Source of the DNA: a virus
IMG/VR virus record: IMGVR_UViG_3300021963_000049
Location: 32,001-96,000 of that record
Length of the DNA stretch: 64,000 nucleotides
Strand: one strand, 5' to 3'
Part shown: positions 1-64,000 of the stretch, piece after piece
Layout of the letters: each line of letters begins with the position of its first letter
Position numbering within the stretch: the stretch's first letter is position 1
Made by a program: the position numbers and the translations under genes
The notes under the pieces: model-generated
The model's database searches: none
Seen by the model: only the letters and a program-made list of their open reading frames with translations
What the model was told of the DNA's origin: nothing

Positions 1-2684
1 GAATACCTACTGAATATTACATGGAGGCATTAAACTATAATCTCTCAAAGCAGAATGTAAAAGAGCTGAATGAAGATGAGGTAGATGACTTTATAAACTC
101 AGATGAGTTCCAGTTGCTGCTTGATGCAGATGAGAATTTCAAAAAATGGTTTAACCTTAATCACATTACCAAAAAAGTCTTTAATAAAAAGCTCAATGAC
201 TATGAAGAGGTATATGATAAGACTAGAGCAAATACTGTTGCTGTACCAAGGAACTCTAAATATATCAAGACTACCAAGATAATAGATACAGAAACTAATC
301 AGGAAATAACTCTTATGGGTGTTCCTAATATTAGACACTCAAGATACCAGGTAAAGAATAAGTACAGAACAATTCCATTTGGAGAAGATAAGTCTCAGTA
401 TGTTGGTAAGTATATAGATAATAAAGGAAACTATTTACCAAGGCCATTTAATCCAAATGATAAAAATAGTGCTAAGGATGCTAGGTTTATCAATAAAGAA
501 TACCTTAAATTAAAAGCTGAGAACTCACCAAGATTCCAATTGTTAGAAGCAATGAAAGAATATTCATTGTCTCAACAAGAAGGCATGTCCAACTATGGTA
601 AGCTATATTTAGATCTACCTAGATATGCTATAAAAAGAATGGATATCTACCAAGTTATGCAGAAAGGTAAGTATGGAGAGAGATTTAAAGAGCTTGGTTC
701 AAATATTAAAGAATGGCTTAAGCAATCAGTTGGTAAGTCAGCTGTAGATTTTGAGAATGACTTAAACTATGATCCAAAAAATAACTTGGTAAATACAAAT
801 CTTCAAGGAGATAGAGTAAGTTATATTCCTGTAACAGGTATCTATAATCTAGATCTAGATATTACTGATGCTGATGTATTAAATGGTTTGTTTAGATATG
901 CTATGTCCATTCAAAGCCAGGGTAAATTATATGAAAGTTTACCATTAGTTGAAGGTTTGTTAGATACATTAGAGGATCCGGCAAATAAGCCTAAAAATCT
1001 TGATAAGTTCCAGAAAGGAATGTTTAATCTAAGAAACAAACTACAAAATGTAAATAAAGAAGGAGCTACAAACAATAGACTTGGACAGTTAAGGTCACTA
1101 ATTGAAAGAGAATACTATGGTAAAAGAGTTGTTGGTATGGAGGAAAACCATCCAAGAATTTCTAAATGGCTTCAGACTATTCAAGGATTATCAGCTAGAG
1201 GATCTCTTGCTGTAAACATTCCTTCAGACTTAAAGAATAAATACTCTGGGTATGTCCAAACTCTTATTGAAGCTGCAGGAGGTGAATTTATAACATTAAA
1301 AGATCTTGCATTAGCAACTCCGTGGGCTACTAAAACTATGTTAGAGTGGACTAGTAAAGGTATCTATGCAGTTGGGCCGGGCCCATTATCCACACAAATA
1401 GTAGAAATATTTGACCCAGCATTTAAAACTAAAGATGAATTTGGTAGATCTGTAACAAGAAGTTTATTCAAAGACTTAGTTAATGGTGAGTGGATGTACA
1501 TGCATAGAAAGTTTGGTGAGATGGAAGTAGCAATGAAGCTATTTGGATCTTTTATGTATGGACAAAAAGTAGATCAAATGCTATCTGATGGTAAAGTAAA
1601 GTCTATAAGATACATTGATGCTTGGGAGAAAGATCCTGAAACTGGAATTGCAAGATTAAAGAAAGGTATACACCCGGCATGGAGTAATTTATCAGTATTC
1701 CATACTTATATAAAAGGTGAGACACTAGAGGAGATAGCAAAGAAATACTATATTACAAAAGAAGAGTTGATGGCTAAAAATAAAATTAAGTCAGAGACTC
1801 AGTTGGAAGATGGTCAGGAGATTATAATTGCAAAATCTGAGAAGTTTAAAGCATTTAAAAATCAAATACAAGGAGTATCAAGAAAACTCTTTGGGGTTTA
1901 TGATGAATTTGGTCAGCCAGAGGGTAATAAATTAATGCTCTATAGAATGTTTATGTTCTTAAGAAAGTGGTTTACACCAATGCTTGTGAATAGATTTGGT
2001 ATGGACACATCTAAAGAAAACTTTGGTAACTATAGATATGACTGGGCATTAGGTAAATATACTAAAGGTTACTATGTTAGTGCTTTCCAAACTTTATGGG
2101 GATTAATAAAGAGCAAAGGTCAGGATTATAAATACATGTCCAAAGATCAAAAAGCTGCGCTTATTAAAACTGCATCTGAAGCTCTGGCAATGATAATGTT
2201 TACTTTAATTGTAAGTGCTCTATTTGGATTTGATCCAGATGATGAAGAAAAATGGAAAAAATTAAAAGCTAAATCTGGGCCTTTATTTAGCCCAACATTT
2301 AAAACCTATGGTTGGTTATCAAATCATGCTCTTAATTTAATATTAGGAATTGAAGCTGAGACAGGTGCCTTTATTCCATTACCAAGTATCTTTGGAATGA
2401 ATCTAGGATCTGATGATTATATCAAAATGCTAACTTCAACTTCAGCTGCATTCTCAAATACATTGGTATTATATACACAAATACTTGGGGACTTCTTTAA
2501 CTTTATTACTTTTGATGAAGCTGATAGATATAAAAAAGAAACTGGTCCATACTGGTGGCAACAAAAAGGTTCATTAAAGTTATGGGGTAGATTATTTAAA
2601 ACTATAGGATTTACAGGAATTAGTGGTAGACCAGAGACTTTAATTGAAAACATGCAAGAAAGTGCAACTAGAATAGGTGGTTAA
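1..2684 (+). CDS. C-terminal part of giant virion/cargo-type protein with an inserted LysM domain (5' truncated by window edge)
   Basis: Frame is open from the window start (ata cct act gaa tat tac ATG); >887 aa. LysM-like segment HTYIKGETLEEIAKKYYITKEELMAKNKIKSETQLEDGQEIII at ~1700-1830; hydrophobic helix near the C-terminus. Position at the end of a + strand block matches crAss-like giant ejected proteins. Confidence 0.7.
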   Translation, partial: IPTEYYMEALNYNLSKQNVKELNEDEVDDFINSDEFQLLLDADENFKKWFNLNHITKKVFNKKLNDYEEVYDKTRANTVAVPRNSKYIKTTKIIDTETNQEITLMGVPNIRHSRYQVKNKYRTIPFGEDKSQYVGKYIDNKGNYLPRPFNPNDKNSAKDARFINKEYLKLKAENSPRFQLLEAMKEYSLSQQEGMSNYGKLYLDLPRYAIKRMDIYQVMQKGKYGERFKELGSNIKEWLKQSVGKSAVDFENDLNYDPKNNLVNTNLQGDRVSYIPVTGIYNLDLDITDADVLNGLFRYAMSIQSQGKLYESLPLVEGLLDTLEDPANKPKNLDKFQKGMFNLRNKLQNVNKEGATNNRLGQLRSLIEREYYGKRVVGMEENHPRISKWLQTIQGLSARGSLAVNIPSDLKNKYSGYVQTLIEAAGGEFITLKDLALATPWATKTMLEWTSKGIYAVGPGPLSTQIVEIFDPAFKTKDEFGRSVTRSLFKDLVNGEWMYMHRKFGEMEVAMKLFGSFMYGQKVDQMLSDGKVKSIRYIDAWEKDPETGIARLKKGIHPAWSNLSVFHTYIKGETLEEIAKKYYITKEELMAKNKIKSETQLEDGQEIIIAKSEKFKAFKNQIQGVSRKLFGVYDEFGQPEGNKLMLYRMFMFLRKWFTPMLVNRFGMDTSKENFGNYRYDWALGKYTKGYYVSAFQTLWGLIKSKGQDYKYMSKDQKAALIKTASEALAMIMFTLIVSALFGFDPDDEEKWKKLKAKSGPLFSPTFKTYGWLSNHALNLILGIEAETGAFIPLPSIFGMNLGSDDYIKMLTSTSAAFSNTLVLYTQILGDFFNFITFDEADRYKKETGPYWWQQKGSLKLWGRLFKTIGFTGISGRPETLIENMQESATRIGG

Positions 2685-2697
2685 TAATAAATAGAAA

Positions 2698-2838
2698 ATG
2701 GCAAAGGCAACTTCAGGAACAGTAAAAAGATTTGAAAAAAGTAGAGTGTCAAGACCTGGTATTCATGCTAAGACAAAGACATCTAAGCTTAAGAAATCTA
2801 AGAATTACCGCAAGGCATATAGAGCTCAGGGCCGGTAA
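2698..2838 (+). CDS. Small basic phage protein (46 aa, MAKATSG...KNYRKAYRAQGR)
   Basis: Read by hand, not in the ORF track. ATG at 2698 after an A-rich leader, TAA at 2836-2838, immediately followed by a terminator. Confidence 0.75.
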   Translation: MAKATSGTVKRFEKSRVSRPGIHAKTKTSKLKKSKNYRKAYRAQGR

Positions 2839-2840
2839 GA

Positions 2841-2875
2841 AAAAAAAAGGGGAACCCGAAGGCTCCCCATTTTAT
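2841..2875. terminator. Bidirectional intrinsic terminator between convergent gene blocks
   Basis: A-run, GGGGAACC-CGAA-GGCTCCCC hairpin, then T-rich tract, at the point where + and - operons converge. Confidence 0.8.
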
Positions 2876-3060
2876 TCTTCTTCATCACAGCAGTCACATT
2901 CTTCTGACTCTTGTGGTCCATATTCATTATCAAACCATTCTCTGGCTTGTGATTTATTAGGCATTTCATAATAGCCACAATACATACTGCTTGCTCCAGC
3001 TAGATATGCTTCAAGCATAGCTTTTTTAAATGCTGTTGGATGCATCTTGTTCATTGTCAA
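2872..3060 (-). CDS. Hypothetical protein with Cys/acidic C-terminus
   Basis: 62-aa ORF overlapping the upstream gene end and ending at the terminator. Confidence 0.6.
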   Translation of the reverse strand: MTMNKMHPTAFKKAMLEAYLAGASSMYCGYYEMPNKSQAREWFDNEYGPQESEECDCCDEEE

Positions 3061-3433
3061 TTATATCTTTAATTTGAGGCGGGAAATAACCGGGCCCTTT
3101 TAATATTTTACCATCTTGTCTAAAGATAGGTTTACCATCTTCTCCAAGCTTACTCATATTACTAGACTGTATTCTATCAAATACTTCTTCTATAATATGT
3201 TGCATACCATGTGTAAGTATGGTACCACATAAAATATATAACTGGTCTCCCAAAGCATCAGCAATCTCTACTAAAGAGTTCTTATAGCAAGCTTCTAAAT
3301 ACTCATCATTCTCCTCCTTCATAAGACTATGTCTTAGATTATATATACCATTGGGTACATTCTGTGGCCACTTACCATCTTTCTGACCAAATGCTTTATG
3401 AAATTCTGCTACAGCATCTAATTGTTTCTTCAT
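3026..3433 (-). CDS. MazG-like/PRA-PH family NTP pyrophosphohydrolase
   Basis: EENDEYLEA and EIADALGDQLY acidic helices, SNMSKL...DGKILKGP motif typical of the family. Confidence 0.85.
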   Translation of the reverse strand: MKKQLDAVAEFHKAFGQKDGKWPQNVPNGIYNLRHSLMKEENDEYLEACYKNSLVEIADALGDQLYILCGTILTHGMQHIIEEVFDRIQSSNMSKLGEDGKPIFRQDGKILKGPGYFPPQIKDIIDNEQDASNSI

Positions 3434-3446
3434 ATTTTATTTTTTG

Positions 3447-3454
3447 CAAAGATA
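3447..3454 (-). promoter_or_regulatory. Bacteroidota-type -7 promoter element (TATCTTTG)
   Basis: Matches TAnnTTTG just upstream of the MazG-like start and just after a terminator. Confidence 0.6.
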
Positions 3455-3491
3455 AAAAAAGGAAGACAGCAACTGCCATCTTCCCTTTTTT
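3454..3491. terminator. Intrinsic terminator
   Basis: A-run, GGAAGA...TCTTCC stem, T-run. Confidence 0.65.
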
Positions 3492-3519
3492 GTTGTTGAT
3501 CTACTTTGTCAAGCAGCTT

Positions 3520-4803
3520 TTAAAAAAAGTCTGGGCCTTCTTCAGTTGGTTCATCAGTAAAATCATCTAAGTCCCAATTAAAACTTTCTTGTTGTTCTTC
3601 TTCTGTAAGCAAACTAAATCCTTGACTTGTTTGTGGCACAGGTGTAGTGTCTATAATTTCTAAGTTAGCTTCTTCTTCTAATTCAAAGTTATCTTCTTCA
3701 GCAAATGGATTTTCTTCTTGTTGAAGTTGCTCAGCTTCAAAAATCATATGATCTTCTGGTGTTGGTTCCAATGAAGGACTGGTTTCCCATATTAAAGCTT
3801 CTAAAACTTCAGTATCTTCTTTAGCTTGTTCTACCATTTTCTCTTCAAGCATTTCAGTAAATGTTTCTACAACAGGAACTTCAAAGCTATTACCTTGAGG
3901 ATCAGTGTATTGAATGACCTCATCTAAAGTAACACTTGAAGCTTCTTCTTGCTGATTTTCAATTTCAGCTATTTGAATTAGAATATTAGTCTGGTTTTCT
4001 GGTTGACCATAATTATTAGCTAATGGGTCTTCTATGGTTTCACTAACAGTGTTGATAGGTTCTTCTATCTGTGCAGGTGCACTGCACTGCTGGAAGTTAT
4101 AGATACTAGAAATAAAATGATGAAGAATTCTCTGATCTTCCATCCAGGTTCTTGGATGTGATTGTTGTAGAGCAAGAGTAACATAGTTATAAAAGGCCCA
4201 AAGACTATCATTACTTTCAAATGTAAAAGATGGTTTTTTCATTTGGTCTCTAATAAAACTTGCTTGTTCTGTAGTTAGAATTCCATACTCTGCAAACAAT
4301 ACACCTAAGAGCTGAGCTTGTTTTCTTGTGTTTAGCATCATCTCTTTCATGGCTGCTTTATCAGAAACTAACTGGTTATAATACATGTAAGCATTTGTTA
4401 CATAATCATCAATTGTAGCTTTTGTTTCTGTATCTGCAGTTCCCATATGCTTTCTAACCCAGCTACCCATATCACCAGAAATCATAACTGAGCCGGTATC
4501 ATTTATATAAGCACCAACCACACATTTAAACTTTACTTGTTTATTATAACTGTTTGTCCAAGCAAACATCATTGATAACTCAGGATCAGAATTAAACTGA
4601 AGTTTATAAATTCCCTGAGCAATTTGTCCATCAGCAGTACATCTGTACTCTTCTTCTACAATACCAAACCCTCCATTAGCAAGGGCTTGATAAGCATAAT
4701 CAATTACAAATTGGTGACTAATTACAGTATAAGTAGCACCATGATTTGGTAAAGGCACACTAATAATATGTGCCTTTGTTGTGTTTTGAATTTTCTTTGG
4801 CAT
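3520..4803 (-). CDS. DUF932-like protein with long acidic C-terminal tail
   Basis: N-terminal PLPNHGATYTVISHQFVID, AWTNSYNK and SLWAFYNYVT resemble DUF932-type phage proteins; the C-terminal ~180 aa are E/D-rich. Confidence 0.6.
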   Translation of the reverse strand: MPKKIQNTTKAHIISVPLPNHGATYTVISHQFVIDYAYQALANGGFGIVEEEYRCTADGQIAQGIYKLQFNSDPELSMMFAWTNSYNKQVKFKCVVGAYINDTGSVMISGDMGSWVRKHMGTADTETKATIDDYVTNAYMYYNQLVSDKAAMKEMMLNTRKQAQLLGVLFAEYGILTTEQASFIRDQMKKPSFTFESNDSLWAFYNYVTLALQQSHPRTWMEDQRILHHFISSIYNFQQCSAPAQIEEPINTVSETIEDPLANNYGQPENQTNILIQIAEIENQQEEASSVTLDEVIQYTDPQGNSFEVPVVETFTEMLEEKMVEQAKEDTEVLEALIWETSPSLEPTPEDHMIFEAEQLQQEENPFAEEDNFELEEEANLEIIDTTPVPQTSQGFSLLTEEEQQESFNWDLDDFTDEPTEEGPDFF

Positions 4804-4804
4804 T

Positions 4805-6703
4805 TTAAAATAAACTTAATTGGTTTAAATTTGGTTCAAGAGAAGCTATCTCTTTCTTTATCCTTTGTAGATAATAGTCATAGTTGATACTATAATTAGA
4901 AAAGTCTTGCTCTTCATGATCAATATAGACTGTTTGGAGCCAAGGTCCGGCTTCTACTTGTATTTCTCTAGAGTCAGTAAGATTTGTTTTAATAATCTTA
5001 CTACCTTTTTTAGATATATAATATCTGATTGTATGCTGCAGAGGAGTCTTTAAATATTCTCCATCAACTACTTTGTGTTCATAAAACTTCCAGTCACCTT
5101 TTATTTTTACACCACCACAAAAATCAAATATATTTGTGTTAGCTTTAATAAAGTCTTCTGGTCTTATTCCTTTAACAAAATATGCCTGGAGTGCTTTTGG
5201 TATAATTAAGAAGCTCTTGTTTTTATGAAGAGCTAAGTTATCATACTCAAATCTACCTTTACATTTAGACTTACCATCCTCTGTTACAGCAATATAATTA
5301 TTTACATCACCAAGAACAATCTTAGAATATGTACCGTGTTCTAACTCAAGACTGGTAATTTCTTCCCATCTTTTGCAGATCTCCATATACTTATCCATAT
5401 ATTCTCTTGGAATCATAGTCTCTAAACCATCAGTATTCTGCATAAGTGGAACTGCTCCGGGAATTTCTTCACAGATCATTTCATACAGCATGCTTAGACT
5501 TAGCTGACCATTGATAGTAATCCTCATAGTAAACTCAGGATCATATAGAAAACTATTCTCATCATTACTTAAACCATAAGTAGAATTTAGAATAATCTTA
5601 TATACATAATTCTTAGGATTGCTCTTAGGTATTTTCTTTCTTTCTTCAAAGAACCATTCATACAAAGCACAGAATTCTTCTTTTGGCAAGTGTGCCGGAG
5701 CCCATTTATTTCTAATTGCAAGATTAGGATAATAACTGACAACATCTGAAGTCATGATAACCATATCTTGGTTAGACTTATAAACTTTAGTAGTTCTGGC
5801 ACCATGAATACCACCAAGACCATAATCTGTCTTTACACCTTTATACTTTATAGAATATTTAAAACCACCTTTAGTTTCTTCTGGAAATATAGTTATATCC
5901 TGAAATTTCTTTAACAAAGTCTGAAAGGTTGCAGTTTTAAATTCTATATAAGGTAAGATTATATCTTTAACCACAATCTTACTCCTATGAGTTCTCATGT
6001 TTCTAAGATCATATTTCTTGATCCCAGTTTGCTTACTCAAAAAGTATAAGAATAGTTCTTTAGATATTCTTGGCTCAGAAGCAGAAAATAAATCAATATT
6101 ATACTCTTCAGTTAAAGATTTTCTTAGTGAAATTTGCTCTTTACTTAGATGCATAATTGCCTTAGTAGACTTAACATCATTAATACAATAGGTTATAATC
6201 TCAGGAATTTGTTCTGCAGTAACTTCAGTAGTATGATGAATTGGCATATCTATAATATTCTTCCAATCCATACTAAACTGAATCCACTTTAAACTAGATC
6301 TCTTAGCATTATTGTCCCAGTGATTAAGCTTATAAACATCTACTTGTCTAATACTTAAATCTCTTGGACTAAATTCTAAGAACTGCCCTTCATTACTTCT
6401 TCTGATTGTATCCTGTGCTTTGCCATATAAGAACTTGGCAATGGTCTTACCATCTTGTTCTATTAACTGTTCTGCATTCTTTAGGATGTGCTCGGTGATT
6501 TGGCTATCAAAACCAATCCCATTAAAACTAACATGCCATTCATCCCGGTCTTTATTCCCAAGCAAGAAATATACTAAGCTTGTGATATCATTCCTAGACT
6601 CATGGCATACAAAGATCTCTTGATCTTCTGATCTGATATCTTCAAACACTGCAATAAAACAGTTGCTTAAAGTCTCATAATCCATTACCCAATGTGTTCT
6701 CAT
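4805..6703 (-). CDS. polB: Family B DNA polymerase (crAss-like)
   Basis: ExoI DYET, ExoII FNGIGFD, ExoIII YCIND; polymerase motifs DVVSYYPN, KIILNSTYG, NTDG. Confidence 0.95.
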   Translation of the reverse strand: MRTHWVMDYETLSNCFIAVFEDIRSEDQEIFVCHESRNDITSLVYFLLGNKDRDEWHVSFNGIGFDSQITEHILKNAEQLIEQDGKTIAKFLYGKAQDTIRRSNEGQFLEFSPRDLSIRQVDVYKLNHWDNNAKRSSLKWIQFSMDWKNIIDMPIHHTTEVTAEQIPEIITYCINDVKSTKAIMHLSKEQISLRKSLTEEYNIDLFSASEPRISKELFLYFLSKQTGIKKYDLRNMRTHRSKIVVKDIILPYIEFKTATFQTLLKKFQDITIFPEETKGGFKYSIKYKGVKTDYGLGGIHGARTTKVYKSNQDMVIMTSDVVSYYPNLAIRNKWAPAHLPKEEFCALYEWFFEERKKIPKSNPKNYVYKIILNSTYGLSNDENSFLYDPEFTMRITINGQLSLSMLYEMICEEIPGAVPLMQNTDGLETMIPREYMDKYMEICKRWEEITSLELEHGTYSKIVLGDVNNYIAVTEDGKSKCKGRFEYDNLALHKNKSFLIIPKALQAYFVKGIRPEDFIKANTNIFDFCGGVKIKGDWKFYEHKVVDGEYLKTPLQHTIRYYISKKGSKIIKTNLTDSREIQVEAGPWLQTVYIDHEEQDFSNYSINYDYYLQRIKKEIASLEPNLNQLSLF

Positions 6704-6930
6704 CTTACCTTTTTAAATAAACCTTCATAAATTGGATCTTGTAATTTTTTACTGTCAATCCATACTCTTGTTTCATTAGGCATTATTGCTTCACATTCTG
6801 AACAATGCTCAATCCTTTCTGAATGATTAGGACTACAACAGTTGCATTTAATTGGAAAATTAAAATAGGTAATTCTTAATGGACCATCTATTTCACAATA
6901 CTGACAAGGTCCCCATGGTAATTCTCCCAT
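6700..6930 (-). CDS. Cys-rich hypothetical protein
   Basis: 76 aa with CxxC, CxC and HCxxC; stop overlaps the polymerase start (ATGA). Confidence 0.65.
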   Translation of the reverse strand: MGELPWGPCQYCEIDGPLRITYFNFPIKCNCCSPNHSERIEHCSECEAIMPNETRVWIDSKKLQDPIYEGLFKKVR

Positions 6931-6971
6931 AATACTTGTGTTCAGTTAAGCTGTTCCCCCATTTAGTTTAT

Positions 6972-7005
6972 AAAAAATTCTAGGGTATTGTGAGTACCCT
7001 AGAAT
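6972..7005 (-). terminator. Intrinsic terminator
   Basis: ATTCTAGGGTA/TACCCTAGAAT inverted repeat with A-run on the left (U-tract on the - strand). Confidence 0.7.
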
Positions 7006-7018
7006 AATTATTAATTAA

Positions 7019-7375
7019 TTATTTGGATACTTCAGCCTCCATAAAAGCATTATAGTCAAATGTATCTGCATTTACTGCAAATCCATGTACTAAATCTTTA
7101 ATAGCTACTTTATCTTCAATGTAGAACTCCTGAAATACTTCCAGCTTGTGTCTTTCTTGTTTGATACCTTTGGCACCAGAAAGAGCTTGACCATAATCAT
7201 CTAGCTTAGGAAGCATGTGCAAGGTTACCTTCTTAATTTTAGATATGATAACAAATACTTTGCTATCAGGATCAAATATACATTCTACATAAGGACATGA
7301 TTCTGTTAAAGGAATCAGTCTAAAAGTTTGTTTGTCCTGCCAAGTGGCTTGGACCATCATCATTGATTTTTCCAT
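7019..7375 (-). CDS. Conserved crAss-like hypothetical protein
   Basis: 118-aa ORF in operon context (CPYVECIFDP, HMLPKLDD); TAAATTTG element upstream at 7392-7399. Confidence 0.75.
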   Translation of the reverse strand: MEKSMMMVQATWQDKQTFRLIPLTESCPYVECIFDPDSKVFVIISKIKKVTLHMLPKLDDYGQALSGAKGIKQERHKLEVFQEFYIEDKVAIKDLVHGFAVNADTFDYNAFMEAEVSK

Positions 7376-7388
7376 TTTGTTGATTTTT

Positions 7389-7961
7389 TTACAAATTTAG
7401 TTTAGTTTCTATATTTTCCAAGTCTGCAACAGCCATTATTAGTTGTTCTTTTTCTAAATCAGGTTTGCTACAGAGCTCACCAACTGAGATAAGAGTTTCA
7501 ACATCTACTCCTAAAAGCTCTGCATAATTACTATAATGCTTCTCAGGAAGCAAATAACTATGCATATAGGAATAATTGCCACTATACTTATCAAAGAAGT
7601 TTAAAATTTGTTGCTTTAAATTCAGACTTAGTTTGCTGTATTTACCATTCAGAAAGTGTGACCAATCATCACCTAAATCAGAAAAATCAAATGTTACAAC
7701 TGTTGTGCTATCATTTACTCTTACAAAGTCATTCAGCCTAGTATGCTTGAGTAATATATTTTTCTCAAACTGTACATACTCTGCATCTTCTCTACTATGA
7801 TATACACATACCAGTTTCATATCCTCGGGAGCATATGTGTCATTCCAACTAAGATAAGTCTCAGCCGGAATTACACTTGTCCCTCTTTTAATTCCAAGGA
7901 GCGGATATATAAAAACCTTGGACTTTTGAAAGTATTTACTATACACAGAACTTAAAGCCAT
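7389..7961 (-). CDS. Hypothetical protein
   Basis: 190-aa ORF, tightly packed in the replication operon. Confidence 0.8.
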   Translation of the reverse strand: MALSSVYSKYFQKSKVFIYPLLGIKRGTSVIPAETYLSWNDTYAPEDMKLVCVYHSREDAEYVQFEKNILLKHTRLNDFVRVNDSTTVVTFDFSDLGDDWSHFLNGKYSKLSLNLKQQILNFFDKYSGNYSYMHSYLLPEKHYSNYAELLGVDVETLISVGELCSKPDLEKEQLIMAVADLENIETKLNL

Positions 7962-7966
7962 AAAAT

Positions 7967-8986
7967 TTACAATTTTGTATTACCTACTGCTAAGTCATAT
8001 GGTAGATCATATCTCTTGTTCTTATAGTGCCATTCAGCAATTTTAAGAACTTGTTTAAAATCTATTCTCCATTGTGACATAGATTCTTCTGACACTTGGA
8101 AAGGATAAACTAAATTGTATTTGTCAATTACAATATAAGTTACTTGCATTTTCCAAAGGTGTTTGTCTGGCATGTCTTTTAAGAATTTATCTGCAGCTAG
8201 TACAATATAGATAACAGCTTGTATCCAATATTTGTAATACTCAACAGCTTCAGGAAAATCTTGAATAGACTTGCCAGTTGTCTTTAAATCATTAATAAAA
8301 ATTGTTTTAGACTGCTTATCAATAACTATGTTATCAAGAACTCCATGAAGACCAAAAGGCAATCTGTCATGATCCATCTGAATATGCAACTCATTATATA
8401 CTTCAATGTGATCATCTTCCTCTGTCTTATCTAGCTGTAATAAAGCTCTTACATCCTTATTACTTTTTAGTATCTCTACCTGTGCTTTGCAGCCATCCAA
8501 AGTAGGTTGATCTACTACTATTTTGTCTAAACTTTTCTTGAGGAATTCAAAATACTCTTTATTCTCTTCAGTGAGAACTTTTTCTATTCTTTGAGCATCT
8601 GTTTTAAGGGCTTGATAAAGATTTGCTACAAGTAGCTGTGTGAGTATATCTTGAGAGTAGTCTTCCAAAAGTAAAGAATTATTTCCAACTGAGCAATGTA
8701 TCCGGAAAATATTATCAATAATTTTTCTTTGACTGTCTGTAGGAAACTTCCCTGGCATGCTCATAAACTTATCATCATATGTATCAGGTTCAAATAATAG
8801 ACAGTGCAGGACACTCCCTCCTATGAGGTGAGCATCCTTACTATCTTCTCTTTGGTTGAGCACATAATGGTTATAAAAAGCTGCGGGTGAAAAAAGTAGT
8901 TTGTTTAAACCACTGTAGCTAAAATAAAATTTCTTCTGATAGAATTTTTCTAATTCATCAGAACCACTCAAAGTCACTGGTGTCAT
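7967..8986 (-). CDS. PD-(D/E)XK exonuclease (RecE/ExoVIII-like)
   Basis: FSYSGLNKL, GSVLHCLL, GVLDNI...INDLKT and YWIQAVIY motifs. Confidence 0.85.
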   Translation of the reverse strand: MTPVTLSGSDELEKFYQKKFYFSYSGLNKLLFSPAAFYNHYVLNQREDSKDAHLIGGSVLHCLLFEPDTYDDKFMSMPGKFPTDSQRKIIDNIFRIHCSVGNNSLLLEDYSQDILTQLLVANLYQALKTDAQRIEKVLTEENKEYFEFLKKSLDKIVVDQPTLDGCKAQVEILKSNKDVRALLQLDKTEEDDHIEVYNELHIQMDHDRLPFGLHGVLDNIVIDKQSKTIFINDLKTTGKSIQDFPEAVEYYKYWIQAVIYIVLAADKFLKDMPDKHLWKMQVTYIVIDKYNLVYPFQVSEESMSQWRIDFKQVLKIAEWHYKNKRYDLPYDLAVGNTKL

Positions 8987-10226
8987 TTTTCTCTTCTGTT
9001 TGATTAATATTTAATTCTTCTTCAGGGACCCCTGTAGACTCTTCTAATTCTATTAACTCTGACTTAAGCTCATTTCTCTCAATTCTTAGTAATGCAGTTT
9101 CTATATCTTCATCAATAATTTCATGCTCCTGAAAAAGGGTGGCTTCAGAAGCTCCTTCTGGAACAAAGTCTTCTAGATGCTGATAACTATAATTAGTATT
9201 TACTATCTTAAGAGCTTCTTCATTTATAGTAATGGTCTTTACTTTAAAATAAGTTGTGCTACCAGAATCATAAATTTCATCAGAATAATTGGCCATTAGA
9301 ATATTTAGCTTATCAGTATCAAGAACACCCTTGTTTATTAAAGACATTACTATTTCGTCAATACTAGTACTCATATAATTTTTATTCTTACCAAGATAGC
9401 CTAGCAAAGATTTAAAATTAACATGGTTCTTAGTATGACAGTTACTCATTTGGTAATAGTGCTCTTTAAATAACATTTCAATATACAGCAAGCTTTCTAG
9501 ATAATTAGAATTTGCCATAATCTCCATGGCCAAGATATGATTATCATTATCTGAACTCTCAAACATATCAGATAACTGCTCAAACATAGCACCATCTATA
9601 ATAACTGCATCTTGTCCATTAATATGTTTAAGTAATTTGCTTTCATTATATACTTTAATATTTAAAACATGTGGAAAATAGGCCTTGTAGCTATCATTCA
9701 CTTTATAAAAAGAGTTAGAATATTGCAAAGAGCTAACTACTTCTGGAATTTGTCTTGCCCCATAAAATAATTTTGAGTTTCTAATCTCACTAGATGAACT
9801 ATAACTTATAAATATTACATCCTCTTTATAAAATTCCAATGCAGATTCTACATTCTCTGAATAATACTCATCAACATATTCTTTTACAGATTCAAATACT
9901 TGTTTAAATAGCTCTGTTGGCATACTATAATACCAGCTATGATCAGATATTTTATGTACTGTAGATCTACATGCAAAAATATGTGTAGCATCTTCAATAT
10001 ATCTCACAGATTTAATACCATATTCCATGGTTAAATCTTTCAATTTTACTCTTGGTATGTTTACTCCAGGTAAAAAATATAACTTATCTCCCTTGGTAGG
10101 AATATAATCATCATCTGATAATGGTATACCAGAACTAGATGTATCAATAGTACCAAATACTGGTTCTACTTTTATTTGTACATCACTACTATTTGTTTCA
10201 ATTTCAAAATATAAATAGTTCTTCAT
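8958..10226 (-). CDS. Hypothetical protein, possible N-terminal BRCT-like region
   Basis: 422-aa ORF. KLYFLPG...IKSVRYIEDATHIF resembles BRCT-like segments; carries the MFESSDNDNHILAMEIM motif. Confidence 0.7.
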   Translation of the reverse strand: MKNYLYFEIETNSSDVQIKVEPVFGTIDTSSSGIPLSDDDYIPTKGDKLYFLPGVNIPRVKLKDLTMEYGIKSVRYIEDATHIFACRSTVHKISDHSWYYSMPTELFKQVFESVKEYVDEYYSENVESALEFYKEDVIFISYSSSSEIRNSKLFYGARQIPEVVSSLQYSNSFYKVNDSYKAYFPHVLNIKVYNESKLLKHINGQDAVIIDGAMFEQLSDMFESSDNDNHILAMEIMANSNYLESLLYIEMLFKEHYYQMSNCHTKNHVNFKSLLGYLGKNKNYMSTSIDEIVMSLINKGVLDTDKLNILMANYSDEIYDSGSTTYFKVKTITINEEALKIVNTNYSYQHLEDFVPEGASEATLFQEHEIIDEDIETALLRIERNELKSELIELEESTGVPEEELNINQTEEKNDTSDFEWF

Positions 10227-10239
10227 AGATTTAATATTA

Positions 10240-10265
10240 ATAGAGGGAGACTTATCCCCCTCTAT
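10240..10265 (-). terminator. Hairpin, possible terminator
   Basis: TAGAGGG...CCCTCTA inverted repeat between genes; weak U-tract. Confidence 0.45.
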
Positions 10266-10319
10266 GTTTGTTTTAATTAAATTAATGGCTCACTAAAGGG
10301 GAAAATCCTTTATGTTGAT

Positions 10320-11489
10320 TTATTTTACAGCCATCTTCACCACGTCTTGGTTCATCATGAGCTGGCTAAACTTAACCTTATTACCATTGACTATCTCTTT
10401 GATCATATAATATCTCAAGTCATTGGTAAAAGCTTCACAGTCTGTAGTTAGCTTAGCAATTCTATCTATGATAGGCTTAGCTACTGAACCTTTCTCAGCC
10501 AAAGTCAAAGAATAATTTATGACCCTGGTTGCAATTACACTAGATATATCAGCCCGGAACTCATCATCTTTACCAACTGCATTGGTTAAAGAGTTCATTA
10601 CATACTGCTCATCCTTGGTCAAGATATCTTCTGGACTAATAATTCTATCCAGCTTATTGTTAATAAACATGGTAAACATAGAACTAAAATCTACTCCAAC
10701 TGAACCCTCACCAATCATTTGCACAAGAGGCAGGCTATCTTCAAACTTGCCAATAGAACTAATTGCATTGAAGAAAGTAGTAATAGATCTTGGATTAACT
10801 CTTTGATTTACCAGTTCTGGATGCATCAACATGAAGTTAATACATCTACCATCTATGCCAGCTTTCTCTGCCCACTTAGCCCAAACATCAGCATCATACT
10901 TTAACTCAACAGAAATAAATCTAGTCTTCTGAGCTACATCCAGAGAAGTTACATTATAATCACCATTGTCTGGATTAGTAGTCAAGATAACATGCCAGTT
11001 CTTTGGTAGCTTCCAAGAAACATATTCTTGTCTATCTAATATCTCCATAGTAGCTTGCATAAATCTATGGTCTGCCCTAGTATAATCATCAAGAATCAAG
11101 AATCCACCTTCTCCTTTCCCCTGAATCCATTCAGGAGCAGCATGTGACATTCTCTTTCCTATAACTTTATAACCTTTGCTAGTTGCTGCAGTTATCTGAG
11201 ATTCATTAATCCAAGTAGTCTTACCTTCTGCATTTTGTATTTCAAATTCTTTAACAGGAAACCCAACCAAGTCACCTAATTCTTCCAGCTGAGATAAATT
11301 CAGCTTAACTACTTGCATACCAAGTTCTTTACCCAATTGCATGATTGCAGAAGTTTTACCCAAACCAGCATCACCCTCAATATTAATTGCCACAGGAACT
11401 TTACCTTCCTTCTGAATGTGTTGGTTATTATTAACCATGTGCTTAATAAAGTTTTTTAACTCTTCTACATTTAATTGTACTTGATTCAT
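10320..11489 (-). CDS. MoxR-like AAA+ ATPase
   Basis: Walker A GDAGLGKT, Walker B LILDDY, sensor TTNP, LDVAQKTRF; paired with a vWA protein. Confidence 0.85.
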   Translation of the reverse strand: MNQVQLNVEELKNFIKHMVNNNQHIQKEGKVPVAINIEGDAGLGKTSAIMQLGKELGMQVVKLNLSQLEELGDLVGFPVKEFEIQNAEGKTTWINESQITAATSKGYKVIGKRMSHAAPEWIQGKGEGGFLILDDYTRADHRFMQATMEILDRQEYVSWKLPKNWHVILTTNPDNGDYNVTSLDVAQKTRFISVELKYDADVWAKWAEKAGIDGRCINFMLMHPELVNQRVNPRSITTFFNAISSIGKFEDSLPLVQMIGEGSVGVDFSSMFTMFINNKLDRIISPEDILTKDEQYVMNSLTNAVGKDDEFRADISSVIATRVINYSLTLAEKGSVAKPIIDRIAKLTTDCEAFTNDLRYYMIKEIVNGNKVKFSQLMMNQDVVKMAVK

Positions 11490-11500
11490 TTTTCTTTTTT

Positions 11501-12682
11501 TTATAGTTCTAACTTAATTACTTTGCCTGGTAAACTTTCATTCATATAGGATCTTTCTGATAAGACCCAAAGAACATTGCCTCTTGGCTTTACATCTGCA
11601 GTGCACTCACCATCAGTAAAATATACTAGGCTTGTATATTTTTTCAGGTTTGCATTATAATACTCAAGGACAGGATCAAATTCAGTCCCACCTCTACCAT
11701 TTACATTTATCTCATTCTTGCCTTTATATGGCTCAATAGATTTAATACTAGTATCACATTGTATAATAGTTATATCCACTCCAGCCTTATAAATATGATG
11801 AATCTCATTCATAAATTCTTTAAGTTCATCATTACTTACTGAACCTGAAGTATCTATGGCCAACAACATATGTTGTCTCATCTTAATCTTCAGACCTGGA
11901 TTGTCACTAAATCTGCGGTTCTCTTTTCTTCTGATCTTTTTGGTAAATACTTTTGTACTAATACCAGTAAACCTTCTAATAAAACCTCTCCAGTCAAATT
12001 TAGGCGGAACAATTTCTTCTATTATAATAACCCCTTCTATCTCTCCAGGAATAGTACCCCTTTTCTTTATAGTCTGTTCTTTAGCATCATTAAGAACTTT
12101 CTGTAGTTGTTTCTCTATAAGCTTCTGTTCTGCTTCTGTAAGATTCTCAAACTCTTCCCAGGTGCTATGATCAGGTATATTACCATTCTCTATGTCCTCT
12201 AGAAGTTTATCCATATTAGAGTCACCAGTGGTACCAGTTTTATCCTTTTCATCCTGAAGTTGATTCAGTTTGTCATAATAATATCTAGCACCGGCCTTTC
12301 TATCTAGTTGGATATCAGTATAATTATCTATGTCAATACCACCTTCTGGTAAATATTCTTTATCAATATACTGATTAATCTCCATATCCATAGCCACATT
12401 TGCAAGTCTTTTATTTGTAAACTTAAAAAATGTAGTCAGGTGTCCAAAAGCAATATGAAGTAACTCATGCTTCAATAATCCAAGTCTGTGCTCTTCACTA
12501 AGACTTTCCCAAAACTCCGGATTAATTGCAAGCTGATAGTTAATTCCATTCTTGCTTACACCAGCTGTGGGAACTCTTTTACCATCCCACAACTTATTGA
12601 GCATAATAAGAAAGAACCCATAATAGGGCTCTTTCAACATCAGCTCTTTACTTGTTTTACTAAGACTTTGCTGTTTATCCAT
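11501..12682 (-). CDS. Metallopeptidase-vWA protein (DUF2201-like)
   Basis: HELLH zincin motif; vWA MIDAS DTSGS, GRGGTEF, YFTDG. Confidence 0.88.
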   Translation of the reverse strand: MDKQQSLSKTSKELMLKEPYYGFFLIMLNKLWDGKRVPTAGVSKNGINYQLAINPEFWESLSEEHRLGLLKHELLHIAFGHLTTFFKFTNKRLANVAMDMEINQYIDKEYLPEGGIDIDNYTDIQLDRKAGARYYYDKLNQLQDEKDKTGTTGDSNMDKLLEDIENGNIPDHSTWEEFENLTEAEQKLIEKQLQKVLNDAKEQTIKKRGTIPGEIEGVIIIEEIVPPKFDWRGFIRRFTGISTKVFTKKIRRKENRRFSDNPGLKIKMRQHMLLAIDTSGSVSNDELKEFMNEIHHIYKAGVDITIIQCDTSIKSIEPYKGKNEINVNGRGGTEFDPVLEYYNANLKKYTSLVYFTDGECTADVKPRGNVLWVLSERSYMNESLPGKVIKLEL

Positions 12683-13067
12683 TGTCTTTTAGTGTTATGT
12701 TAATCTCAAAACTATCTGTTGGGTACCCAATTTGCTCAAGCATCTTGGTCATATCCCTTACAAAATACTCCATAAATAACTCTATTGAAGTCTTAGAACC
12801 TTTGTTTGCTGTTATCAAACTCAAAGTTGCTGGACTTGTTAAAGGCTTATCAGGCAGTATTTTAACTAATTTCTTATAAATAGGTAAGCAGTTTTTTTCC
12901 CAATATTTAATATCATGACTGCTATATTTGTACATTACAAGGATCTCTCCTACATAATCTTCAAACTTTACATTCTTAAGAGTTTCAAATGCTATGATAT
13001 GGTTATCTGCATCTGAAGACTTAAGCATATTAATCAGATTCTTTGTTTCTTCTTTGTTAAAAATCAT
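12675..13067 (-). CDS. Hypothetical protein
   Basis: 130 aa, overlapping neighbours; LINMLKSSDADNHIIA motif. Confidence 0.75.
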   Translation of the reverse strand: MIFNKEETKNLINMLKSSDADNHIIAFETLKNVKFEDYVGEILVMYKYSSHDIKYWEKNCLPIYKKLVKILPDKPLTSPATLSLITANKGSKTSIELFMEYFVRDMTKMLEQIGYPTDSFEINITLKDNG

Positions 13068-13396
13068 CAGTCTTCAATTTTGTGACCTAATACTTTTGTT
13101 ACATACTCTTTATATTCTGCTCTAGTTAATACATGTAGTCCTTCATATGTTTCACCTGCATCAAATATTTTCTTTACAGCATATAAAACATCAATGGTTT
13201 TCATATACATCTCACCCATAAATGATACCTCTCTATTAAAAAGAGAAGGATCTAATTCTAATGAAGTTATCTTCTTTTCTCCATCTTTTGTTATAGTAAG
13301 TGTCATTACTAATTCTGATTCATCAGGATTTGCTTCATTTGTGAAAACAACTCTAATTTTTTCATTTTTTAATTCAACTTCTTTTACATTTTCCAT
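13067..13396 (-). CDS. Hypothetical protein flanked by 17-bp direct repeats
   Basis: 109 aa, stop/start-coupled on both sides. Confidence 0.7.
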   Translation of the reverse strand: MENVKEVELKNEKIRVVFTNEANPDESELVMTLTITKDGEKKITSLELDPSLFNREVSFMGEMYMKTIDVLYAVKKIFDAGETYEGLHVLTRAEYKEYVTKVLGHKIED

Positions 13397-13743
13397 TAGT
13401 CTTCAATTTTAAGTGTTTTAATCATCCATTCTTCAGGTTTGCCAGACTCTAAAGCCTTTACCCATTCTTTTGCACTAGGAATATATCCAAAGCAATCTTC
13501 TTTAACATGCTGTTCACCAATATATCTTGTGTATACAGTTTTTCCTACAGAGTTTACAAAACTAACTCCAAAGACTCTTTCCAATTCAAATATACCTTCA
13601 CTATGGTGTCTAAACATTCTATGTTTACTGTGCCCAATCCAACTTTTAGTTTCATCAAACCACTCATGGTACTTTAAGTACTCTTCAGGTTCTCCACCAA
13701 ATTTCTTAGAAGAGCTTCTACTGTGATCCCAAGGATGTGCCAT
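13396..13743 (-). CDS. DUF6915-like protein
   Basis: MAHPWDHSRSS.KKFGG...HEWFDETK...HRMFRHHSEG...EQHVKED signature. Confidence 0.75.
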   Translation of the reverse strand: MAHPWDHSRSSSKKFGGEPEEYLKYHEWFDETKSWIGHSKHRMFRHHSEGIFELERVFGVSFVNSVGKTVYTRYIGEQHVKEDCFGYIPSAKEWVKALESGKPEEWMIKTLKIED

Positions 13744-13913
13744 TATATACTATCTAAATAATCTAACATATTACCTCTAGCATTATTAAAGCCTTCTGCT
13801 CTAGCATCATCACATAACTCTTCTACTCTTGTTATTATTTCTTCTTTTAACTCATCTGTTAATGTTTGAAGGTCCAAACCTTCAATCCATTCATTAAATT
13901 CATCTATATTCAT
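13743..13913 (-). CDS. Small acidic protein (56 aa, MNIDEFNEWIEGL...)
   Basis: Read by hand; exactly fills the gap with TAATG overlaps on both sides. Confidence 0.7.
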   Translation of the reverse strand: MNIDEFNEWIEGLDLQTLTDELKEEIITRVEELCDDARAEGFNNARGNMLDYLDSI

Positions 13914-14314
13914 TAGTCTGCAGATTTTTCTATTAAACTTCCTTCATGCTGATAATCCTCTGTGTTATAATATCTAACATGATTCTCAATTATATACTTA
14001 CCAGATGGTACACAAATACATAAATCACCAAAACCACCTTCATTATTCCACCAGTCTTCTATATCATCAAGAATTTTATATGCAAAGGTTTCTATTGCTG
14101 CATATGCTTCTTGATCTAAATCTGCAAGACTATTCTCATGACCCCATGATTCAGTTTTATCATCTACATCTTCTGGAGTTTCACAAGGTTCAGCTGTATA
14201 GTTTATTGATTCTATGGCACCGGAGTCTCCTCCACCATCATAATGTATCTTAATACCAGTAACACCAAGGTCAGCCAACTTCAAGAGAAGGCTTGTCATT
14301 TCTAATTCTGTCAT
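13913..14314 (-). CDS. DUF6878-like protein
   Basis: IHYDGGGDSGAIE and DWWNNEGGFG motifs; commonly paired with DUF6915. Confidence 0.75.
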   Translation of the reverse strand: MTELEMTSLLLKLADLGVTGIKIHYDGGGDSGAIESINYTAEPCETPEDVDDKTESWGHENSLADLDQEAYAAIETFAYKILDDIEDWWNNEGGFGDLCICVPSGKYIIENHVRYYNTEDYQHEGSLIEKSAD

Positions 14315-14315
14315 A

Positions 14316-14741
14316 TCATTTTGTTTTATAGAAGCGGCCTAAAATATTTCCATTAAGAAACACTTCTTTCTCAAGCACTTCATATTTGAATTGATGTTTT
14401 ACTTCTTGGTATGTTAACTCCATCTGGGAGTAACATATTCTAAGAATTACTCTGTTAATCACAACACCTGCTTTATGGGCATCTTTTAAGATCTTATTAC
14501 TACTGTAATATCTCATAAAATCAGGTTTAAGCTCTCTTACATATTTCTTTAGTCTTTTGTCTGTTGACATAGCCAAAGCTTTTTTACCAAGAGGTCTTTT
14601 AATATTAGCAAAGAAGTTCTTCTTGCCAATATATGCTACAGACTTACCATCTATGATAGCAGTCATAATATAGATGAACCCTACACCTCCTTCAGGTATA
14701 TCACCTTCAGTAAATTCTTTACCTTGATATATCCAACTCAT
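14316..14741 (-). CDS. GIY-YIG-like nuclease
   Basis: GFIYIM...AYIGKK, YYSSN, LTYQEVK and NGNILG motifs. Confidence 0.7.
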   Translation of the reverse strand: MSWIYQGKEFTEGDIPEGGVGFIYIMTAIIDGKSVAYIGKKNFFANIKRPLGKKALAMSTDKRLKKYVRELKPDFMRYYSSNKILKDAHKAGVVINRVILRICYSQMELTYQEVKHQFKYEVLEKEVFLNGNILGRFYKTK

Positions 14742-15718
14742 AATGCTTGTTTTAATAATGGAAATAATTTATCTCTTACAGCTTCAACACCAAAGTCTTT
14801 TACTGAATCAGATAGATCTTTAGACATATCCAGAATTATTTTATTAATTCCATACTTGTCCTTATATCTATCAGCAGCTTTTATACCTGGTTCATCATTA
14901 TCAAACAGGACAATGATTTTGCTATACTTTGGAAATAACTTATTCATTGTAGTTTCTCCAATCATTGTATTCTCACTATCTGGAGCAATACACTCTATAT
15001 TCCCTATGTTAAGCTTTGTAAAAGCCATAAGATCTTTAAGAGAAGATACAATTAGTAAATACTTTTTCTCATAAGTTAACTGGTCAATACCTTGAGTATA
15101 GTTATGGACTTTAATAAACTTTTTATCTGGATTCTTTGGAAGATAAATCTTAAACAACTCACCATCATCTCTAAAGTAACCATACATGTATGGCTTAGAG
15201 AATCTAAATGAAGTTATAGTACCATCTTCTTCCCGCTTCTCCATTATAAAATAACTAAGTGGAGAAACATTATATTTTTCCAGAATAGAAGACCCAATCT
15301 TATAACTCAACCAATACTTCTGATCTAGATTATTCCAGTGTCTAATTTCATGGTCTACTACTTTAAATTTATCATGAGACTTAATCTCCGGCCTTTCTGC
15401 TGTAGTATTATGTTTTAAATACTCTTCATAGTCAGAAATAACTTTCTTAGCAGCAGCATCTCTATTGGCCATGTTAAACATAAACTTTACCAACTCAATA
15501 CCATCTCCCTGAAAACCAGAGGAAAAATCTTTAAACTTATAAGAGTTACTGTTATCTGTATAGATAAACATAGAAGGAACTTTGTCCTTAGAATTAAATA
15601 CAGATAGTATTTTTACATTTTGACCAGTAAGATTTTCTTTTAAACCTAAATAATATTCAAATATCCAAGTGCTTGGAACATCAAATATATTACTTACATA
15701 AATTCTAGTAGAAATCAT
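14738..15718 (-). CDS. DNA primase (Toprim, crAss-like)
   Basis: KFKDFSSG N-terminal domain; Toprim SSLKD, VLFDNDEPG, KDLSD. Confidence 0.88.
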   Translation of the reverse strand: MISTRIYVSNIFDVPSTWIFEYYLGLKENLTGQNVKILSVFNSKDKVPSMFIYTDNSNSYKFKDFSSGFQGDGIELVKFMFNMANRDAAAKKVISDYEEYLKHNTTAERPEIKSHDKFKVVDHEIRHWNNLDQKYWLSYKIGSSILEKYNVSPLSYFIMEKREEDGTITSFRFSKPYMYGYFRDDGELFKIYLPKNPDKKFIKVHNYTQGIDQLTYEKKYLLIVSSLKDLMAFTKLNIGNIECIAPDSENTMIGETTMNKLFPKYSKIIVLFDNDEPGIKAADRYKDKYGINKIILDMSKDLSDSVKDFGVEAVRDKLFPLLKQAL

Positions 15719-15737
15719 AACACCTAAATTAAAATAT

Positions 15738-15768
15738 TAAGGGGGAAACTTTTCTGATTCCCCCTTAA
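15738..15768 (-). terminator. Hairpin, probable terminator
   Basis: TAAGGGGGAA...TTCCCCCTTA inverted repeat in the intergenic gap. Confidence 0.6.
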
Positions 15769-15774
15769 CTATCA

Positions 15775-16458
15775 CTAGTCTAGGTCAAAATCAGAACCAA
15801 CTTTCTTTGGAAGTGATAAATCATCATCCTCCCCAAACTGTTTAACTTCAGTTACTTCAGCTTTCTTAAGGTGTGTAGCCTCAACATAAGTAACTACTTT
15901 ATCAGAACCTTTTTCAGCAAAAGCATATTTCCCTTTATCAGATTTTGGTAAATACATGTCATAGTTTGTATAACCAGTCTTGCTAATATATTCTTTACCA
16001 GCCACACAGAATTCTATATATTTATCTTTAAAAGGAGCAGATCTATTAAATTCTTTTATAAGATCTTCAATAGTATCATGAACATTATCTTGCTCAATAA
16101 ACCAATCATTTATTCCAAGAGTCTTACACAAGTTCTGCATAAAGATCATAATAGATCTATCTCTCTGAATTTTAATTCCAGATTTAGTCTCACCATCAGC
16201 AAATGCATATTGGCTAGCTTTTACTCTACCAATCTGACCTGCATAATGTCCAGCATCAGGATTATCTTTATCAAGCATAAAACCTTCAAATCCATCAATT
16301 GGTTCTGTTTCCACATTAAGAATTAAATGTAGAGCTCCAGGTATAAACTGATATTCTTCTAGTTGTATGCTATTAATTTTTAATGCATGGTTTCCTGGTG
16401 AAATTGTTTTTGGTAATCCTGAGCCTCCTGTGCCCAAATCTGTTGTACTTAAACCCAT
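15775..16458 (-). CDS. Putative single-stranded DNA-binding protein
   Basis: Lies between Sak4-like ATPase and primase; acidic C-terminal tail (EDDDL...DFDLD). Confidence 0.55.
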   Translation of the reverse strand: MGLSTTDLGTGGSGLPKTISPGNHALKINSIQLEEYQFIPGALHLILNVETEPIDGFEGFMLDKDNPDAGHYAGQIGRVKASQYAFADGETKSGIKIQRDRSIMIFMQNLCKTLGINDWFIEQDNVHDTIEDLIKEFNRSAPFKDKYIEFCVAGKEYISKTGYTNYDMYLPKSDKGKYAFAEKGSDKVVTYVEATHLKKAEVTEVKQFGEDDDLSLPKKVGSDFDLD

Positions 16459-16476
16459 TTTTTTACTTTTTAATTA

Positions 16477-17196
16477 TTATATAAACACTTTGTCCCAACT
16501 GGTTGTTAGAACATTATCTACCATTTCAGATACTACTATCTCTTCATTTCTCAAATGCTCTGGTCTTGCACCACAGGTAACTTCTTCATTAGTTTTAAAA
16601 CTAAGAATAGTTTTGTTTCCCTTGCGGTACATGTAGCCAATTGCATCTGCATTTGCACAGATCAAAGATCTTATTTTACCTGTCAAATCTATATTAGCAG
16701 ACATTACAAGTTCACCTTTATCATCAACTTGTTTGTCTTTAATATGCCCTGATAAAATAATTGTGGGTGCTAATGTATCAATAAAATCCAATACCTGAAA
16801 AAATGCTTGCCTAATATATAAATATCCGGCACCATTAGGTAAGGTTACTACAGTATCCCCATCAAAGTTTTTACCCATTGGAGTTTGACGGTAAAGTTTT
16901 ATAGCTAAAGGCATTATCATTTCTTCTAATGCAGTTACAGTATCTACTGTAATAAACTTATAAGGTTTACCAGCTTCTTTAATAGCTTTACCAACATCTA
17001 GTAATTCTTGAAGACTTCCAATTTTAACCTTCAATGCATCCACATATTCAGTACCATTTTCTAAATCAAGAATCAGATTGTTGTCTAGACCAGCAAATGC
17101 TGTTGTCTTACCAGTTTTTGGCTTAGAATAAATCACAATTCTTTTAGGATTTACTCTTTCTGCCTTTACTTTACTTGTTGGAAGAACTATACTCAT
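16477..17196 (-). CDS. Sak4-like/AAA_24 ATPase (ssDNA annealing)
   Basis: YSKPKTGKTT, LDLENG, VDTVT, NGAGY, ADAIGY motifs. Confidence 0.85.
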   Translation of the reverse strand: MSIVLPTSKVKAERVNPKRIVIYSKPKTGKTTAFAGLDNNLILDLENGTEYVDALKVKIGSLQELLDVGKAIKEAGKPYKFITVDTVTALEEMIMPLAIKLYRQTPMGKNFDGDTVVTLPNGAGYLYIRQAFFQVLDFIDTLAPTIILSGHIKDKQVDDKGELVMSANIDLTGKIRSLICANADAIGYMYRKGNKTILSFKTNEEVTCGARPEHLRNEEIVVSEMVDNVLTTSWDKVFI

Positions 17197-17837
17197 ATTT
17201 CACTTTTTGTTTGTTTGATTAACTCATTCAACCAAGGTCTTGTACTTACTGGCTTAATTAGCATAATAGCTGCAAGATCCCGGATTGTAATCTCAGACAA
17301 AGGAGCATCTTCAGCATCTAAACTAGGAGCTTCTACTTCTGTTTTAGGAGCAAACTGTTCTTCAAAGTCTGGAAAAACTGAAAGTTTATTCTGTAATTTA
17401 GGCAACTCAGCTTCTTTTTCAGCTTTTCTTTTCTCATAAAGATTATAAGTTATCTCACTTCCATCAGTCATAATAGCTGTAAGCTCACTTACTGGAACTG
17501 TAAAGGAAGAATAGGGATCACCTTTTGCACTTATACCTTCTTTCTTTTCATACTCTTCCTGAAAATAAGGATTGTACTTGTACTTAAATAACTGCCTATC
17601 CTCTAACATAGGTACTACATCTTTAACACCATTAACTTCTATGTTATCATAGAACTCAACATAAAGATCTTCACCCTTTGCAAGCTCAGACTCAAAGAAT
17701 AATACTTGTCTTCCAAACTTACCTTTTTGATAAAATGCAGTTTTAATTAGAAAACAAGGATCTGCAAGTCCCAACTTTCTAAAAGTTTCCATGTGTTGTA
17801 CAAAGAAATCTTTTTCTTTTTCTTTTCTCATTGTCAT
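17193..17837 (-). CDS. Hypothetical protein
   Basis: 214-aa ORF in the replication operon. Confidence 0.8.
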   Translation of the reverse strand: MTMRKEKEKDFFVQHMETFRKLGLADPCFLIKTAFYQKGKFGRQVLFFESELAKGEDLYVEFYDNIEVNGVKDVVPMLEDRQLFKYKYNPYFQEEYEKKEGISAKGDPYSSFTVPVSELTAIMTDGSEITYNLYEKRKAEKEAELPKLQNKLSVFPDFEEQFAPKTEVEAPSLDAEDAPLSEITIRDLAAIMLIKPVSTRPWLNELIKQTKSEI

Positions 17838-17840
17838 AAT

Positions 17841-18836
17841 TTAAATTTTAATTTTTGTACCTGCTTGTGCTGGTGGGTCAATTTCTATAATTCTCATTGT
17901 ATCTCTGTCCAACTTGAAAAAACTAATTCTGGTGGTGCCATTTCTTGACTTCAGAAAGTGAAATACTAAAATGTCCTCATCATGAATAATAAATTTTTCA
18001 GGGCCATAGTGTCTAATCTTCCTTATAGAAGGTTTGTTAATACCCATAACCACATCAGCATGCTGTAATAAAGCATCAGAACCATATATATCAGAATCTA
18101 ATACATAATTACCATATTCACCATCTCTTGATCTTTCTGGAGCATCAATATTTCTATTTAATTGGCTTAGGACTAAAAAGGCCACGGGATAGTGCTTCTT
18201 CATGTGAGTCAATGCTTCACCTAATGCACCTAACATATCAAATTTATCCTTTTGCCCTTTAGCCAACCTAAATAATGCAGAGTGATCTATAGTTACAAGC
18301 ATGTTAGTATACTTTCCATCTTTCTTGTGTTTCTCCATTTGATAATGGATAGTTGCACACATTTCATCTACTGTACATGCATCATAAACCACATCCACAA
18401 AATCTGTTGCTTCAGTTTTTTGATAATAATCTACACATTTCTGGAAGATTGTCTTATCAACAAGCTGGTTCTTACTCATTAATGTATTGTAATCAGCACC
18501 TGTAATCAGACTAAATTTTCTTATTCCACTGGTTTCATCAACCATTTCCATTTGGAACTTAAGTATTCTATATTCTTGATCAGTATTTAGTTCTATAATA
18601 TCACTAATTAACTGCTCCATGAATAAAGTCTTACCAGTTCCTGGTCTAGCACCTACTACAGTGATAGTTCTCCATTCTAATCCATCACAAAAGGCATCAT
18701 TAAATTTTGGCCAGACACTTTTGAGTACTTTTAACTCACCGTTTCTTTTTGCTTTCATCTTTAAGAGTCCCTTCTTTAGAGCATCTCTTTCACTGACCGG
18801 TAGTAAAGGTCTAGCATTATTAAATAATTCTGCCAT
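17841..18836 (-). CDS. DnaB-like replicative helicase
   Basis: GARPGTGKT, FQMEM, IDH, LSQLNR, SDIYGSDALLQHADVV, KSRNG. Confidence 0.92.
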   Translation of the reverse strand: MAELFNNARPLLPVSERDALKKGLLKMKAKRNGELKVLKSVWPKFNDAFCDGLEWRTITVVGARPGTGKTLFMEQLISDIIELNTDQEYRILKFQMEMVDETSGIRKFSLITGADYNTLMSKNQLVDKTIFQKCVDYYQKTEATDFVDVVYDACTVDEMCATIHYQMEKHKKDGKYTNMLVTIDHSALFRLAKGQKDKFDMLGALGEALTHMKKHYPVAFLVLSQLNRNIDAPERSRDGEYGNYVLDSDIYGSDALLQHADVVMGINKPSIRKIRHYGPEKFIIHDEDILVFHFLKSRNGTTRISFFKLDRDTMRIIEIDPPAQAGTKIKI

Positions 18837-18837
18837 A

Positions 18838-19020
18838 TTATTCTGGATTTACATTATTAATTCTTTCCTTACCTATATTATATATCTCATGAAATATTGA
18901 AATAACAAGTTCAATTACTATAAATTGCCATAGTGCCATATTTACAATAAAAAGATCAGTTATGTAATAGCCCAAGAGAGTACCAATAATAGCAAGAAAG
19001 AGTAGTCTTACTCTTGTCAT
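18838..19020 (-). CDS. Small membrane protein
   Basis: 60 aa with two hydrophobic segments. Confidence 0.65.
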   Translation of the reverse strand: MTRVRLLFLAIIGTLLGYYITDLFIVNMALWQFIVIELVISIFHEIYNIGKERINNVNPE

Positions 19021-19604
19021 ACAATTCTCTCTTTAAAATATACCTGATGGTCATCAGGATTTGATGTAATAAGTTCACAATAATTTGCTAAATCAGATTC
19101 AAAACTTTTATCAGTATTCTGTTTTCTTAAAAAGTACTGAGATGTCCTCATGTAGTCAAAGTTTCTAACTTCATACTCACCAACATACCTCTCAGTAGCT
19201 TTTATTATTATATCCCAATCATAATCATAATTTTCAAAGAACCATCTAAAGGCAACTTCTAGATTCTTAGGAGTAGTTCTTGCATATTTTCCAGAGGACA
19301 GTTTCCTATTAGGAAATATATTCACATACTCCTGTATTTTTTGCAGAAAATCTGCACCCATTAAATCTTTAGAAGTTTTCTTTTTGCTTTTCTTGAAATA
19401 ACCATTTATTTCTTCAATAAAGATAAGACTTTTGCTTGTTAATTGCAAATCTTCTGTCAACCAACCTTCAGTTTGCAGCCTTTTGCATTCAAGTTCTTTG
19501 TTCACAAATTTATATGGAACTGTTTTCTCCCGGATGCAATGCAACACATAATAAGTATTTGGTGTTAGTCCTTCTTGAACCAGCCTTGTAAATATATCTG
19601 TCAT
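19017..19604 (-). CDS. Hypothetical protein, possible replication initiator/helicase loader
   Basis: 195 aa upstream of DnaB with a wHTH-like N-terminus; function inferred from context only. Confidence 0.55.
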   Translation of the reverse strand: MTDIFTRLVQEGLTPNTYYVLHCIREKTVPYKFVNKELECKRLQTEGWLTEDLQLTSKSLIFIEEINGYFKKSKKKTSKDLMGADFLQKIQEYVNIFPNRKLSSGKYARTTPKNLEVAFRWFFENYDYDWDIIIKATERYVGEYEVRNFDYMRTSQYFLRKQNTDKSFESDLANYCELITSNPDDHQVYFKERIV

Positions 19605-19605
19605 A

Positions 19606-20301
19606 CTACCAAGTTATGTTTTTATACTTTTGAATATCTATAAATAAATTATTAGAGTTCCATTTGGATCCGCTATATGCTGCACTTGCAGGATGCTTTA
19701 CAAAAAACTTAGTGTTATTTGTTTCATCTATTATCTCAGACCACTCTTCTGCCTTTTTACCCATAAATACATATACCAGTCCTGGGTTATAATTATTCAG
19801 CCAGTCTAGTAAATAAGCAGTAAAAGGCTTCCATATATCATAATGGCTACCAATTTTATTTACTTCAGTTGTAAGAGCTGTATTAAGCATCAGTATACCC
19901 TGATTAGACCATCTTTTAAGATCTACATCTTTTGTAACTTCATGCCCATTATACAGTGTCCTATTTATTTCTTCAAAAATATATCTAAGACTTGGCTGTA
20001 ATCTATTAGTATTACTACAGCTAAATGCTATTCCATCAGCTACTCCAATTTGAGGATAAGGATCTTGACCAACCATAACTAATTGTAGTTTATTATATGG
20101 ACATTCTTCAAAGGCCCTAAATACTTGTTTTAATGGTGGTGTAAACCTTTTGTCAGCTTCAGTTAAATTCCAAAGTTTAGTAAGTATCTCATCAAAGTCA
20201 TTACTAAATATAAAAGATTTAAAAACTCTGCTCCAACCACTTGGCTCTAGCTTTTCAAACATTTTTTGTTTAATCAGTTCAAGATCTAAATTTTGTTTCA
20301 T
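19606..20301 (-). CDS. ung: Uracil-DNA glycosylase (family 1)
   Basis: GQDPY, GIAFS, QPSLR, QGILMLN, HPAS motifs. Confidence 0.95.
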   Translation of the reverse strand: MKQNLDLELIKQKMFEKLEPSGWSRVFKSFIFSNDFDEILTKLWNLTEADKRFTPPLKQVFRAFEECPYNKLQLVMVGQDPYPQIGVADGIAFSCSNTNRLQPSLRYIFEEINRTLYNGHEVTKDVDLKRWSNQGILMLNTALTTEVNKIGSHYDIWKPFTAYLLDWLNNYNPGLVYVFMGKKAEEWSEIIDETNNTKFFVKHPASAAYSGSKWNSNNLFIDIQKYKNITW

Positions 20302-20308
20302 ACATTTG
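20301..20308 (+). promoter_or_regulatory. Bacteroidota-type -7 element (TACATTTG) for the lone + strand gene
   Basis: TAnnTTTG 15 nt upstream of ATG 20324. Confidence 0.55.
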
Positions 20309-20323
20309 TTTTAAAAATTAATT

Positions 20324-20638
20324 ATGGCTATCAAAGTAAAAGAGATGAAAGATGATGCTATTGTTAACATACCAGTTAATAAGAGCTATTATCTAATGAT
20401 GAAAGGTTTATCCTATTATCTATTTACTTATATGGGTAAAGTAGAAAATCCTGATGAATATCTCAAAGATACTTTAAGTAAAAAATATCAAGACCTTGAT
20501 GACCTCCAAAAATCTTTTTATACTGTAGCTTTATTTCTTGGACAGGTTGAACAACAAACAAGAGATGAAGAAAAATACATAGAAAAAGAAATATTAGAGC
20601 CTGGGGATGAAGGATACATTCCACCTAAGCAAGATTAA
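20324..20638 (+). CDS. Hypothetical protein oriented against the surrounding operon
   Basis: 104 aa fills the gap between - strand genes; has its own promoter element and an A-rich leader. Confidence 0.75.
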   Translation: MAIKVKEMKDDAIVNIPVNKSYYLMMKGLSYYLFTYMGKVENPDEYLKDTLSKKYQDLDDLQKSFYTVALFLGQVEQQTRDEEKYIEKEILEPGDEGYIPPKQD

Positions 20639-20999
20639 TATTCAAATCTTTTCCAATTTCTATACAAGCTTCAATAGCCAAGGCTATTTCATCTTTGCTG
20701 CAGTCTTTAAAAGATTTACACTCTTCCATTCCATCTATGATATAGCATAGTCCAGAATGCTTTTTAACAAGAGTCTTCATCTCTTCAAATGTATAACCAG
20801 ATTCTTTAGCCAATTCTCTAATACAAGCATGCACTTTTGCTAACTGTGCTAGACTATGATCTGAATCAGCTATGTTAATATACATCTCTACTTTCTGACC
20901 TTCTTTAATTTTATCAGAAAATATCTGGTAAGCTACTTTATCTTTAGGATGTTCATATGTAAGCTTACCATTCTTCTTAATTAGTTTTACTGTAACCAT
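20625..20999 (-). CDS. NinB/Orf-like recombination mediator (putative)
   Basis: SLAQLAKVHACIRELAKESGYTFEEMKTLVK and KSFKDCSKDE resemble NinB-family patterns. Confidence 0.55.
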   Translation of the reverse strand: MVTVKLIKKNGKLTYEHPKDKVAYQIFSDKIKEGQKVEMYINIADSDHSLAQLAKVHACIRELAKESGYTFEEMKTLVKKHSGLCYIIDGMEECKSFKDCSKDEIALAIEACIEIGKDLNINLA

Positions 21000-21238
21000 G
21001 TTGTAGTAAGTTGTTTTAACATCTCAATACTCTGCCGGTCTCTAATCCTAGCACCTAACCAGTCAAAGTTTTTTACTTCCCAGTTATTATTATGAGCTAC
21101 ATCATTCTCATTAGAAACTAATACTAACTCATCCATTAATTTTAGCTGGTAATAATAATAGTCATAGCCATTTTGGCTATCTGCATCTAGGACATCAATC
21201 TTTTGAAATCCTAGATCAATTAAATCTTCTTCTGTCAT
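20987..21238 (-). CDS. Hypothetical protein
   Basis: 83 aa with overlapping junctions. Confidence 0.7.
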   Translation of the reverse strand: MTEEDLIDLGFQKIDVLDADSQNGYDYYYYQLKLMDELVLVSNENDVAHNNNWEVKNFDWLGARIRDRQSIEMLKQLTTTWLQ

Positions 21239-21819
21239 TTATTTATTGGTTTTAAAAATATATCCTGAGATAGTATTTTAACTGGATAATCTTTTTGTAT
21301 CTCTGCATACTTAGAGTTATCTTCAGAGTATGCACCAAGTTCTTTTACTCGGGTGCTTCTCAGAGTCTTCATAGCAAGATATACTAAGTTAAAATTGTCT
21401 CTATCTTCTGAATTCAACATGTTCCACATGTTCTCTATCTCTTCAGCTGTTATATAACCAGTTTCTCTTAGTAATTGCATTTCTGCCATTAGTATAAATG
21501 GTTTATATTCTCCAGCTTTAGTTCCTCTTTTATATAGAAACCAGAGATAGTTTAGATTATTATCTACAGTTTTTGTCATCTCAAAATGTTCATCCACAAT
21601 TTCAGATATAAATACCTCAAATCCTTTTAGTTTTTCCATAATCTCATCAATTTTAAATAAGTACATAAGAGTATCCATGTTCATAGAATCATCTTGTACA
21701 TAGTAACCTTTACTTTCTAATTGATTTAAAGCATCTTTTGGATATCCAGGATACATGGGAGTATTCCATGTTTCATAAGGCCTTCTATTGTATACAGACC
21801 TTGTTAAATAGTTTGTCAT
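21235..21819 (-). CDS. Hypothetical protein
   Basis: 194 aa; contains the MWNMLNSEDRDNFNLV motif. Confidence 0.75.
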   Translation of the reverse strand: MTNYLTRSVYNRRPYETWNTPMYPGYPKDALNQLESKGYYVQDDSMNMDTLMYLFKIDEIMEKLKGFEVFISEIVDEHFEMTKTVDNNLNYLWFLYKRGTKAGEYKPFILMAEMQLLRETGYITAEEIENMWNMLNSEDRDNFNLVYLAMKTLRSTRVKELGAYSEDNSKYAEIQKDYPVKILSQDIFLKPINK

Positions 21820-21896
21820 CAGTCTAATTTTTTATATAGACAGGAGATTACTGCTATAAAAATAAAACTGCCAATTTGCTCACATAACTTCTTCAT
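21819..21896 (-). CDS. Membrane micropeptide (25 aa)
   Basis: MKKLCEQIGSFIFIAVISCLYKKLD; TGATG and ATGA coupling to neighbours. Confidence 0.5.
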   Translation of the reverse strand: MKKLCEQIGSFIFIAVISCLYKKLD

Positions 21897-21976
21897 TTTT
21901 CAAAGTAGTTAATTATTATTGCTATTGCAATATAAACAAGAATTGCTGTTCCAATAATTATAAGTGTACCTAACAT
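21893..21976 (-). CDS. Membrane micropeptide (27 aa)
   Basis: MLGTLIIIGTAILVYIAIAIIINYFEK; fills the gap exactly. Confidence 0.55.
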   Translation of the reverse strand: MLGTLIIIGTAILVYIAIAIIINYFEK

Positions 21977-21977
21977 T

Positions 21978-22196
21978 TTATTTATTATTTCTTTGTTTAT
22001 CTTCTTTGTAGCTTATCCAAAAACCTATAGCTACAATTATATTCATACCAAAGGAAGCAATAAATTCATAAATATCCTCATATATGTTAGTCATTAAGTG
22101 AAAATGACCTAACATCCAGAAAGGTATAGATAAGTTTTGACTTACCCATACCACCAGATATTTTATAAAATGTTTCACTGTAAACTTTCTAGGCAC
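21978..22196 (-). CDS. Small membrane protein
   Basis: 72 aa with two hydrophobic segments. Confidence 0.7.
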   Translation of the reverse strand: MPRKFTVKHFIKYLVVWVSQNLSIPFWMLGHFHLMTNIYEDIYEFIASFGMNIIVAIGFWISYKEDKQRNNK

Positions 22197-22591
22197 TTAT
22201 CTGCCCATTTTGTACTCCACCAGCAAAATGCATCACCTAAATACATCTTTACATTTCTAGAAAAATATGTAACTTGTACAGTCTGTCCTGCAAATGTAAC
22301 TGTCTTATCTTCTTTAGTCTCTATAACATCCTTAACTAAGTTAAAAAAGTCTATCATATCTTGTTTAGATGTAAAACTTACTGTCTCATATACACTAATC
22401 TGTTGGTACTGGCAGTCTTTAAATACAATAGAGTAGCTGTATGAAGAATCAGAAGCTATAGACTTATACAAAGAATGAAAACCCATAGAGTGCCTATATA
22501 CTAATTCTGATTCTGGTGTATTTTCTACTGTAATCTGTGCAGATGCATTAATCCCTAATGCTAATACTGCTAAAAATAAAATTTTCTTCAT
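22175..22591 (-). CDS. Secreted/periplasmic protein with signal peptide
   Basis: MKKILFLAVLALGINASAQ, a Bacteroidota-style Sec signal followed by Gln. Confidence 0.75.
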   Translation of the reverse strand: MKKILFLAVLALGINASAQITVENTPESELVYRHSMGFHSLYKSIASDSSYSYSIVFKDCQYQQISVYETVSFTSKQDMIDFFNLVKDVIETKEDKTVTFAGQTVQVTYFSRNVKMYLGDAFCWWSTKWADKCLESLQ

Positions 22592-22621
22592 GTTTTTAAG
22601 TTTAAAAATTAATCACCTTCT

Positions 22622-22885
22622 TCATTGTTTATCCCTTTTTCTCTGTTCTTTTTTTGCTTCTTTATAGTACTGCGTGAACTCTCTTGTAATTTCAGATACC
22701 TTTGCAATCTCTCCTGAATTCTCTGATTCAAATTGCTGTTGTCTATCTTTCTCTTGTTGCTGCTCATATTCTTTCCATTCAAATATTTGTAATTCTTGCA
22801 TTCTTCTTAGATCAGCTATTGTAGCTTCTCCTGGTATATTACCATTTTGCATAATATCCATGTAAAGATCTTTCATTCTTCCCAT
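22622..22885 (-). CDS. Hypothetical protein (MGRMKDLYM...)
   Basis: 87 aa in operon context. Confidence 0.7.
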   Translation of the reverse strand: MGRMKDLYMDIMQNGNIPGEATIADLRRMQELQIFEWKEYEQQQEKDRQQQFESENSGEIAKVSEITREFTQYYKEAKKEQRKRDKQ

Positions 22886-23310
22886 AATTTCAAGCTTTTT
22901 TCTATAAACAATTTGATTGTTTCTCTTATATCTTCATGGCCTAATATAGATCCGGCAGTTTTTAGTTTATTAATCACTTTAATATCAAGATCTAGCTGTA
23001 TACTTCTTATTTTGTTAACAGCTTTAGTCCTTTCTATTACACTAAAATCAAATGGAAAACTAACTGAGTAAACATAAACATTCTTTTTGTACATAGCATC
23101 TTTGTAAAAATCCAAAGCAATAGTCTTATTATGATTAATAGTAAATCTATTTATACCAGTTAAATTAGCAATTTGATGCTCAGACATCATGAATCTATAA
23201 GCTAAAATAGCAATTAGATAACTTCTTTGATCTACAAGTACTCTTTTCCTAGATTTCTTATCTAAAGAAGAAAGTGCTTTTAAGACATCTTCCTTTGTAT
23301 AATCTTCCAT
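22873..23310 (-). CDS. HTH DNA-binding protein (DnaA C-terminal-like)
   Basis: KSRKRVLVDQRSYL...SEHQIANLTGINRFTINH resembles the DnaA domain IV HTH. Confidence 0.55.
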   Translation of the reverse strand: MEDYTKEDVLKALSSLDKKSRKRVLVDQRSYLIAILAYRFMMSEHQIANLTGINRFTINHNKTIALDFYKDAMYKKNVYVYSVSFPFDFSVIERTKAVNKIRSIQLDLDIKVINKLKTAGSILGHEDIRETIKLFIEKSLKLWEE

Positions 23311-23313
23311 ATC

Positions 23314-23490
23314 TTAAATAAAAAATGGGAAAAGCAATCCCTTAATTTCACATACAAATGGAGCTATAATAATAGTGCTTAAGAATCCACTATCTTGAGC
23401 CCATAAATACCAAAAATAAAAAGTGTAAAAGTGAGCAATTATTAGGTAAATAGCAAGACTTACACTTAATAAGTTTAAGTTATTGAACAT
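23314..23490 (-). CDS. Small membrane protein (58 aa)
   Basis: Read by hand: MFNNLNLLSVSLAIYLIIAHFYTFYFWYLWAQ... Confidence 0.6.
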   Translation of the reverse strand: MFNNLNLLSVSLAIYLIIAHFYTFYFWYLWAQDSGFLSTIIIAPFVCEIKGLLFPFFI

Positions 23491-23507
23491 AAATAAATAT
23501 ATTAAGT

Positions 23508-23771
23508 TTATACTAAATCTAATTCTGCTTCTTTAACTTCTTCAGATTCTAAAACCACTTCTTCAAATGGAACAAATCTATCAGCAGAATAGTATTCATA
23601 TGGAAATGAGTCAGGACTTAGTTGTACTTCTTTAAGTAAAAAGCCTAATTTTCCAGGAGTAAGTGCCATATTTACAAACTCTGTAACTGTATACACTTCA
23701 CCTTCTTTTATCCATTCATGTGCTGGAATTCTAGAAGGTTTGTTTTTAGCATCAATGCATATGACTTTCAT
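23508..23771 (-). CDS. Hypothetical protein (MKVICIDA... family)
   Basis: ATG at 23771 preferred over the upstream TTG; WIKEGEVYTV and YSADRF motifs. Confidence 0.7.
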   Translation of the reverse strand: MKVICIDAKNKPSRIPAHEWIKEGEVYTVTEFVNMALTPGKLGFLLKEVQLSPDSFPYEYYSADRFVPFEEVVLESEEVKEAELDLV

Positions 23772-24006
23772 TAATCTCAATTTCAGATATTATACCAAGA
23801 GAGTCTAGAATAGTGCTCATTTCATATACTTCATCAAAGGCACCAGATTTTACATGGCATTTACCATTATGATGTGCTATAGTAGCACATTGTTCAGCTT
23901 GTATTGGATCATGGCCACATTTCCTAATTAAACAAGCTATTATATAATGGAATGAATTCTCATCATCATTATACATTATTAGTTTATATGGTTTATTCTC
24001 TTCCAT
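23752..24006 (-). CDS. clpS: ClpS-family N-degron adaptor
   Basis: KLIMYNDDENSFHYIIACL...QAEQCATIAHHNGKCHVKSG matches the Bacteroidota-type ClpS core. Confidence 0.85.
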   Translation of the reverse strand: MEENKPYKLIMYNDDENSFHYIIACLIRKCGHDPIQAEQCATIAHHNGKCHVKSGAFDEVYEMSTILDSLGIISEIEINESHMH

Positions 24007-24026
24007 ACTCCAATATATAAAAAATT

Positions 24027-25133
24027 CTACATATTATCCAGATTTATATTATAGTCTTTCCAGATAATTTTACTTTGATCAAAGTCTTCAAGAGCTTCTT
24101 TTACCCATTTTTCATCTACTGTACCTACATAACATAGTATATGCACAATAGCTTTGTCATCTGGATTTAACCGGAGCAACCGACCAATTCTCTGAGAACT
24201 TTTTCTCTCATTACCATAAGCATGCATGATGATACCTTGTTTAAGATTAGGAATATTAACACCCTCATTTAACTGCAATACAGCAGAGAGTTTATTAATT
24301 TCTCCATTCTTAAACATCAACAGATTCTCTTCAGAATTAGTATTACCACTATGGTAGCTATGGTTACACAATTTATCAGCCTGAGCCTGTGTATTTGCAA
24401 ACAGAATACACTTTCCTTCTATGCTATTGAACAATATGCGGGCATATTTCTCTTTACTAGGATATTCCATAAGAGCTTTCATTCTCATTATCCTAATAAT
24501 ATGCACACCAGATGTTGCTACATCTAGCCTTCTTGTCCAATAACTATAGTTTAAATACTCAGAAGTCTTAAACTTTTTCTTTTGCATTTCTACTTCATAG
24601 TCTTTAACTTCACTAAGCTGTAGCATATGCACAATAATCTGATAGTCATTTAGTATTCCATTTTCTATAGCATCATCAGCTTTAAATGTATATACTATTG
24701 GACAGAATTCATTTACCAGCTTACCTTTCTCAGAGTGCTTATATTTTGGCGGAGTACCAGTCAATCCTAGTATCACACCTTTGTAATTATATAAAAAACC
24801 TCTGTGGGAGTCAAGCAAGCTGTGCACCTCATCCAGATATATAATATCATAATCATTAGGATTATGCTTATTAAGACTTAGATAAGTTGTAAAAGTAATT
24901 CTACCAAGTAAGTGATGCTTATCAAATTTCTCCGCATCATCTTTCCAAGATTGATAAATTGCTTTCTTTGGAGCAACAACCAGGCATCTCATTAGAGCTG
25001 TGCTATTTTTCTCCAGGTGAGTAAGACCAACTAAAGTTTTACCCACACCGGTTCCAAGAACTACACTGCATCTCTTGTGTCCTTCAGTTGCTTCAATAGC
25101 TTTTAACTGTATTTCATCTTTAGTCATAATCAA
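24027..25133 (-). CDS. SF2 helicase (UvsW/DExH-like)
   Basis: GTGVGKT, LDEVH, GLTGTP, LNEGVNIP, QRIGRLLR. Confidence 0.9.
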   Translation of the reverse strand: MIMTKDEIQLKAIEATEGHKRCSVVLGTGVGKTLVGLTHLEKNSTALMRCLVVAPKKAIYQSWKDDAEKFDKHHLLGRITFTTYLSLNKHNPNDYDIIYLDEVHSLLDSHRGFLYNYKGVILGLTGTPPKYKHSEKGKLVNEFCPIVYTFKADDAIENGILNDYQIIVHMLQLSEVKDYEVEMQKKKFKTSEYLNYSYWTRRLDVATSGVHIIRIMRMKALMEYPSKEKYARILFNSIEGKCILFANTQAQADKLCNHSYHSGNTNSEENLLMFKNGEINKLSAVLQLNEGVNIPNLKQGIIMHAYGNERKSSQRIGRLLRLNPDDKAIVHILCYVGTVDEKWVKEALEDFDQSKIIWKDYNINLDNM

Positions 25134-25541
25134 TTATTTTAACCATCCCATTAATCTAGCATCTCCTGGATTTGCATGAATCCAATCATGGCAGTTCCGG
25201 CATGCTCCTTTCCAAGTACTTTGAACTAAATAAAAAGCATCTCTGTTGGATCCAGCATATGTATGATGTATATCAGTTGCATTATGTGTACAACCTCCTA
25301 CTTTAATCATACATAATGGATTCTCTGTAAGATATCTTTCTCTTAGTTTGCTGTACTCAGCATCTTTCTTTGCTCTTTTAGCAGAAACGCGGGGGATAAC
25401 AGATTGTGTTGGTTTCTGTGTATCATTATCTTTGCTTTTGTGGCAACTCCAGCAGTATTTACAATACAATAATCCCCCGGTTCCACTACTCTTCCATATT
25501 GGTTTTTCTTCACCACATATATCACAAATTTTTACTTTCAT
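25134..25541 (-). CDS. Zinc-finger HNH-type nuclease
   Basis: N-terminal CxxC...CxxC; ATDIHH...CRNCHDWIH. Confidence 0.7.
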   Translation of the reverse strand: MKVKICDICGEEKPIWKSSGTGGLLYCKYCWSCHKSKDNDTQKPTQSVIPRVSAKRAKKDAEYSKLRERYLTENPLCMIKVGGCTHNATDIHHTYAGSNRDAFYLVQSTWKGACRNCHDWIHANPGDARLMGWLK

Positions 25542-25561
25542 ACTTAAACTTTTACTTTAAC

Positions 25562-26431
25562 TCAGAATATGTATCTTATTGTATTCCAAGGTATTATCTT
25601 ATCATGCAATTCTACAAACTGCTTAATATAATCTGCTTTTCTATTATGCTCATACCTAATATTTTTACCTCCATACTGTGATACTTTTCCTTCTTGTATT
25701 TTAGGTACCCATAATAGTTCTTCTCCAGGAAGTTTATGTGCTAGATTATACTTGTGCTTGTCTTCATTATGAGTTAAAAATATTACTTCAGCTTTGACAG
25801 AATTTTGTGGCCAATGATGTATATAACAGTGCTTTCCTATTATATCAAATAAGAACTCATATTCTATTAACCAATTATCATGAACTATTACAGGACTAAA
25901 ATTTAAATGGACATCATAACCTGCATCAAGAAAATCTGAAACAGAACGGAGTCTTTCATCAATAGAAGATGTATTAGGTTCAAGTATCTTTCTCCACCTT
26001 TCAGGCATTATACTAAATCTAATTCTAATTTTACCTTCAGGATTAAACATTAAAAGTTCTGGATTCACATATTTAGTAGCAAATGAACCCATAGCAAGTG
26101 GATGATCCCGGAAGAAAGCAAATATCTTCTCCCATTCATGATACTTAGCATGTAGTGCAAAATCTTCATTACAAGAGATATCATAAGTAATAAACTCCCC
26201 GGTCTGATTAGGCTTCTCTACATCAGCAAACCATACATGTGAATTAATTTCTGTCAGGATGTCCATAGTATTAGATGCTATAGATAGTCCTTCCGGCTTA
26301 TGCCTCTTCATGTAGCAGTAACTACAATTATATAAACACCCATGTCCAAAACTTGGAGAGATAAAATCTGTAGATCTACCAGATGGCCTAATTATCATAG
26401 ACTTCCTAGTAACTTTCTCTACCAGACTCAT
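25562..26431 (-). CDS. Spore photoproduct lyase-family radical SAM enzyme
   Basis: GHGCLYNCSYCY (CX3CX2C), DISCNED, FATKYVN, RIRFS, VHLNFSPVI and EVIFLTH match SplB-like architecture. Confidence 0.82.
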   Translation of the reverse strand: MSLVEKVTRKSMIIRPSGRSTDFISPSFGHGCLYNCSYCYMKRHKPEGLSIASNTMDILTEINSHVWFADVEKPNQTGEFITYDISCNEDFALHAKYHEWEKIFAFFRDHPLAMGSFATKYVNPELLMFNPEGKIRIRFSIMPERWRKILEPNTSSIDERLRSVSDFLDAGYDVHLNFSPVIVHDNWLIEYEFLFDIIGKHCYIHHWPQNSVKAEVIFLTHNEDKHKYNLAHKLPGEELLWVPKIQEGKVSQYGGKNIRYEHNRKADYIKQFVELHDKIIPWNTIRYIF

Positions 26432-26604
26432 TTCTTTAAGTATTTTTTCTCAAACTTTTCCCAGCCTTCAAAATTAGCAATCATCAAGTCTAAAGTAATC
26501 TCTTCTTGATGTTCTGAACACATTCCTATTCCTGCTAGATCTAAGTCAGGTTTATATACTCTATAAGCAGGCTTACCACACTTAATACATGTTTCTTTGC
26601 TCAT
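26428..26604 (-). CDS. Small Zn-binding protein (58 aa)
   Basis: Read by hand: MSKETCIKCGKPA...MCSEH; ATGA overlap with the SPL-like gene. Confidence 0.65.
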   Translation of the reverse strand: MSKETCIKCGKPAYRVYKPDLDLAGIGMCSEHQEEITLDLMIANFEGWEKFEKKYLKK

Positions 26605-26615
26605 TCTATTCTGAT

Positions 26616-26873
26616 TTAAAGTTCATCAAATTGTTTCTGTAACTCATCTAGTTCAACAGTTACTAACTCTATCTCTTTTTCAATAGCTTCCTGCATTATA
26701 CTTTCATTTCTAAAATATAAGTCATCCAGTATATTGTGTGGACCAACTCTGAACTCTAATTTTATTTTTGACAAGTTACAACCTTTAGCATGATGTAGTT
26801 TATTTCTATAAGTATAGAGTGAATTATATTTTTCTTTTAACTCTTTAGCTTTATTAAATATATTGTCTTCCAT
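26616..26873 (-). CDS. Hypothetical protein flanked by 20-bp direct repeats
   Basis: ATG at 26873 (MEDNIF...) directly after the upstream stop. Confidence 0.7.
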   Translation of the reverse strand: MEDNIFNKAKELKEKYNSLYTYRNKLHHAKGCNLSKIKLEFRVGPHNILDDLYFRNESIMQEAIEKEIELVTVELDELQKQFDEL

Positions 26874-26874
26874 T

Positions 26875-27117
26875 CTATTCTGATTTAAAGGTTTTGTTAT
26901 AGTAGTTTTCTGATTCATCATTTTCTTTTAAGAATGGAATAAAATAAGTATCAGAATCTAAATCACCAGCATTGAAAGCATCTCTTATTTGTTCCTTCTC
27001 CATTTCTTTGGCTTGTTCAATTAACTTATTAAATACCAATACATTTTCTAAATTTAACGGTAAATTAGTTTGTAATATAATTTCTTGTTGCAACCATTCT
27101 ACTGCTGTCTGTTTCAT
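26875..27117 (-). CDS. MKQTAVEWL...YYNxTF family protein
   Basis: Paralog of 27114-27347 (TAV.WL, AKE.EKEQI, YYN.TFK). Confidence 0.75.
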   Translation of the reverse strand: MKQTAVEWLQQEIILQTNLPLNLENVLVFNKLIEQAKEMEKEQIRDAFNAGDLDSDTYFIPFLKENDESENYYNKTFKSE

Positions 27118-27347
27118 TGTTCTTGTTGTTTAAAGGTTTCGTTGTAATAATCTTCACCATATCTCCATATACTCAACATAGGACTTACACCCATAGTATA
27201 TGCTTTACATATTTGCTCTTTCTCAATTTCTTTGGCTTTATCCCAACAATTACGATTGTGTTCAAAATCCTTTTCTGAATATGGTTCTGTATTTAGATTT
27301 TCTAATAACCAATCTACTGCTGTTAACTGTTTTTCCATTCCTTCCAT
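27114..27347 (-). CDS. TAVDWL...YYNETF family protein (start may be 27338)
   Basis: Paralog of 26875-27117. Confidence 0.75.
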   Translation of the reverse strand: MEGMEKQLTAVDWLLENLNTEPYSEKDFEHNRNCWDKAKEIEKEQICKAYTMGVSPMLSIWRYGEDYYNETFKQQEQ

Positions 27348-27472
27348 GTATCAAAGTCTTTAAGTTTTTCCATTTGTTCCTGCATCCATTTAGCACCTGC
27401 TATAAACATATTAAATTCATCAGTTGTACTTGCTAATCTTTCAGCAGCTTCTTCTAGTGTTTCTTTTTCCAT
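27323..27472 (-). CDS. Small protein (49 aa, MEKETLEEAAE...FIAGAKW family)
   Basis: Read by hand; fills the gap and shows a recurrent Bacteroidota-phage motif. Confidence 0.65.
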   Translation of the reverse strand: MEKETLEEAAERLASTTDEFNMFIAGAKWMQEQMEKLKDFDTWKEWKNS

Positions 27473-27483
27473 ATCAAATCTTT

Positions 27484-27615
27484 TTAAGTATTGCTTTCAT
27501 CTTCTAATTCTTTAAGTATTCTTTCTATTTTATCAAGTTTACTTTCTAGTATATACCCAACAACACCTACCATTATAATTACCATAATAGCAGATGTATA
27601 TATAGCTCCAATCAT
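27484..27615 (-). CDS. Single-pass membrane peptide (43 aa)
   Basis: MIGAIYTSAIMVIIMVGVVGYILESKLDKIERILKEL... Confidence 0.55.
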   Translation of the reverse strand: MIGAIYTSAIMVIIMVGVVGYILESKLDKIERILKELEDESNT

Positions 27616-27616
27616 A

Positions 27617-27931
27617 TTACTTAGTTTTAGTTAATACTTTATATTTATATCTTCTGTGGTCTCTTTGAGTAGCAGCCCACTCTTCACCACCTTTGTAGTA
27701 TATCATAGTACCACCTCTGGCAGCTCTGTTTGCTAAATCTCTTTCTTTCTTCTTAGGATCCTGTATAAAAGTGATTAGTCTCCTGGATACTTTAAACATC
27801 TTGGCTAGCTTCCTCTGACTCAGCCCTTGTTTAGTCCAGTATAAGACCATCTCTCTTTGACAAGGAAGAAGCTTAACTCTCCTGTCTAAGAATGGAGAAT
27901 CAAGCTTCATTTTATCTGTCTTATAAGGCAT
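27617..27931 (-). CDS. HTH DNA-binding protein
   Basis: GLSQRKLAKMFKVSRRLITFI helix-turn-helix. Confidence 0.75.
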   Translation of the reverse strand: MPYKTDKMKLDSPFLDRRVKLLPCQREMVLYWTKQGLSQRKLAKMFKVSRRLITFIQDPKKKERDLANRAARGGTMIYYKGGEEWAATQRDHRRYKYKVLTKTK

Positions 27932-27933
27932 TG

Positions 27934-28299
27934 TTATTTTACATAGTAATGATACCTATAGCATGTTTCATCATAAATAATAGCAAGGAAAAATCTCCCC
28001 TTATTATCTGATAGAGATACTAAACATTCTTTACCATTCTGATCTGTAGCATTCCATGTAATATTATGTCTTCTATCCATCAACTCTGATGTTAATGTAT
28101 AGGTATTTAGATTAGAGTATATCTTACCCTGCTCTATTTTGAACACTTCATAACTAAATGCAGGTTCCGGATCATATTTCCAGGCTTTTTTCTTTGCTTG
28201 CCAGTGACCAGTCTCCATTAAATAAGTCTTTAATGTGTCTTGTGAATGTGTTACTAATGCTCCCAGCACAAATAACACTGATAATACAGTTGTCTTCAT
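27934..28299 (-). CDS. Secreted protein with signal peptide
   Basis: MKTTVLSVLFVLGALVTHSQ signal sequence. Confidence 0.7.
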   Translation of the reverse strand: MKTTVLSVLFVLGALVTHSQDTLKTYLMETGHWQAKKKAWKYDPEPAFSYEVFKIEQGKIYSNLNTYTLTSELMDRRHNITWNATDQNGKECLVSLSDNKGRFFLAIIYDETCYRYHYYVK

Positions 28300-28312
28300 A
28301 AATTAAAAATTA

Positions 28313-28337
28313 AAGGCTCCCTATTACAGGAGCCTGG
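28313..28337 (-). terminator. Intrinsic terminator
   Basis: AGGCTCC/GGAGCCT stem with A-rich left flank. Confidence 0.55.
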
Positions 28338-28344
28338 TTATTAC

Positions 28345-28569
28345 TTAGTCTTCAAGAAATTCTATCATACTTGGTGCACCAGTTAATTTCTTATACATTA
28401 ATTGCACTTTAGCAGCATTTACAGCTCCATTATATGATTTTAAAGCTAATTCTGCTGCTTTAAGATCATTTGTTTCTTCATATACACTTGCTGTAGAATC
28501 AGCAATATTTAATAACTGTGTTCTAACTTCACTAATTGTTTGTGTTTTTAGCTTCTTTACTCTTGACAT
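28345..28569 (-). CDS. Hypothetical protein
   Basis: 74 aa, overlapping the upstream zinc-finger gene. Confidence 0.7.
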   Translation of the reverse strand: MSRVKKLKTQTISEVRTQLLNIADSTASVYEETNDLKAAELALKSYNGAVNAAKVQLMYKKLTGAPSMIEFLED

Positions 28570-29308
28570 ACCTATAAAATTTAAGTTGTTTTCTTTTTAA
28601 TTCTAATATTTCTTGTGGAACATCTTCCAATTTAAAACCTAATCTGTTAGCAATAAATCCATCATTCATATGTTCAGATTGCATTTTAAGGACTACAGAT
28701 TTTGGTAATTTATCCACATTCTTATACTCTTCTGGATAATCATACTTTCTATTAGCTTTAGTTTTTTCTAACCATCTTTTTTTCCATTCTTCTTGATAAG
28801 TCTCAAGATCATAACCTTTAGCAAATACTTTTATGTATTTAGCTTTTTCTTTTTTAGTAGAACCTTCAGGATAATTATACTTTAGATTTTTCTTACCAGC
28901 TGTTAGTTTATTATTCATTTTAATAGCTTTCAGTTCTTCTTCAGTAGAAACTCCATATTTAATCATAAGCTTTTTATCTTTTCTTTGCATTGTCATTAGA
29001 CCATTGCACTTTTTGCAAACATGTCTAAAACTAATAGAATCAGCAGATAAAGGCTTACCCTTAACAATAGTTCCCTTTTTAGTAACTTTTTTATAAAAGT
29101 ATTCCCCAGTTAAAGGGAATACTTCTTTGCAGTTACTACAGGCTTTCTCAGTTTTCTTTGGTACTAAAACTACTCTACTATTTGCATATGCCCGAGAGCA
29201 GGTTATACACATAGATCTCAAACCATATTTACCTCTTTTTTGAACATGAAAATTATTTCTTGTAGCAGGTAAATTAGTATTACACTTGGTACAAACTTTA
29301 TAATTCAT
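28532..29308 (-). CDS. Basic protein with two homing-endonuclease-type zinc-finger repeats
   Basis: KVCTKC...MCITC and KACSNC...VCKKC; no HNH catalytic motif seen. Confidence 0.7.
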   Translation of the reverse strand: MNYKVCTKCNTNLPATRNNFHVQKRGKYGLRSMCITCSRAYANSRVVLVPKKTEKACSNCKEVFPLTGEYFYKKVTKKGTIVKGKPLSADSISFRHVCKKCNGLMTMQRKDKKLMIKYGVSTEEELKAIKMNNKLTAGKKNLKYNYPEGSTKKEKAKYIKVFAKGYDLETYQEEWKKRWLEKTKANRKYDYPEEYKNVDKLPKSVVLKMQSEHMNDGFIANRLGFKLEDVPQEILELKRKQLKFYRYVKSKEAKNTNN

Positions 29309-29310
29309 AA

Positions 29311-29802
29311 TTATGCTTTAGTTCTTAGTCTAGGTAACTGATTTGGATCTGTTGTTAAACTTAAAAAGTTTTTAGGTAACACTCCTTCTTGAATAAAGAT
29401 AGTGATTATATCCTCTTTGGATATATTTAAATCTTTAAAAGTTAAAGTATTCTTGAACTTTTCATCAACTTCAGAATTATCTAGAAAGAATGCTGTTATT
29501 GGACTCTTTGGGAAAAAAGATTCAAACAAAATATTAGTATATTTTATAGTAAGCTCCTGTTTGTATTTATTTATTACAGCTTGGGCTTTCTTATATACAT
29601 TTATTATTCTCTGCTTCTTTTTACTGCACATTTGTTCCAATTCTTGTGCACCAAGTGACTCTAATCCATATAGAGCTCTCTTGTACAAATAATTTTGATA
29701 TTGAGTATAGTTATCAGTTTCATACTGCATCACCAGTTTTTCATTCTTTAACTGGTATTTACCATTATACTCAAGACTCTGTTTTAATTTTTGCTTTTCC
29801 AT
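29311..29802 (-). CDS. Hypothetical protein
   Basis: 163-aa ORF. Confidence 0.8.
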   Translation of the reverse strand: MEKQKLKQSLEYNGKYQLKNEKLVMQYETDNYTQYQNYLYKRALYGLESLGAQELEQMCSKKKQRIINVYKKAQAVINKYKQELTIKYTNILFESFFPKSPITAFFLDNSEVDEKFKNTLTFKDLNISKEDIITIFIQEGVLPKNFLSLTTDPNQLPRLRTKA

Positions 29803-29828
29803 GTTATCATATACAATTAATCATTACT

Positions 29829-29860
29829 AAAAAAATAAAGGGAGCATTTCTGCCCCCTTT
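29829..29860 (-). terminator. Intrinsic terminator
   Basis: A-run, then AAAGGG.GCA/TGC.CCCTTT stem. Confidence 0.6.
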
Positions 29861-29877
29861 ACTACTATCTGTTAATA

Positions 29878-30357
29878 CTATCCTCCAATAGAGAAATCTG
29901 CATTAGGCTGAATAGCTTTTGCTTTTGCACTTTGTGCTGCATAAGCATTGCGCAATTCATCTACATTATCATGCTTAATAAGCATATCTTCTGCATTACC
30001 AGCAAATGAGAACTTAGTTCTGCGGTAGATTGGAAGACCTCCAAGAGTACATACTACTCCTGTCTCACCAGCAATTTTAAGATCTCTCTCTGGAGTTTTG
30101 TTATTGAATGGCTCAAGAGCTTCTTCAATTACAATTTTACCATCAAGTTGTTGACCAGCATAGAATCCAGATTCTTTTAGCTCAGCTACAGTACCAGGAA
30201 TTAATGCTGACACAGGTTTTCTTCTTAAGAAACCATTATCATCTATAAGTGTTCTTACTTGTTGCACACGGATGAAACCATAATCTGAATTGTTTTCAGA
30301 TACATTAACAACAGCTCCAGTTGTTTCATCAGCTAATACAGTTACTTTTGAGTTCAT
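29878..30357 (-). CDS. Conserved crAss-like hypothetical protein
   Basis: 159-aa ORF (KIAGETGVVCTLGGLPIYRRT). Confidence 0.8.
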   Translation of the reverse strand: MNSKVTVLADETTGAVVNVSENNSDYGFIRVQQVRTLIDDNGFLRRKPVSALIPGTVAELKESGFYAGQQLDGKIVIEEALEPFNNKTPERDLKIAGETGVVCTLGGLPIYRRTKFSFAGNAEDMLIKHDNVDELRNAYAAQSAKAKAIQPNADFSIGG

Positions 30358-30481
30358 AATCTCAGTTTTTAAAAGTTAATAAATAAATAATTAAATAGAT
30401 GTTTGTGAGTAGATGTGTACTATATCTTCAGTTACTCAGTCTGAATGATAAGTTAAATAGTATTCTATTGCAAGTCAAATA

Positions 30482-30754
30482 CTATGTATCCAGTGGGCCC
30501 ATAAGGTCAATGATATCATCAAATGGTTCATCATCTGATATTATATCATTTACATTTTCATCATCTGTGGCCAGATAATCAAAATCATAATACTTCTCTT
30601 TGGTGTTTTCTACAACAGCAGAATCAGAAAAAGGATTTATAATGTGTTCACCATAATCTATGGACATCAGATACTGAATGTCCTCATCTGTAAGATCAAG
30701 ATATTGTTCAAGTGTAATATAAATTACTTTACCATTAGGTAACTGGTATAACAT
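30482..30754 (-). CDS. Acidic hypothetical protein (MLYQLPNGK...)
   Basis: 90 aa, D/E-rich C-terminus. Confidence 0.75.
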   Translation of the reverse strand: MLYQLPNGKVIYITLEQYLDLTDEDIQYLMSIDYGEHIINPFSDSAVVENTKEKYYDFDYLATDDENVNDIISDDEPFDDIIDLMGPLDT

Positions 30755-30842
30755 TATAAATACATAAAGATTAGTAAATGTATGATAATAAGTTTAACCA
30801 GTATAAGTGTAAAGTTTAAATTTTGACATTATATAGCTAATA

Positions 30843-30869
30843 AAGGGGAATAGCCTAGACTACTCCCCA
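30843..30869 (-). terminator. Intrinsic terminator
   Basis: GGGGA.TAG/CTA.TCCCC stem with short A-run. Confidence 0.55.
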
Positions 30870-30910
30870 GTATTACTGTTCAGGAAAAGCATATCTACAG
30901 ATATACTATT

Positions 30911-31330
30911 TTAAAATTCCTCTATAATCTCTAATTCATTAGTGCTTAAATAAGTAGCATCATCTTTTGTAGTACCATTATCTAACACATTTTTATATGA
31001 AACTTGGTACTGAGAATACTCATGGTAGCCTCTAAATTGTCTTACAGTTACAATTACTTTGTCTTCATCATCTGCAAATCTTTCCCGGATTCCTTCTTTG
31101 TTACTACCATAACCTAATCTTTCAACTTTAACTTTACATAAAGTCCCATCAGGTATGATATCTGGTAGCTTATTACCAAGCATAAGCTTAAAGAAATAAT
31201 CTACAGCTGATGAATTACTACAGATCATGGGAGTAAGTAACTTAACAAACTCCTGTGAATTTGGGTCTTTAATTACCTTTTCTAATGCTTTTGCAACATC
31301 AGAGTCATCATATGTTACAGATATTCTCAT
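30911..31330 (-). CDS. Hypothetical protein
   Basis: 139-aa ORF. Confidence 0.75.
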   Translation of the reverse strand: MRISVTYDDSDVAKALEKVIKDPNSQEFVKLLTPMICSNSSAVDYFFKLMLGNKLPDIIPDGTLCKVKVERLGYGSNKEGIRERFADDEDKVIVTVRQFRGYHEYSQYQVSYKNVLDNGTTKDDATYLSTNELEIIEEF

Positions 31331-31332
31331 GC

Positions 31333-31581
31333 TCAGTCATTAATTCTTCTATAATCTAATACTTTAGCTAACAGAGCTTCATTAAAGTTTGTAAAGAACT
31401 TTTTATCAATCATCTTGTGATTAATTACTGGCTCCTCACAGCTATAGCATGTAGACTTGATACCTGTCTTAATTATTTCTCCTTCCGGAGTCATAATATC
31501 TCTCTTAAGATTAAATCCTAAGACTGATGTAATTAAATAACTATCATTCATGGCTTCCAAATAAATTAGACATAATCTCAC
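31333..31581 (-). CDS. Hypothetical protein (start may be ~31551)
   Basis: ORF in operon context. Confidence 0.6.
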   Translation of the reverse strand: MRLCLIYLEAMNDSYLITSVLGFNLKRDIMTPEGEIIKTGIKSTCYSCEEPVINHKMIDKKFFTNFNEALLAKVLDYRRIND

Positions 31582-31867
31582 TAACAGTAGACTCCTTCCT
31601 GTGGTGGTCTACTATCTTTTGAAATATTAACATACTCATTGCAATTTCATTCTCATGTTTGCAGTAATTTATTATTTTTTCTAGCATAAGATGTAACTCT
31701 GAGTTACCATCAAATGCCTCTGCTGTGTTCTTTAGCAATTCTTTTACTCTATCCTCAGAGATCCCAAGAATTTCATGCATAAGTTCACTGTTATCATCAA
31801 TAAATAATAACTTAAATTTCCCATCTGTTGGGCATGCTTTTTTTCTTCTGAACAGTTTCATAATCAT
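31544..31867 (-). CDS. Hypothetical protein
   Basis: Start moved to MIMKLF because the longer track ORF overlaps the tRNA. Confidence 0.7.
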   Translation of the reverse strand: MIMKLFRRKKACPTDGKFKLLFIDDNSELMHEILGISEDRVKELLKNTAEAFDGNSELHLMLEKIINYCKHENEIAMSMLIFQKIVDHHRKESTVSEIMSNLFGSHE

Positions 31868-31919
31868 AATTTTAAGATGTAATTTACTAAATATTTGAGT
31901 TATACACAAAAGTGCATAG

Positions 31920-31991
31920 TAGTTCCACCTGGACTCGAACCAGGAATACAAGCTTAGAAGGCTAGTGTTATATCCCTTTAACTATAGAACT
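31920..31991 (-). tRNA. tRNA-Arg (anticodon TCT), no encoded CCA
   Basis: Reverse complement: AGTTCTA acceptor pairs with TGGAACT-A; anticodon arm CTAGC-CT TCT AA-GCTTG (one mismatch); T arm CCTGG-TTCGAGT-CCAGG. Confidence 0.9.
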
Positions 31992-32015
31992 AAAAACAGG
32001 GTAGAACACCCTGTT
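31992..32015 (-). terminator. Terminator-like hairpin immediately upstream of the tRNA
   Basis: AACAGGGT/ACCCTGTT stem with A-run. Confidence 0.5.
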
Positions 32016-32250
32016 AGATAAATAAAAATATAAGTGTAATAGTATAGATTATTGCCAGACAAATAGCACCAGCTATTATTATTTTTGGTCTTCTTTGTGT
32101 TTTATAATCCTCAATATTGCTTAATATTCTAACAATATTGTACTCTACTTCAGAAAGAAGTTCATCCTTTAATATTTTAGGCATACCGGATCTTTTTACT
32201 TCAATCCGGTAATTCTGCCAATATCTAAGTTCTTTCTTTAAATTTCTCAT
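32014..32250 (-). CDS. Membrane-anchored hypothetical protein
   Basis: MRNLKKEL...; C-terminal transmembrane helix. Confidence 0.65.
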   Translation of the reverse strand: MRNLKKELRYWQNYRIEVKRSGMPKILKDELLSEVEYNIVRILSNIEDYKTQRRPKIIIAGAICLAIIYTITLIFLFI

Positions 32251-32336
32251 GATACAAATGCTGCTAGTGTGCATATTGCTGCAAAGTAAATTAAAATAAT
32301 CAGATTTGTTGTTTTCATAATCATAAATTTTAAGTA

Positions 32337-32534
32337 TTAGTATCTAACAGCACATGCTCTATTTCTTTTCTTAATGAGTCTTGCTCTTTTTCTACTGTAG
32401 TGCTTCTTGTAATTGTATCCCTTAGATTTTTTCTTAACTCCATCTCCAGGACCAATCTCAGTAGTTACAGACTCAGAAACTAGAGTAGCTTCATTAGAAG
32501 AAAGGCATAATGCCATAATCATAATTTTAATCAT
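32337..32534 (-). CDS. Small basic protein with N-terminal hydrophobic segment
   Basis: 65 aa; GYNYKKHYSRK. Confidence 0.6.
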   Translation of the reverse strand: MIKIMIMALCLSSNEATLVSESVTTEIGPGDGVKKKSKGYNYKKHYSRKRARLIKKRNRACAVRY

Positions 32535-32566
32535 TGTTTATTTATTTATTTGTTTTGGTTACTAAT

Positions 32567-32827
32567 TTAATTGTTGCTGTCATCAGCATATATTCTTGCA
32601 TAGAATTCTCCATATGTTTCACCTGGTAAAGGTCTTCCATACTTAGCTTCAAATTCTTCAGCAGAGTATTCATCTTCATCTGGCTCCGGATTATCAAATA
32701 TGTACTCTTCATGTGATATACAGTCAAAGCACTTGTTGTACTTGCTATTATCATAGTGATCAGTAGCAATTACATAGCTTTCTGTAATCTCATTGTTACA
32801 TACTCCACATATTGGCATGTTCTCCAT
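32567..32827 (-). CDS. Zn-binding hypothetical protein
   Basis: CGVC...CFDC, acidic C-terminus. Confidence 0.65.
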   Translation of the reverse strand: MENMPICGVCNNEITESYVIATDHYDNSKYNKCFDCISHEEYIFDNPEPDEDEYSAEEFEAKYGRPLPGETYGEFYARIYADDSNN

Positions 32828-32833
32828 AAGTTC

Positions 32834-33103
32834 TTATTTAAGTTCACTAACTTTTTTCATTATATCTGTAACTTCTTCCGGTGTTAAATGCCCAATAACA
32901 TCATTAGTAATTGGTGTATTATAGCATATCTGAGAGTACTTATCACCCGGTGCCATGTATATAATTGCCAATTCATATAATCCTTGTCTACCACCATAGG
33001 TATAAAGACCGCGGATTACTGAGACACCATAATGGTTAGGAAATATGTGATGAGCATTCTCTCCCATCTCATCATGCTCAAATTTTAAATCTTCAAAGGT
33101 CAT
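32834..33103 (-). CDS. Conserved phage protein (FPNxYGVSV...GLYELA family)
   Basis: Recognisable widespread phage hypothetical motif incl. TPITNDVIGHLT. Confidence 0.75.
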   Translation of the reverse strand: MTFEDLKFEHDEMGENAHHIFPNHYGVSVIRGLYTYGGRQGLYELAIIYMAPGDKYSQICYNTPITNDVIGHLTPEEVTDIMKKVSELK

Positions 33104-33228
33104 AAGTTTAGTTTTAAGTTCTTAATTAAGTTTCTATAAGTTAATAACCCCTCTGCACTCAGTTGTAATACTTCATAGCCTATAGACCACAAATAAATTG
33201 TGTATGGAATAATTCTTACATACTTCAT
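33100..33228 (-). CDS. Small hypothetical protein (42 aa, MKYVRIIPY...)
   Basis: ATG chosen downstream of the RNA motif; ATGA coupling to the next gene. Confidence 0.45.
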   Translation of the reverse strand: MKYVRIIPYTIYLWSIGYEVLQLSAEGLLTYRNLIKNLKLNL

Positions 33229-33273
33229 ATTACAACTGCTCACCCTTGGGAAGTGAGAATGGTGCATTAATAA

Positions 33274-33320
33274 ATAGTGTTGGCTCTCAGATCTTTTCAG
33301 CCCCGCACTATAAACGGACA
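33274..33320. ncRNA. Structured motif, copy A
   Basis: + strand ATAGTG-TT-GGCT-[13-nt loop]-AGCC-CCG-CACTAT-AAACGGACA; covaries with copy B. Confidence 0.55.
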
Positions 33321-33441
33321 ATCTTTTTATTTGCATAACAATTCGGGTAACTCACATCCCTAGGTAGGTCGGTACTAAGAGTTATAATTGTACCTAGTTA
33401 AATATGCATGCCTCTTTCATGGTCACATGCTCCCAAATATA

Positions 33442-33530
33442 AATTAAGCTCTCAGAGGTGCAATTACAATAAGCCATACTGATACATCAGTCAATATGAT
33501 GGTTCTTGTAAGCTTCCAGAGAGCTTAATT
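33442..33530. ncRNA. Long branched hairpin, candidate ncRNA
   Basis: Perfect 12-bp AATTAAGCTCTC/GAGAGCTTAATT closing stem; inner TTACAA/TTGTAA, CCAT/ATGG and ACTGAT/ATCAGT stems. Confidence 0.5.
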
Positions 33531-33790
33531 AATAAGTTTACCTTGCATACTCTTACAAGGATTAGTTATTTCTGTCTTCCAGCGGTACTTCTACCTGCAA
33601 TTATATTACTCCAATTGCATAAATTACTTTAAGTATAAAGCTTTCGCATTTCACTTATGCCTTTCTTACAAAGATGATTAGTCTTCTCAACCCTTACAGA
33701 GGTCTAGTTAGGAGTTACATGCAGCTAACAAGTCATCATCTTGTTTCTTATAATCCTACTGTAATAAGATTAAATCACTGATTTAAATAG

Positions 33791-33875
33791 TACTCTCACA
33801 AGGTTGCAACCCTTGAGGCTCATGTTGGCATATACGGGCTACTAATACCGGTTTACCTGCAATTGGATGAGAGTA
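33791..33875. ncRNA. tRNA-like structured element
   Basis: 8-bp TACTCTCA/TGAGAGTA stem stacked directly on a 5-bp CAAGG/CCTTG stem with a 7-nt loop. Confidence 0.45.
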
Positions 33876-33879
33876 AATA

Positions 33880-33925
33880 AACAGTTTGGCTTTCATACTT
33901 TCTCAGCCCCGACTGTTAACGGACA
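33880..33925. ncRNA. Structured motif, copy B
   Basis: + strand AACAGT-TT-GGCT-[13-nt loop]-AGCC-CCG-ACTGTT-AACGGACA. Confidence 0.55.
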
Positions 33926-33937
33926 GTATTATACTAT

Positions 33938-34123
33938 TTAATAAAATTCATAGAACTCCGGATACAGGTATTCTCCAAGTCCCATAAGAAGAGAAGACCT
34001 CTCTCCTTCTAATTCTTCTATAGTAGAATTATCAAGTTCTTCTAGTTGATCTTTAGACATCTCTTCCTGATTCAGTCTTAAGTACAGATCTTTGATCTCT
34101 TCAATCAGATTCTTTCCAATCAT
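33938..34123 (-). CDS. Small acidic protein
   Basis: 61 aa with an AT-rich leader. Confidence 0.7.
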   Translation of the reverse strand: MIGKNLIEEIKDLYLRLNQEEMSKDQLEELDNSTIEELEGERSSLLMGLGEYLYPEFYEFY

Positions 34124-34141
34124 AATCTTTGGTTTTAAAAT

Positions 34142-34324
34142 TTATAAATCTTCATTGTACACAAACTCATCTGTTTTAATCCAGTTGAGTATTTCTTCTT
34201 TGTAGGCATACTCTATAGTTATTTGATTAGTAATAACTGTGTAAGTAGTTCTGCCATCTACATTGTCCTGTGGAGTAACAACTCCTATCCATAAATAAAT
34301 CTGGAATATTAATTTGCTAAACAT
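34142..34324 (-). CDS. Small hypothetical protein
   Basis: 60 aa. Confidence 0.65.
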   Translation of the reverse strand: MFSKLIFQIYLWIGVVTPQDNVDGRTTYTVITNQITIEYAYKEEILNWIKTDEFVYNEDL

Positions 34325-34338
34325 ATTTCCCGGAGTCT

Positions 34339-34431
34339 TTAACTGTGAAACACTAAATGGATAATAGTAAGTATAGCAGTAATGCCTATAATAGCATATA
34401 CTAAGAGTAAGTCTTGCTTTTGTTTGTTCAT
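34339..34431 (-). CDS. Membrane micropeptide (30 aa)
   Basis: MNKQKQDLLLVYAIIGITAILTIIHLVFHS. Confidence 0.5.
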   Translation of the reverse strand: MNKQKQDLLLVYAIIGITAILTIIHLVFHS

Positions 34432-34583
34432 AGCTATATATTTAAGTTAATTGTGAGTGAATATTCTTATTCTGAGCCTGTTGTTAGAGTTTAGTTATAG
34501 TGGAGAGTTTGATTCTCTACTTTAAGTAAACACACTTAACTGTCTAGTTTCCAGCAACTTATAAGTTTATTTTTAAGTAATTT

Positions 34584-34796
34584 GTGGGAATACTAAGCTT
34601 CATTATATCATAGTATTACACATTACTTAAGCTTCTATGTCTTAAGTATTAAGTATTAAAGAGTAAGTATTTAGTATTAAGTATTAAGTACACAATTCCC
34701 ACTTGGTCAAAATTCACACCGGCAGAATAGTTACAAATTCCCACTTGGGTATATACTATACTATATATACTATACACATATTCCCACTTGGGTATG
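34584..34796. repeat. Iteron-like repeats plus AAGTATT tandem array (candidate replication origin)
   Basis: ATTCCCACTTGG at 34695, 34737 and 34780 (spacing 42/43); inverted GTGGGAAT at 34584; AAGTATT-type tandem at ~34644-34690. Confidence 0.6.
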
Positions 34797-34814
34797 TATT
34801 TAGTACTAATTACT

Positions 34815-34845
34815 AAAAAATAAAAAAGCAATGCTTTAGCATTGC
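34815..34845 (-). terminator. Intrinsic terminator
   Basis: GCAATGCT/AGCATTGC stem followed by a U-tract on the - strand. Confidence 0.65.
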
Positions 34846-34856
34846 AACTCAATTGC

Positions 34857-34869
34857 AGTAAAGGGTTAG
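34857..34869 (-). promoter_or_regulatory. Repeated 13-nt motif, copy 1 (CTAACCCWWNACT on - strand)
   Basis: + strand AGTAAAGGGTTAG. Confidence 0.6.
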
Positions 34870-34891
34870 AAAAAAGAGGAATCTAATTACT

Positions 34892-34922
34892 AAAAAAAAG
34901 AAATGGGGTTTATCCCCATTTC
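34892..34922 (-). terminator. Intrinsic terminator
   Basis: GAAATGGGG/CCCCATTTC stem with an 8-A run. Confidence 0.8.
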
Positions 34923-34929
34923 CTTATTA

Positions 34930-35367
34930 TTACATTTCTGTAATGTTTGCATCTGTTCCATCAGATACTGGTTCTGCAAATAATGCATTAACAGCCTTAT
35001 TGCTTGCAACTGGTCCCATAACTTTGTCAAGGACTCTTGATGCAAACTGAGCTTCCAATGCAGGAGATATTTTTGCAAGAGCATCAATCCTGCTTATATC
35101 CTTACGGCTCTCTGAGCCATCCAATGTATAATTACCATCTTGCTTCTTATACAATGGCAACTCATCTCTTAATGCATCCATATACATTGTTCTAAACTGC
35201 GGAGTTCCATCTGGTGCATTAGTTGGATACTTCTTGAATTGCGGGCTATTAATATAATCCTGCATTTCTTCAGCACTACCATACACATTATACAAATGGA
35301 AAGTTTGTCCTTTACCTGCTCCTTCTTTTCTTTGGATGTAATTTCCAACATAAACTGCTTTAATCAT
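34930..35367 (-). CDS. Putative early protein
   Basis: 145 aa in a motif-gene-terminator cassette. Confidence 0.8.
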   Translation of the reverse strand: MIKAVYVGNYIQRKEGAGKGQTFHLYNVYGSAEEMQDYINSPQFKKYPTNAPDGTPQFRTMYMDALRDELPLYKKQDGNYTLDGSESRKDISRIDALAKISPALEAQFASRVLDKVMGPVASNKAVNALFAEPVSDGTDANITEM

Positions 35368-35410
35368 AACTTTTGTTTTTAATTTATTAATAAATAATCA
35401 TATCAATTCC

Positions 35411-35423
35411 AGTGTAGGGTTAG
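35411..35423 (-). promoter_or_regulatory. Repeated 13-nt motif, copy 2
   Basis: + strand AGTGTAGGGTTAG. Confidence 0.65.
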
Positions 35424-35433
35424 TAAAAAGAGG

Positions 35434-35462
35434 AAAAAGAAAAAAGAGAGTTTATCTCTCTT
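35434..35462 (-). terminator. Intrinsic terminator
   Basis: AAGAGAG/CTCTCTT stem with A-run. Confidence 0.65.
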
Positions 35463-35685
35463 TTGGGATTGCAGATTTAAAAGCTTCCTGCATATCCATT
35501 TTATGTATAGCATCTATACATAGCTTATTTATATAACCTTTGGTATTTACTGCTTTTCCATACCATTCAGATTCAGCCTGCTTGGTTTCTTCTATTTCTG
35601 CTATTATGCTATTATACACATCTGCATATTCAGGATTTTGCCTCATTCTTTCCAGGCCATCTATTATATAAAATATCTTTCTCAT
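35452..35685 (-). CDS. Putative early protein
   Basis: 77 aa cassette gene. Confidence 0.75.
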   Translation of the reverse strand: MRKIFYIIDGLERMRQNPEYADVYNSIIAEIEETKQAESEWYGKAVNTKGYINKLCIDAIHKMDMQEAFKSAIPKER

Positions 35686-35709
35686 ATTATATAGTTTTAA
35701 TTTATATTA

Positions 35710-35722
35710 AGTTTAGGGTTAG
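35710..35722 (-). promoter_or_regulatory. Repeated 13-nt motif, copy 3
   Basis: + strand AGTTTAGGGTTAG. Confidence 0.65.
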
Positions 35723-35728
35723 TTAAAT

Positions 35729-35753
35729 AAAAAAAGAGAGCTTGTCTCTCTTT
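35729..35753 (-). terminator. Intrinsic terminator
   Basis: AAAGAGAG/CTCTCTTT stem with A-run. Confidence 0.65.
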
Positions 35754-35958
35754 ATTCTAGCCCTTTTCTGATTATATCTAAACATACTGCCCATGCATGA
35801 TATTCATTTTTATCAGATTCAAGTTCAGTGTTTATATACTCATGGGCAAGTTTATTTAGCATATGTTCTATATCTTTAACAAGTTTGCCATGTGTTACAT
35901 CTTTGTCCATAAGATTTAGAAATACTTTTTCTAAAACTTTTTTTTCTATTGCATCCAT
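35752..35958 (-). CDS. Putative early protein
   Basis: 68 aa cassette gene. Confidence 0.75.
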   Translation of the reverse strand: MDAIEKKVLEKVFLNLMDKDVTHGKLVKDIEHMLNKLAHEYINTELESDKNEYHAWAVCLDIIRKGLE

Positions 35959-35981
35959 ATTATAAATTTTAATTTATCATC

Positions 35982-35994
35982 AGTCTTGGGTTAG
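35982..35994 (-). promoter_or_regulatory. Repeated 13-nt motif, copy 4
   Basis: + strand AGTCTTGGGTTAG. Confidence 0.6.
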
Positions 35995-36008
35995 AAAGAA
36001 GAGGAAAG

Positions 36009-36048
36009 AAAAAAAGAAGAGTCATGACTATTTAGTCATGATCTCTTC
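36009..36048 (-). terminator. Intrinsic terminator
   Basis: GAAGAG-TCATGACTA/TAGTCATGA-CTCTTC stem with A-run. Confidence 0.75.
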
Positions 36049-36279
36049 GGCACCACAGATGAAGATGGCTTCATAGCCTGCTTCATTTGTGTAAAGCTTG
36101 TAGCTTATTTTATAAAGGCCTTCAGACTTTATATAATTAGCAACAGCTTTCTTACTGACTTTGGGAAGCCATAGCTTATCAGAGTCAGTATTGACTTTCT
36201 TTATATTATAAAGGAAGTCATGGGATTTGTTAGACATGATGCTCACCAGAGCATCTTGGAATGGCAAAGACTTTTTCAT
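36028..36279 (-). CDS. Putative early protein
   Basis: 83 aa, first gene of the - strand block. Confidence 0.75.
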   Translation of the reverse strand: MKKSLPFQDALVSIMSNKSHDFLYNIKKVNTDSDKLWLPKVSKKAVANYIKSEGLYKISYKLYTNEAGYEAIFICGAEEIMTK

Positions 36280-36303
36280 ATGATAAATTTTTAATTTATC
36301 TCA

Positions 36304-36316
36304 AGTTTAGGGTTAG
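36304..36316 (-). promoter_or_regulatory. Repeated 13-nt motif, copy 5
   Basis: + strand AGTTTAGGGTTAG. Confidence 0.65.
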
Positions 36317-36361
36317 TCAGCATGCAAGAGCAAGCAAGCTTTTTTTGACAGAGGAAAAAAA

Positions 36362-36460
36362 AGTGCAGCGCAGTTCTGCATGAGCAAGGCCACCTGAGAA
36401 AGCAGGGGGGTACCACCTGCGGCTTGAGGGGTGGGGGTGGCCGCGCTGGGGGATCCTCAC
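36362..36460. other. GC-rich, G-run island at the transcription divergence point
   Basis: GCAGGGGGGTACCACCTGC...GAGGGGTGGGGGTGGCCGCGCTGGGGG within an otherwise AT-rich genome. Confidence 0.6.
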
Positions 36461-36499
36461 AAACTCCAGTATAATATTTGGTTACTACCGGTAAAGTAT

Positions 36500-36563
36500 T
36501 ATATTTGTATTTCATTCTCTACCAAAATAAAAAGTCCCCGGAACTACAGGCTGGGGGTTTTTT
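36500..36563 (+). ncRNA. Promoter-sRNA-terminator unit U1
   Basis: TATATTTG, ~28 nt without an ORF, CCCCGG/CTGGGG hairpin and T6. Confidence 0.45.
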
Positions 36564-36576
36564 ATTATATTATAGT

Positions 36577-36759
36577 ATGAGGATTTATATTATAAAGTCC
36601 GGGAAAGAGTATGAGGCTAGCATATCAGACCCAGATCCAGATACACAACAGGTTATGTATTTGGTAGAGAAAATTGTAAGCATGATGAATCTGCCAAAGC
36701 AAGAGGTAGATGATTATATATTAGGATGGGCTGAAGAGATTAAACAAGTATTGAAATGA
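36577..36759 (+). CDS. Hypothetical protein (60 aa)
   Basis: ATG 36577 (MRIYIIKSGK); ATGA coupling to the next gene. Confidence 0.7.
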   Translation: MRIYIIKSGKEYEASISDPDPDTQQVMYLVEKIVSMMNLPKQEVDDYILGWAEEIKQVLK

Positions 36760-37199
36760 AGAAAGTAGATATGGGTAAGTATGTACTCCTTGCTGGTAAG
36801 GATGCAACAGAGATATTTGATTATTATGATGTACCTGAGATGCATGGTCTCAACCGTGATGATGCTCAGGCAGAAGAAGTAGATAAGACTTCTGGCAATG
36901 GAGTTTATATTTATGGTTGGACTAACTATGATCCAGCTGACAAGAAGCTTACAGCAAAGGCTCCTTACAAACCATTCTTGTTTATTAACCTTGGTACTTT
37001 TAAAAAGTATTCTCTTACAGAAAAAGCTACAGCTGTTATGCATGAAACTATGCATATGAGTTTGTTACTTAATAACTGGAACATCAAGGATAAAGAAGAA
37101 GAGGCAATTGGTTTTGCTGAAGAACAAGCTAATAAGATTATTGATATGCTAGGATTTGGTACTAAAGAACAACCTAAGAAAGGGTTCTTTAAAAAATAA
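36756..37199 (+). CDS. HExxH-containing putative metallopeptidase
   Basis: VMHETMH...EEEA. Confidence 0.6.
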   Translation: MKKVDMGKYVLLAGKDATEIFDYYDVPEMHGLNRDDAQAEEVDKTSGNGVYIYGWTNYDPADKKLTAKAPYKPFLFINLGTFKKYSLTEKATAVMHETMHMSLLLNNWNIKDKEEEAIGFAEEQANKIIDMLGFGTKEQPKKGFFKK

Positions 37200-37202
37200 T
37201 AT

Positions 37203-37835
37203 ATGGCACATATAGAACACAATTTTTTTCCTCTTAAAGTATTTGTTAGGAATGAGTACATGTACCAGAATAAGAAAGGTCAAGGTGAATTTACTCCAGG
37301 GGTAGTTATTTCAGTAAGATGCATGCCAGGGCAAGCTGCACTGTTTCAGGTACTCCTTGAGAATGGAGTACTTAGAGATAAGCTACCCTCACATGCGTTG
37401 CTTACTAAACCAGAGCTACCTAAACCGGATCTTCCTTTTCATCATCTGCAGATATGGAACTGTTTTTCTTATAATTTTACTGTGCTTCATTTATCATATC
37501 TTTATGATACCCCAGTAGAAGTGTATATGAAAGATAGAAAGTTTTACCCTGGTAAATATCATGCTACTATTAATTGGGGATCTAATGATCTTAACACAGA
37601 TTTATCTTTGGCTGAGGATGCTCTAGAGCATAAGTCTCACCATATTATATTATTAGATAATGGGCAGATTGCTCTACAACCTAACAATAGAATTAAATGG
37701 TCGGAGCCAAGTTTTGTTACTAAACCATTCCCTGAGAAACCAGATTATCTGGTTAATACAGATTATTATAACTGTGAAGGGTTTGATAAATGGCATACAG
37801 AAGATTCTGATAGAATGTTCTATGATACTGAATAA
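37203..37835 (+). CDS. Conserved phage protein
   Basis: LQIWNCFSY...EHKSHHIILLDNGQIALQPNNRI pattern. Confidence 0.8.
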   Translation: MAHIEHNFFPLKVFVRNEYMYQNKKGQGEFTPGVVISVRCMPGQAALFQVLLENGVLRDKLPSHALLTKPELPKPDLPFHHLQIWNCFSYNFTVLHLSYLYDTPVEVYMKDRKFYPGKYHATINWGSNDLNTDLSLAEDALEHKSHHIILLDNGQIALQPNNRIKWSEPSFVTKPFPEKPDYLVNTDYYNCEGFDKWHTEDSDRMFYDTE

Positions 37836-37842
37836 TACCCCA

Positions 37843-38023
37843 CCAGTATGTAAATACTGGGACCTCATGGTGATACTGTTGCCATGATATATGTACCAGA
37901 CAGCATACCGTAAGATCTGCTCACTACACTGGTCTTTTTGGTTACTGGGAAAGCAGAGATCTGTATAACTAGTAACAACCCCAGATAAGTTTCTTTGGCC
38001 AAGAAGTACTATCTGGGTTTTTT
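37843..38023 (+). ncRNA. Five-hairpin structured RNA ending in a terminator
   Basis: CCAGTAT-GTAA-ATACTGG (GNRA loop), TCATGGTGA/TTGCCATGA, ACCAG/CTGGT, GTTACTGG/CTAGTAAC, CCCAGATA/TATCTGGG plus T6. Confidence 0.6.
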
Positions 38024-38025
38024 AT

Positions 38026-38127
38026 TATATTTGCTTTGTAATGTTCAAGTATTTAAATTTAGAGTATTTAGATTTAGACATTAATTTTGACGAAGCTGAA
38101 AGCCCTAGATATTTTTCTAGGGTTTTT
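38026..38127 (+). ncRNA. Promoter-sRNA-terminator unit U2
   Basis: TATATTTG, ~65 nt, CCCTAGA/TCTAGGG hairpin and T5. Confidence 0.45.
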
Positions 38128-38148
38128 AGTTTAAACAAAAAAAGTTTT

Positions 38149-38156
38149 TATATTTG
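38149..38156 (+). promoter_or_regulatory. Bacteroidota-type -7 element (TATATTTG)
   Basis: 18 nt upstream of ATG 38175. Confidence 0.6.
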
Positions 38157-38174
38157 CTAACCAACAAATTGTGT

Positions 38175-38369
38175 ATGAGTGAGAAGACAGTTCTGCATAT
38201 TACCATAGATGAAGATGATAACATCAAAGTGGATGTAAATGTAAAGGAGTTTGATATACTAGCTCTTGTAGGTTTAATGGAGCAAATTAAACTTGATATA
38301 TTTAAAGAGAATCTCCCATTGACAAAGGAGATAATTACTAAACTTCCAAATAATAACTATGATGCATAA
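38175..38369 (+). CDS. Hypothetical protein
   Basis: MSEKTVLHITIDEDD...; ATG preferred over upstream TTG. Confidence 0.7.
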   Translation: MSEKTVLHITIDEDDNIKVDVNVKEFDILALVGLMEQIKLDIFKENLPLTKEIITKLPNNNYDA

Positions 38370-38613
38370 GTATGTAAAAAAGCCTGTGGTTATAGAGGCT
38401 ATGCAATGGACTGGAGATAATACAAAAGAAGTTTTAGAATTTTGCCCGGACTGTTTTACTTATGAAAGAAATAATAAAGATGTATTTGTAGTATCTACAT
38501 TAGAAGGTAATATGAATGCATCTCTAAATGATTATATCATCAAAGGTATCAAGTCTGAGTTCTATGCTTGTAAGCCAGATGTGTTTAATCTCACATATGA
38601 TAAAGTAGATTAA
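38359..38613 (+). CDS. Conserved phage protein (KKPVVIEA...YxCKPDxF family)
   Basis: Recognisable widespread phage family: STLEG.M.AS..DYIIKG..EFYACKPDVF. Confidence 0.8.
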   Translation: MMHKYVKKPVVIEAMQWTGDNTKEVLEFCPDCFTYERNNKDVFVVSTLEGNMNASLNDYIIKGIKSEFYACKPDVFNLTYDKVD

Positions 38614-38614
38614 G

Positions 38615-38983
38615 GTGACAAAGCAAGAGTTGGACATATGGAGAGCTGTGACCAATTTCACTAAGGGCCAGGAAGGAGCCAACTTAAAAGCAAGAGAATT
38701 ATATGAACAATTAAAAACCAACAATATGGAAAATAAAGATGCAGTAGTTATAGAAGAAAAAATCTTTTCATTTGGAGAGATTCTAGTAGGTATAGAATTT
38801 AATCCATCTAATGATGAGAAAGTATTTCAAGTAAAACAAAAGTTTGCAGAGATAGCTAATCTATTAAAGGATGAGTATAATAATAGTGCTAAGTCTCCTG
38901 TAAAGAGTTTGGTATTTGATCATGCAATAGGTGAAATCCTAAATGCTCAAATGTCAGTAGTTAAATTAATAACAATGAAGTAA
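38615..38983 (+). CDS. Helical-hairpin protein, possible Acb2/Tad1-like nucleotide sponge (alternative start 38726)
   Basis: FGEILVGIEFNPS...VKQKFAEIA...AIGEILNAQMSVVK; resemblance judged by eye only. Confidence 0.5.
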   Translation: MTKQELDIWRAVTNFTKGQEGANLKARELYEQLKTNNMENKDAVVIEEKIFSFGEILVGIEFNPSNDEKVFQVKQKFAEIANLLKDEYNNSAKSPVKSLVFDHAIGEILNAQMSVVKLITMK

Positions 38984-39258
38984 TGGTAGTAAGAGGAAAA
39001 AGGTTACTGGTTACAGTACCAGAATTAAAAAAGACATCTGTTGAGTTATCAGCTAAGGATGAAGAAATGAGAATGCAAGATGCAATCAAGCTGTGGACAA
39101 AACTAGAAGTATTTGCAGTAGGTAATGAAGTAGAGGGAATTAACCCGGGAGATAAAGTGTATATCCAAACATATGCATTAGAATCTGCAGAAAGAATTGA
39201 AGTAGATGGAGTAATAAAATTATTAATTCCAGACCAGGCTGTTGCAATTATATATTAG
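38983..39258 (+). CDS. GroES/Cpn10-like co-chaperonin
   Basis: RGKRLLV...EVFAVGNEV..INPGDKV...IEVDG..LLI pattern, 91 aa. Confidence 0.75.
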   Translation: MVVRGKRLLVTVPELKKTSVELSAKDEEMRMQDAIKLWTKLEVFAVGNEVEGINPGDKVYIQTYALESAERIEVDGVIKLLIPDQAVAIIY

Positions 39259-39340
39259 TATATTTGTATCTGCTTTAAGTTCATAATAATAGTTAGATGG
39301 TAAAAGTTCTCAGGTCATATTTGGTCTGAGAATTTTTTTT
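39259..39340 (+). ncRNA. Promoter-sRNA-terminator unit U3
   Basis: TATATTTG, ~40 nt, TTCTCAGGTCA/TGGTCTGAGAA hairpin and T8. Confidence 0.55.
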
Positions 39341-39419
39341 ATATTTGTATATCCAAGCAAACAAGCAATAGTGATAGGTAAGAAGATCCTCAGATTTATT
39401 TCTGGGGATTTTGTTTTTT
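39340..39419 (+). ncRNA. Promoter-sRNA-terminator unit U4
   Basis: TATATTTG, ~38 nt, ATCCTCAGA/TCTGGGGAT hairpin and T-tract. Confidence 0.5.
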
Positions 39420-39464
39420 AAAATATTTTACTTATATTAAGTATGTAATATATTATTTGTAATC

Positions 39465-40145
39465 ATGGATATTCTAAATTTTTTAAACTTAAGAACGCAG
39501 CGTCTAGTAAAGACAACTGCTAATAATCCTGAAACAGACTTAATAGTGCTAGGCGCAGATGTAGGTTTTCAGAAAAGAGATGATAGGTACCAAACCTATG
39601 CTATGCCTTTGGCAGATGCAGTAAAGGCTGGATCTATTGCTAATAACACTTTTGAAACTACTACTTATGATATATTTCCATTTGTAATAACTCCTTTTAT
39701 AAATAAGTCAGACTATGCAATAATTGACACAAATACAGGAAGTACATTGCAAGCATGGACTATACAAGGTACTATTCTTTTAACTGGATATAATAGTTAT
39801 GCAGAGCCTCTTGGAACTATAGTAATAGAAGGAGGAGCATCATCAGATATTCAAAACTGGAAAACAAGTGGTGCAGTTTCATTTGATAGTTTCTTACCAG
39901 GTGTAACTGAGTCACAACCATTAGGATTAATAAACTTATTAGAGGACAGTGTGGGTGGTGCTGATTATGCACAGATTTCAATAGGTCAATTCCCAACAGT
40001 AGTAGGTGCAAATCTTGAGATTGATGTAGTTATGTTTGTTGGATCTTGTCCAATAACAGCTGGTCCTGCTGGTACTTTTGAAGGTGAGGTTTCTTTTCAA
40101 ATAGAATTTTTAGCAGATGCTAATTATAATGTTACACTTAACTAA
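39465..40145 (+). CDS. Structural protein (fibre/decoration-like), paralog 1
   Basis: Shares the N-terminal ~55 aa with 40291-40860; beta-rich C-terminus. Confidence 0.7.
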   Translation: MDILNFLNLRTQRLVKTTANNPETDLIVLGADVGFQKRDDRYQTYAMPLADAVKAGSIANNTFETTTYDIFPFVITPFINKSDYAIIDTNTGSTLQAWTIQGTILLTGYNSYAEPLGTIVIEGGASSDIQNWKTSGAVSFDSFLPGVTESQPLGLINLLEDSVGGADYAQISIGQFPTVVGANLEIDVVMFVGSCPITAGPAGTFEGEVSFQIEFLADANYNVTLN

Positions 40146-40159
40146 ATAAACTTAGAGTC

Positions 40160-40288
40160 ATGGCAAAGAAGAAAACAGCAAATCCAAAAGTTTTAGAAAA
40201 ACAGGCTAAATTTAATAAATTAAGAAAGCAACCTTCAGAAAGAGTTGCTGCTTTAATAGCACAGTATAATGCGCAAAAAAATAGATAA
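40160..40288 (+). CDS. Small basic protein (42 aa)
   Basis: Read by hand: MAKKKTANPKVLEKQAKFNKLRKQPSERVAALIAQYNAQKNR. Confidence 0.65.
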   Translation: MAKKKTANPKVLEKQAKFNKLRKQPSERVAALIAQYNAQKNR

Positions 40289-40290
40289 TC

Positions 40291-40860
40291 ATGGATATTT
40301 TAAATTGGCTCTATATAAAAAAAGAGCAGTTAATAAGAACAAAAGCTAATAATCCTGACACGGACTTAGTAGCACTTGGTGCTAATGTAGGTTTTAATAA
40401 GAGAGATGATCAATATCAAACTTATGCAATGCCACTTAAAGATCTTGTTCAAGCTGGTAATGAAGGTAATACTAAACATTATGAGTTAGATATGACTGTA
40501 ACAAATACAGTTACAGTAGATACTCCAAGAGGTATTATTGATATTACTGGAATGGGTACTGCACCTTTTTTAACTCCTGATCCAGCATTTGCTTTTCAAA
40601 CACCTTTTTATATTAATAATCCAGATCTAGATCTTACAGTAGCTAATAGAGATAATGTATATTTACAGTACTCTGTATATTATGCATTTGCTCCTACAGA
40701 TGACAATGCTATTCCATATCTTATTTCTACAGGATTTATAATTCCAAATGGTGTAGGATTTAATCTATATAATGCTAATCCAGCAGCTGCACCTGTTGCA
40801 CCAAACAACCAATGGACCGGAGCCTTGTATGTTTACTATGAACTTTATACAATTAACTAA
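40291..40860 (+). CDS. Structural protein (fibre/decoration-like), paralog 2
   Basis: MDILN...ANNP.TDL..LGA.VGF.KRDD.YQTYAMPL shared with paralog 1. Confidence 0.7.
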   Translation: MDILNWLYIKKEQLIRTKANNPDTDLVALGANVGFNKRDDQYQTYAMPLKDLVQAGNEGNTKHYELDMTVTNTVTVDTPRGIIDITGMGTAPFLTPDPAFAFQTPFYINNPDLDLTVANRDNVYLQYSVYYAFAPTDDNAIPYLISTGFIIPNGVGFNLYNANPAAAPVAPNNQWTGALYVYYELYTIN

Positions 40861-40862
40861 TT

Positions 40863-41243
40863 ATGTCAGTAGGAAATTTAAAAGACTATGGTAACAAAGG
40901 AAATAATTTTCCTTTCCAGCTTAAAGTATTAGAAGGATTACAGGCTATTCTAGATGGTAACTGTTGTGAAGATATACTTCTTGCACTAGCTGATATAGAT
41001 ACTAAATTAAAGTCAAATCCCAGAACTCCAAAAATTATATCTAGTTCAACAACTGGAGCAACAATAGCTGGCTGGTATAGTTTTTCTATAGCAAATGTAG
41101 GAGCTGCAGCAGGACTTGTAGATGGAGTTTCAATTCCTGCAGGAACTACTCTTAACTTTGATGCTGGAGTATTAAACAATACACTTGGAAGTTTACCATA
41201 TGATGCAACAGGTACTACATTTATTATTACATATGTAGCTTAA
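40863..41243 (+). CDS. Structural protein (MSVGNLKD.GNKGNNFP.QLK family)
   Basis: 126 aa, G/T/A-rich, in the tail module. Confidence 0.7.
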   Translation: MSVGNLKDYGNKGNNFPFQLKVLEGLQAILDGNCCEDILLALADIDTKLKSNPRTPKIISSSTTGATIAGWYSFSIANVGAAAGLVDGVSIPAGTTLNFDAGVLNNTLGSLPYDATGTTFIITYVA

Positions 41244-41800
41244 TGAGTACAACTATTTATCTTAATTCTTCTTTTGTACCAGTTACAATTAATTATGGAT
41301 TATTTGCTCAAACAGCAAACAGTATCCCTATTACAAATACTACTGTAGAAACATCTTTAATAAATGGAGGTGTAGGTACACTATCAGTTCCTGCTAATGG
41401 ATTTAAAGTAGGAGATAGCTTTAGAGCAGTAATTGCTGGAGTATTAAATGTTACTAATAATCAAACTATACAAATAAGAGTAAAGGATGGAACTTCAATA
41501 CTAGTAGATAGTGGACCTAAATCTATCTCAAATATTACAGGAGATATCTTTTCTCTAAATATAGACTTTACTATAAGGCAGTTAGGAGCAGCTGGTGTAG
41601 CATCTATTGTAACTTTAGGCACCTTTCATTATACTAAAACATCAAACGGTGTCAATGAAGGTTTTGCATTTAATGCAGTCAATAACACCACATTTGATAC
41701 TACAATAAGTAATACATTAGATGTAACTGTACAATGGGGAGCTGCTAATCCAGGTAATAGTATATATAGTGATATATTTGTTTTAAATAAGATATATTAA
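41243..41800 (+). CDS. Tail-associated beta-rich protein
   Basis: 185 aa, T/N/G-rich. Confidence 0.65.
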   Translation: MSTTIYLNSSFVPVTINYGLFAQTANSIPITNTTVETSLINGGVGTLSVPANGFKVGDSFRAVIAGVLNVTNNQTIQIRVKDGTSILVDSGPKSISNITGDIFSLNIDFTIRQLGAAGVASIVTLGTFHYTKTSNGVNEGFAFNAVNNTTFDTTISNTLDVTVQWGAANPGNSIYSDIFVLNKIY

Positions 41801-42390
41801 TGAGTACTAGAATAGAATTAAAATCACAATCTACACCACCTGTTGGAGCTACATTAATGAAGACAGGTCAAACTATATCCACTAATACTGGGGATGATGG
41901 TGCTACACAGAGAGGAAGACTGTTAGACTTTTTAACATTAAATAGTAATAATCCATTTGGAAATACTAATAGATTTACAGATAAATCTGGTAATCAAACA
42001 TATACTAATTCAGTAGCTTTTGACTGGTCTACATATGATGGTTCTACAGTACTTGCTTATTATTATGGTGATAATACAACTAGACCTTGGGCAGATCAAC
42101 TTACTCAACATACAGGAGCTACATTTGATGGTTTAACAGGATGGTATTTAACCAACTTTGTTGAAATGATTAATATCATGAACTTTGGATTAATGGCTAA
42201 CTACCAATTAAACTACGCCCCTTTTAATACAACAAGAAGATATTTTTGGATATCAACTCAAGTAACTGGAACTGGTGGATGTCTTACTGATTTAGCTGGT
42301 GTAAACCCATTTACTCAAACAGGTAAACAAAATGCTTTTTGGGGTATTTGGGTAAGAGTATGTAATGTTTCAGGAACAACAATAACTTAA
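41800..42390 (+). CDS. Tail/receptor-binding protein (Lcl/DUF1566-like C-terminus possible)
   Basis: LMKTGQT...GDDG, NPFGNTNRFTD, GWYLTNFVEM and YFWIST motifs. Confidence 0.6.
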   Translation: MSTRIELKSQSTPPVGATLMKTGQTISTNTGDDGATQRGRLLDFLTLNSNNPFGNTNRFTDKSGNQTYTNSVAFDWSTYDGSTVLAYYYGDNTTRPWADQLTQHTGATFDGLTGWYLTNFVEMINIMNFGLMANYQLNYAPFNTTRRYFWISTQVTGTGGCLTDLAGVNPFTQTGKQNAFWGIWVRVCNVSGTTIT

Positions 42391-42400
42391 AATATAAATT

Positions 42401-42637
42401 ATGCCAACATATGCATTTCCACAATTTGATGTAGAGATAGTTGACCCTACAGTTACTATTGATATGAATACTATATCTGATAAAGCAATAGATAAGCTTT
42501 TAGCTGTAAATGTTTTACTTACTACAGATACAGCTAAGTTTGGAGTAAGATTAGAAGATATGCCTTATAATCCATCTTGGGAAGATTCAGATGTACCAGG
42601 AATGGTAGATTTAAAACTGCAAGAATATATTGTATAA
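42401..42637 (+). CDS. Small tail-associated protein
   Basis: 78 aa following the putative receptor-binding gene. Confidence 0.65.
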   Translation: MPTYAFPQFDVEIVDPTVTIDMNTISDKAIDKLLAVNVLLTTDTAKFGVRLEDMPYNPSWEDSDVPGMVDLKLQEYIV

Positions 42638-42937
42638 ATGGCTTATATAAATGTACAAGGAACTACTGCAGGTACTCAGATAATATATGAAGCACCTGAA
42701 GAAATTACATCTTGTATAGTTGTATATATTAGACTTAACAATCCTAATGCATACACTATAACATTATCTAGGTATGAGGCATCAACCGCATCAACAGTAA
42801 ATTTATATACAAATACATTAGCTGCCGGAGATAGTGTAATTGATACAACTACATATGTATTATATCCTGGGGATAAAATAATTTTAACTACTACATCTCC
42901 TGGAACTGTATATTTAGCATTAATAAGTAGTTTATGA
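42638..42937 (+). CDS. Structural protein
   Basis: 99 aa, YVLYPGDKI beta-sandwich-like pattern. Confidence 0.65.
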   Translation: MAYINVQGTTAGTQIIYEAPEEITSCIVVYIRLNNPNAYTITLSRYEASTASTVNLYTNTLAAGDSVIDTTTYVLYPGDKIILTTTSPGTVYLALISSL

Positions 42938-44529
42938 AACAATTAGTTGATGCAAATGGTAATATATTTGGCACATCTACAGTCCAAATTATAGGTTCAG
43001 ATGGCAAACCTAAAACAACAGGTGGATCTGGAGGTACACCATCAGGCCCGGCAGGAGGAGACTTATCTGGTACATATCCTAATCCAGCGGTAATATGGAC
43101 AAATGGTTTACCTACATATAATTTATCTTATTATCCATTAGCATCAAATCCAGCAGGATACTTAACATCATTAGCATTATCACCATATTTAACAATTACT
43201 TCTGCAGCATCAACATATTTACCAATTGGTGGTGGATCAATGACAGGTTTTTTAACATTAAATGCAGATCCTACTTCTTCCTTACATGCTGCTACAAAAC
43301 AATATGTAGATAACTTGTCAGGTGGTATTAACTTTCACGCACCTGTGCACGCAGCCACTACAGCTAATTTATCAGCTACATATTCAAATGGAGTATCTGG
43401 TGTAGGAGCAACATTAATAGCTACATTAAATGGAGCCATAGTAGTTGATACTCATACCTTAGCTGCTGGAGAAAGAGTATTAGTATGGCAACAATCTGCC
43501 GGATTAGAAAATGGTATCTATGATGTTACCAATACAGGATCACCATCTACACCATTTATACTTACTAGATCAGCTGATGCAGATAACTCACCTACAGGAG
43601 AATTACAAAATGGAGACTTTTGTTTTGTACAACAAGGAGCAACATATGGTGGATTTGGTTTTATACTAAATACAACGGGAACTATAACTGTAGGAACAAC
43701 AGCAATTAATTATGTACAGTTTAACGCTGCACAAGCAGTAGCTGCTGGATATGGTTTACAGGAGTTATCTCCAAATATACTTTCAGTAGATACCTCTTTA
43801 ATTGCAACTATTACTAGCTTAGGATCATATCTTACAACAGCATCTGCTGCAGCAACTTATTATCCTCTAACAAATCCTGCAGGGTATACATCTAACACAG
43901 GTACAGTAACTTCTATAGCTACGTCAGCTCCTATTACAGGAGGAACTATTACTGGATCAGGCACTATTGGTATAACACAGGCAACAACATCAACAGATGG
44001 GTATCTGTCTTCAACTGACTGGAATACATTTAATAATAAACAAAATAGTCTAACAGCTGGGTATGGTATTACTGGCATTCCAACTCCTGCAGTATCATTA
44101 ACATCAACTCAAGTATTTGCTACAGCAACAACTTCCATAAATGCAGCTACATATATAGATATAACTGGATGTAGTGTATCATTAGCCGCAGGGACATGGT
44201 TAATAACAGGTTTTGTAGTTGGAGCAGCAGCTAACTTAATTATACAATGTTTTGTTGCAATTAGAGATGGATCAAATAATGTTATTGCTGCAGCAGCAAT
44301 GTCAAGACCTGCCTCTGGTACAGCATCATTAAACTCCCCAATTTCAGTATCTTGGTCAGCACTTGTTACACCAGCAGCAACTACAACGTATAAGCTAAGT
44401 GCAGCTAGAGGATTAACAACACATACTTCAACTTGGACTGTGTATGATGGAACAGGTTATAATACTTCCAACCATGCTACAGATAACTCTGACAAAGGCA
44501 CTAATATATTAGCAATAAGAATTGCCTAA
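42934..44529 (+). CDS. Tail fibre protein
   Basis: 531 aa. AGGDLSGTYPNP, YYPL.SNPAGY repeats, LHAATKQYVD, ENGIY...LTRSADAD, GTVTSI and DGYLSSTDWNTFNNKQ fibre motifs. Confidence 0.85.
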   Translation: MKQLVDANGNIFGTSTVQIIGSDGKPKTTGGSGGTPSGPAGGDLSGTYPNPAVIWTNGLPTYNLSYYPLASNPAGYLTSLALSPYLTITSAASTYLPIGGGSMTGFLTLNADPTSSLHAATKQYVDNLSGGINFHAPVHAATTANLSATYSNGVSGVGATLIATLNGAIVVDTHTLAAGERVLVWQQSAGLENGIYDVTNTGSPSTPFILTRSADADNSPTGELQNGDFCFVQQGATYGGFGFILNTTGTITVGTTAINYVQFNAAQAVAAGYGLQELSPNILSVDTSLIATITSLGSYLTTASAAATYYPLTNPAGYTSNTGTVTSIATSAPITGGTITGSGTIGITQATTSTDGYLSSTDWNTFNNKQNSLTAGYGITGIPTPAVSLTSTQVFATATTSINAATYIDITGCSVSLAAGTWLITGFVVGAAANLIIQCFVAIRDGSNNVIAAAAMSRPASGTASLNSPISVSWSALVTPAATTTYKLSAARGLTTHTSTWTVYDGTGYNTSNHATDNSDKGTNILAIRIA

Positions 44530-44598
44530 GTAGTTATACGTAATTTGTAAAATTTTTTGTATATTATATATATATTTATAATTATAATAACAATAGAA

Positions 44599-44880
44599 AT
44601 GGATTCAGCAACAATAAGTATGTACGGCATAGGAGCAATAGTAGCAGTAATAGGCTACTTTTTAAGAATGACTCATATGGACCTTAAAAAAGTTATGGAT
44701 AACCAAGTCAAAGTACTTGAAGACCAGGGTAAATTAAAAGGTAAAATAGAACTTGTAGAACAAGAATCTAGACTAAAATATCAGGCACTTGCTGAATCAA
44801 CACAGTTAGAGATAAAAAACTTAGCAAGAAATGTAAGTGAACTATCAACAGCTGTAAAAGAATTAATTATAAACAGATGA
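44599..44880 (+). CDS. Membrane protein with coiled coil (holin/spanin-like)
   Basis: N-terminal transmembrane helix plus coiled coil; upstream of the amidase. Confidence 0.6.
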   Translation: MDSATISMYGIGAIVAVIGYFLRMTHMDLKKVMDNQVKVLEDQGKLKGKIELVEQESRLKYQALAESTQLEIKNLARNVSELSTAVKELIINR

Positions 44881-45059
44881 TGAATAGATATTATAGACCC
44901 ACACCAATTAAGTGGAGAAAAGTAGGTGATGCTCTTTTAGCAGCAAGCACTACTATAACTACATTTGCAATCTATGAGCAAGTGGAATGGTTAGCATATG
45001 TAGCTCTAATAACTGGTGTTGTGGGTAAATTCTTAACTAACTTGTTTGTAAGGAAGTAA
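44877..45059 (+). CDS. Putative holin
   Basis: PTPIKWRKVGD followed by two transmembrane helices. Confidence 0.65.
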   Translation: MMNRYYRPTPIKWRKVGDALLAASTTITTFAIYEQVEWLAYVALITGVVGKFLTNLFVRK

Positions 45060-45088
45060 CAAGTTTAATATAAATCAAAATCAACAAC

Positions 45089-45385
45089 ATGGCAAAGAAA
45101 AAAGTAAATGTTGATGTAACTGTAGAGACAGAAAAGTCAAAGGTTACTGTACAGAAAAAAGAAAAGAAGGTTAAAGTAGCAGTAGATACTCCTAATGTGG
45201 ATGTTACTTATAACCAAGAAGATGAAAGTAACAAAGAATTTGTACTAGATAGTAAAAATCTTGATGTTACAGTAAAAAAAGAAGCTGACAAAACTACAGT
45301 AGAAGTAAAGTCAGAAAAAGGCTTTCTTAAGCAAGTAGGCAAAGTTCTTTCTAAAGTAGTTCTTAAAAGATTCAAAAAGAATTAG
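45089..45385 (+). CDS. K/V-rich hypothetical protein
   Basis: 98 aa with repeated DVTV-type beta strands. Confidence 0.7.
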   Translation: MAKKKVNVDVTVETEKSKVTVQKKEKKVKVAVDTPNVDVTYNQEDESNKEFVLDSKNLDVTVKKEADKTTVEVKSEKGFLKQVGKVLSKVVLKRFKKN

Positions 45386-45387
45386 TC

Positions 45388-46068
45388 ATGTCAGCATTAG
45401 ATATATCAAAGATTAAACAGTACCCTCTTAAAGAAACACAGTATGTGAAAGAGGATACCACTAAGAGACAGATAGTGCTTCATCATACAGCAGGAAACTC
45501 TTCTGCATTAAATACCATGATTAACTGGAATAATGATGATAGAGGTAGAATAGCAACATGTGTAGCTATTTCCGGTAAAGGTGCTACTAATTCTTATGAC
45601 GGTGAAATAGTACAAGGATTTCCATCTAAGAACTGGGCATACCATTTAGGAGTTAAACAAGAAGTGTTTGCAGCATATGGTGTAACATATCAGAACCTAG
45701 ATAAACTTTCTATAGGTATAGAAATTTGCAACTGGGGCCCTCTTACTAAGAAAGGTACTAAGTTCTATAACTATGTAGATAGAGAAGTTCCAAGAGACCA
45801 AGTATGTACATTAGATACAGCTTATAAAGGATATAAACACTGGCATGCTTATACAGATGCTCAGATAGAAGCAGTAAGACAGTTGCTTGTATACTGGAAA
45901 GGTATACACAATATTGATATTAAATATAAAGAAGCTGATATGTGGAATGTGTCCAAACCAGCTTTAAGTGGTGTGCAAGGAGTCTATACACATAACTCTT
46001 ACAGAAATGATAAGACAGATGTATCTCCTCAACCTAAGTTGATAGCAATGCTTAAAACTTTAGTATAA
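45388..46068 (+). CDS. N-acetylmuramoyl-L-alanine amidase endolysin (Amidase_2)
   Basis: IVLHHTAG, WAYHLG, SIGIEICNWG, YTDAQIEA, THNSYRNDKTD. Confidence 0.9.
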   Translation: MSALDISKIKQYPLKETQYVKEDTTKRQIVLHHTAGNSSALNTMINWNNDDRGRIATCVAISGKGATNSYDGEIVQGFPSKNWAYHLGVKQEVFAAYGVTYQNLDKLSIGIEICNWGPLTKKGTKFYNYVDREVPRDQVCTLDTAYKGYKHWHAYTDAQIEAVRQLLVYWKGIHNIDIKYKEADMWNVSKPALSGVQGVYTHNSYRNDKTDVSPQPKLIAMLKTLV

Positions 46069-46226
46069 TGAAATTAAGAAATAACTGGAGAGCAAAAAAT
46101 AAACAGTGGGATAAATTTATTATAAAGCTCCGCATAAGTACTGTAGACATATTTAGCTTAGAGATTGATATCTCTAGAGAGTTTTATATGATTACACTTT
46201 TAAATTTATGTATAAAAAATAGATAA
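46068..46226 (+). CDS. Small protein (52 aa, MKLRNNWRAKNKQWDKF...)
   Basis: Read by hand; TAATG-coupled to the amidase. Confidence 0.65.
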   Translation: MKLRNNWRAKNKQWDKFIIKLRISTVDIFSLEIDISREFYMITLLNLCIKNR

Positions 46227-46228
46227 CA

Positions 46229-46507
46229 ATGAGAACAGCAAGTAAAAAAATGCAAATGGGTGGTACAAAACAAGCAAAAAAGATTGTTAAAAAAGTAACA
46301 TCAATGGCAAAAGCAGGCAAAGCTCCTGCAATGAAAAAAATGCAAAATGGAGGTGCTAACACAGATCCTCTTAGTGGTAAAGGTAGATGTAAAATGGGTG
46401 AATGTGGACCATCAGCAGGTGGTTCAAGAGGAGCAGCAAGACAAAAATCATCATCAGCAAGATCTTTTAGCAAACCTAAATTTAAAAGAACAAAAGTTAG
46501 GTTTTAA
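46229..46507 (+). CDS. Small basic protein with MQxGG motifs
   Basis: MQMGG, MQNGG; K/R-rich. Confidence 0.7.
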   Translation: MRTASKKMQMGGTKQAKKIVKKVTSMAKAGKAPAMKKMQNGGANTDPLSGKGRCKMGECGPSAGGSRGAARQKSSSARSFSKPKFKRTKVRF

Positions 46508-46526
46508 TACTTAAAGTAAAACTTTA

Positions 46527-46557
46527 ACCCAGGCTATCTAACAGTCTGGGTTTTTTT
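46527..46557 (+). terminator. Intrinsic terminator
   Basis: ACCCAGGCT/AGTCTGGGT plus T7. Confidence 0.8.
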
Positions 46558-46589
46558 GTTTTAAATATTTTTAGTTTAAACTTTTATTA

Positions 46590-46597
46590 TATATTTG
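46590..46597 (+). promoter_or_regulatory. Bacteroidota-type -7 element (TATATTTG)
   Basis: Upstream of the packaging operon. Confidence 0.6.
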
Positions 46598-46618
46598 TAT
46601 AAATTAAAAAAATATAAA

Positions 46619-46906
46619 ATGGAAAACCAACAAGAAGAAATGAACCTAAGTCCAGAGGAATTAGCAGAAAGAAAAGAAGAAATGAAAAAGTTCTTTGATG
46701 AGTCTATTCCTTATTTAGAATCTCAAGCACAGTATGAAAAGCTTATGACTGAGATTGAGGAAGCTAGATTTAAAAGAGCTACTTTTCAGTATCAGTTTAC
46801 TATGATGATGCAGAATACACAAGGGCCTGAAGAAGGATCTGAAGTAGAAAAGGATGACTTTCCAATTCCACCACCATCAAAAGAAAGAAAACTTAAAAAA
46901 GGCTAA
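46619..46906 (+). CDS. Hypothetical coiled-coil protein
   Basis: MENQQEEMNLSPEEL...; ATG 46619. Confidence 0.75.
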   Translation: MENQQEEMNLSPEELAERKEEMKKFFDESIPYLESQAQYEKLMTEIEEARFKRATFQYQFTMMMQNTQGPEEGSEVEKDDFPIPPPSKERKLKKG

Positions 46907-46908
46907 CA

Positions 46909-47289
46909 ATGGCTTTAGTAAATCAAGTACAGAAAAAAGTTAAAATGCCCAAATGGGATGTTGTAAAGTATCAGATATTAACTCACTGTTATATTAACCG
47001 CATAACAGTGAGTGAGTCTGATCTTAACTGTCTTACTTTACTAAGTTTCAATCAGCCAATTGAGTTAACTAATTTTTGTTTAGATGCATCTTCAGAAGAG
47101 GACTGGATTTTTAAATCTCCTCAGACTGTAAGAAACTGCATTAATAAAGCTGAGAAAAATAAGTTAGTAATAAAAGACAGCAACAATAAAAAACTAATTA
47201 TGCTAAACCCAAATTTGAAAATTCAAACAGAGGGTACTATTTTATTAGACTATAAATTCTTAGGCTATGATACCGAAGAAAGTAAATAG
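46909..47289 (+). CDS. Winged-helix-like protein
   Basis: FKSPQTVRNCINKAEKNKLVIK wHTH-like segment. Confidence 0.6.
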   Translation: MALVNQVQKKVKMPKWDVVKYQILTHCYINRITVSESDLNCLTLLSFNQPIELTNFCLDASSEEDWIFKSPQTVRNCINKAEKNKLVIKDSNNKKLIMLNPNLKIQTEGTILLDYKFLGYDTEESK

Positions 47290-47653
47290 ACTATATAAAC
47301 AAGCTGCTGAAGACTTAAATGTTGATGAATCACTAATAGAAAACTTATCAGATTTTTTTTATAAAGAACTTAAAAATGCCTTATCAAATCTTAGTCACCC
47401 AAGAATTAATGCAGATGGTCTAGGACATTTTGTAGCTAAAAAAAGTGCAGTAAGAAAAGCAATACCAAAGTATAGTGAAAAACTAGAAGACCATGACACA
47501 TCAACATTTGGTGCTTATCACAATAAGAAGCAAATGGAATCTAAACTTGAGTTACTCATTAACTTAGATAAAATGATAACTGAAGAGGAAGAATTTAAAC
47601 AAGAATTTAAAAATAAAAAGTATGGCAACACTAAAGGAAATTTGGAAGAATAG
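47267..47653 (+). CDS. HU/IHF-like DNA-binding protein
   Basis: LYKQAAEDL...FFYKELKNALS...INADGLGHF pattern. Confidence 0.6.
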   Translation: MIPKKVNRLYKQAAEDLNVDESLIENLSDFFYKELKNALSNLSHPRINADGLGHFVAKKSAVRKAIPKYSEKLEDHDTSTFGAYHNKKQMESKLELLINLDKMITEEEEFKQEFKNKKYGNTKGNLEE

Positions 47654-47912
47654 AAAACAAATCTTTGAAGGTATTACTAACTCAATAATTAAAGATGCTG
47701 TAGTAGAGCAAGTAGCAGACTTAAGATATGAGATCTGTTATACTTGTGAACACAAGGGTAGAAAGTGTGCAGTAAAAGGAACAGCTCCTTGCTGTAACTT
47801 ATGTGGATGTTCTCTTGCATTTAAAACAAGAGCCTTATCTACAGAGTGTCCGGATGGCAGATGGAAAGCAATTATTTCTGAGAAAGAAGAAGAAAGGCTA
47901 GATGAGTTATGA
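47622..47912 (+). CDS. Cys-rich Zn-binding protein
   Basis: RYEICYTC...CCNLCGCSL..KTR...CPDGRW. Confidence 0.75.
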   Translation: MATLKEIWKNRKQIFEGITNSIIKDAVVEQVADLRYEICYTCEHKGRKCAVKGTAPCCNLCGCSLAFKTRALSTECPDGRWKAIISEKEEERLDEL

Positions 47913-48742
47913 GTATAGTATTTAATGCACAGGACCATAGTTATAAAAGTTTAGATGGTGAATCAATAGACTGGATAAGTGTTACTACACTTGTTTCACA
48001 TTTTAAGAAACCATTTGATGCTAAAAAAATAGCTGAAAAAGTTTCTAAAAATAAAAAGTCTAAATGGCATGGAATTGAGCCGGCTATTATTCAACAGATT
48101 TGGACTAATGAGTCAGACAGATCTACCACTCTGGGAACATGGTATCATAACCAAAGAGAGTCTGATATATGTTCCTTTGCTTCTATAGAAAGAGAAGGTA
48201 TAACTGTTCCTGTATTTAAACCAACTGAAGTTAAAGAAGGAATTAAAATAGCTCCTCCACAAAAGCTTGAAGCAGGAGTTTATCCTGAGCATATGGTTTA
48301 TCTTAGATCAGCCGGTATATGTGGCCAATCAGATTTAGTAGAGATAGTAAATGGTAAAGTAAATATCATAGACTATAAAACAAACAAAGAAATTAAAAGG
48401 GAGTCTTATGTAGACTGGGATGGCAAATCTGAAAAGATGTTACCACCAGTAGATACATTAGATGACTGCCACTTTTATCACTATGCTTTACAGTTGAGCA
48501 TTTATATGTATATTATATTAAAGCATAATCCTAAACTTAAACCAGGAAGAATATTTATACACCATGTTATATTTGAAGTAGAAGGAGAAGATAGCTGGGG
48601 ATATCCTATAACTAAAAAAGATTCAAATGGTGATCCAGTAGTAAAAGAAGTTATACCAATTGCAATACCATATTTAGTTGATGAAGTAATAGCAATAATT
48701 CACTACCTTCATGACAACAGACACAAACTAAAAAAGAAATGA
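47909..48742 (+). CDS. PD-(D/E)XK nuclease
   Basis: SVTTLV, GTWYH, GQSDLV...IIDYKT, YALQLSIY. Confidence 0.85.
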   Translation: MSIVFNAQDHSYKSLDGESIDWISVTTLVSHFKKPFDAKKIAEKVSKNKKSKWHGIEPAIIQQIWTNESDRSTTLGTWYHNQRESDICSFASIEREGITVPVFKPTEVKEGIKIAPPQKLEAGVYPEHMVYLRSAGICGQSDLVEIVNGKVNIIDYKTNKEIKRESYVDWDGKSEKMLPPVDTLDDCHFYHYALQLSIYMYIILKHNPKLKPGRIFIHHVIFEVEGEDSWGYPITKKDSNGDPVVKEVIPIAIPYLVDEVIAIIHYLHDNRHKLKKK

Positions 48743-49254
48743 TAGTTAAACTATTTGACATACAGAATAACAAGATAGTTCCAACAGAACACTGTTATAC
48801 TTTAAAAGCACTAAAGGATATAATGGAAAACTATCCTGAAGATTATCTAAAGATTTATCAGTACTTGTTTTACATGACCTGTCCTAATCCAGATATGAAT
48901 CCTTTTTTCCATACCCCAGATATAGATAAGGAGTCATTAATATTACAACAAATAGAAGCTGAGTTTTCTCCAGAAGATGATGATATATTTGTTGCTCTTC
49001 AGTTTTGCCAGAGAATGTATGAAACACCTACATCCAGAGCATATAAAGGAATTGCATCTATGTTAGATAGATTAGGAAGATACATGGAGACTACACCAAT
49101 TAGTCATGGTAGAGATGGAAATATTACTGCTCTTGTAAATGCTGCTAAAAACTATGAAGCAATTAGAAACTCTTTTAAAGGGGCCTATAAAGATCTTCAA
49201 GAAGAACAGCAAAGTAGAGTAAGAGGTGGTTTAGGAATGGCATATGACATGTAA
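48739..49254 (+). CDS. Putative terminase small subunit
   Basis: Directly upstream of and coupled to TerL; helical, ends VRGG. Confidence 0.5.
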   Translation: MIVKLFDIQNNKIVPTEHCYTLKALKDIMENYPEDYLKIYQYLFYMTCPNPDMNPFFHTPDIDKESLILQQIEAEFSPEDDDIFVALQFCQRMYETPTSRAYKGIASMLDRLGRYMETTPISHGRDGNITALVNAAKNYEAIRNSFKGAYKDLQEEQQSRVRGGLGMAYDM

Positions 49255-51455
49255 TGAGTGCAATATTTGAAGATATACCAACTTGGGATAATGGATCCTG
49301 GACAATGACAAGCTTTGCTTCAAGAGAAGAATTTTCTTCTTTTGTTGCTAATATATTTAAAGAACCTGGTAAATATAAATTTGATGAAACAAGTAAGTTA
49401 TTTAATGAAGAAGCCACAAAGTTCAGAACAAATGGATACTACTGTGAAGCTGTCTTTAAATCCAAAGACTTCATCAACTACTGGGATGATCAAAAGCAAA
49501 GATGCAAAAGAGGAGTTATATTTAAATCCGGAGACAACATCTGGTACATTACCAGAGAATATTATATGTGGCTTAACTTCTTGCCCATATTTGATAAAGA
49601 ACAACAGCTATTTGACTTTGCTAAAATCAGGGATGCACAGTACCACATGGCCATTTATGAATTACTGGCAGAGCTCAACTACAAACATGTTGCAATTCTC
49701 AAAAAGCGACAGATAGCATCCTCATATTACCATATGGGTAAGCTAATAAACCAACTATGGTTTGAGCCTGGAGTTACACTTAAAATGGGTGCCAGTCTAA
49801 AAGACTATATTAATGAGAAAGGTTCTTGGAAGTTCTTAGATGAATATGCTGCATTCTTAAATGAACACACTGCTTGGTATAGACCAATGAATCCACAGAA
49901 AGTAATGATGTGGCAACAGAAGATTGAGGTTAGAAAAGGAGATAGAAAAAATGAAGTAGGTCTCAAAGGTACTATCCAAGGTATGTCATTTGAGAAAGAC
50001 CCAACCAATGGTGTCGGTGGACCAGTTAAATACTTCTTTCATGAGGAAGCAGGTATTGCTCCTAAAATGGATCAGACATATGAGTATATGCGCCCGGCCA
50101 TGAGATCTGGACTTATTACAACTGGTATGTTTATAGCAGCAGGATCAGTGGGTGACTTATCACAGTGTCAACCACTTAAGGATATGATCTTAAATCCTAC
50201 ATCAAAAGATGTATATGCTGTAGAAACAGACTTGGTAGATGATAAAGGCACTATAGGTTTATCAGGTTTATTTATTCCTGAACAATGGTCTATGCCTCCA
50301 TATATTGATCAATATGGTAACTCACTTGTAGAAGAAGCACTAAAGGCTTTAGATGATCAGTTTGAAAAATGGAAAAAAGAACTAGCTCCGGAAGATTATC
50401 AGTTAAGAATATCTCAGCATCCAAGAAATATTAAAGAAGCTTTTGATCATAGAACTGTATCTGTATTTCCACCACATCTTCTTGCAGCACAAGAAAGAAG
50501 AATAAATGATAAAGATTATGGATATGAGTTTTTGGATATATCTACTGATGAAAATGGTAAACCAAAAGTTACACCAACAAGTAAAAGACCAATTTCAGAA
50601 TTTCCTATTTCTAAAAAGACAGAAGATAAAACAGGAGTTTTAGTAGTTTGGGAAAGACCACCTAAAGATCCTGAGTTTACAACATATTATGCATCTATTG
50701 ACCCCGTGTCAGAAGGTAAGACAACTACCTCAGAATCACTATGTTCCATCTATGTAATGAAAGCTCCAGTTCAAGTAAGTAAGGTTAATGGTACTGAAAC
50801 TGAGACATATATAGAACAAGGTAAAATTGTAGCTGCATGGTGCGGTAGATTTGATGATATAAATAAAACACACCAGAGACTTGAGCTTATTATAGAATGG
50901 TATAATGCCTGGACAGTAATAGAGAATAACATCTCTCTCTTTATCCAGTATATGATATCCAGAAAGAAACAAAAATATTTGGTACCTAAGAGCCAGATCA
51001 TGTTTCTTAAAGACCTTGGATCTAACAACAATGTATTCCAAGAATATGGTTGGAAAAATACTGGAACATTATTTAAGAATCACTTGCTCAGTTATGCTAT
51101 TGAATACACTAAAGAAGAAATAGATCAAGAGACCAAATCAGATGGTACTATTGTAAGAACAAAATATGGTATAGAAAGAATACCGGATCCCATGCTTATT
51201 AAAGAGATGAGAGAATATGCAGATGGAGTCAATGTGGATAGGTTAGTATCTTTTGCTGCACTTGTTGCATTTATGAAAATACAGCACTCTAATAGAGGCT
51301 ATCTTAAAAAAACAATTATGGATGATGCGGCTAAAAACTTGCAAAAGTCAGAAAATTTATATAAATTAAATAATAGTCCATTCCGACACATGGGAAGGAC
51401 TCAACTCAGAAATGGTCAAAGCTTTAAGAGATCACCATTTAAACACTATAAATAA
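49254..51455 (+). CDS. terL: Terminase large subunit
   Basis: KKRQIASS Walker A-like, FFHEEAG Walker B, nuclease ASIDPV, IENN, NVDRLVS. Confidence 0.92.
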   Translation: MSAIFEDIPTWDNGSWTMTSFASREEFSSFVANIFKEPGKYKFDETSKLFNEEATKFRTNGYYCEAVFKSKDFINYWDDQKQRCKRGVIFKSGDNIWYITREYYMWLNFLPIFDKEQQLFDFAKIRDAQYHMAIYELLAELNYKHVAILKKRQIASSYYHMGKLINQLWFEPGVTLKMGASLKDYINEKGSWKFLDEYAAFLNEHTAWYRPMNPQKVMMWQQKIEVRKGDRKNEVGLKGTIQGMSFEKDPTNGVGGPVKYFFHEEAGIAPKMDQTYEYMRPAMRSGLITTGMFIAAGSVGDLSQCQPLKDMILNPTSKDVYAVETDLVDDKGTIGLSGLFIPEQWSMPPYIDQYGNSLVEEALKALDDQFEKWKKELAPEDYQLRISQHPRNIKEAFDHRTVSVFPPHLLAAQERRINDKDYGYEFLDISTDENGKPKVTPTSKRPISEFPISKKTEDKTGVLVVWERPPKDPEFTTYYASIDPVSEGKTTTSESLCSIYVMKAPVQVSKVNGTETETYIEQGKIVAAWCGRFDDINKTHQRLELIIEWYNAWTVIENNISLFIQYMISRKKQKYLVPKSQIMFLKDLGSNNNVFQEYGWKNTGTLFKNHLLSYAIEYTKEEIDQETKSDGTIVRTKYGIERIPDPMLIKEMREYADGVNVDRLVSFAALVAFMKIQHSNRGYLKKTIMDDAAKNLQKSENLYKLNNSPFRHMGRTQLRNGQSFKRSPFKHYK

Positions 51456-51460
51456 ACACT

Positions 51461-54205
51461 ATGCAAATATATAATGCATTACAGTTAAAGAAAGGAGCTA
51501 AAAGTGAGCATAATAGGATGGGTAGTATTACTCAACCTTTACAATTTGTTCCTAAAAAAGATAAAGATGAAGAGTGGGCAGCTTGGAACTTAGACTGGTT
51601 AGAGTGGAATGGTCTTAAACAGATCAGAAGAAATGCCCGCAGACTTATGAAAAACTATAAGCTAGCTAAAGGTATTATAGATAAGTCAGATTATATTATT
51701 GAAGAAGATAATGAGTATAGAGATATAGTAGAGGTTTTAACTAGAGAAGACCAGTCTGCTTTAGAATTAAAGTTCTATCCTATTATTCCAAATGTTATTA
51801 ATGTTCTAGTAGCTGAATTTGCTAAGAGATCAACCAAACTTACATACAGAGCCATTGATGAGTTCTCATATAATGAGATGATGGAGCAAAAAAGAAAAAT
51901 GGTTGAGGATACATTAATGGCAGATGCTCAAACAAAAATTGTTGCTGCATTATTAGAACAAGGGATGGATCCAAATACTCCTGAGTTCCAACAGCAAATA
52001 GATCCAAATCAGCTTAAGTCATTGCCAGAAATAGAAAACTTCTTCAAAAAAGATTATAGATCTATGATGGAGCAGTGGGCAACTCATCAGCATAAAGTAG
52101 ATATAGAAAGATTTAAAATGGATGAGCTAGAGGAAAGAGGTTTCCGTGACATGCTTATTACAGATAGAGAGTTCTGGCACTTTAGAATGATGGAGGATGA
52201 CTATGAAGTAGAGCTTTGGAATCCACCAGTTTGCTTTTATCATAAATCTCCGGATGCAAGATATATATCTCAAGGAAACTGGGTAGGAAAAATTGATATG
52301 TTAACTGTAGCTGATGTTATAGATAAATTTGGATACTTGCTTACTGAAGAACAACATGAAGCTTTAGAAGCAGTATATCCTATTAGATCAGCTGGATATA
52401 TTGTGGGAGGATACCAAAATGATGGAACATACTATGATGCTACAAAGTCTCATGACTGGAATGTTAATATGCCTTCTCTTGCTTATAGACAATACACAAC
52501 AATGATGGCTGGTTCTGTCTATGATGGCGGAGATATCATTAACCAAATCTTATCTGAAGGAGAAGACTATTTTGATCAAGGTACTGCTTACTTATTAAGA
52601 GTAACAACAGCTTACTGGAAGTCACAAAGAAAAGTAGGTCACTTAACTAAAATACTTGACACAGGTGAAGTAGTTAATGAAGTAGTAACTGAAGATTATA
52701 AAATTACTGATAAGCCAATATATGACACCAGACTCTTTAAGAATAAAAATAAAGACAATCTTATTTTTGGAGAGCATATAGACTGGATCTGGATTAATGA
52801 AGTATGGGGTGGTGTAAAGATTGGACCAAATTTACCAAGCTTCTGGGGTATGAATAATCCAGGAGGATTTTCTCCTATCTATATTGGAGTAGATAAGAAC
52901 CACATTGGTCCATTAAGATTCCAGTTTAAAGGAGACTCAAGTTTATATGGTTGTAAACTTCCGGTTGAAGGAGCTGTATTCTCAGACAGAAATACAAAGT
53001 CTACAGCACTCATTGACTTAATGAAACCATACCAAATTGGATATAACATTGTCAACAATCAGATTGCAGATATACTAGTAGATGAACTAGGTACTGTAAT
53101 TATGCTTGACCAAAACTCTTTACCAAGACATTCACTTGGAGAAGACTGGGGGAAAGGAAACTATGCTAAAGCATATGTGGCAATGAAGAACTTCCAGATT
53201 CTTCCACTTGATACATCTATTACAAATACTGAGAATTCATTAAACTTCCAGCACTTCCAGAAACTTGATCTAGAGCAGACCAATAGATTAATGTCAAGGA
53301 TTAACTTAGGAAACTATTTTAAGCAGCAAGCATATGAAGTAATAGGAGTTAACCCACAAAGAATGGGTCAGCAAATTTCACAGCAAACTGCAACCGGTGT
53401 TGAACAGGCACTTAATGCTTCTTATGCGCAAACAGAAATGTACTTTATACAGCACTGTGATTATCTAATGCCAAGGGTGCACCAGATGAGAACAGACTTA
53501 GCACAGTTTTACCACTCTACAAAGCCATCTGCGAGGTTAACTTATATAACCTCTGCAGATGAGAAAGTAAACTTTGAGATTAATGGTACAGATATGCTAT
53601 TAAGAGATCTTAATATATTCTGTACTACAACTGCAAATCATAGAGCAGTCTTAGAGCAATTAAAGCAGATGGCTGTACAGAATAATACTACTGGTGCTTC
53701 TATCTATGACTTAGGTAAAGTTATTCAGTCAGATTCAATTGCTGAACTTAATAATGCTCTTAAATCTTCTGAAGATAAAACACAACAGCAAAAACAAGCT
53801 GAAATGCAACAACAACAGCAAATGCAACAAGAACAACTTCAAAAACAACAAGAGTTAGAGAAGATGAAGATTGATGCACAAGCTATGGAGAAAGAGAAAG
53901 ATAGACAAAGAGATATCTTGGTTGCAGAAATTAGAGCTGCTGGTTATGGATCTATGGCTGATGTTAATCAAAATCAAATGTCAGATTATGCAGATGCTAT
54001 GAAAGATATTAGACAGACAGAACAGTATCAAGAGCAAACAAATCTTCAGAGAGAAAAAGAAGTTAACAGAATGAATGCTGAGTCTCAGAAGAATGAAATT
54101 GAGAGAGAAAAGATAGCTGCACAAAGAGAGATTGCTAATAGACAGTTACAAATTGCTCAGGAAAACAAAAACAAGTATGACAAAAAGAATGATAGTGGGG
54201 AATAG
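51461..54205 (+). CDS. Portal protein (crAss-like)
   Basis: 914 aa after TerL; FYPIIPNVINVL, WINEVWGG, LMKPYQIGYN, GVNPQRMG, Q-rich coiled C-terminus. Confidence 0.9.
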   Translation: MQIYNALQLKKGAKSEHNRMGSITQPLQFVPKKDKDEEWAAWNLDWLEWNGLKQIRRNARRLMKNYKLAKGIIDKSDYIIEEDNEYRDIVEVLTREDQSALELKFYPIIPNVINVLVAEFAKRSTKLTYRAIDEFSYNEMMEQKRKMVEDTLMADAQTKIVAALLEQGMDPNTPEFQQQIDPNQLKSLPEIENFFKKDYRSMMEQWATHQHKVDIERFKMDELEERGFRDMLITDREFWHFRMMEDDYEVELWNPPVCFYHKSPDARYISQGNWVGKIDMLTVADVIDKFGYLLTEEQHEALEAVYPIRSAGYIVGGYQNDGTYYDATKSHDWNVNMPSLAYRQYTTMMAGSVYDGGDIINQILSEGEDYFDQGTAYLLRVTTAYWKSQRKVGHLTKILDTGEVVNEVVTEDYKITDKPIYDTRLFKNKNKDNLIFGEHIDWIWINEVWGGVKIGPNLPSFWGMNNPGGFSPIYIGVDKNHIGPLRFQFKGDSSLYGCKLPVEGAVFSDRNTKSTALIDLMKPYQIGYNIVNNQIADILVDELGTVIMLDQNSLPRHSLGEDWGKGNYAKAYVAMKNFQILPLDTSITNTENSLNFQHFQKLDLEQTNRLMSRINLGNYFKQQAYEVIGVNPQRMGQQISQQTATGVEQALNASYAQTEMYFIQHCDYLMPRVHQMRTDLAQFYHSTKPSARLTYITSADEKVNFEINGTDMLLRDLNIFCTTTANHRAVLEQLKQMAVQNNTTGASIYDLGKVIQSDSIAELNNALKSSEDKTQQQKQAEMQQQQQMQQEQLQKQQELEKMKIDAQAMEKEKDRQRDILVAEIRAAGYGSMADVNQNQMSDYADAMKDIRQTEQYQEQTNLQREKEVNRMNAESQKNEIEREKIAAQREIANRQLQIAQENKNKYDKKNDSGE

Positions 54206-54293
54206 TTAGCTATATAATGCAAAAAAAGATTGCAGCCTATCTAAATTTCTGAAGTTTATTTTGTATATTAAAGTATAAACAAAAACCAACAAA

Positions 54294-55571
54294 ATGGAAG
54301 ATTTAAACAAAAAGCTTGATGATCAAGTTCAAGACTCTACTGTTGTAGAGCAGCTTGATATCAATGTTGATGAAATCTTTGGAATGCCAGGAGCAGAAAA
54401 TGTGATGTTACCTGACTCTGGCAAAGAAGAAGAAAAAGCTAAATCTGTTTTTTCAAAGGAAGCAACAGATTACACGTTCCTTGATAACTCAGCTAAATCT
54501 CCTCAAGAAAGGGAAGAGGCAGCTGAAAAGAAAGCAGAAGTTGAAGAAACTATTGCTGAACTAGATGGTCTTATTTCACAAGAAGAAGATGCTGGTAATA
54601 AAGGTAGACCAAAGGTTGATAAATCAGGTCTACTAGAACTAGCAACTAAAATGCTTGAAGATGGTCTCTTATTTCCTTTTGATGATGGCAAGCCTATTGA
54701 GGAGTACACAACAAAAGACTTTAGAGAATTATTTGAGGCTAACTTTCAAGAGAGAGAAGCTGCTTTAAGAGAAAATACTCCAAAAGAATTTTTTCAAGCT
54801 CTTCCAGAAGAACTACAAATTGCTGCAAAATATGTAGCAGATGGTGGTCAAGATCTTAAAGGTTTGTTTAGAACTCTTGCTCATGTTGAAGAGATGAGAG
54901 ATTTAGATCCTACAAGTGAAAGAGATCAAGAAGAAATAGTAAGGCAGTATCTTTATGCAACTGGTTTTGCTGATGGAAATCCTGAAGAGATTGAGGAAGA
55001 AATCAGAGATTGGGCTGACATGGATAAATTAGAACAAAAAGCCAGACAGTTCAAACCAAAATTAGATAAGATGCAGGAAGAGATTGTTGCTAGACAACTT
55101 GCAGAGCAAGAACATAGAAAGCAACAACAGGCTCAACAAGCAAAAGCTTACCAAGATAATGTATATAGTACATTAGCACAAGGTGAGTTAGGAGGACTAA
55201 AACTTGATAGAAAAACTCAAGGGTTACTTTACTCCGGACTTGTTCAGCCAAGTTATCCTTCAATTTCTGGTAAACCTACAAACTTACTTGGTCACTTATT
55301 AGAGAAGTATCAGTTTGTACAACCAAGACATGATTTAATTGCTGAAGCACTTTGGTTACTTGCAGATCCGGAAGGATACAAAGGTAAAGTAAGAGAGATA
55401 GGTGGTAAAGCAGCTACAGAAAAAGTAGTAAAGCAATTAAAAACAGAAGAAGGTAGAAAGCTAGCATCTTCATATGGTGGAACAAATACAGACAATGAGC
55501 CAAGAAGACAACCAGCAAGTAAACCAGCAAGAACAGTTTCTAGACCAGGAAATATGTTCAAAAGATTTTAA
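54294..55571 (+). CDS. Putative scaffold/capsid assembly protein
   Basis: Acidic 425 aa between portal and major capsid genes. Confidence 0.7.
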   Translation: MEDLNKKLDDQVQDSTVVEQLDINVDEIFGMPGAENVMLPDSGKEEEKAKSVFSKEATDYTFLDNSAKSPQEREEAAEKKAEVEETIAELDGLISQEEDAGNKGRPKVDKSGLLELATKMLEDGLLFPFDDGKPIEEYTTKDFRELFEANFQEREAALRENTPKEFFQALPEELQIAAKYVADGGQDLKGLFRTLAHVEEMRDLDPTSERDQEEIVRQYLYATGFADGNPEEIEEEIRDWADMDKLEQKARQFKPKLDKMQEEIVARQLAEQEHRKQQQAQQAKAYQDNVYSTLAQGELGGLKLDRKTQGLLYSGLVQPSYPSISGKPTNLLGHLLEKYQFVQPRHDLIAEALWLLADPEGYKGKVREIGGKAATEKVVKQLKTEEGRKLASSYGGTNTDNEPRRQPASKPARTVSRPGNMFKRF

Positions 55572-55599
55572 GTAGTAACTAATAAACAAACAAATAAAA

Positions 55600-57219
55600 A
55601 TGGCAACTCCAGTTTTAAACAATGGTATCTTTCTACGGGATACAGCCTATGCGGCAACTTCACACGTAGATTCTTACCACTTGGTTAACATGTTGAAGGA
55701 TGCAGAACCAATGGACTTAGGTCCAGTAGACCTTTGGGCAATGGCTCAGAAGGTGGAAATGCCTCTTTACCAAATGTCTAGCTTTGGTGGTAAAAATGTA
55801 ATTATGGTTGACAATGCTCGCGGTGAGTATAAGTGGCAGACTCCAGTATCTGTGGATCTTCCTTATATCATTGAGGATATTGAACCAGATAATAGCTTCA
55901 AAGGTGTAGATGGTACTACTTTCCGCATCAAACTTAGCAGAAGAGAATTTGGACATGGGGATATTATTACCTATGACAAATACAATGGGGCTGAGATGTA
56001 CATTGTACCAACTGAAGATATTTTACCAGTTAATGATGGATTTATCTATACTGTTCAGTTAGTAGACAATGACAACAACCGTTTCTTAGATAACAAGTAT
56101 TTATCAAATGGAACTAAGGTATTTAGAAAAGGTTCTGCTAGAGGTGAGTATGGTGAGAGATTCTCTGACATCCAAACAAGAACTGGTTTCCGTGAATTCT
56201 ACAACTTTGTAGGTGGAGCTGAAGCACATGTTCATTACTCTATTTCTTCTAGAGCTGATTTGATGATCAAAGGTGGTATGAATGCAGATGGTACAGTTCC
56301 TGTAACTGAGATCTGGAGAAACTTTGGTGCAACTAATGATCCTTCTATCACTTCATTAGAAGACATGGTTAAGGTAATGGGTAAAGACAAAGTAAAGAAA
56401 GCATTTGATAATGGAGACTTATCAAGAACTTTCTTGACTACTATGGAAGCTGCTCACTTAACTAAAATTGCTACTGATATTGAGACTTACTTAATGTGGG
56501 GACAAGGAGGTAGAGTTAAGCAAGATGGTCCAGATGATCTAAGATTATCAGTAGGTCTTTGGAAGCAGTTGGATAACTCTTTCAAAAGAGTATACAACAA
56601 GAATAACTTTACACTTGATTTGTTCCGTGGAGAAATCTACAACTTCTTCAATGGTAAGGTTGAGTTCCAAGGTCCAGATCCAAAGAGATCTTTGATTGTA
56701 CAAACTGGTATGGGTGGAATGAGAATGGTAAATGAAGCAATTAGGAGAGAAGCAGTATCTTCTGGTCTTTTGATTCAAGCTGCAGATATCGGTGCTATCA
56801 CTGGTAAAGGTATGGACTTGAACTTTGGATTTGCTTATACTTCATATGTAATTCCATTCTTGGCAAATGTTAAGTTTGTTCTTAACCCAGCATTTGACAA
56901 TGTTCATACTAATGATATTGAGAACCCAATCATAGATGGTTTCCCATTATCTTCTTACTCATTCATTATCTTTGATATCACAGATAATACTAATGATAAC
57001 ATCTTCTTATTAAAGTTATCTTGGGATAACCAACTTAAGTGGTGGTATCAGAATGGTACAATGGACTATATGGGCCGTACTCAAGGGTTCCAGTCTTCTG
57101 GCCAATTCAATGGTTACCGTGTTATGATGTCTCAAACAATGCCAGCTATCTGGGTTAAGGATCCAACTAAAGTCCTTAAGATTGTTATGAGAAACCCAAT
57201 CACTGGTGGATCATTCTAA
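55600..57219 (+). CDS. Major capsid protein (crAss-like)
   Basis: 539 aa in portal-scaffold-capsid order; highly biased codons (TTC/TAC/AAC/CGT); followed by a terminator. Confidence 0.88.
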   Translation: MATPVLNNGIFLRDTAYAATSHVDSYHLVNMLKDAEPMDLGPVDLWAMAQKVEMPLYQMSSFGGKNVIMVDNARGEYKWQTPVSVDLPYIIEDIEPDNSFKGVDGTTFRIKLSRREFGHGDIITYDKYNGAEMYIVPTEDILPVNDGFIYTVQLVDNDNNRFLDNKYLSNGTKVFRKGSARGEYGERFSDIQTRTGFREFYNFVGGAEAHVHYSISSRADLMIKGGMNADGTVPVTEIWRNFGATNDPSITSLEDMVKVMGKDKVKKAFDNGDLSRTFLTTMEAAHLTKIATDIETYLMWGQGGRVKQDGPDDLRLSVGLWKQLDNSFKRVYNKNNFTLDLFRGEIYNFFNGKVEFQGPDPKRSLIVQTGMGGMRMVNEAIRREAVSSGLLIQAADIGAITGKGMDLNFGFAYTSYVIPFLANVKFVLNPAFDNVHTNDIENPIIDGFPLSSYSFIIFDITDNTNDNIFLLKLSWDNQLKWWYQNGTMDYMGRTQGFQSSGQFNGYRVMMSQTMPAIWVKDPTKVLKIVMRNPITGGSF

Positions 57220-57231
57220 TATATAAAAAAT

Positions 57232-57265
57232 GGGAGAGGGGCAGCAGTGTCCTTCTCTCTTTTTA
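57232..57265 (+). terminator. Intrinsic terminator
   Basis: GGGAGAGGGGCA/TGTCCTTCTCTC plus T-tract. Confidence 0.75.
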
Positions 57266-57298
57266 TTTTAACCAACAAATATAAAAACCAACAAAAAA

Positions 57299-58321
57299 AT
57301 GGAAAGTACAAGTTTTACAATGGTAGAAACAGGTAAGGGTTCAGTGAAGAAAACTTCAATTGCAATCCGCCCGTTCTTTGACAGCACAAGTTCTAACATG
57401 GGGTTAGAAGAATATGGAATGACTTTATTTGATGGAGTTACTCATACAGAACAATTAGCTTGTTTAGAAAATAATGGAGTAGTAAGATACTTAACTGGAC
57501 TAAATGAATTTGCTCCAGAAATTAGACTTATGGATCCAGAAACTAAAGAAGCAAAAGTTAGACAAATAAGAGAAGCAGTAGCAGAACTAGAAAAAGAATT
57601 AGCTGCTAATGTTATTGAAGTAGAAGACACACAATTTTGGAATAAGGTAAAACTTCTAAAACCAGACAATGCAGATTTTTGGAATAAGATCTTTTTATCA
57701 TGTGGAAATGAGCCAGTATACCTAAGCACATTAGATCCATATGATAGAATTAAACTTTATGCTATAGAAGCCGGAGGGTTTTCTATTGTAGCTAAAAGCT
57801 ATGATGATGCTAGATCAAAATCAGTTCCGCCTAAGTTTTACTTAGATAAAGAAGAAGAAACTGTAATGATCAGAACTGAATACAAGAAGATGCGGAACAA
57901 AGCACTTTCTGAACTTCAGAAATTATTTGACAAAAATAGTACTAAGCTATTCTACATTGCAAAAGTTGTAGATATTAATAGTACACAATATAGAAAGTCT
58001 ACACCAAATGATCTAATATATGAGAATATGGACATGTATATTAATGGTGAAGGTGGAGAAAGCAACAAAGAAAGAGCTGCCAAATCTTTTATGGAAGCAG
58101 CAAATACAGATATGGAAACACTAAAAATTAAATCAATTGTTAGAGATTCCGTATTTTTTAAGTATATTATTAATAAGGCAGATGGATATATATACCATTC
58201 CAAGTCTAATGCATTACTTGGAAGAAATGTATCTGATGTTGTAGAGTATTTAAAGAATCCTTTAAATGAGGATATTTTAAAAGATCTTAACATAGCCTGT
58301 GAGAAGTATTGGAATTCTTAA
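57299..58321 (+). CDS. Conserved crAss-like protein downstream of the capsid gene
   Basis: 340 aa; YLTGLNEFAPE...VVEYLKNPLNE. Confidence 0.75.
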   Translation: MESTSFTMVETGKGSVKKTSIAIRPFFDSTSSNMGLEEYGMTLFDGVTHTEQLACLENNGVVRYLTGLNEFAPEIRLMDPETKEAKVRQIREAVAELEKELAANVIEVEDTQFWNKVKLLKPDNADFWNKIFLSCGNEPVYLSTLDPYDRIKLYAIEAGGFSIVAKSYDDARSKSVPPKFYLDKEEETVMIRTEYKKMRNKALSELQKLFDKNSTKLFYIAKVVDINSTQYRKSTPNDLIYENMDMYINGEGGESNKERAAKSFMEAANTDMETLKIKSIVRDSVFFKYIINKADGYIYHSKSNALLGRNVSDVVEYLKNPLNEDILKDLNIACEKYWNS

Positions 58322-58336
58322 CTTAAAAAAATAAAA

Positions 58337-58771
58337 ATGAAAAAGTATGCTGCGGGCGGTAAAACAGATCCTGCCAAGAAAAAAGCAAGATTAGAAAAAA
58401 GAGCTAATAAAGTAATGGGAAGAGCCCAAAGAACTTATGCTGAGTCATTAGGTGCAATTGAAGATGCAAAAAAGTCTGGTACAAAGGCTGATTATGCTGG
58501 AGCTGAACAGTTGCAAAATAGATCGCTAAGACAAGAAGCAAAAGCTAAAAGACTTAAAGCTAAAGCAACTAGTATGAAAACTGGTGGTATGGTTAATTCT
58601 AATGCTAAAGTTTCTGCGCTTAAATCTGCTGGCTCTAAAGGAGTTAAGTCAGGTGTTAATCCAAAAGCTTCTGCATCTAAAGTTGCTAAAGGTAGATCAG
58701 GGGGAACTTCTAAAGCTCCTAAAACTGCTACACCTAAAGCTATGTATGGAATGTCAATGAGAAGAAAATAA
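58337..58771 (+). CDS. Small basic protein with xxGG motifs
   Basis: YAAGG, MKTGG; K/A-rich. Confidence 0.75.
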   Translation: MKKYAAGGKTDPAKKKARLEKRANKVMGRAQRTYAESLGAIEDAKKSGTKADYAGAEQLQNRSLRQEAKAKRLKAKATSMKTGGMVNSNAKVSALKSAGSKGVKSGVNPKASASKVAKGRSGGTSKAPKTATPKAMYGMSMRRK

Positions 58772-59109
58772 TGCCAAAAGATTCTTGTTATCATAGTGTC
58801 AAATCCAGATATGCAGTCTTTCCTTCAGCAAGGGCTTCTCAAGCTATTGCCAAATGTAGAAAAAAATCTGGCAAGGTAAGAAAGACTGAGAAAGGTACAG
58901 AGCTTAAAAGATGGCAAGCAGAAAAGTGGCAAGATACTAAATCAGGGAAACCTTGTGGGGCCGGTGGAAAGAATGAATACTGCCGCCCCACTAAAAGGGT
59001 TTCTAGTAAAACACCAAAAACCAAAAGTGAAATTACTCCTTCTAAACTTAGAGCTAAAAAGGCTGAAAAGTCTAGAGTAGGTATGGGAAGAAGAGTTAAA
59101 AAAGTATAA
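58771..59109 (+). CDS. Basic protein (DUF5872-like)
   Basis: FPSARAS..IAKCR, LKRW..EKW, YCRPTKRVSSKTPKT. Confidence 0.7.
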   Translation: MPKDSCYHSVKSRYAVFPSARASQAIAKCRKKSGKVRKTEKGTELKRWQAEKWQDTKSGKPCGAGGKNEYCRPTKRVSSKTPKTKSEITPSKLRAKKAEKSRVGMGRRVKKV

Positions 59110-59124
59110 TTAAAATTTATTATC

Positions 59125-59511
59125 ATGAAGAAGGTTGCAAAAGTTGCTAAAAAATCTTTAAAAAAAGCACAAGATGGTACTGTGCAAGGACCATTTACAG
59201 AAAAAACAGCAAAGTACTTAGATGAAAAATATCCTGGAACATCAATGAAATATCCTGGACCATATAATGCAGAAACCATAAAGGATATGAAAGATAGAGT
59301 TGCTCAAACATATGGTGCAACATCATGGGGTAGACCATCTGATCTTGAAAAAAGTTTAAGAAAAGATGAAGAAAAATACATAAGAAGTAATTCAGAAACA
59401 ATGGCTGATGATTATAGTATGTACCAAAAAGGTGGTAAAGTATTAAATGGAAAGTCATTTAGAAGAGGGTCTTTTACAAGTGGTTTAAGAACAAGCAGAA
59501 AACATAAATAG
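59125..59511 (+). CDS. Basic protein with AQDG/YQKGG motifs
   Basis: 128 aa. Confidence 0.7.
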   Translation: MKKVAKVAKKSLKKAQDGTVQGPFTEKTAKYLDEKYPGTSMKYPGPYNAETIKDMKDRVAQTYGATSWGRPSDLEKSLRKDEEKYIRSNSETMADDYSMYQKGGKVLNGKSFRRGSFTSGLRTSRKHK

Positions 59512-59513
59512 TT

Positions 59514-59771
59514 ATGGCAATTAAAAAAACAACAACTGCAAAAAAATCAACTCCTGCTAAGAAATCAAGTTCTAAATCTTCTTCAGTAGGTATCTCTATT
59601 ATGGGCGGTAACAAAGCTGAGATGAGAAAGTGGGAAGTTGAATCTGCTATGTCTACATTAAAAAGAGCAGCAGAGATTCAGAAAGATGCTAAGCTTATGT
59701 CAGATGTAAAGAAAATGGCACAAGAGCAAGTAAGAATGTTTAGTAATCTTGCTAATGGCAAAATGAAATAA
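59514..59771 (+). CDS. Small basic protein
   Basis: KWEVESAMSTLKRAAEI.KD..LM family; 85 aa. Confidence 0.75.
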   Translation: MAIKKTTTAKKSTPAKKSSSKSSSVGISIMGGNKAEMRKWEVESAMSTLKRAAEIQKDAKLMSDVKKMAQEQVRMFSNLANGKMK

Positions 59772-59773
59772 TC

Positions 59774-60250
59774 ATGGTAAAGTCACCGGCTTGGCAAAAA
59801 TGTATTGAATGTAACCGTGAGGGTGACAAAAATTTATTTGCTAAAGGTGGAAATGGTAGATGCAACAGATGTAGTAAAATAGAATGGGAAAAGAATAATC
59901 CTGATAAAGTAAGAGCTCAAAGACTAAGAGGAAATGCAGGTAAGAGAGCAAAAACAATGGTATGGCCTGAACCAGATTTTGATACAAGTTGGATATATGA
60001 TAAAATTAAAAATGGATATTGTGAAGTAACAGGAATTAAATTTGATTTAGAAACAGAAGTTAGATCATCTGCTCATGCAAAAAATCCTTGGGTACCTTCA
60101 ATAGATAGAATAGATAGTTCTAAGCCTTATTTAAAAGACAATGTTCAAATAGTAGTTTTTATGTACAATGTTTGCAAGTCAGAATTTACACATGATGATG
60201 TGATTAAGTTTTGTAATGCAATTAAAATAAAAGAAGATGGCAACTCATAA
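59774..60250 (+). mobile_element. Free-standing HNH-like homing endonuclease gene
   Basis: CIEC...CNRC zinc finger; YCEVTG, PSIDRIDSSKPYLKDNV...YNVCK catalytic region. Confidence 0.8.
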
Positions 60251-60524
60251 AAGTCCAAGCTGGCAAAGAAAAGAAGGGAAGAATCCAGAAGGAGGGCTTA
60301 ATGCTAAAGGTGTTGCTAGTTATAGAAGAGCTAATCCAGGAAGTAAACTTAAGACAGCTGTAACTACTAAACCATCAAAACTTGATCCGGATAGTAAAGC
60401 TGCAAAAAGAAGAAAAAGCTTTTGTGCTAGGATGTCAGGTCACAAAAAAAAGAATACATCTGCTAAAACAGCAAATGATCCAAATAGTAGAATAAATAAA
60501 GCATTACGCAAATGGAATTGCTAA
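60237..60524 (+). CDS. Basic protein (DUF6321-like, RRKSFCARM)
   Basis: WQRKEGKNPEGGLNAKG...KSFCARMSG...LRKWNC. Confidence 0.8.
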   Translation: MATHKSPSWQRKEGKNPEGGLNAKGVASYRRANPGSKLKTAVTTKPSKLDPDSKAAKRRKSFCARMSGHKKKNTSAKTANDPNSRINKALRKWNC

Positions 60525-60931
60525 ATAAAACATGTACAAAATGTAAAGTAGATAAACCATTATCTGCTGAATATTTTCCATTGCATAATAAAACTAAATC
60601 TGGGTTTGATAGTTGGTGTAGAAACTGTAGATCAACATACAGAAGTGAAACTAGAAGAGGTAACTACAGAGATATGATATCTGATAAACTTTTAAAGGAT
60701 ATTGTTGAATCTGTTACAGAGTGTGTAATATGTGGTTCTGAAGAAAAATTAGTTGTAGATCATTGTCATACTACTAATCAAATAAGAGGAATGCTTTGCA
60801 ATCATTGTAATAGAGGTTTAGGTCATTTTAGAGATAATCCTGAATTATTAGAATTTGCAAGGATTTATTTATTATCTTATACTAAAGATACTTCTGAAGC
60901 TGAAGAATATTTAGAAAAGTGGAATTGTTAA
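60512..60931 (+). mobile_element. Endonuclease VII-type homing endonuclease gene
   Basis: CTKC...WCRNC; CVICG...LVVDHCH...RGMLCNHCNRGLG. Confidence 0.85.
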
Positions 60932-60941
60932 TTTATATATC

Positions 60942-61481
60942 ATGAAAAAGATGGCCTGTGCTCAATGTGGCGGAGCAAAAATGAAGAAAGGTGGTACATC
61001 ACCTAATAAGAAAATGCAAAAAGGAGGTTCTATAGGTATTGTAGGCATGCCTAAGTATGGTAACAATCCTATGACTGATGAAGGTAGAATGCTTCAAAAA
61101 GGTGGCTCTTTTGCTCCTAACCGTGCAGTACAGTCTTCTTGTAAGAATGGTAGGGTTAGAGATGAGAAAGGAAGATGTGTTATGGCTAGAAAAATGGCCA
61201 AAGGAGGATCTTCAGATTTTGGTATGTTATCAGTAAAAGCTGGAGTAGACAAAAATCCTAATCCAACACAGGCAGATAGAATAGCCGGTGCTAAAATGCA
61301 AAAAGGTGGTAACTGGATTCAAGGTGCAATTAAAAAACCTGGAGCTTTAAAAGCATCTCTTGGAGTTAAGAAAGGTGAAAAAATACCTAAAGGTAAACTT
61401 GCTGCTGCTGCAAAGAAAGGTGGTAAACTTGGACAAAGAGCTAGACTTGCTATGACTCTTGGTAAAATGAGAAAAAAGTAA
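60942..61481 (+). CDS. Basic protein with multiple MxKGG motifs
   Basis: MKKGG, MQKGG (twice), LQKGG, MAKGG; C-terminal NWIQGAIKKPGAL...RARLAMTL domain. Confidence 0.8.
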   Translation: MKKMACAQCGGAKMKKGGTSPNKKMQKGGSIGIVGMPKYGNNPMTDEGRMLQKGGSFAPNRAVQSSCKNGRVRDEKGRCVMARKMAKGGSSDFGMLSVKAGVDKNPNPTQADRIAGAKMQKGGNWIQGAIKKPGALKASLGVKKGEKIPKGKLAAAAKKGGKLGQRARLAMTLGKMRKK

Positions 61482-61487
61482 TAAGAC

Positions 61488-62186
61488 ATGACTAATAGTG
61501 CAATTACAATAAAGATGAAACAAAGGCTGAACAAATTGGACAGCCAAGACTTTGACAACATTGAATGTTGGCAAGTTGTTGAGTCTTTTAATAAAGCTCA
61601 AGTAGAGTGGTCAAGAAGGCAATTGCATGGTATTAATGTTGTCAAGGAAGGTGATGAGCAATCTACCAGAAGAAAAGATGACATGCAAGTTTTATTAACT
61701 ACCGGAGATTTACCAGTAGCTCCAAAAGATGTTTACTACTTTGGAGATATACCAGCAGATTATTTACAATGGAAAAGAGTAGATGTTTTTGCAAACAAAG
61801 AATGCTGTGATAAGAGAAGAATGACAGTATACTTAGCTGAAGAAGGTAATGTTAATTTATTACTTAGAGATAAAGCTAAGCAACCTAATTTTGAATGGGC
61901 AGAAACATTTGCAACTCTAATAAATAATAGAGTTCATATCTATACTAATAATGAGTTTGCAATACAAAGTGCAGACTTAATATACTATAGACAACCTAGA
62001 AAAATACAAATTCTTGGTTGTGTTGATCCATATACAGGAGTTCAATCTACTGCAGAAGTACAAAGTGAATTCAAAGATGATATAATAGAATTAATAATTG
62101 ATGAGGCTGTAGCAATACTAGCAGGAGATATTGAGTCAACAAACCAATATGCTAGAAACTCAGAAACAGCTGAAAGAAATAACTAA
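61488..62186 (+). CDS. Putative head-tail adaptor/ring protein (crAss-like)
   Basis: LNKLDSQ, FNKAQ, YYRQP and IIDEAV.ILAGDIES pattern in the structural block. Confidence 0.65.
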   Translation: MTNSAITIKMKQRLNKLDSQDFDNIECWQVVESFNKAQVEWSRRQLHGINVVKEGDEQSTRRKDDMQVLLTTGDLPVAPKDVYYFGDIPADYLQWKRVDVFANKECCDKRRMTVYLAEEGNVNLLLRDKAKQPNFEWAETFATLINNRVHIYTNNEFAIQSADLIYYRQPRKIQILGCVDPYTGVQSTAEVQSEFKDDIIELIIDEAVAILAGDIESTNQYARNSETAERNN

Positions 62187-62191
62187 AAATA

Positions 62192-62680
62192 ATGGAATCA
62201 AAACCTAGAATGTTAAAAAGACCTGAAGCAGTTGTAACACAACCTAAGTCTGAACCATCAAAAGCTCAACCTACTCCTGACACAGGTGTTGGAGGAAGCT
62301 CATTAGATACTATGACTGCAGCTTGTGTATCTGAACTTATGAATGCAAGAACAAGTTTTCATAAGCTTCATTTAAAAGTAAAAGGAGATGGATCATATGC
62401 AGCACATAAAGCTCTTAATGAATTATATGATGCATTACCAGATCATGCAGATTCTCTTATAGAGGGTTATCAAGGTGCAGCAGAAAAGTTACTTTCTTAT
62501 ACTGAAGTAGCACCAAGAACTCTTGATACAGTATCTGATGCAGTAAGTTACTTAAGAGATTTAACTGCTATGGTAACTAAATTACAAGGTAAGATGCCTT
62601 ACTCAGAAATAGTAAATTCACTTGATACAGTTAAAGATACATTTAACTCTGCTAAGTATAAATTACTTTTCTTAAAATAA
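62192..62680 (+). CDS. Ferritin/Dps-like protein (DUF5856-like)
   Basis: HKLHL...YAAHKALNELYD...DSLIEGYQG...YKLLFL four-helix pattern. Confidence 0.75.
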   Translation: MESKPRMLKRPEAVVTQPKSEPSKAQPTPDTGVGGSSLDTMTAACVSELMNARTSFHKLHLKVKGDGSYAAHKALNELYDALPDHADSLIEGYQGAAEKLLSYTEVAPRTLDTVSDAVSYLRDLTAMVTKLQGKMPYSEIVNSLDTVKDTFNSAKYKLLFLK

Positions 62681-62743
62681 TTTGGAAGATTAAAAATCTT
62701 TGATTATATTATATATATGTTTATAAATTAAAAAATAAAAAAA

Positions 62744-64000
62744 ATGGCTTATTTTAATCATGCGTTTAGAAAAACCTTTTTAGGTACAGGAGCAGATGTA
62801 TCTGGCTTCACTGTATCTGTATTAGGTGGAACTACTGTATCAGTTAATACTGATGGTGGTTTTGTAACTTCAGATGGTATGCCTACTTATGGTTTGAATC
62901 AACTTTCACAAGATGCTGAAAGTTTCTTTGGTTCTTATGAAAGTGGGTATTTTGGATTCTTTGATCCAAAAACTAATTTATCAATAGGTGAACCTAGAAA
63001 CTGTTGTCCTTTATATCTTGCTGGTTCAGCAATTTATTCAAGTGATAAAATTGGACCTTTCCATGGTGGTTATCAAGAGACTAACAAGTCTAAAATAATT
63101 AACCCTCGCTATGTGTCTAGATTCTATTCAGTTGATCCATGTGAACCACAGAATGAAGTATTACATGTTGGTTCTACATACTATACATTAGGTGCTGGTG
63201 CAGTAGTTGCGGTAGGTGGTGTATTAACTGGAAGTATTACAACTCCAGGTGCAGGATATACTGATACAGCTACTGCAGTTGTAGCTACAACTTCAACTGT
63301 TTCAGGAACTGGAACTGGACTTACATTGTTTATCACTGTAGCTGCTGGAGTACCAACAGTAACAGGTATAGCAAGTCTTGGTAAAGGTTATGCAGTTGGA
63401 GATACTGTAACAATTACTGATTGGGATGGTGCTACACCAGGAACATTAGCAGTATTTGAAATAGATACAATTGCATCAACAGGTGTTGATCCTATTACAG
63501 GTTCAGGTGGTGCAGCATGTTGTAAAGAGTTTTTATGTGGTGAGACATATACTTTGCGTTTAGATATCAAAGGTTCTCCAGCATTAAGATACTTAAACCA
63601 CAATGCTTACTACATTGCATCTGCATACACAGGATGTTGTCCTGATGGAGCAATTGCACCTACTCCAGTAGATTCAACTGATGTATTTATTCAGTGGGCA
63701 AATGCTATCTTAAATTCACCAATTGTTAATCCATTTGTACAAATTATAGTACAAGATCAAACAGGTGTTCTTTGGTATGCTCCAGGAACTTCTGCTGCAT
63801 TCCTTGCTTCAGTAGGTGGTGATACTTGGAATAACTATGTATCTCCAGGATATATTACTGGTGCATGTGCAGGTATGATCTTAAATGGTGCTTATGTAGA
63901 TACTAAATTTGGTGATTGTACATTCCAAATCTCTGACTTCTATGAGAAAGAGCCAGTTAAACTTTATGTTTCTGAGTTAGATTTCAATGGAGATCCTTGT
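62744..64000 (+). CDS. Structural protein (MAYFNHAF...), 3' truncated
   Basis: Not in the track because it has no stop in the window; ATG after an A-rich leader; G/T/C-rich; reads open to the window end. Confidence 0.8.
   Translation, partial: MAYFNHAFRKTFLGTGADVSGFTVSVLGGTTVSVNTDGGFVTSDGMPTYGLNQLSQDAESFFGSYESGYFGFFDPKTNLSIGEPRNCCPLYLAGSAIYSSDKIGPFHGGYQETNKSKIINPRYVSRFYSVDPCEPQNEVLHVGSTYYTLGAGAVVAVGGVLTGSITTPGAGYTDTATAVVATTSTVSGTGTGLTLFITVAAGVPTVTGIASLGKGYAVGDTVTITDWDGATPGTLAVFEIDTIASTGVDPITGSGGAACCKEFLCGETYTLRLDIKGSPALRYLNHNAYYIASAYTGCCPDGAIAPTPVDSTDVFIQWANAILNSPIVNPFVQIIVQDQTGVLWYAPGTSAAFLASVGGDTWNNYVSPGYITGACAGMILNGAYVDTKFGDCTFQISDFYEKEPVKLYVSELDFNGDPC

Follow-up and report, generated by a model that had tools for sequence, protein, structure and literature searches.

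Background

To our knowledge, nearly all phages in which small RNAs (sRNAs) have been described infect Proteobacteria or, in a few cases, Firmicutes. In lambda, transcripts of the late operon terminate in the leader, giving the 6S RNA that runs from PR' to tR', and termination is relieved by Q; this RNA is the model for an attenuator considered below. Type I 3'-UTR sRNAs such as MicL and DapZ, which are Hfq-dependent enterobacterial regulators with proven targets, have their own promoter and share the terminator of the mRNA.

The promoter-early stem-loop (PeSL) cassettes of T4-type phages are described by Arbiol et al. 2010 (PMC2839356) and Comeau et al. 2014 (PMC4122927) as small composites that join a strong host-type promoter to a terminator stem-loop. 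According to these descriptions they are repeated in variable regions between small accessory genes, are conserved across otherwise diverged genomes and are linked to gain, loss and replacement of the flanked genes. In one subclass the stem-loop is downstream of the promoter (PMC2839356). The canonical intergenic sRNAs of Bacteroides are defined by a start site and an intrinsic terminator in the account of Ryan et al. 2020 (PMC7366714), where the conserved single-stranded 5' seed of GibS acts on translation initiation regions. A 2025 review (PMC12197685) includes the OOP RNA and the 6S RNA of lambda among phage sRNAs with their own promoter and terminator; the word stems 'Bacteroid' and 'Flavobacter' do not occur in it. 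According to a 2024 review (PMC10884466), what non-coding RNAs do in lytic phages has yet to be worked out.

Features of the four units

The window is the whole stretch of viral DNA that was analysed, 64,000 nucleotides long. The sequence-only reading had described four units in it, each with a promoter box, a short body and a hairpin followed by a U-tract, and all four were confirmed. The box TATATTTG is exact on the + strand at 36500, 38026, 39259 and 39340, and the terminator hairpins are compact, with a U-tract and a dG between -14.7 and -16.6. All units are located in a mosaic, variable block of small genes just right of a strand switch. The features of this block are:

36500..36566, + strand: U1, with box 36500-36507, a body of about 20 nt and terminator hairpin 36526-36566 (dG -15.5, z -2.75)
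36565..36579, + strand: second promoter-like motif TTATATTATAGTAT, one mismatch from GTATATTATAGTAT, ending in the ATG of g1 (36577-36759)
37836..38024, + strand: structured non-coding RNA, about 190 nt long, with terminator 37980-38017 at its end
38026..38127, + strand: U2, with box 38026-38033, a body of 65 nt and terminator 38099-38126 (dG -14.7, z -4.97)
38127..38156, + strand: conserved linker and second box (TAGTTTAAACAAAAAAAGTTTT and TATATTTG), predicted to drive g4 (ATG at 38175)
39259..39342, + strand: U3, with box 39259-39266 right behind the g7 stop codon and terminator 39297-39342 (dG -16.6, z -3.01)
39340..39419, + strand: U4, with box 39340-39347, a body of 35 nt and terminator 39383-39412 with U-tract (dG -15.1, z -2.92)
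39432..39467, + strand: TTATATTAAGTAT motif, non-canonical ATTATTTG word and ATG of g8 (39465), compared with L044 and L069

U1 is the first rightward promoter past the strand switch and has a TTTG at 36477-36480, 19 nt 5' of its box. U2 stands alone between an upstream terminator and a downstream promoter; its body contains GTTCAAG (38043-38049), which is not GTTCAT, and an internal repeat. The body of U3 contains GTTCATAAT at 39279-39287, and its terminator doubles as the first one behind the g4-g7 operon. The tandem arrangement that had been noted for U3 and U4 is correct, the U-tract of U3 overlapping the box of U4. The copies within this genome have little in common beyond the 8-nt box and the T-run. 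A separate terminator scan listed the terminators of U3 and U4 only. The predicted RNA folds have a single-stranded 5' part and the terminator hairpin (z -2.75 to -4.97), with an additional 5' hairpin in U2.

The statement that no ORF fits inside a unit was nearly right. A 39-aa ORF (38041-38160) begins in U2 and extends 33 nt beyond the U-tract, and further ORFs that overlap U1 and U2 have TTG starts or antisense starts; no unit-overlapping ORF is conserved in the units of related phages. The presence of CAT in three of the four units carries no weight on its own, since CAT is within 30 nt of the box in 35/60 distinct units and also at 89/206 other TAnnTTTG sites.

The box is overrepresented in the window: it occurs 20 times on the two strands together, where 8.5 copies are expected, and 20 or more copies occurred in 0/100 shuffles. 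Twelve gene starts have a box within 80 nt upstream, eleven of them at 13-39 nt and the twelfth at 69 nt. The gene g1 has its own promoter-like motif, TTATATTATAGTAT, and can therefore do without the U1 box; motifs of this type are also found 3' of terminators and 5' of genes in relatives. The region 39432..39467 is likely the promoter region of the next block. The gene after g8, at 40291, has a weak match to a head protein, and no such match was found for g8.

The structured RNA lies behind the g3 stop codon and has no box of its own in the window; 7/9 relatives have a TAnnTTTG box in front of it. Its alignment (A2, RNAalifold) has 47 pairs, 22 of them with compensatory changes, and an Rfam search gave no match. 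A box-to-terminator unit that holds an RNA with 22 covarying pairs is a precedent at this locus.

Comparison with described systems

The units share with PeSL cassettes the traits summarised above. Terminator-box pairs occur within an intergenic space of about 100 bp at 37980/38026, 38099/38149 and 39297/39340, and the units are concentrated in a hyperplastic mosaic block, where they flank variable small genes. However, the promoters are of the TAnnTTTG type here and of the sigma-70 -35/-10 type in PeSL, and the phage lineage differs as well. Moreover, no gene separates the complete promoter here from the terminator that it faces, and the gene-less interval is conserved as a family headed by GTTCAT. 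Since PeSL cassettes belong to T4-type phages with sigma-70 promoters, and this genome has TAnnTTTG boxes and head, portal and terminase proteins that match non-T4 PHROGs, the units resemble PeSL in their working but are not members of it.

U1-U4 have the predicted attributes of Bacteroidota sRNAs, namely a sigma-ABfr-type promoter (TAnnTTTG at -7) and a Rho-independent 3' terminator. They share with GibS-type sRNAs, as these are described in PMC7366714, the promoter type, the intrinsic terminator, a low G+C content and a largely unstructured 5' part. The units differ in being phage-borne and predicted from sequence, in having a much shorter body and in a conservation that is limited to a 6-nt head.

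The OOP and 6S RNAs of lambda, as covered in the review (PMC12197685), are short phage transcripts, each delimited by a constitutive promoter and an intrinsic terminator close to it, which is what is predicted here. OOP is cis-antisense to cII, whereas the units have no gene on the opposite strand. In position only, the U4 box and terminator are like PR'-tR', the U-tract ending about 45 nt before g8; a Q-like factor was not found by family searches of 10 neighbouring proteins. As in MicL and DapZ, the boxes of U3 and of the U2-type units of relatives open a transcript that would end at the first terminator of the upstream operon. They are directly behind the stop codon, after the coding sequence, whereas the promoters of MicL and DapZ are inside it.

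Units in related phages

A search of relatives for the same architecture with variable middles, which the sequence-only reading had proposed, was positive. The flanking gene g3 is shared by 449 contigs. Its protein is 89-93% identical in relatives, whose neighbouring genes are missing, reordered or 30-60% identical. Dozens of relatives carry homologous units at syntenic and non-syntenic sites. Across the loci of 80 relatives, the + strand has 98 box-to-terminator units that lie outside ORFs, and the - strand has 25. The RNA of the + strand is favoured in 44/47 distinct hairpins (mean dG -15.8 vs -9.9), a comparison that is biased because the set was selected on the + strand. Another TAnnTTTG follows 38/60 distinct units, so those units are not needed for the expression of the next gene. 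In two complete or nearly complete relatives, a clean intergenic TATATTTG with a strong compact hairpin occurs only at the start of the rightward block, which is also its place in the window, and the few intergenic units elsewhere are weaker or have a TAnnTTTG variant.

L035, L038 and L044 also have the hairpin type of U1 (CCCCGG..CTGGGG), with a TATATTAT-type motif and an ATG behind it; the terminator of U1 is probably the one resident at the site in relatives, where the box is missing. A copy of U3 was not found by blastn in the loci of the 80 relatives. The U4-type terminator is right behind the upstream gene, with no box 5' of it, in 7/7 relatives examined, and is followed by a TATATTAT-type motif (TATATTAAGTAT variant in L044) and an ATG. 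The gene that starts there begins like g8 in 3/7, and the terminator of L044 is 95% identical to that of U4. By this comparison, the terminator of U4 is the one resident at the site in relatives.

U2-type modules have a fixed order: a box, GTTCAT 3-5 nt further on, a variable body, a hairpin, a conserved linker, a second box and a gene. They are found behind g3 and behind other genes. In 15 hand-picked units (13 from relatives, U2 and U3), the box and the GTTCAT-like word stand out against the variable body, and by inspection GTTCAT is present in 10 of the 13 and in U3. GTTCAT is within 30 nt of the box in 12/60 distinct units and 0/206 other TAnnTTTG sites, counts that are not independent. 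The 30-nt linker occurs in 29 distinct contexts behind at least four kinds of gene. A box and a hairpin precede it in 22 of these contexts, with GTTCAT in 14 and TTTCAT in 5 by inspection. Linker and box form an exact 30-mer in 43 viral contigs with differing upstream genes.

The identity of linker and second box between genomes is 0.62-0.97, and about 0.8-0.9 where the linker variant of the window is shared; g3 third codon positions are about 0.6 identical in this comparison. The identity of the body is 0.48-0.66 against 0.57-0.70 for g3 third positions, and 0.78-0.84 against 0.90-0.94. By these values the body is evolving about as fast as g3 third positions or faster, and apart from GTTCAT it looks to be under little constraint. 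Since many relatives have a gene promoter directly behind g3 with no unit, and the GTTCAT unit is absent from 3/5 searched records, the units are dispensable.

Pairing with start regions

The sequence-only reading had also proposed that the RNAs are antisense to start codons and block translation initiation. Phage start regions pair with the units no better than with shuffles, or marginally better, which for phage targets is the outcome that reading had named as counting against its own proposal. Against 123 phage start regions and dinucleotide shuffles, the values were 0.83 for U2, 0.20 for U3 and 0.47 for U4, and the best real site of U1 was -12.0 against a shuffle mean of -11.6. A second run with 40 shuffles gave 0.05 for G002 and for U3, and 0.72 for G004. 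Matched unit-target pairs had a mean of -12.6 and mismatched pairs -10.3, with n=5 and two matched pairs being the weakest of their rows. It is our guess that a GUUCAU 5' end could pair with AUGAAC-type start regions, which the pairing tests do not support. Of the proposal of stand-alone units read by the host RNA polymerase (RNAP), the box of the Bacteroidota -7 type, the intrinsic terminator and the lack of a conserved ORF support the stand-alone part, and the antisense role is unsupported for phage targets.

The sole recurring candidate target is a 159-aa gene with the start ATGAAC at 30357, a top match in two genomes. The gene starts with ATGACA in two unit-bearing loci, was not found in one unit-bearing genome (90% complete) and is present in one genome without a GTTCAT unit.

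Interpretation

Since related phages have similar units, the units probably make short RNAs. A look-up of RNA sequencing runs for 9 kb around the units gave none. Our preferred reading, which we hold tentatively, is that the four are short gene-less transcription units of the host RNAP, built from promoter and terminator pieces that the lineage shuffles between accessory genes. They are best read as short non-coding transcription units riding on PeSL-like cassettes, and we infer that early in infection a discrete transcript of about 50-95 nt would come from each. U2 and U3 would be a conserved module type that travels as one piece behind differing genes, its second box driving the next gene. 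In this reading both are true sRNA genes, which either share a terminator or bring one along, much as 3'-UTR sRNAs with a promoter of their own do. The simplest view of U4 is that its box is the 3' promoter of an inserted U3 module and would fire into a pre-existing terminator; U1 is the first rightward promoter, and the terminator ahead of it is of a type also present in relatives. U1 and U4 may be by-products or attenuated leaders.

That box-like words and terminators met by chance in crowded, AT-rich intergenic DNA, where both signals concentrate, is hardly credible. A hairpin is present within 120 nt 3' of 4/13 + strand TATATTTG copies in the genome, and the + strand has 17 hairpins with dG <= -14.3 (counted from the hairpin list). 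Random placement gives 13 x 17 x 121 / 116688 = ~0.2 box-hairpin pairs; within 3 kb there are four exact 8-mers, each with a hairpin of dG <= -14.7. With a lenient cut-off (dG <= -10), hairpins of dG -10.0 to -13.1 also turn up behind 4/12 - strand copies, and three of the four cases are inside crude gene calls; only hairpin strength and intergenic position distinguish the four units from these. Words like the U3 head do arise randomly, as 23 matches elsewhere, at most one with a terminator behind it, indicate. However, the TAnnTTTG box is 5-118 nt upstream of 57/210 distinct strong terminators, and composition-matched control words are 2-5 times rarer there (reversed word 20, reverse complement 11, last-base variants A, T and C 30, 31 and 12). 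The homologous units at syntenic and non-syntenic sites in relatives are also not expected from chance. It is possible, if doubtful, that the units are purely architectural PeSL-like cassettes, in which terminators insulate, promoters restart transcription and conserved stretches recombine, gene-less intervals being empty cassettes or scars and the RNA a functionless by-product. The highly mosaic surroundings of g3, the linker and second box being much better conserved than a body of about neutral divergence, and the resident U4 terminator with no upstream box all agree with this. Close relatives differ in the presence of a unit, L034 having the linker and box alone, and the same logic operates in T4-like phages according to the PeSL papers (PMC2839356, PMC4122927), which include the subclass with a stem-loop after the -10 box. 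Recombination of flanking cassettes, however, would be expected to produce one composite cassette, whereas here promoters face terminators at a distance of 20-65 nt, and this arrangement recurs across many diverged genomes. GTTCAT at a fixed distance from the box is also restricted to gene-less units, and an adjoining element with this architecture contains a structured RNA that is clearly under selection.

It is unlikely that the units are promoter-proximal attenuators, whose hairpins would halt transcripts until a factor or a polymerase change permits read-through and would time g1, g4-g7 and the virion block from g8. U1 ends 11 nt 5' of the g1 ATG, and the U4 U-tract precedes the ATG of g8, the first gene of the following block; neither interval has a canonical box. 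But g1 and g8 each have a second promoter-like motif, another canonical box is behind most distinct units, and g8-like genes of relatives are expressed from a terminator and motif arranged in the same way, with no upstream box. L015, L016, L018, L034 and L036 have a box and a conserved-loop hairpin 16-21 nt before the g2 ATG. No other recognisable promoter precedes g2 there, and therefore the well-conserved g2-g3 pair would depend on read-through; a tandem of box, terminator and box also recurs 5' of g2 in relatives. In all, about six units of relatives are at this distance from a gene that has no other recognisable promoter, and these look arranged as leaders and not as sRNA genes. No antiterminator was hinted at by PHROGs and Pfam searches of the small neighbouring genes (10 proteins), and the predicted folds contain the terminator and no alternative antiterminator fold.

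Going beyond the preferred reading of short non-coding transcription units, the GTTCAT-headed units might be mobile sRNA genes of a large set of uncultured phages, whose hosts are probably Bacteroidota. The GUUCAU(A) at the transcript start would pair with AUGAAC or AUGAA starts of host or phage mRNAs that lack a Shine-Dalgarno sequence, and a fast body would tune the targets. Together with the structured RNA they would make up, where the rightward block begins, a locus for RNA-based take-over. We consider this a long shot. Should the units prove both transcribed and functional, a modular set of RNA genes would be present in hundreds of uncultured relatives, PeSL-like shuffling would extend beyond T4-like phages to another promoter type, and compact, portable promoter-terminator parts would be available for Bacteroidota. 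If they are by-products only, they still document how the lineage wires and shuffles its accessory genes.

Host and phage lineage

A Shine-Dalgarno-like word is present at 1/123 gene starts. The leaders are A-rich, with A enriched at -13 to -10 and at -3, which matches the Bacteroidota leader signature quoted in PMC7366714. The genome therefore probably fits a Bacteroidota host. The label crAss-like is unconfirmed: the major head protein matched nine phage records, none of them crAss-like and none T4-like. Its best named relative is a cyanophage, at 28% identity.

Structure of the four units

The region contains four gene-less promoter-to-terminator units on the + strand: U1 (36500-36566), U2 (38026-38127), U3 (39259-39342) and U4 (39340-39419). 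Each starts with TATATTTG, an exact version of the Bacteroidota -7 promoter element TAnnTTTG (the box), at 36500, 38026, 39259 and 39340, and each continues to a hairpin and U-tract, as the sequence-only reading had described. The terminators and a larger RNA beside U2 are as follows.

Terminators and structured RNA of the unit region
36526-36566, + strand, U1 terminator hairpin, compact, with U-tract
37836-38024, + strand, structured non-coding RNA of about 190 nt, from the stop of gene g3 to U2, with its own terminator at the end
38099-38126, + strand, U2 terminator hairpin, compact, with U-tract
39297-39342, + strand, U3 terminator hairpin, compact, with U-tract
39383-39412, + strand, U4 terminator hairpin, compact, with U-tract

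The hairpins of U1-U4 have a dG of -14.7 to -16.6, and the predicted RNA folds consist of a free 5' part and the terminator (z-scores of -2.75 to -4.97). A hairpin of this strength follows 4 of the 13 + strand copies of TATATTTG in the whole record, namely U1-U4. If the 17 comparable hairpins were placed randomly, about 0.2 box-hairpin pairs would be expected by our own arithmetic. At a lenient energy cut-off a hairpin also follows 4 of the 12 copies on the - strand, three of the four lying inside crude gene calls; therefore, it is the hairpin strength and the intergenic position that bear the argument. The observation is confirmed as more than chance. A sigma-70 promoter scan was uninformative (55 sites vs 50.1 expected).

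The claim that no ORF fits inside a unit is close to correct. A 39-aa ORF begins in U2, but it overruns the U2 terminator and is unconserved in the units of relatives. A small-peptide reading was rejected: the unit of one related locus (L057) has a 21-codon frame, read by eye, but the frame shrinks to 3 codons in L046, and L086 lacks it. An antisense small ORF from the complement of GTTCAT was also rejected, at 9 codons in the window. Only a tRNA-Arg reached its Rfam gathering score; at E <= 5 there were five weak matches over 36000-39600, all scoring far under their gathering thresholds and all outside the units. No RNA run was found for window positions 34000-43000. Kissing of the U2 5' hairpin loop with the terminator loop gave only A/U matches by eye.

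Genome setting

The virus record is 116,688 bp with a completeness rating of 99%, and the window covers its bases 32001-96000. The strand switches at about 36300, with - strand genes to the left and + strand genes to the right, and U1-U4 together with the small genes g1 to g7 (36577-39258) fall within 3 kb of the start of the rightward block. The next gene, g8 (39465), opens a run of genes that continues to those for terminase, portal and head proteins, recognisable from 49 kb on. A G-run-rich island of 51% G+C (36300-36470) lies exactly where the strand changes. The related locus L015 has one like it in the corresponding place, with GGGGGGTACCCACC-like runs, and blastn matches of about 69% to the island were seen in L015, L018 and L036.

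A Shine-Dalgarno-like word occurs at 1 of the 123 gene starts of the whole record (crude gene calls), and A is enriched before these starts at -13 to -10 (0.54-0.69) and at -3 (0.59). A signature of this kind is quoted for the phylum Bacteroidota in the part of PMC7366714 available. The gene-start signature fits a Bacteroidota host. Many - strand genes of the record share the start context TTAAAA..ATTATGA. Among named relatives of the head protein, a Leptolyngbya phage ranks first (28% identity) and Cellulophaga phages come next, with partial matches; the nine matches include no crAss-like record. A blastn search of 36000-40000 against named phages gave unrelated phages only, at 2-3% coverage.

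Recurrence in related viruses

The gene g3 (37203-37835) encodes 210 aa. Its protein is shared at 89-93% identity by the best 80 of 449 related viral contigs, in which the neighbours of g3 are mosaic and vary widely. More distant homologues (about 40% identity) are found in cyanophages, pelagiphages and four Flavobacterium phages, where the labels are PurM or ferredoxin. The best 80 of the 449 contigs sharing g3 were used as loci for the comparison. Recurrence of the architecture in relatives, named beforehand as a check, was found: outside ORFs, these loci have 98 box-to-terminator units on the + strand vs 25 on the - strand. Stricter rules leave 60 distinct units, after 38 of which there is another canonical box. 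Among 210 distinct strong terminators from the relatives and the virus's own genome, 57 are preceded at 5-118 nt by a TAnnTTTG box, whereas control words gave 20 (reversed), 11 (reverse complement) and 30, 31 and 12 (last base changed to A, T or C). Two relatives, complete or nearly so, have clean intergenic units of TATATTTG and a strong compact hairpin at the start of the rightward block only, with a few weaker or TAnnTTTG-variant intergenic cases at other places.

Many relatives carry a module directly behind the g3 stop with a fixed order: TATATTTG, GTTCAT or TTTCAT starting 3-5 nt past the box, a variable A/T-rich body in which TTGATT is often present, a hairpin of the type CCCTGG..CCGGGG, a linker TAGTTTAAACAAAAAAAGTTTT, a second TATATTTG and the next gene. 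The exact 30 nt of linker and box was found in 43 viral contigs. A box and hairpin are present in 22 of the 29 distinct contexts upstream of this 30-nt sequence, with GTTCAT in 14 and TTTCAT in 5 of the 22 as read by eye. The gene in front of the module may be g3, g2 or at least two others, so the module moves as a whole. In the window, U3 has GTTCATAAT 12 nt past its box and U2 has GTTCAAG. No copy of U3 was found by blastn in the 80 loci; a U3-head pattern matched 23 times in viral contigs, with a terminator in at most one case, and these matches were judged to be chance.

Pairing with start codons

The sequence-only reading proposed that the units are antisense sRNAs that block start codons and pointed to CAT near the box. 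CAT is indeed present, but it is unremarkable, since it occurs in 35 of the 60 distinct units vs 89 of 206 other TAnnTTTG sites. Pairing of the unit bodies to 123 phage start regions (RNAduplex) was compared with dinucleotide shuffles, and the fraction of shuffles as good was 0.83 for U2, 0.20 for U3 and 0.47 for U4. For U1 the best real site scored -12.0 vs a shuffle mean of -11.6; its top match, the start of a - strand ORF at 36515, was rejected, this ORF overlapping U1 itself.

When the test was repeated with 40 shuffles, the fractions were 0.05 for U3 and 0.05 and 0.72 for units of two whole related records (G002 and G004, respectively). In this run U3 and the G002 unit shared one top match, a 157-159-aa gene starting ATGAACTCAAAAGT, the window's version of which is the gene at 30357 (protein MNSKV...). 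This gene was followed into 20 loci and three whole records. It starts with ATGGAC in one unit-bearing locus and ATGACA in two, was not found in the unit-bearing, 90%-complete G004, and is present in G001, another whole record, where the GTTCAT unit is absent. The mean pairing was -12.6 for matched unit-target combinations vs -10.3 for mismatched ones, on five rows only. The candidate was dropped as inconsistent across genomes. The tests, which covered phage start regions, give no support to the antisense-to-start-codon mechanism.

The first 15 nt at the start of this 159-aa - strand gene (30343-30357) are ATGAACTCAAAAGTA, the reverse complement of which is TACTTTTG followed by AGTTCAT, a box-like word with a unit-type head. 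The arrangement is conserved in relatives (loci L171-L181) and may be a coincidence.

Possible nature of the units

The favoured reading, still tentative, is that these are putative short non-coding transcription units on cassettes like the promoter-early stem-loop (PeSL) cassettes of T4-type phages, in which promoter and terminator pieces are shuffled according to the available parts of PMC2839356 and PMC4122927. On this reading the likeliest genuine RNA genes are U2 and U3; U4 would be a by-product or a leader, and perhaps U1 too. The phage lineage and the promoter type differ, so the units are not members of the PeSL family. A somewhat less likely alternative is that they are cassettes and nothing more. 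The module body as a whole shows no conservation: its identity is 0.48-0.66 vs 0.57-0.70 at g3 third codon positions, and in the closest trio 0.78-0.84, below the 0.90-0.94 of those positions. The linker and second box are conserved far above the body among genomes with the window's linker variant (identity about 0.8-0.9; 0.62-0.97 over all pairs). On the other side, 12 of the 60 distinct units have GTTCAT close to the box vs 0 of 206 other TAnnTTTG sites, although these counts are related by descent. The RNA at 37836-38024 has compensatory changes in 22 of 47 predicted pairs (10 sequences, the window and nine relatives), and its family has a size of about 190-250 nt, four helices and a terminator whose loop, CTGATCAA, is conserved; it has no Rfam match. 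Seven of the nine relatives have a TAnnTTTG box of its own on this RNA. A selected RNA can thus be housed in box-to-terminator units of this lineage, which raises the odds for an sRNA reading of the small units.

The units could also be attenuators, which seems unlikely. In five loci (L015, L016, L018, L034 and L036) the g2 ATG is preceded at 16-21 nt by a box and hairpin, no further promoter being recognisable there, and this arrangement is leader-like. Gene-less units share the anatomy by which Ryan et al. define canonical Bacteroides intergenic sRNAs, in the accessible text of PMC7366714, where GibS offers a pattern for a 5' seed. Among phages, the classic parallels are lambda OOP and the 6S RNA from PR' to tR' (2025 review, PMC12197685). 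A term search of this review found neither of the word stems 'Bacteroid' and 'Flavobacter'. The literature search, in the text open to it, found no description of sRNAs of Bacteroidota phages.

The hairpin of units upstream of g2 has a covarying stem (GGTCTGG/CCCAGACC vs ACCCGG/CCGGGT) and a constant loop, GAG(G/T)TGAAAGC, in L015-L018, L034, L036, L050, L053, L061, L066, L077 and L088. This combination is unusual in a plain terminator and may indicate a protein-binding RNA. Several genes have a TAnnTTTG box just 4-5 nt before the ATG (G001, G002, G004 and loci such as L017, L041 and L069), which implies leaderless or nearly leaderless mRNAs.

Proposed origin of U4 and setting of U1

In all seven relatives examined, a U4-type terminator stands directly behind the upstream gene with no box ahead of it, followed by a motif like GTATATTATAGT (TATATTAAGTAT variant in L044) and an ATG; the gene after it starts like g8 in three of the seven. 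The L044 terminator is 95% identical to that of U4. In the simplest history, a U3-type module (box, GTTCAT body, terminator and second box) would have been inserted between the g7 stop and the resident U4 terminator, and its second box (39340) would now fire into that terminator as U4. U1 is the first rightward box, with TTTG 19 nt upstream of it. The terminator type that it faces recurs with a TATATTAT-type motif in L035, L038 and L044, and the start of g1 (36577) is apparently supplied by the motif TTATATTATAGTATG after U1.

A second conserved promoter-like motif, GTATATTATAGTAT, occurs at 36565-36578, 39432-39444 and 54263-54276, and in relatives such as L043, L069, L070 and L080. When up to 3 mismatches are allowed, the window shows no enrichment of it (33 matches vs 27 expected). 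It lies behind terminators and 0-30 nt ahead of gene starts, those of g8-like genes in relatives among them. It could be a middle or late promoter specific to the phage, or else a variant of the -7 element for leaderless mRNAs.

Follow-up and report, generated by a model that had tools for sequence, protein, structure and literature searches.

The window is a stretch of 64,000 nucleotides, bases 32001-96000 of a 116,688-bp virus record that is rated 99% complete, and has a GC content of 33%. The relatives of this phage are uncultured phages from marine, estuarine and freshwater metagenomes. Toward the end of the window three ORFs on the + strand overlap in a chain (Table 1). An HNH-like ORF overlaps the gene for a DUF6321 protein by 14 nt, and this gene overlaps an Endonuclease VII-type (EndoVII) ORF by 13 nt. 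The DUF6321 start codon lies 10 nt before the HNH stop codon, and the EndoVII start codon lies 10 nt before the DUF6321 stop codon. A promoter scan gave 28 promoter-like sites compared with 22 expected, and a terminator scan gave no + strand terminator-like site between 58000 and 62500.

Table 1. Features of the DUF6321 locus, in window coordinates. Assignments of ends as displaced or imported are made by comparison with relatives.
Feature	Coordinates	Strand	Details and basis
Upstream resident gene, left flank	59514..59771	+	85 aa, no family; homologues in 80 IMG/VR loci
Displaced resident 5' end of DUF6321, MVKSPAWQK, forming the start of the HNH ORF	59774..59800	+	Flank continuity, codons
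Putative HNH-type (PacI-like) free-standing homing endonuclease ORF	59774..60250	+	158 aa; PHROG, family profile
Inserted 5' cassette, HNH core plus replacement gene start	59799..60267	+	469 nt; alignment breakpoints
Imported replacement 5' end, MATHKSPSWQR; two extra codons hold the HNH stop	60237..60269	+
DUF6321 gene, intact hybrid	60237..60524	+	95 aa; PF19846, E 5.3e-20
Imported replacement 3' end, LRKWNC-stop; another frame encodes the EndoVII start	60504..60524	+	Codon usage
Putative Endonuclease VII-type (HNH superfamily) free-standing homing endonuclease ORF	60512..60931	+	139 aa; PF02945
Inserted 3' cassette	60525..60931	+	407 nt; repeat family D3 (spacing 407), breakpoints in alignment
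Displaced resident 3' end of DUF6321, LEKWNC-stop, in frame with the EndoVII ORF	60911..60931	+	Match to L006, L044
Downstream resident gene, right flank	60942..61481	+	179-aa ORF

The first-pass annotation had described the central gene as conserved and important. Its conservation is borne out by matches to DUF6321 in 530 of 50,697 phage records and by a dN/dS of 0.07-0.15 in eight comparisons; it is presumably important as well. The EndoVII ORF contains an Endonuclease_7 domain (PF02945, E 3.4e-15, residues 68-120) with the motif DHCH...N...CN, matches the HNH-type restriction enzyme Hpy99I (E 2.6e-8, residues 34-125), and so has a nuclease domain of a kind that homing endonucleases use. The corresponding case is weaker for the HNH ORF. 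It matches PHROG families described as endonuclease, endonuclease VII and HNH endonuclease (E 6.7e-22, 3.3e-19 and 1.6e-10), and the profile of its family makes a weak, nearly full-length match to the HNH restriction enzyme PacI (E 0.014). Its nearest neighbors in the Atlas bear the name HNH, which we take as a lead only. The HNH ORF has no match in Pfam, nor in the PDB by phmmer, and comparison of all three ORFs with NCBIfam gave nothing meaningful. We assign the first ORF as HNH-type with moderate confidence from these comparisons. Close paralogy of the two nucleases finds no support in profile-profile comparison of the families, which detects no similarity (probability 0.5%), yet phrog_1035 is matched by both. 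A second example is absent from this phage: across the 116.7-kb genome, PF02945 and the HNH profile each give a single match.

Both ends of the DUF6321 gene have a near-copy at the far end of the adjoining nuclease ORF. The four termini quoted in the first-pass annotation are all correct in the ORF translations: the HNH ORF begins MVKSPAWQK and the DUF6321 gene MATHKSPSWQR, while the DUF6321 gene ends LRKWNC-stop and the EndoVII ORF LEKWNC-stop. In six-frame translation of the 64-kb window KSP[AS]WQ[KR] occurs exactly twice and L.KWNC-stop exactly twice, solely at this locus. At the level of DNA the 5' pair is identical at 12/21 bases and includes a switch of serine codon family; the 3' pair is identical at 16/21. 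The borders of the 5' insert are formed by an exact 7-nt repeat, TGGCAAA (59792-59798 and 60261-60267), and those of the 3' insert by a 15-nt imperfect repeat (60510-60524 and 60917-60931). A repeat finder detected the 3' pair only, as one among 14 short repeat families in this AT-rich stretch, and the nucleotide repeat by itself would not stand out. What speaks against chance is therefore the peptides and, most of all, the relatives, in many loci of which the same end duplications recur.

On the 5' side the outer copy lies where a resident gene start would be expected. The stop codon of the upstream 85-aa gene is directly followed by the DUF6321 start in the nuclease-free loci L009, L031, L015 and L019, and the junction between upstream gene and outer copy in the window has an arrangement identical to that of L009 and L031. 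The window is collinear with these two through the outer TGGCAAA, where the nuclease begins, and again from the inner TGGCAAA. The codons of the outer copy match those of the alleles of L096, L031 and L009, which are free of this nuclease. The nearest relative is L096, with a DUF6321 gene 98% identical to that of the window and EndoVII present, but HNH absent; its start segment matches 18/21 bases of the outer copy compared with 13/21 of the inner. Nuclease-free DUF6321 genes typically start MAKSPAWQRKEGK and end SLRKWNC-stop. Among 78 unique HNH-free start segments, 60 are nearer the outer copy, with four ties and 14 nearer the inner copy. Moreover, an AGY serine codon precedes the TGG in 5/8 unique HNH-linked copies compared with 1/78 HNH-free copies (Fisher p 9e-6). 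The outer copy also lies outside the nuclease homology, since alignments to other phage nucleases start at residue 8 at the earliest.

The 3' side gives the same picture. The outer copy together with the intergenic TTTATATAT matches the nuclease-free loci L006, L044 and L007, and agreement with L006 and L044 extends over 19/21 bases of the end and 9/9 bases downstream; the L006 end matches the inner copy at 16/21. In L006 and L044 the 179-aa gene lies directly 3' of DUF6321 with the same short intergenic motif between them. The inner copy has the codons CGC and TGC, whereas the nuclease-free alleles have AGA (35 of 48 unique alleles) and TGT (39 of 48), and it is followed by the nuclease, with no resident intergenic motif after it. 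Over 31 nt, 32 of the 48 unique EndoVII-free ends are nearer the outer copy and seven are ties; the remaining 9/48, like the 14/78 at the 5' end, are contrary in favoring the inner copy. The outer 3' copy lies beyond the nuclease core, which ends at about residue 120-125. The duplicated segments in the window are only 21-27 nt long and the gaps in identity are small (18 vs 13 and 19 vs 16 of 21), so that within the window the assignment of resident and imported copies leans on the continuity of the flanks.

From these comparisons the outer, nuclease-borne copies (MVKSPAWQK and LEKWNC-stop) are the original ends of the resident gene, and the inner copies came with the inserts. Each end of the gene is thus duplicated. 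Its inserted copy makes the gene complete, and its native copy, which lies beyond the nuclease, is the closer of the two to nuclease-free relatives. The first-pass annotation had proposed that each endonuclease sits inside the gene, with the original start or stop captured and a replacement terminus supplied, and flank continuity and the relatives agree with this. It had also named resemblance of empty alleles to the inner termini as one finding that would speak against it; the nuclease-free alleles resemble the outer copies. Its description of the replacement termini as recoded needs to be reworded. The replacement ends do differ in codons, but purposeful recoding does not follow, and import from a diverged donor allele is the better reading. 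An inner-type start, MAKYKSPSW, occurs behind an ordinary gene and without a nuclease in L026 and L027, and so is not confined to the cassette; when the DNA upstream of it in L026 was searched for traces of HNH, just the start itself was found. It may simply be the allele beside which the HNH gene first lived, and the recoding need not be adaptive.

Contigs from independent metagenomes were compared with the locus. Logan contigs from runs X2 and X3, which derive from other samples and studies, cover the junctions between the upstream 85-aa gene and HNH, between HNH and DUF6321, and between DUF6321 and EndoVII with 0 differences, which excludes an artefact of assembly. Nuclease-free alleles are represented by contigs that cease to fit exactly at 60261 (5 in X2, 7 in X3 and 8 in X5) and go on upstream with outer-type codons (...TCACCAGCA). 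In other contigs the fit ends at 60524, or 60524 is joined to ~61218. Several short-sided joints in the read mapping (e.g. 59528 to 60928, with a side of 24) were discounted as unreliable, and parts of the stretch uncovered in X4 and X5 were not counted as evidence. Depth over the DUF6321 core is far above that over either nuclease; depth is here a sum over many organisms, and the contrast is taken as no more than consistent with this picture.

We scanned IMG/VR with each nuclease. Adjacency to DUF6321 was in neither query. Of the six peptides used for retrieval with each nuclease, one extended into the captured end, and many copies with decayed ends were still retrieved. The HNH ORF found 12 homologous loci, 68-92% identical, and DUF6321 lies immediately downstream in all 11 that are readable. 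In 9/11 the downstream gene starts M[AS]KYKSPSWQ or M[AS]KTPSWQ, and in six of those nine extra KY codons hold the nuclease stop, the counterpart of the TH codons in the window. The captured start is less constant. Counting the window with the 12 loci, it is an intact K[ST]PAWQ[KR] in five, decayed in two, truncated to MAKSPA in two and unrecognizable in four. Four of the 12 loci thus have a window-like start, MAK[ST]PAWQ[KR]C; the decayed forms are MAKTPTLQKC and MATAALQKC, the two shortened ones MAKSPAC, and the unrecognizable starts belong to L090, L091, L093 and L092, the last having no clear start. In the family alignment the first nine residues are the least conserved, and the core is nearly invariant (69-90% identical).

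The scan with the EndoVII ORF gave 245 confirmed stretches, of which the best 80 were examined. DUF6321 lies directly upstream in 78 of these; one of the remaining two lacks upstream sequence, and the other has 182 nt with no match to DUF6321. In 66/80 loci the EndoVII start codon lies inside the Lys/Ala-Trp codons of the host gene with the same 13-nt overlap (62 ATG and 4 GTG). The loci examined range from 32 to 64% GC, so the association of EndoVII with DUF6321 crosses very different phages. Both nucleases also occur together on a single DUF6321 gene in another contig, L088. The cultured cyanophage S-SRM01 has a 46%-identical EndoVII, located 48 nt downstream of a long protein that has a DUF6321 domain at its end. 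A displaced remnant of the form W[NKDS]C-stop can be recognized in 38 of the 79 readable loci: it shares the nuclease stop in 26 and is separate in 12, in another frame or up to 341 nt downstream, and it is absent or unrecognizable in 41. It appears that the displaced ends decay like junk. End remnants without an adjoining nuclease are found at L023/L024 and at L076.

The shared peptides could in principle serve the nucleases themselves, for instance in binding DNA or zinc, or be chance resemblances. They are in frame with the nucleases, and a C-terminal cysteine could bind metal, but the variability of the first nine HNH residues, the absence of the tail from 41/79 EndoVII homologues and its position out of frame or downstream in 12, and the fact that homology to other phage nucleases leaves out both ends all argue against a functional part; chance is opposed by each motif being found nowhere else in the window. 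We regard this explanation as extremely improbable.

In seven of the EndoVII loci the remnant is much longer, at 20-44 codons. Their DNA is just 54-68% identical to that of the working end, and the two are of different allele classes, as for example ...TANDPNSRINKSLRKWKC compared with the working end ...KKPNGEPTRKALALRKWKC. All begin right after a conserved RRKSFCARM block, a position that would fit a crossover there. Because the long remnants are of a different allele class, the working end must in these loci have arrived with the nuclease, and duplication in place is ruled out for them. It is in these seven relatives that the inserted end can be seen to be foreign and diverged; the window itself offers just the 12/21 and 16/21 identities. 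Duplication in place, by a staggered cut with fill-in or by slippage on insertion and followed by divergence of the copies, has in its favor the short direct repeats that flank each insert, with the exact cores TGGCAAA and TGGAATTG. The switches between codon families (TCA/AGT and AGA/CGC) would be unlikely to arise under selection in place, however, and the HNH cuts known so far leave overhangs of a few bases, which also counts against it. Taken with the long remnants this makes duplication in place very unlikely as the general explanation.

Splicing elements were rejected. A group I or II intron or an intein is incompatible with ORFs that lie in different frames and are separated by stops. 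Rfam gave no match, and thus no intron model, between 58500 and 62000 at E values up to 1, and the only Pfam families above the curated cut-off are DUF6321, DUF5872 and Endonuclease_7, with no protein-splicing family among them.

The sites of insertion coincide with the most constant positions of the gene. Across 103 unique DUF6321 alleles no codons but W9 and W93 are invariant, one at each insertion junction, and the putative targets therefore lie in conserved sequence, as for homing endonucleases. This position fits nucleases aiming at the most conserved DNA of the gene. The inserts are also patchy among close relatives while their site is fixed: of the 80 loci with the upstream 85-aa gene, DUF6321 is present in 70, HNH in 0, and EndoVII directly after DUF6321 in 5. 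These locus counts are not independent events, since IMG/VR includes repeats of the same phage. The dN/dS of the HNH ORF is 0.07-0.19 (nine homologues) and that of the EndoVII ORF 0.08-0.27 (eight comparisons), which, with the values for DUF6321, points to purifying selection on both nucleases and on the host gene, the captured pieces excepted.

Against this background we can weigh ordinary shuffling of modules, in a mosaic of small lysine-rich genes that recombine where their ends are conserved. Homeologous or illegitimate recombination would then have left the duplicated ends as scars, and the nucleases would be mere passengers. The region is certainly mosaic, with a gene order, from the upstream gene to a 232-aa structural gene, that is different in nearly every relative. 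In L026 and L027 a gene that is not a nuclease precedes the inner-type start and overlaps it with its stop in the same way, and a TTATATATA-like intergenic motif follows DUF6321 regardless of the next gene. Yet in the loci examined most scars adjoin the two nuclease families, these families are bound to two sites in 11/11 and 78/80 loci across 32-64% GC, and both are under purifying selection. Shuffling is on balance an unlikely account.

We consider it very probable that the locus contains two unrelated free-standing homing endonuclease genes, each lodged inside one end of DUF6321 and moving together with the end of the donor's gene. The mobile unit would be a nuclease gene plus the adjoining end of the donor's DUF6321 allele. 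HNH would cut nuclease-free alleles near W9, and EndoVII would cut them near W93. Repair of the break from a nuclease-bearing genome would copy nuclease and donor gene end together, keeping DUF6321 whole and pushing the resident end outward. The HNH ORF would then owe its start codon and first nine codons to the displaced 5' end, and the EndoVII ORF would owe its stop and the six or seven codons before it to the displaced 3' end. The occupied allele would be uncut, since the insert interrupts the site and the inner half has a different sequence; imported ends would thus be uncuttable, and the cassettes would spread by homing. The anatomy of the locus, the distinction between resident and imported copies, the site specificity, the patchiness and the purifying selection on three genes are what is observed. 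Co-conversion of the flanks is indicated indirectly, by working ends that are of another allele class than the displaced remnants.

One homology arm would be the body of DUF6321 and the other its displaced end, so that both would lie within the gene, and the cassettes could therefore enter it in any neighborhood. Their spread through so mosaic a region would be accounted for in this way. The overlaps of 14 and 13 nt suggest that translation of the three ORFs is probably coupled, in a chain beginning with HNH on the resident start and passing to DUF6321 and then to EndoVII. With its start codon locked into the invariant Lys-Trp codons, EndoVII might depend for its translation on that of the host gene. 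More tentatively, these may be end-swapping elements that resemble introns and inteins without splicing, able to enter any phage with DUF6321 and driving the exchange of allele classes, so that DUF6321 would be a widespread, two-ended hot spot for homing; we find this quite possible, but stop short of favoring it. If true, such elements would carry DUF6321 allele classes from one aquatic phage to another, unrelated one (loci of 32-64% GC).

Several known systems share parts of this arrangement. In T4-like phages SegF, SegG and MobE are free-standing endonucleases encoded beside a conserved target gene and patchy among relatives, which is termed intronless homing, and they are presumed to spread by break repair with co-conversion of the flanks. 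To our knowledge the T4 Seg and Mob elements are intergenic and leave no duplicated gene ends, whereas those in the window are inserted inside the coding region. Endonucleases of introns and inteins are alike in lying within a gene whose product remains intact, with both homology arms in the target gene, but in the window nothing is spliced. The T4 mobA and gene 60 bypass element is a further case in which a nuclease travels with sequence that alters its own target; there the ribosome bypasses an untranslated insert, while here the insert brings a substitute coding end.

The closest known parallel is provided by the mobile ORFs (mORFs) of fungal mitochondria, such as that in atp6 of Allomyces macrogynus. 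As described in PMC3630166, an endonuclease ORF lies inside the 3' end of atp6, atp9, cox2 or nad3 (in the Allomyces macrogynus atp6 case and in Glomus), the gene is made complete by a foreign C-terminus, and its own C-terminus has been moved downstream. According to the same account, it is this displaced native copy that matches endonuclease-free relatives, and in some cases the ORF reads in phase with it. The likeness is thus that of a nuclease in the end of a gene, a foreign replacement end and a displaced native end. The mORFs are however organellar and encode LAGLIDADG or GIY-YIG enzymes, whereas the window is phage DNA with nucleases of the HNH superfamily. The window also has a mirror-image form at the 5' end, in which a start codon is captured; a single 95-codon gene is occupied at both its ends, and the EndoVII start codon is built into host Lys-Trp codons.

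Within phages, mobE in nrdA of Aeromonas phage Aeh1 also lies inside a coding region, where sequences born of the insertion rescue function; nrdA is split into two polypeptides that are held together by new tails (PMC3045599). DUF6321 stays in one piece, unlike the Aeh1 nrdA so described, because the insert carries a spare end. In the passages of Barth et al. 2023 (PMC10448857) considered here, the duplication described is within nuclease genes, not of host gene ends. Text searches, with subscription journals and supplements outside their scope, found no paper naming DUF6321 and no description of duplicated host gene ends beside phage homing endonucleases. The arrangement has apparently not yet been described in phages. 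What is new is the phage setting with HNH-superfamily nucleases, the mirror-image capture of a start at the 5' end, and the occupation of both ends of a tiny gene.

A selfish nuclease can, on this reading, live in the coding region of a phage without splicing or gene fission, by means of a spare gene end. For the two nuclease families the candidate target is unusually well defined, being confined to a few codons beside an invariant tryptophan, and each has natural occupied, empty and decayed alleles. The locus also suggests that hybrid genes in the mosaic structural regions of abundant aquatic phages can arise when nucleases drive the exchange of gene ends. In annotation it is worth bearing in mind that a free-standing nuclease ORF may begin or finish with a few codons that belong to its neighbor.

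Downstream of the DUF6321 stop most loci carry an AT-rich TTATATATA-like motif, and this is present regardless of the identity of the gene that follows. The motif may be an expression signal common to the loci, and it would lengthen the right homology arm in the proposed repair-driven insertion.

At the other end of the gene, DUF6321 of two relatives (L026 and L027) begins MAKYKSPSW, a type of start that is elsewhere tied to HNH. The upstream neighbor in these loci is an ordinary gene, with the same kind of stop overlap as HNH. The start could be a donor-type allele, or a trace left by loss of the nuclease. Isolated 3′ fragments of DUF6321 occur in three further relatives, and no nuclease was found adjoining those of L023, L024 or L076. 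These fragments may be traces of cassettes (nuclease gene plus replacement DUF6321 end) that have since been lost.

Coordinates of features in the window and in related IMG/VR loci
Feature	Location	Coordinates	Remarks
DUF5872	window	58771-59109	one of the small lysine-rich ORFs
AT-rich TTATATATA-like motif	window	60932-60941	
Virion structural protein homologue	window	61488-62186	
Dps-like ORF	window	62192-62680	PHROG match, E 3.3e-22
DUF6321 with MAKYKSPSW start	L026, L027	4421-4750	
Lone DUF6321 3′ fragment	L023, L024	5147-5248	34 codons, end SLRKWNC-stop
Lone DUF6321 3′ fragment	L076	4229-4297	23 codons, end SLRKWNC-stop
EndoVII-like ORF	L051, L052	6203-6622	37% identical
Small-gene stretch	L001	245-3507	
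Small-gene stretch	L002	2390-4701	

EndoVII also exists in a longer form of about 190 aa (L016, L025, L038, L039, L055 and L116-L118), with an extra zinc-finger-like part at the N-terminus. This form starts directly 3′ of the DUF6321 stop, not within DUF6321, and keeps the C-terminal end EYL[ER]KWNC-stop, the last Cys codon being missing in L038. In L113 and L114 a KWKC-stop is read again in another frame, directly 3′ of the EndoVII stop and 2 nt past the in-frame remnant of the displaced gene end; this is either a stacked second remnant or the following gene's MEML start. The distinct EndoVII-like ORF of L051 and L052 lies away from DUF6321, directly 5′ of the 232-aa structural gene, a position that may represent a homing site of its own.

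In the window, a row of small lysine-rich ORFs (58337-61481) separates the 340-aa ORF from the 232-aa structural gene; DUF6321 and a C-terminal module of the 179-aa ORF also belong to it. The order of these modules is changed in relatives, and in marine virus AG-345-E15 they are joined as fusion proteins 632 and 454 aa long, in which DUF6321 lies internally. Further downstream, the virion structural protein homologue is adjoined by an ORF with a match to a PHROG family that carries the annotation starvation-inducible (Dps-like) DNA-binding protein.
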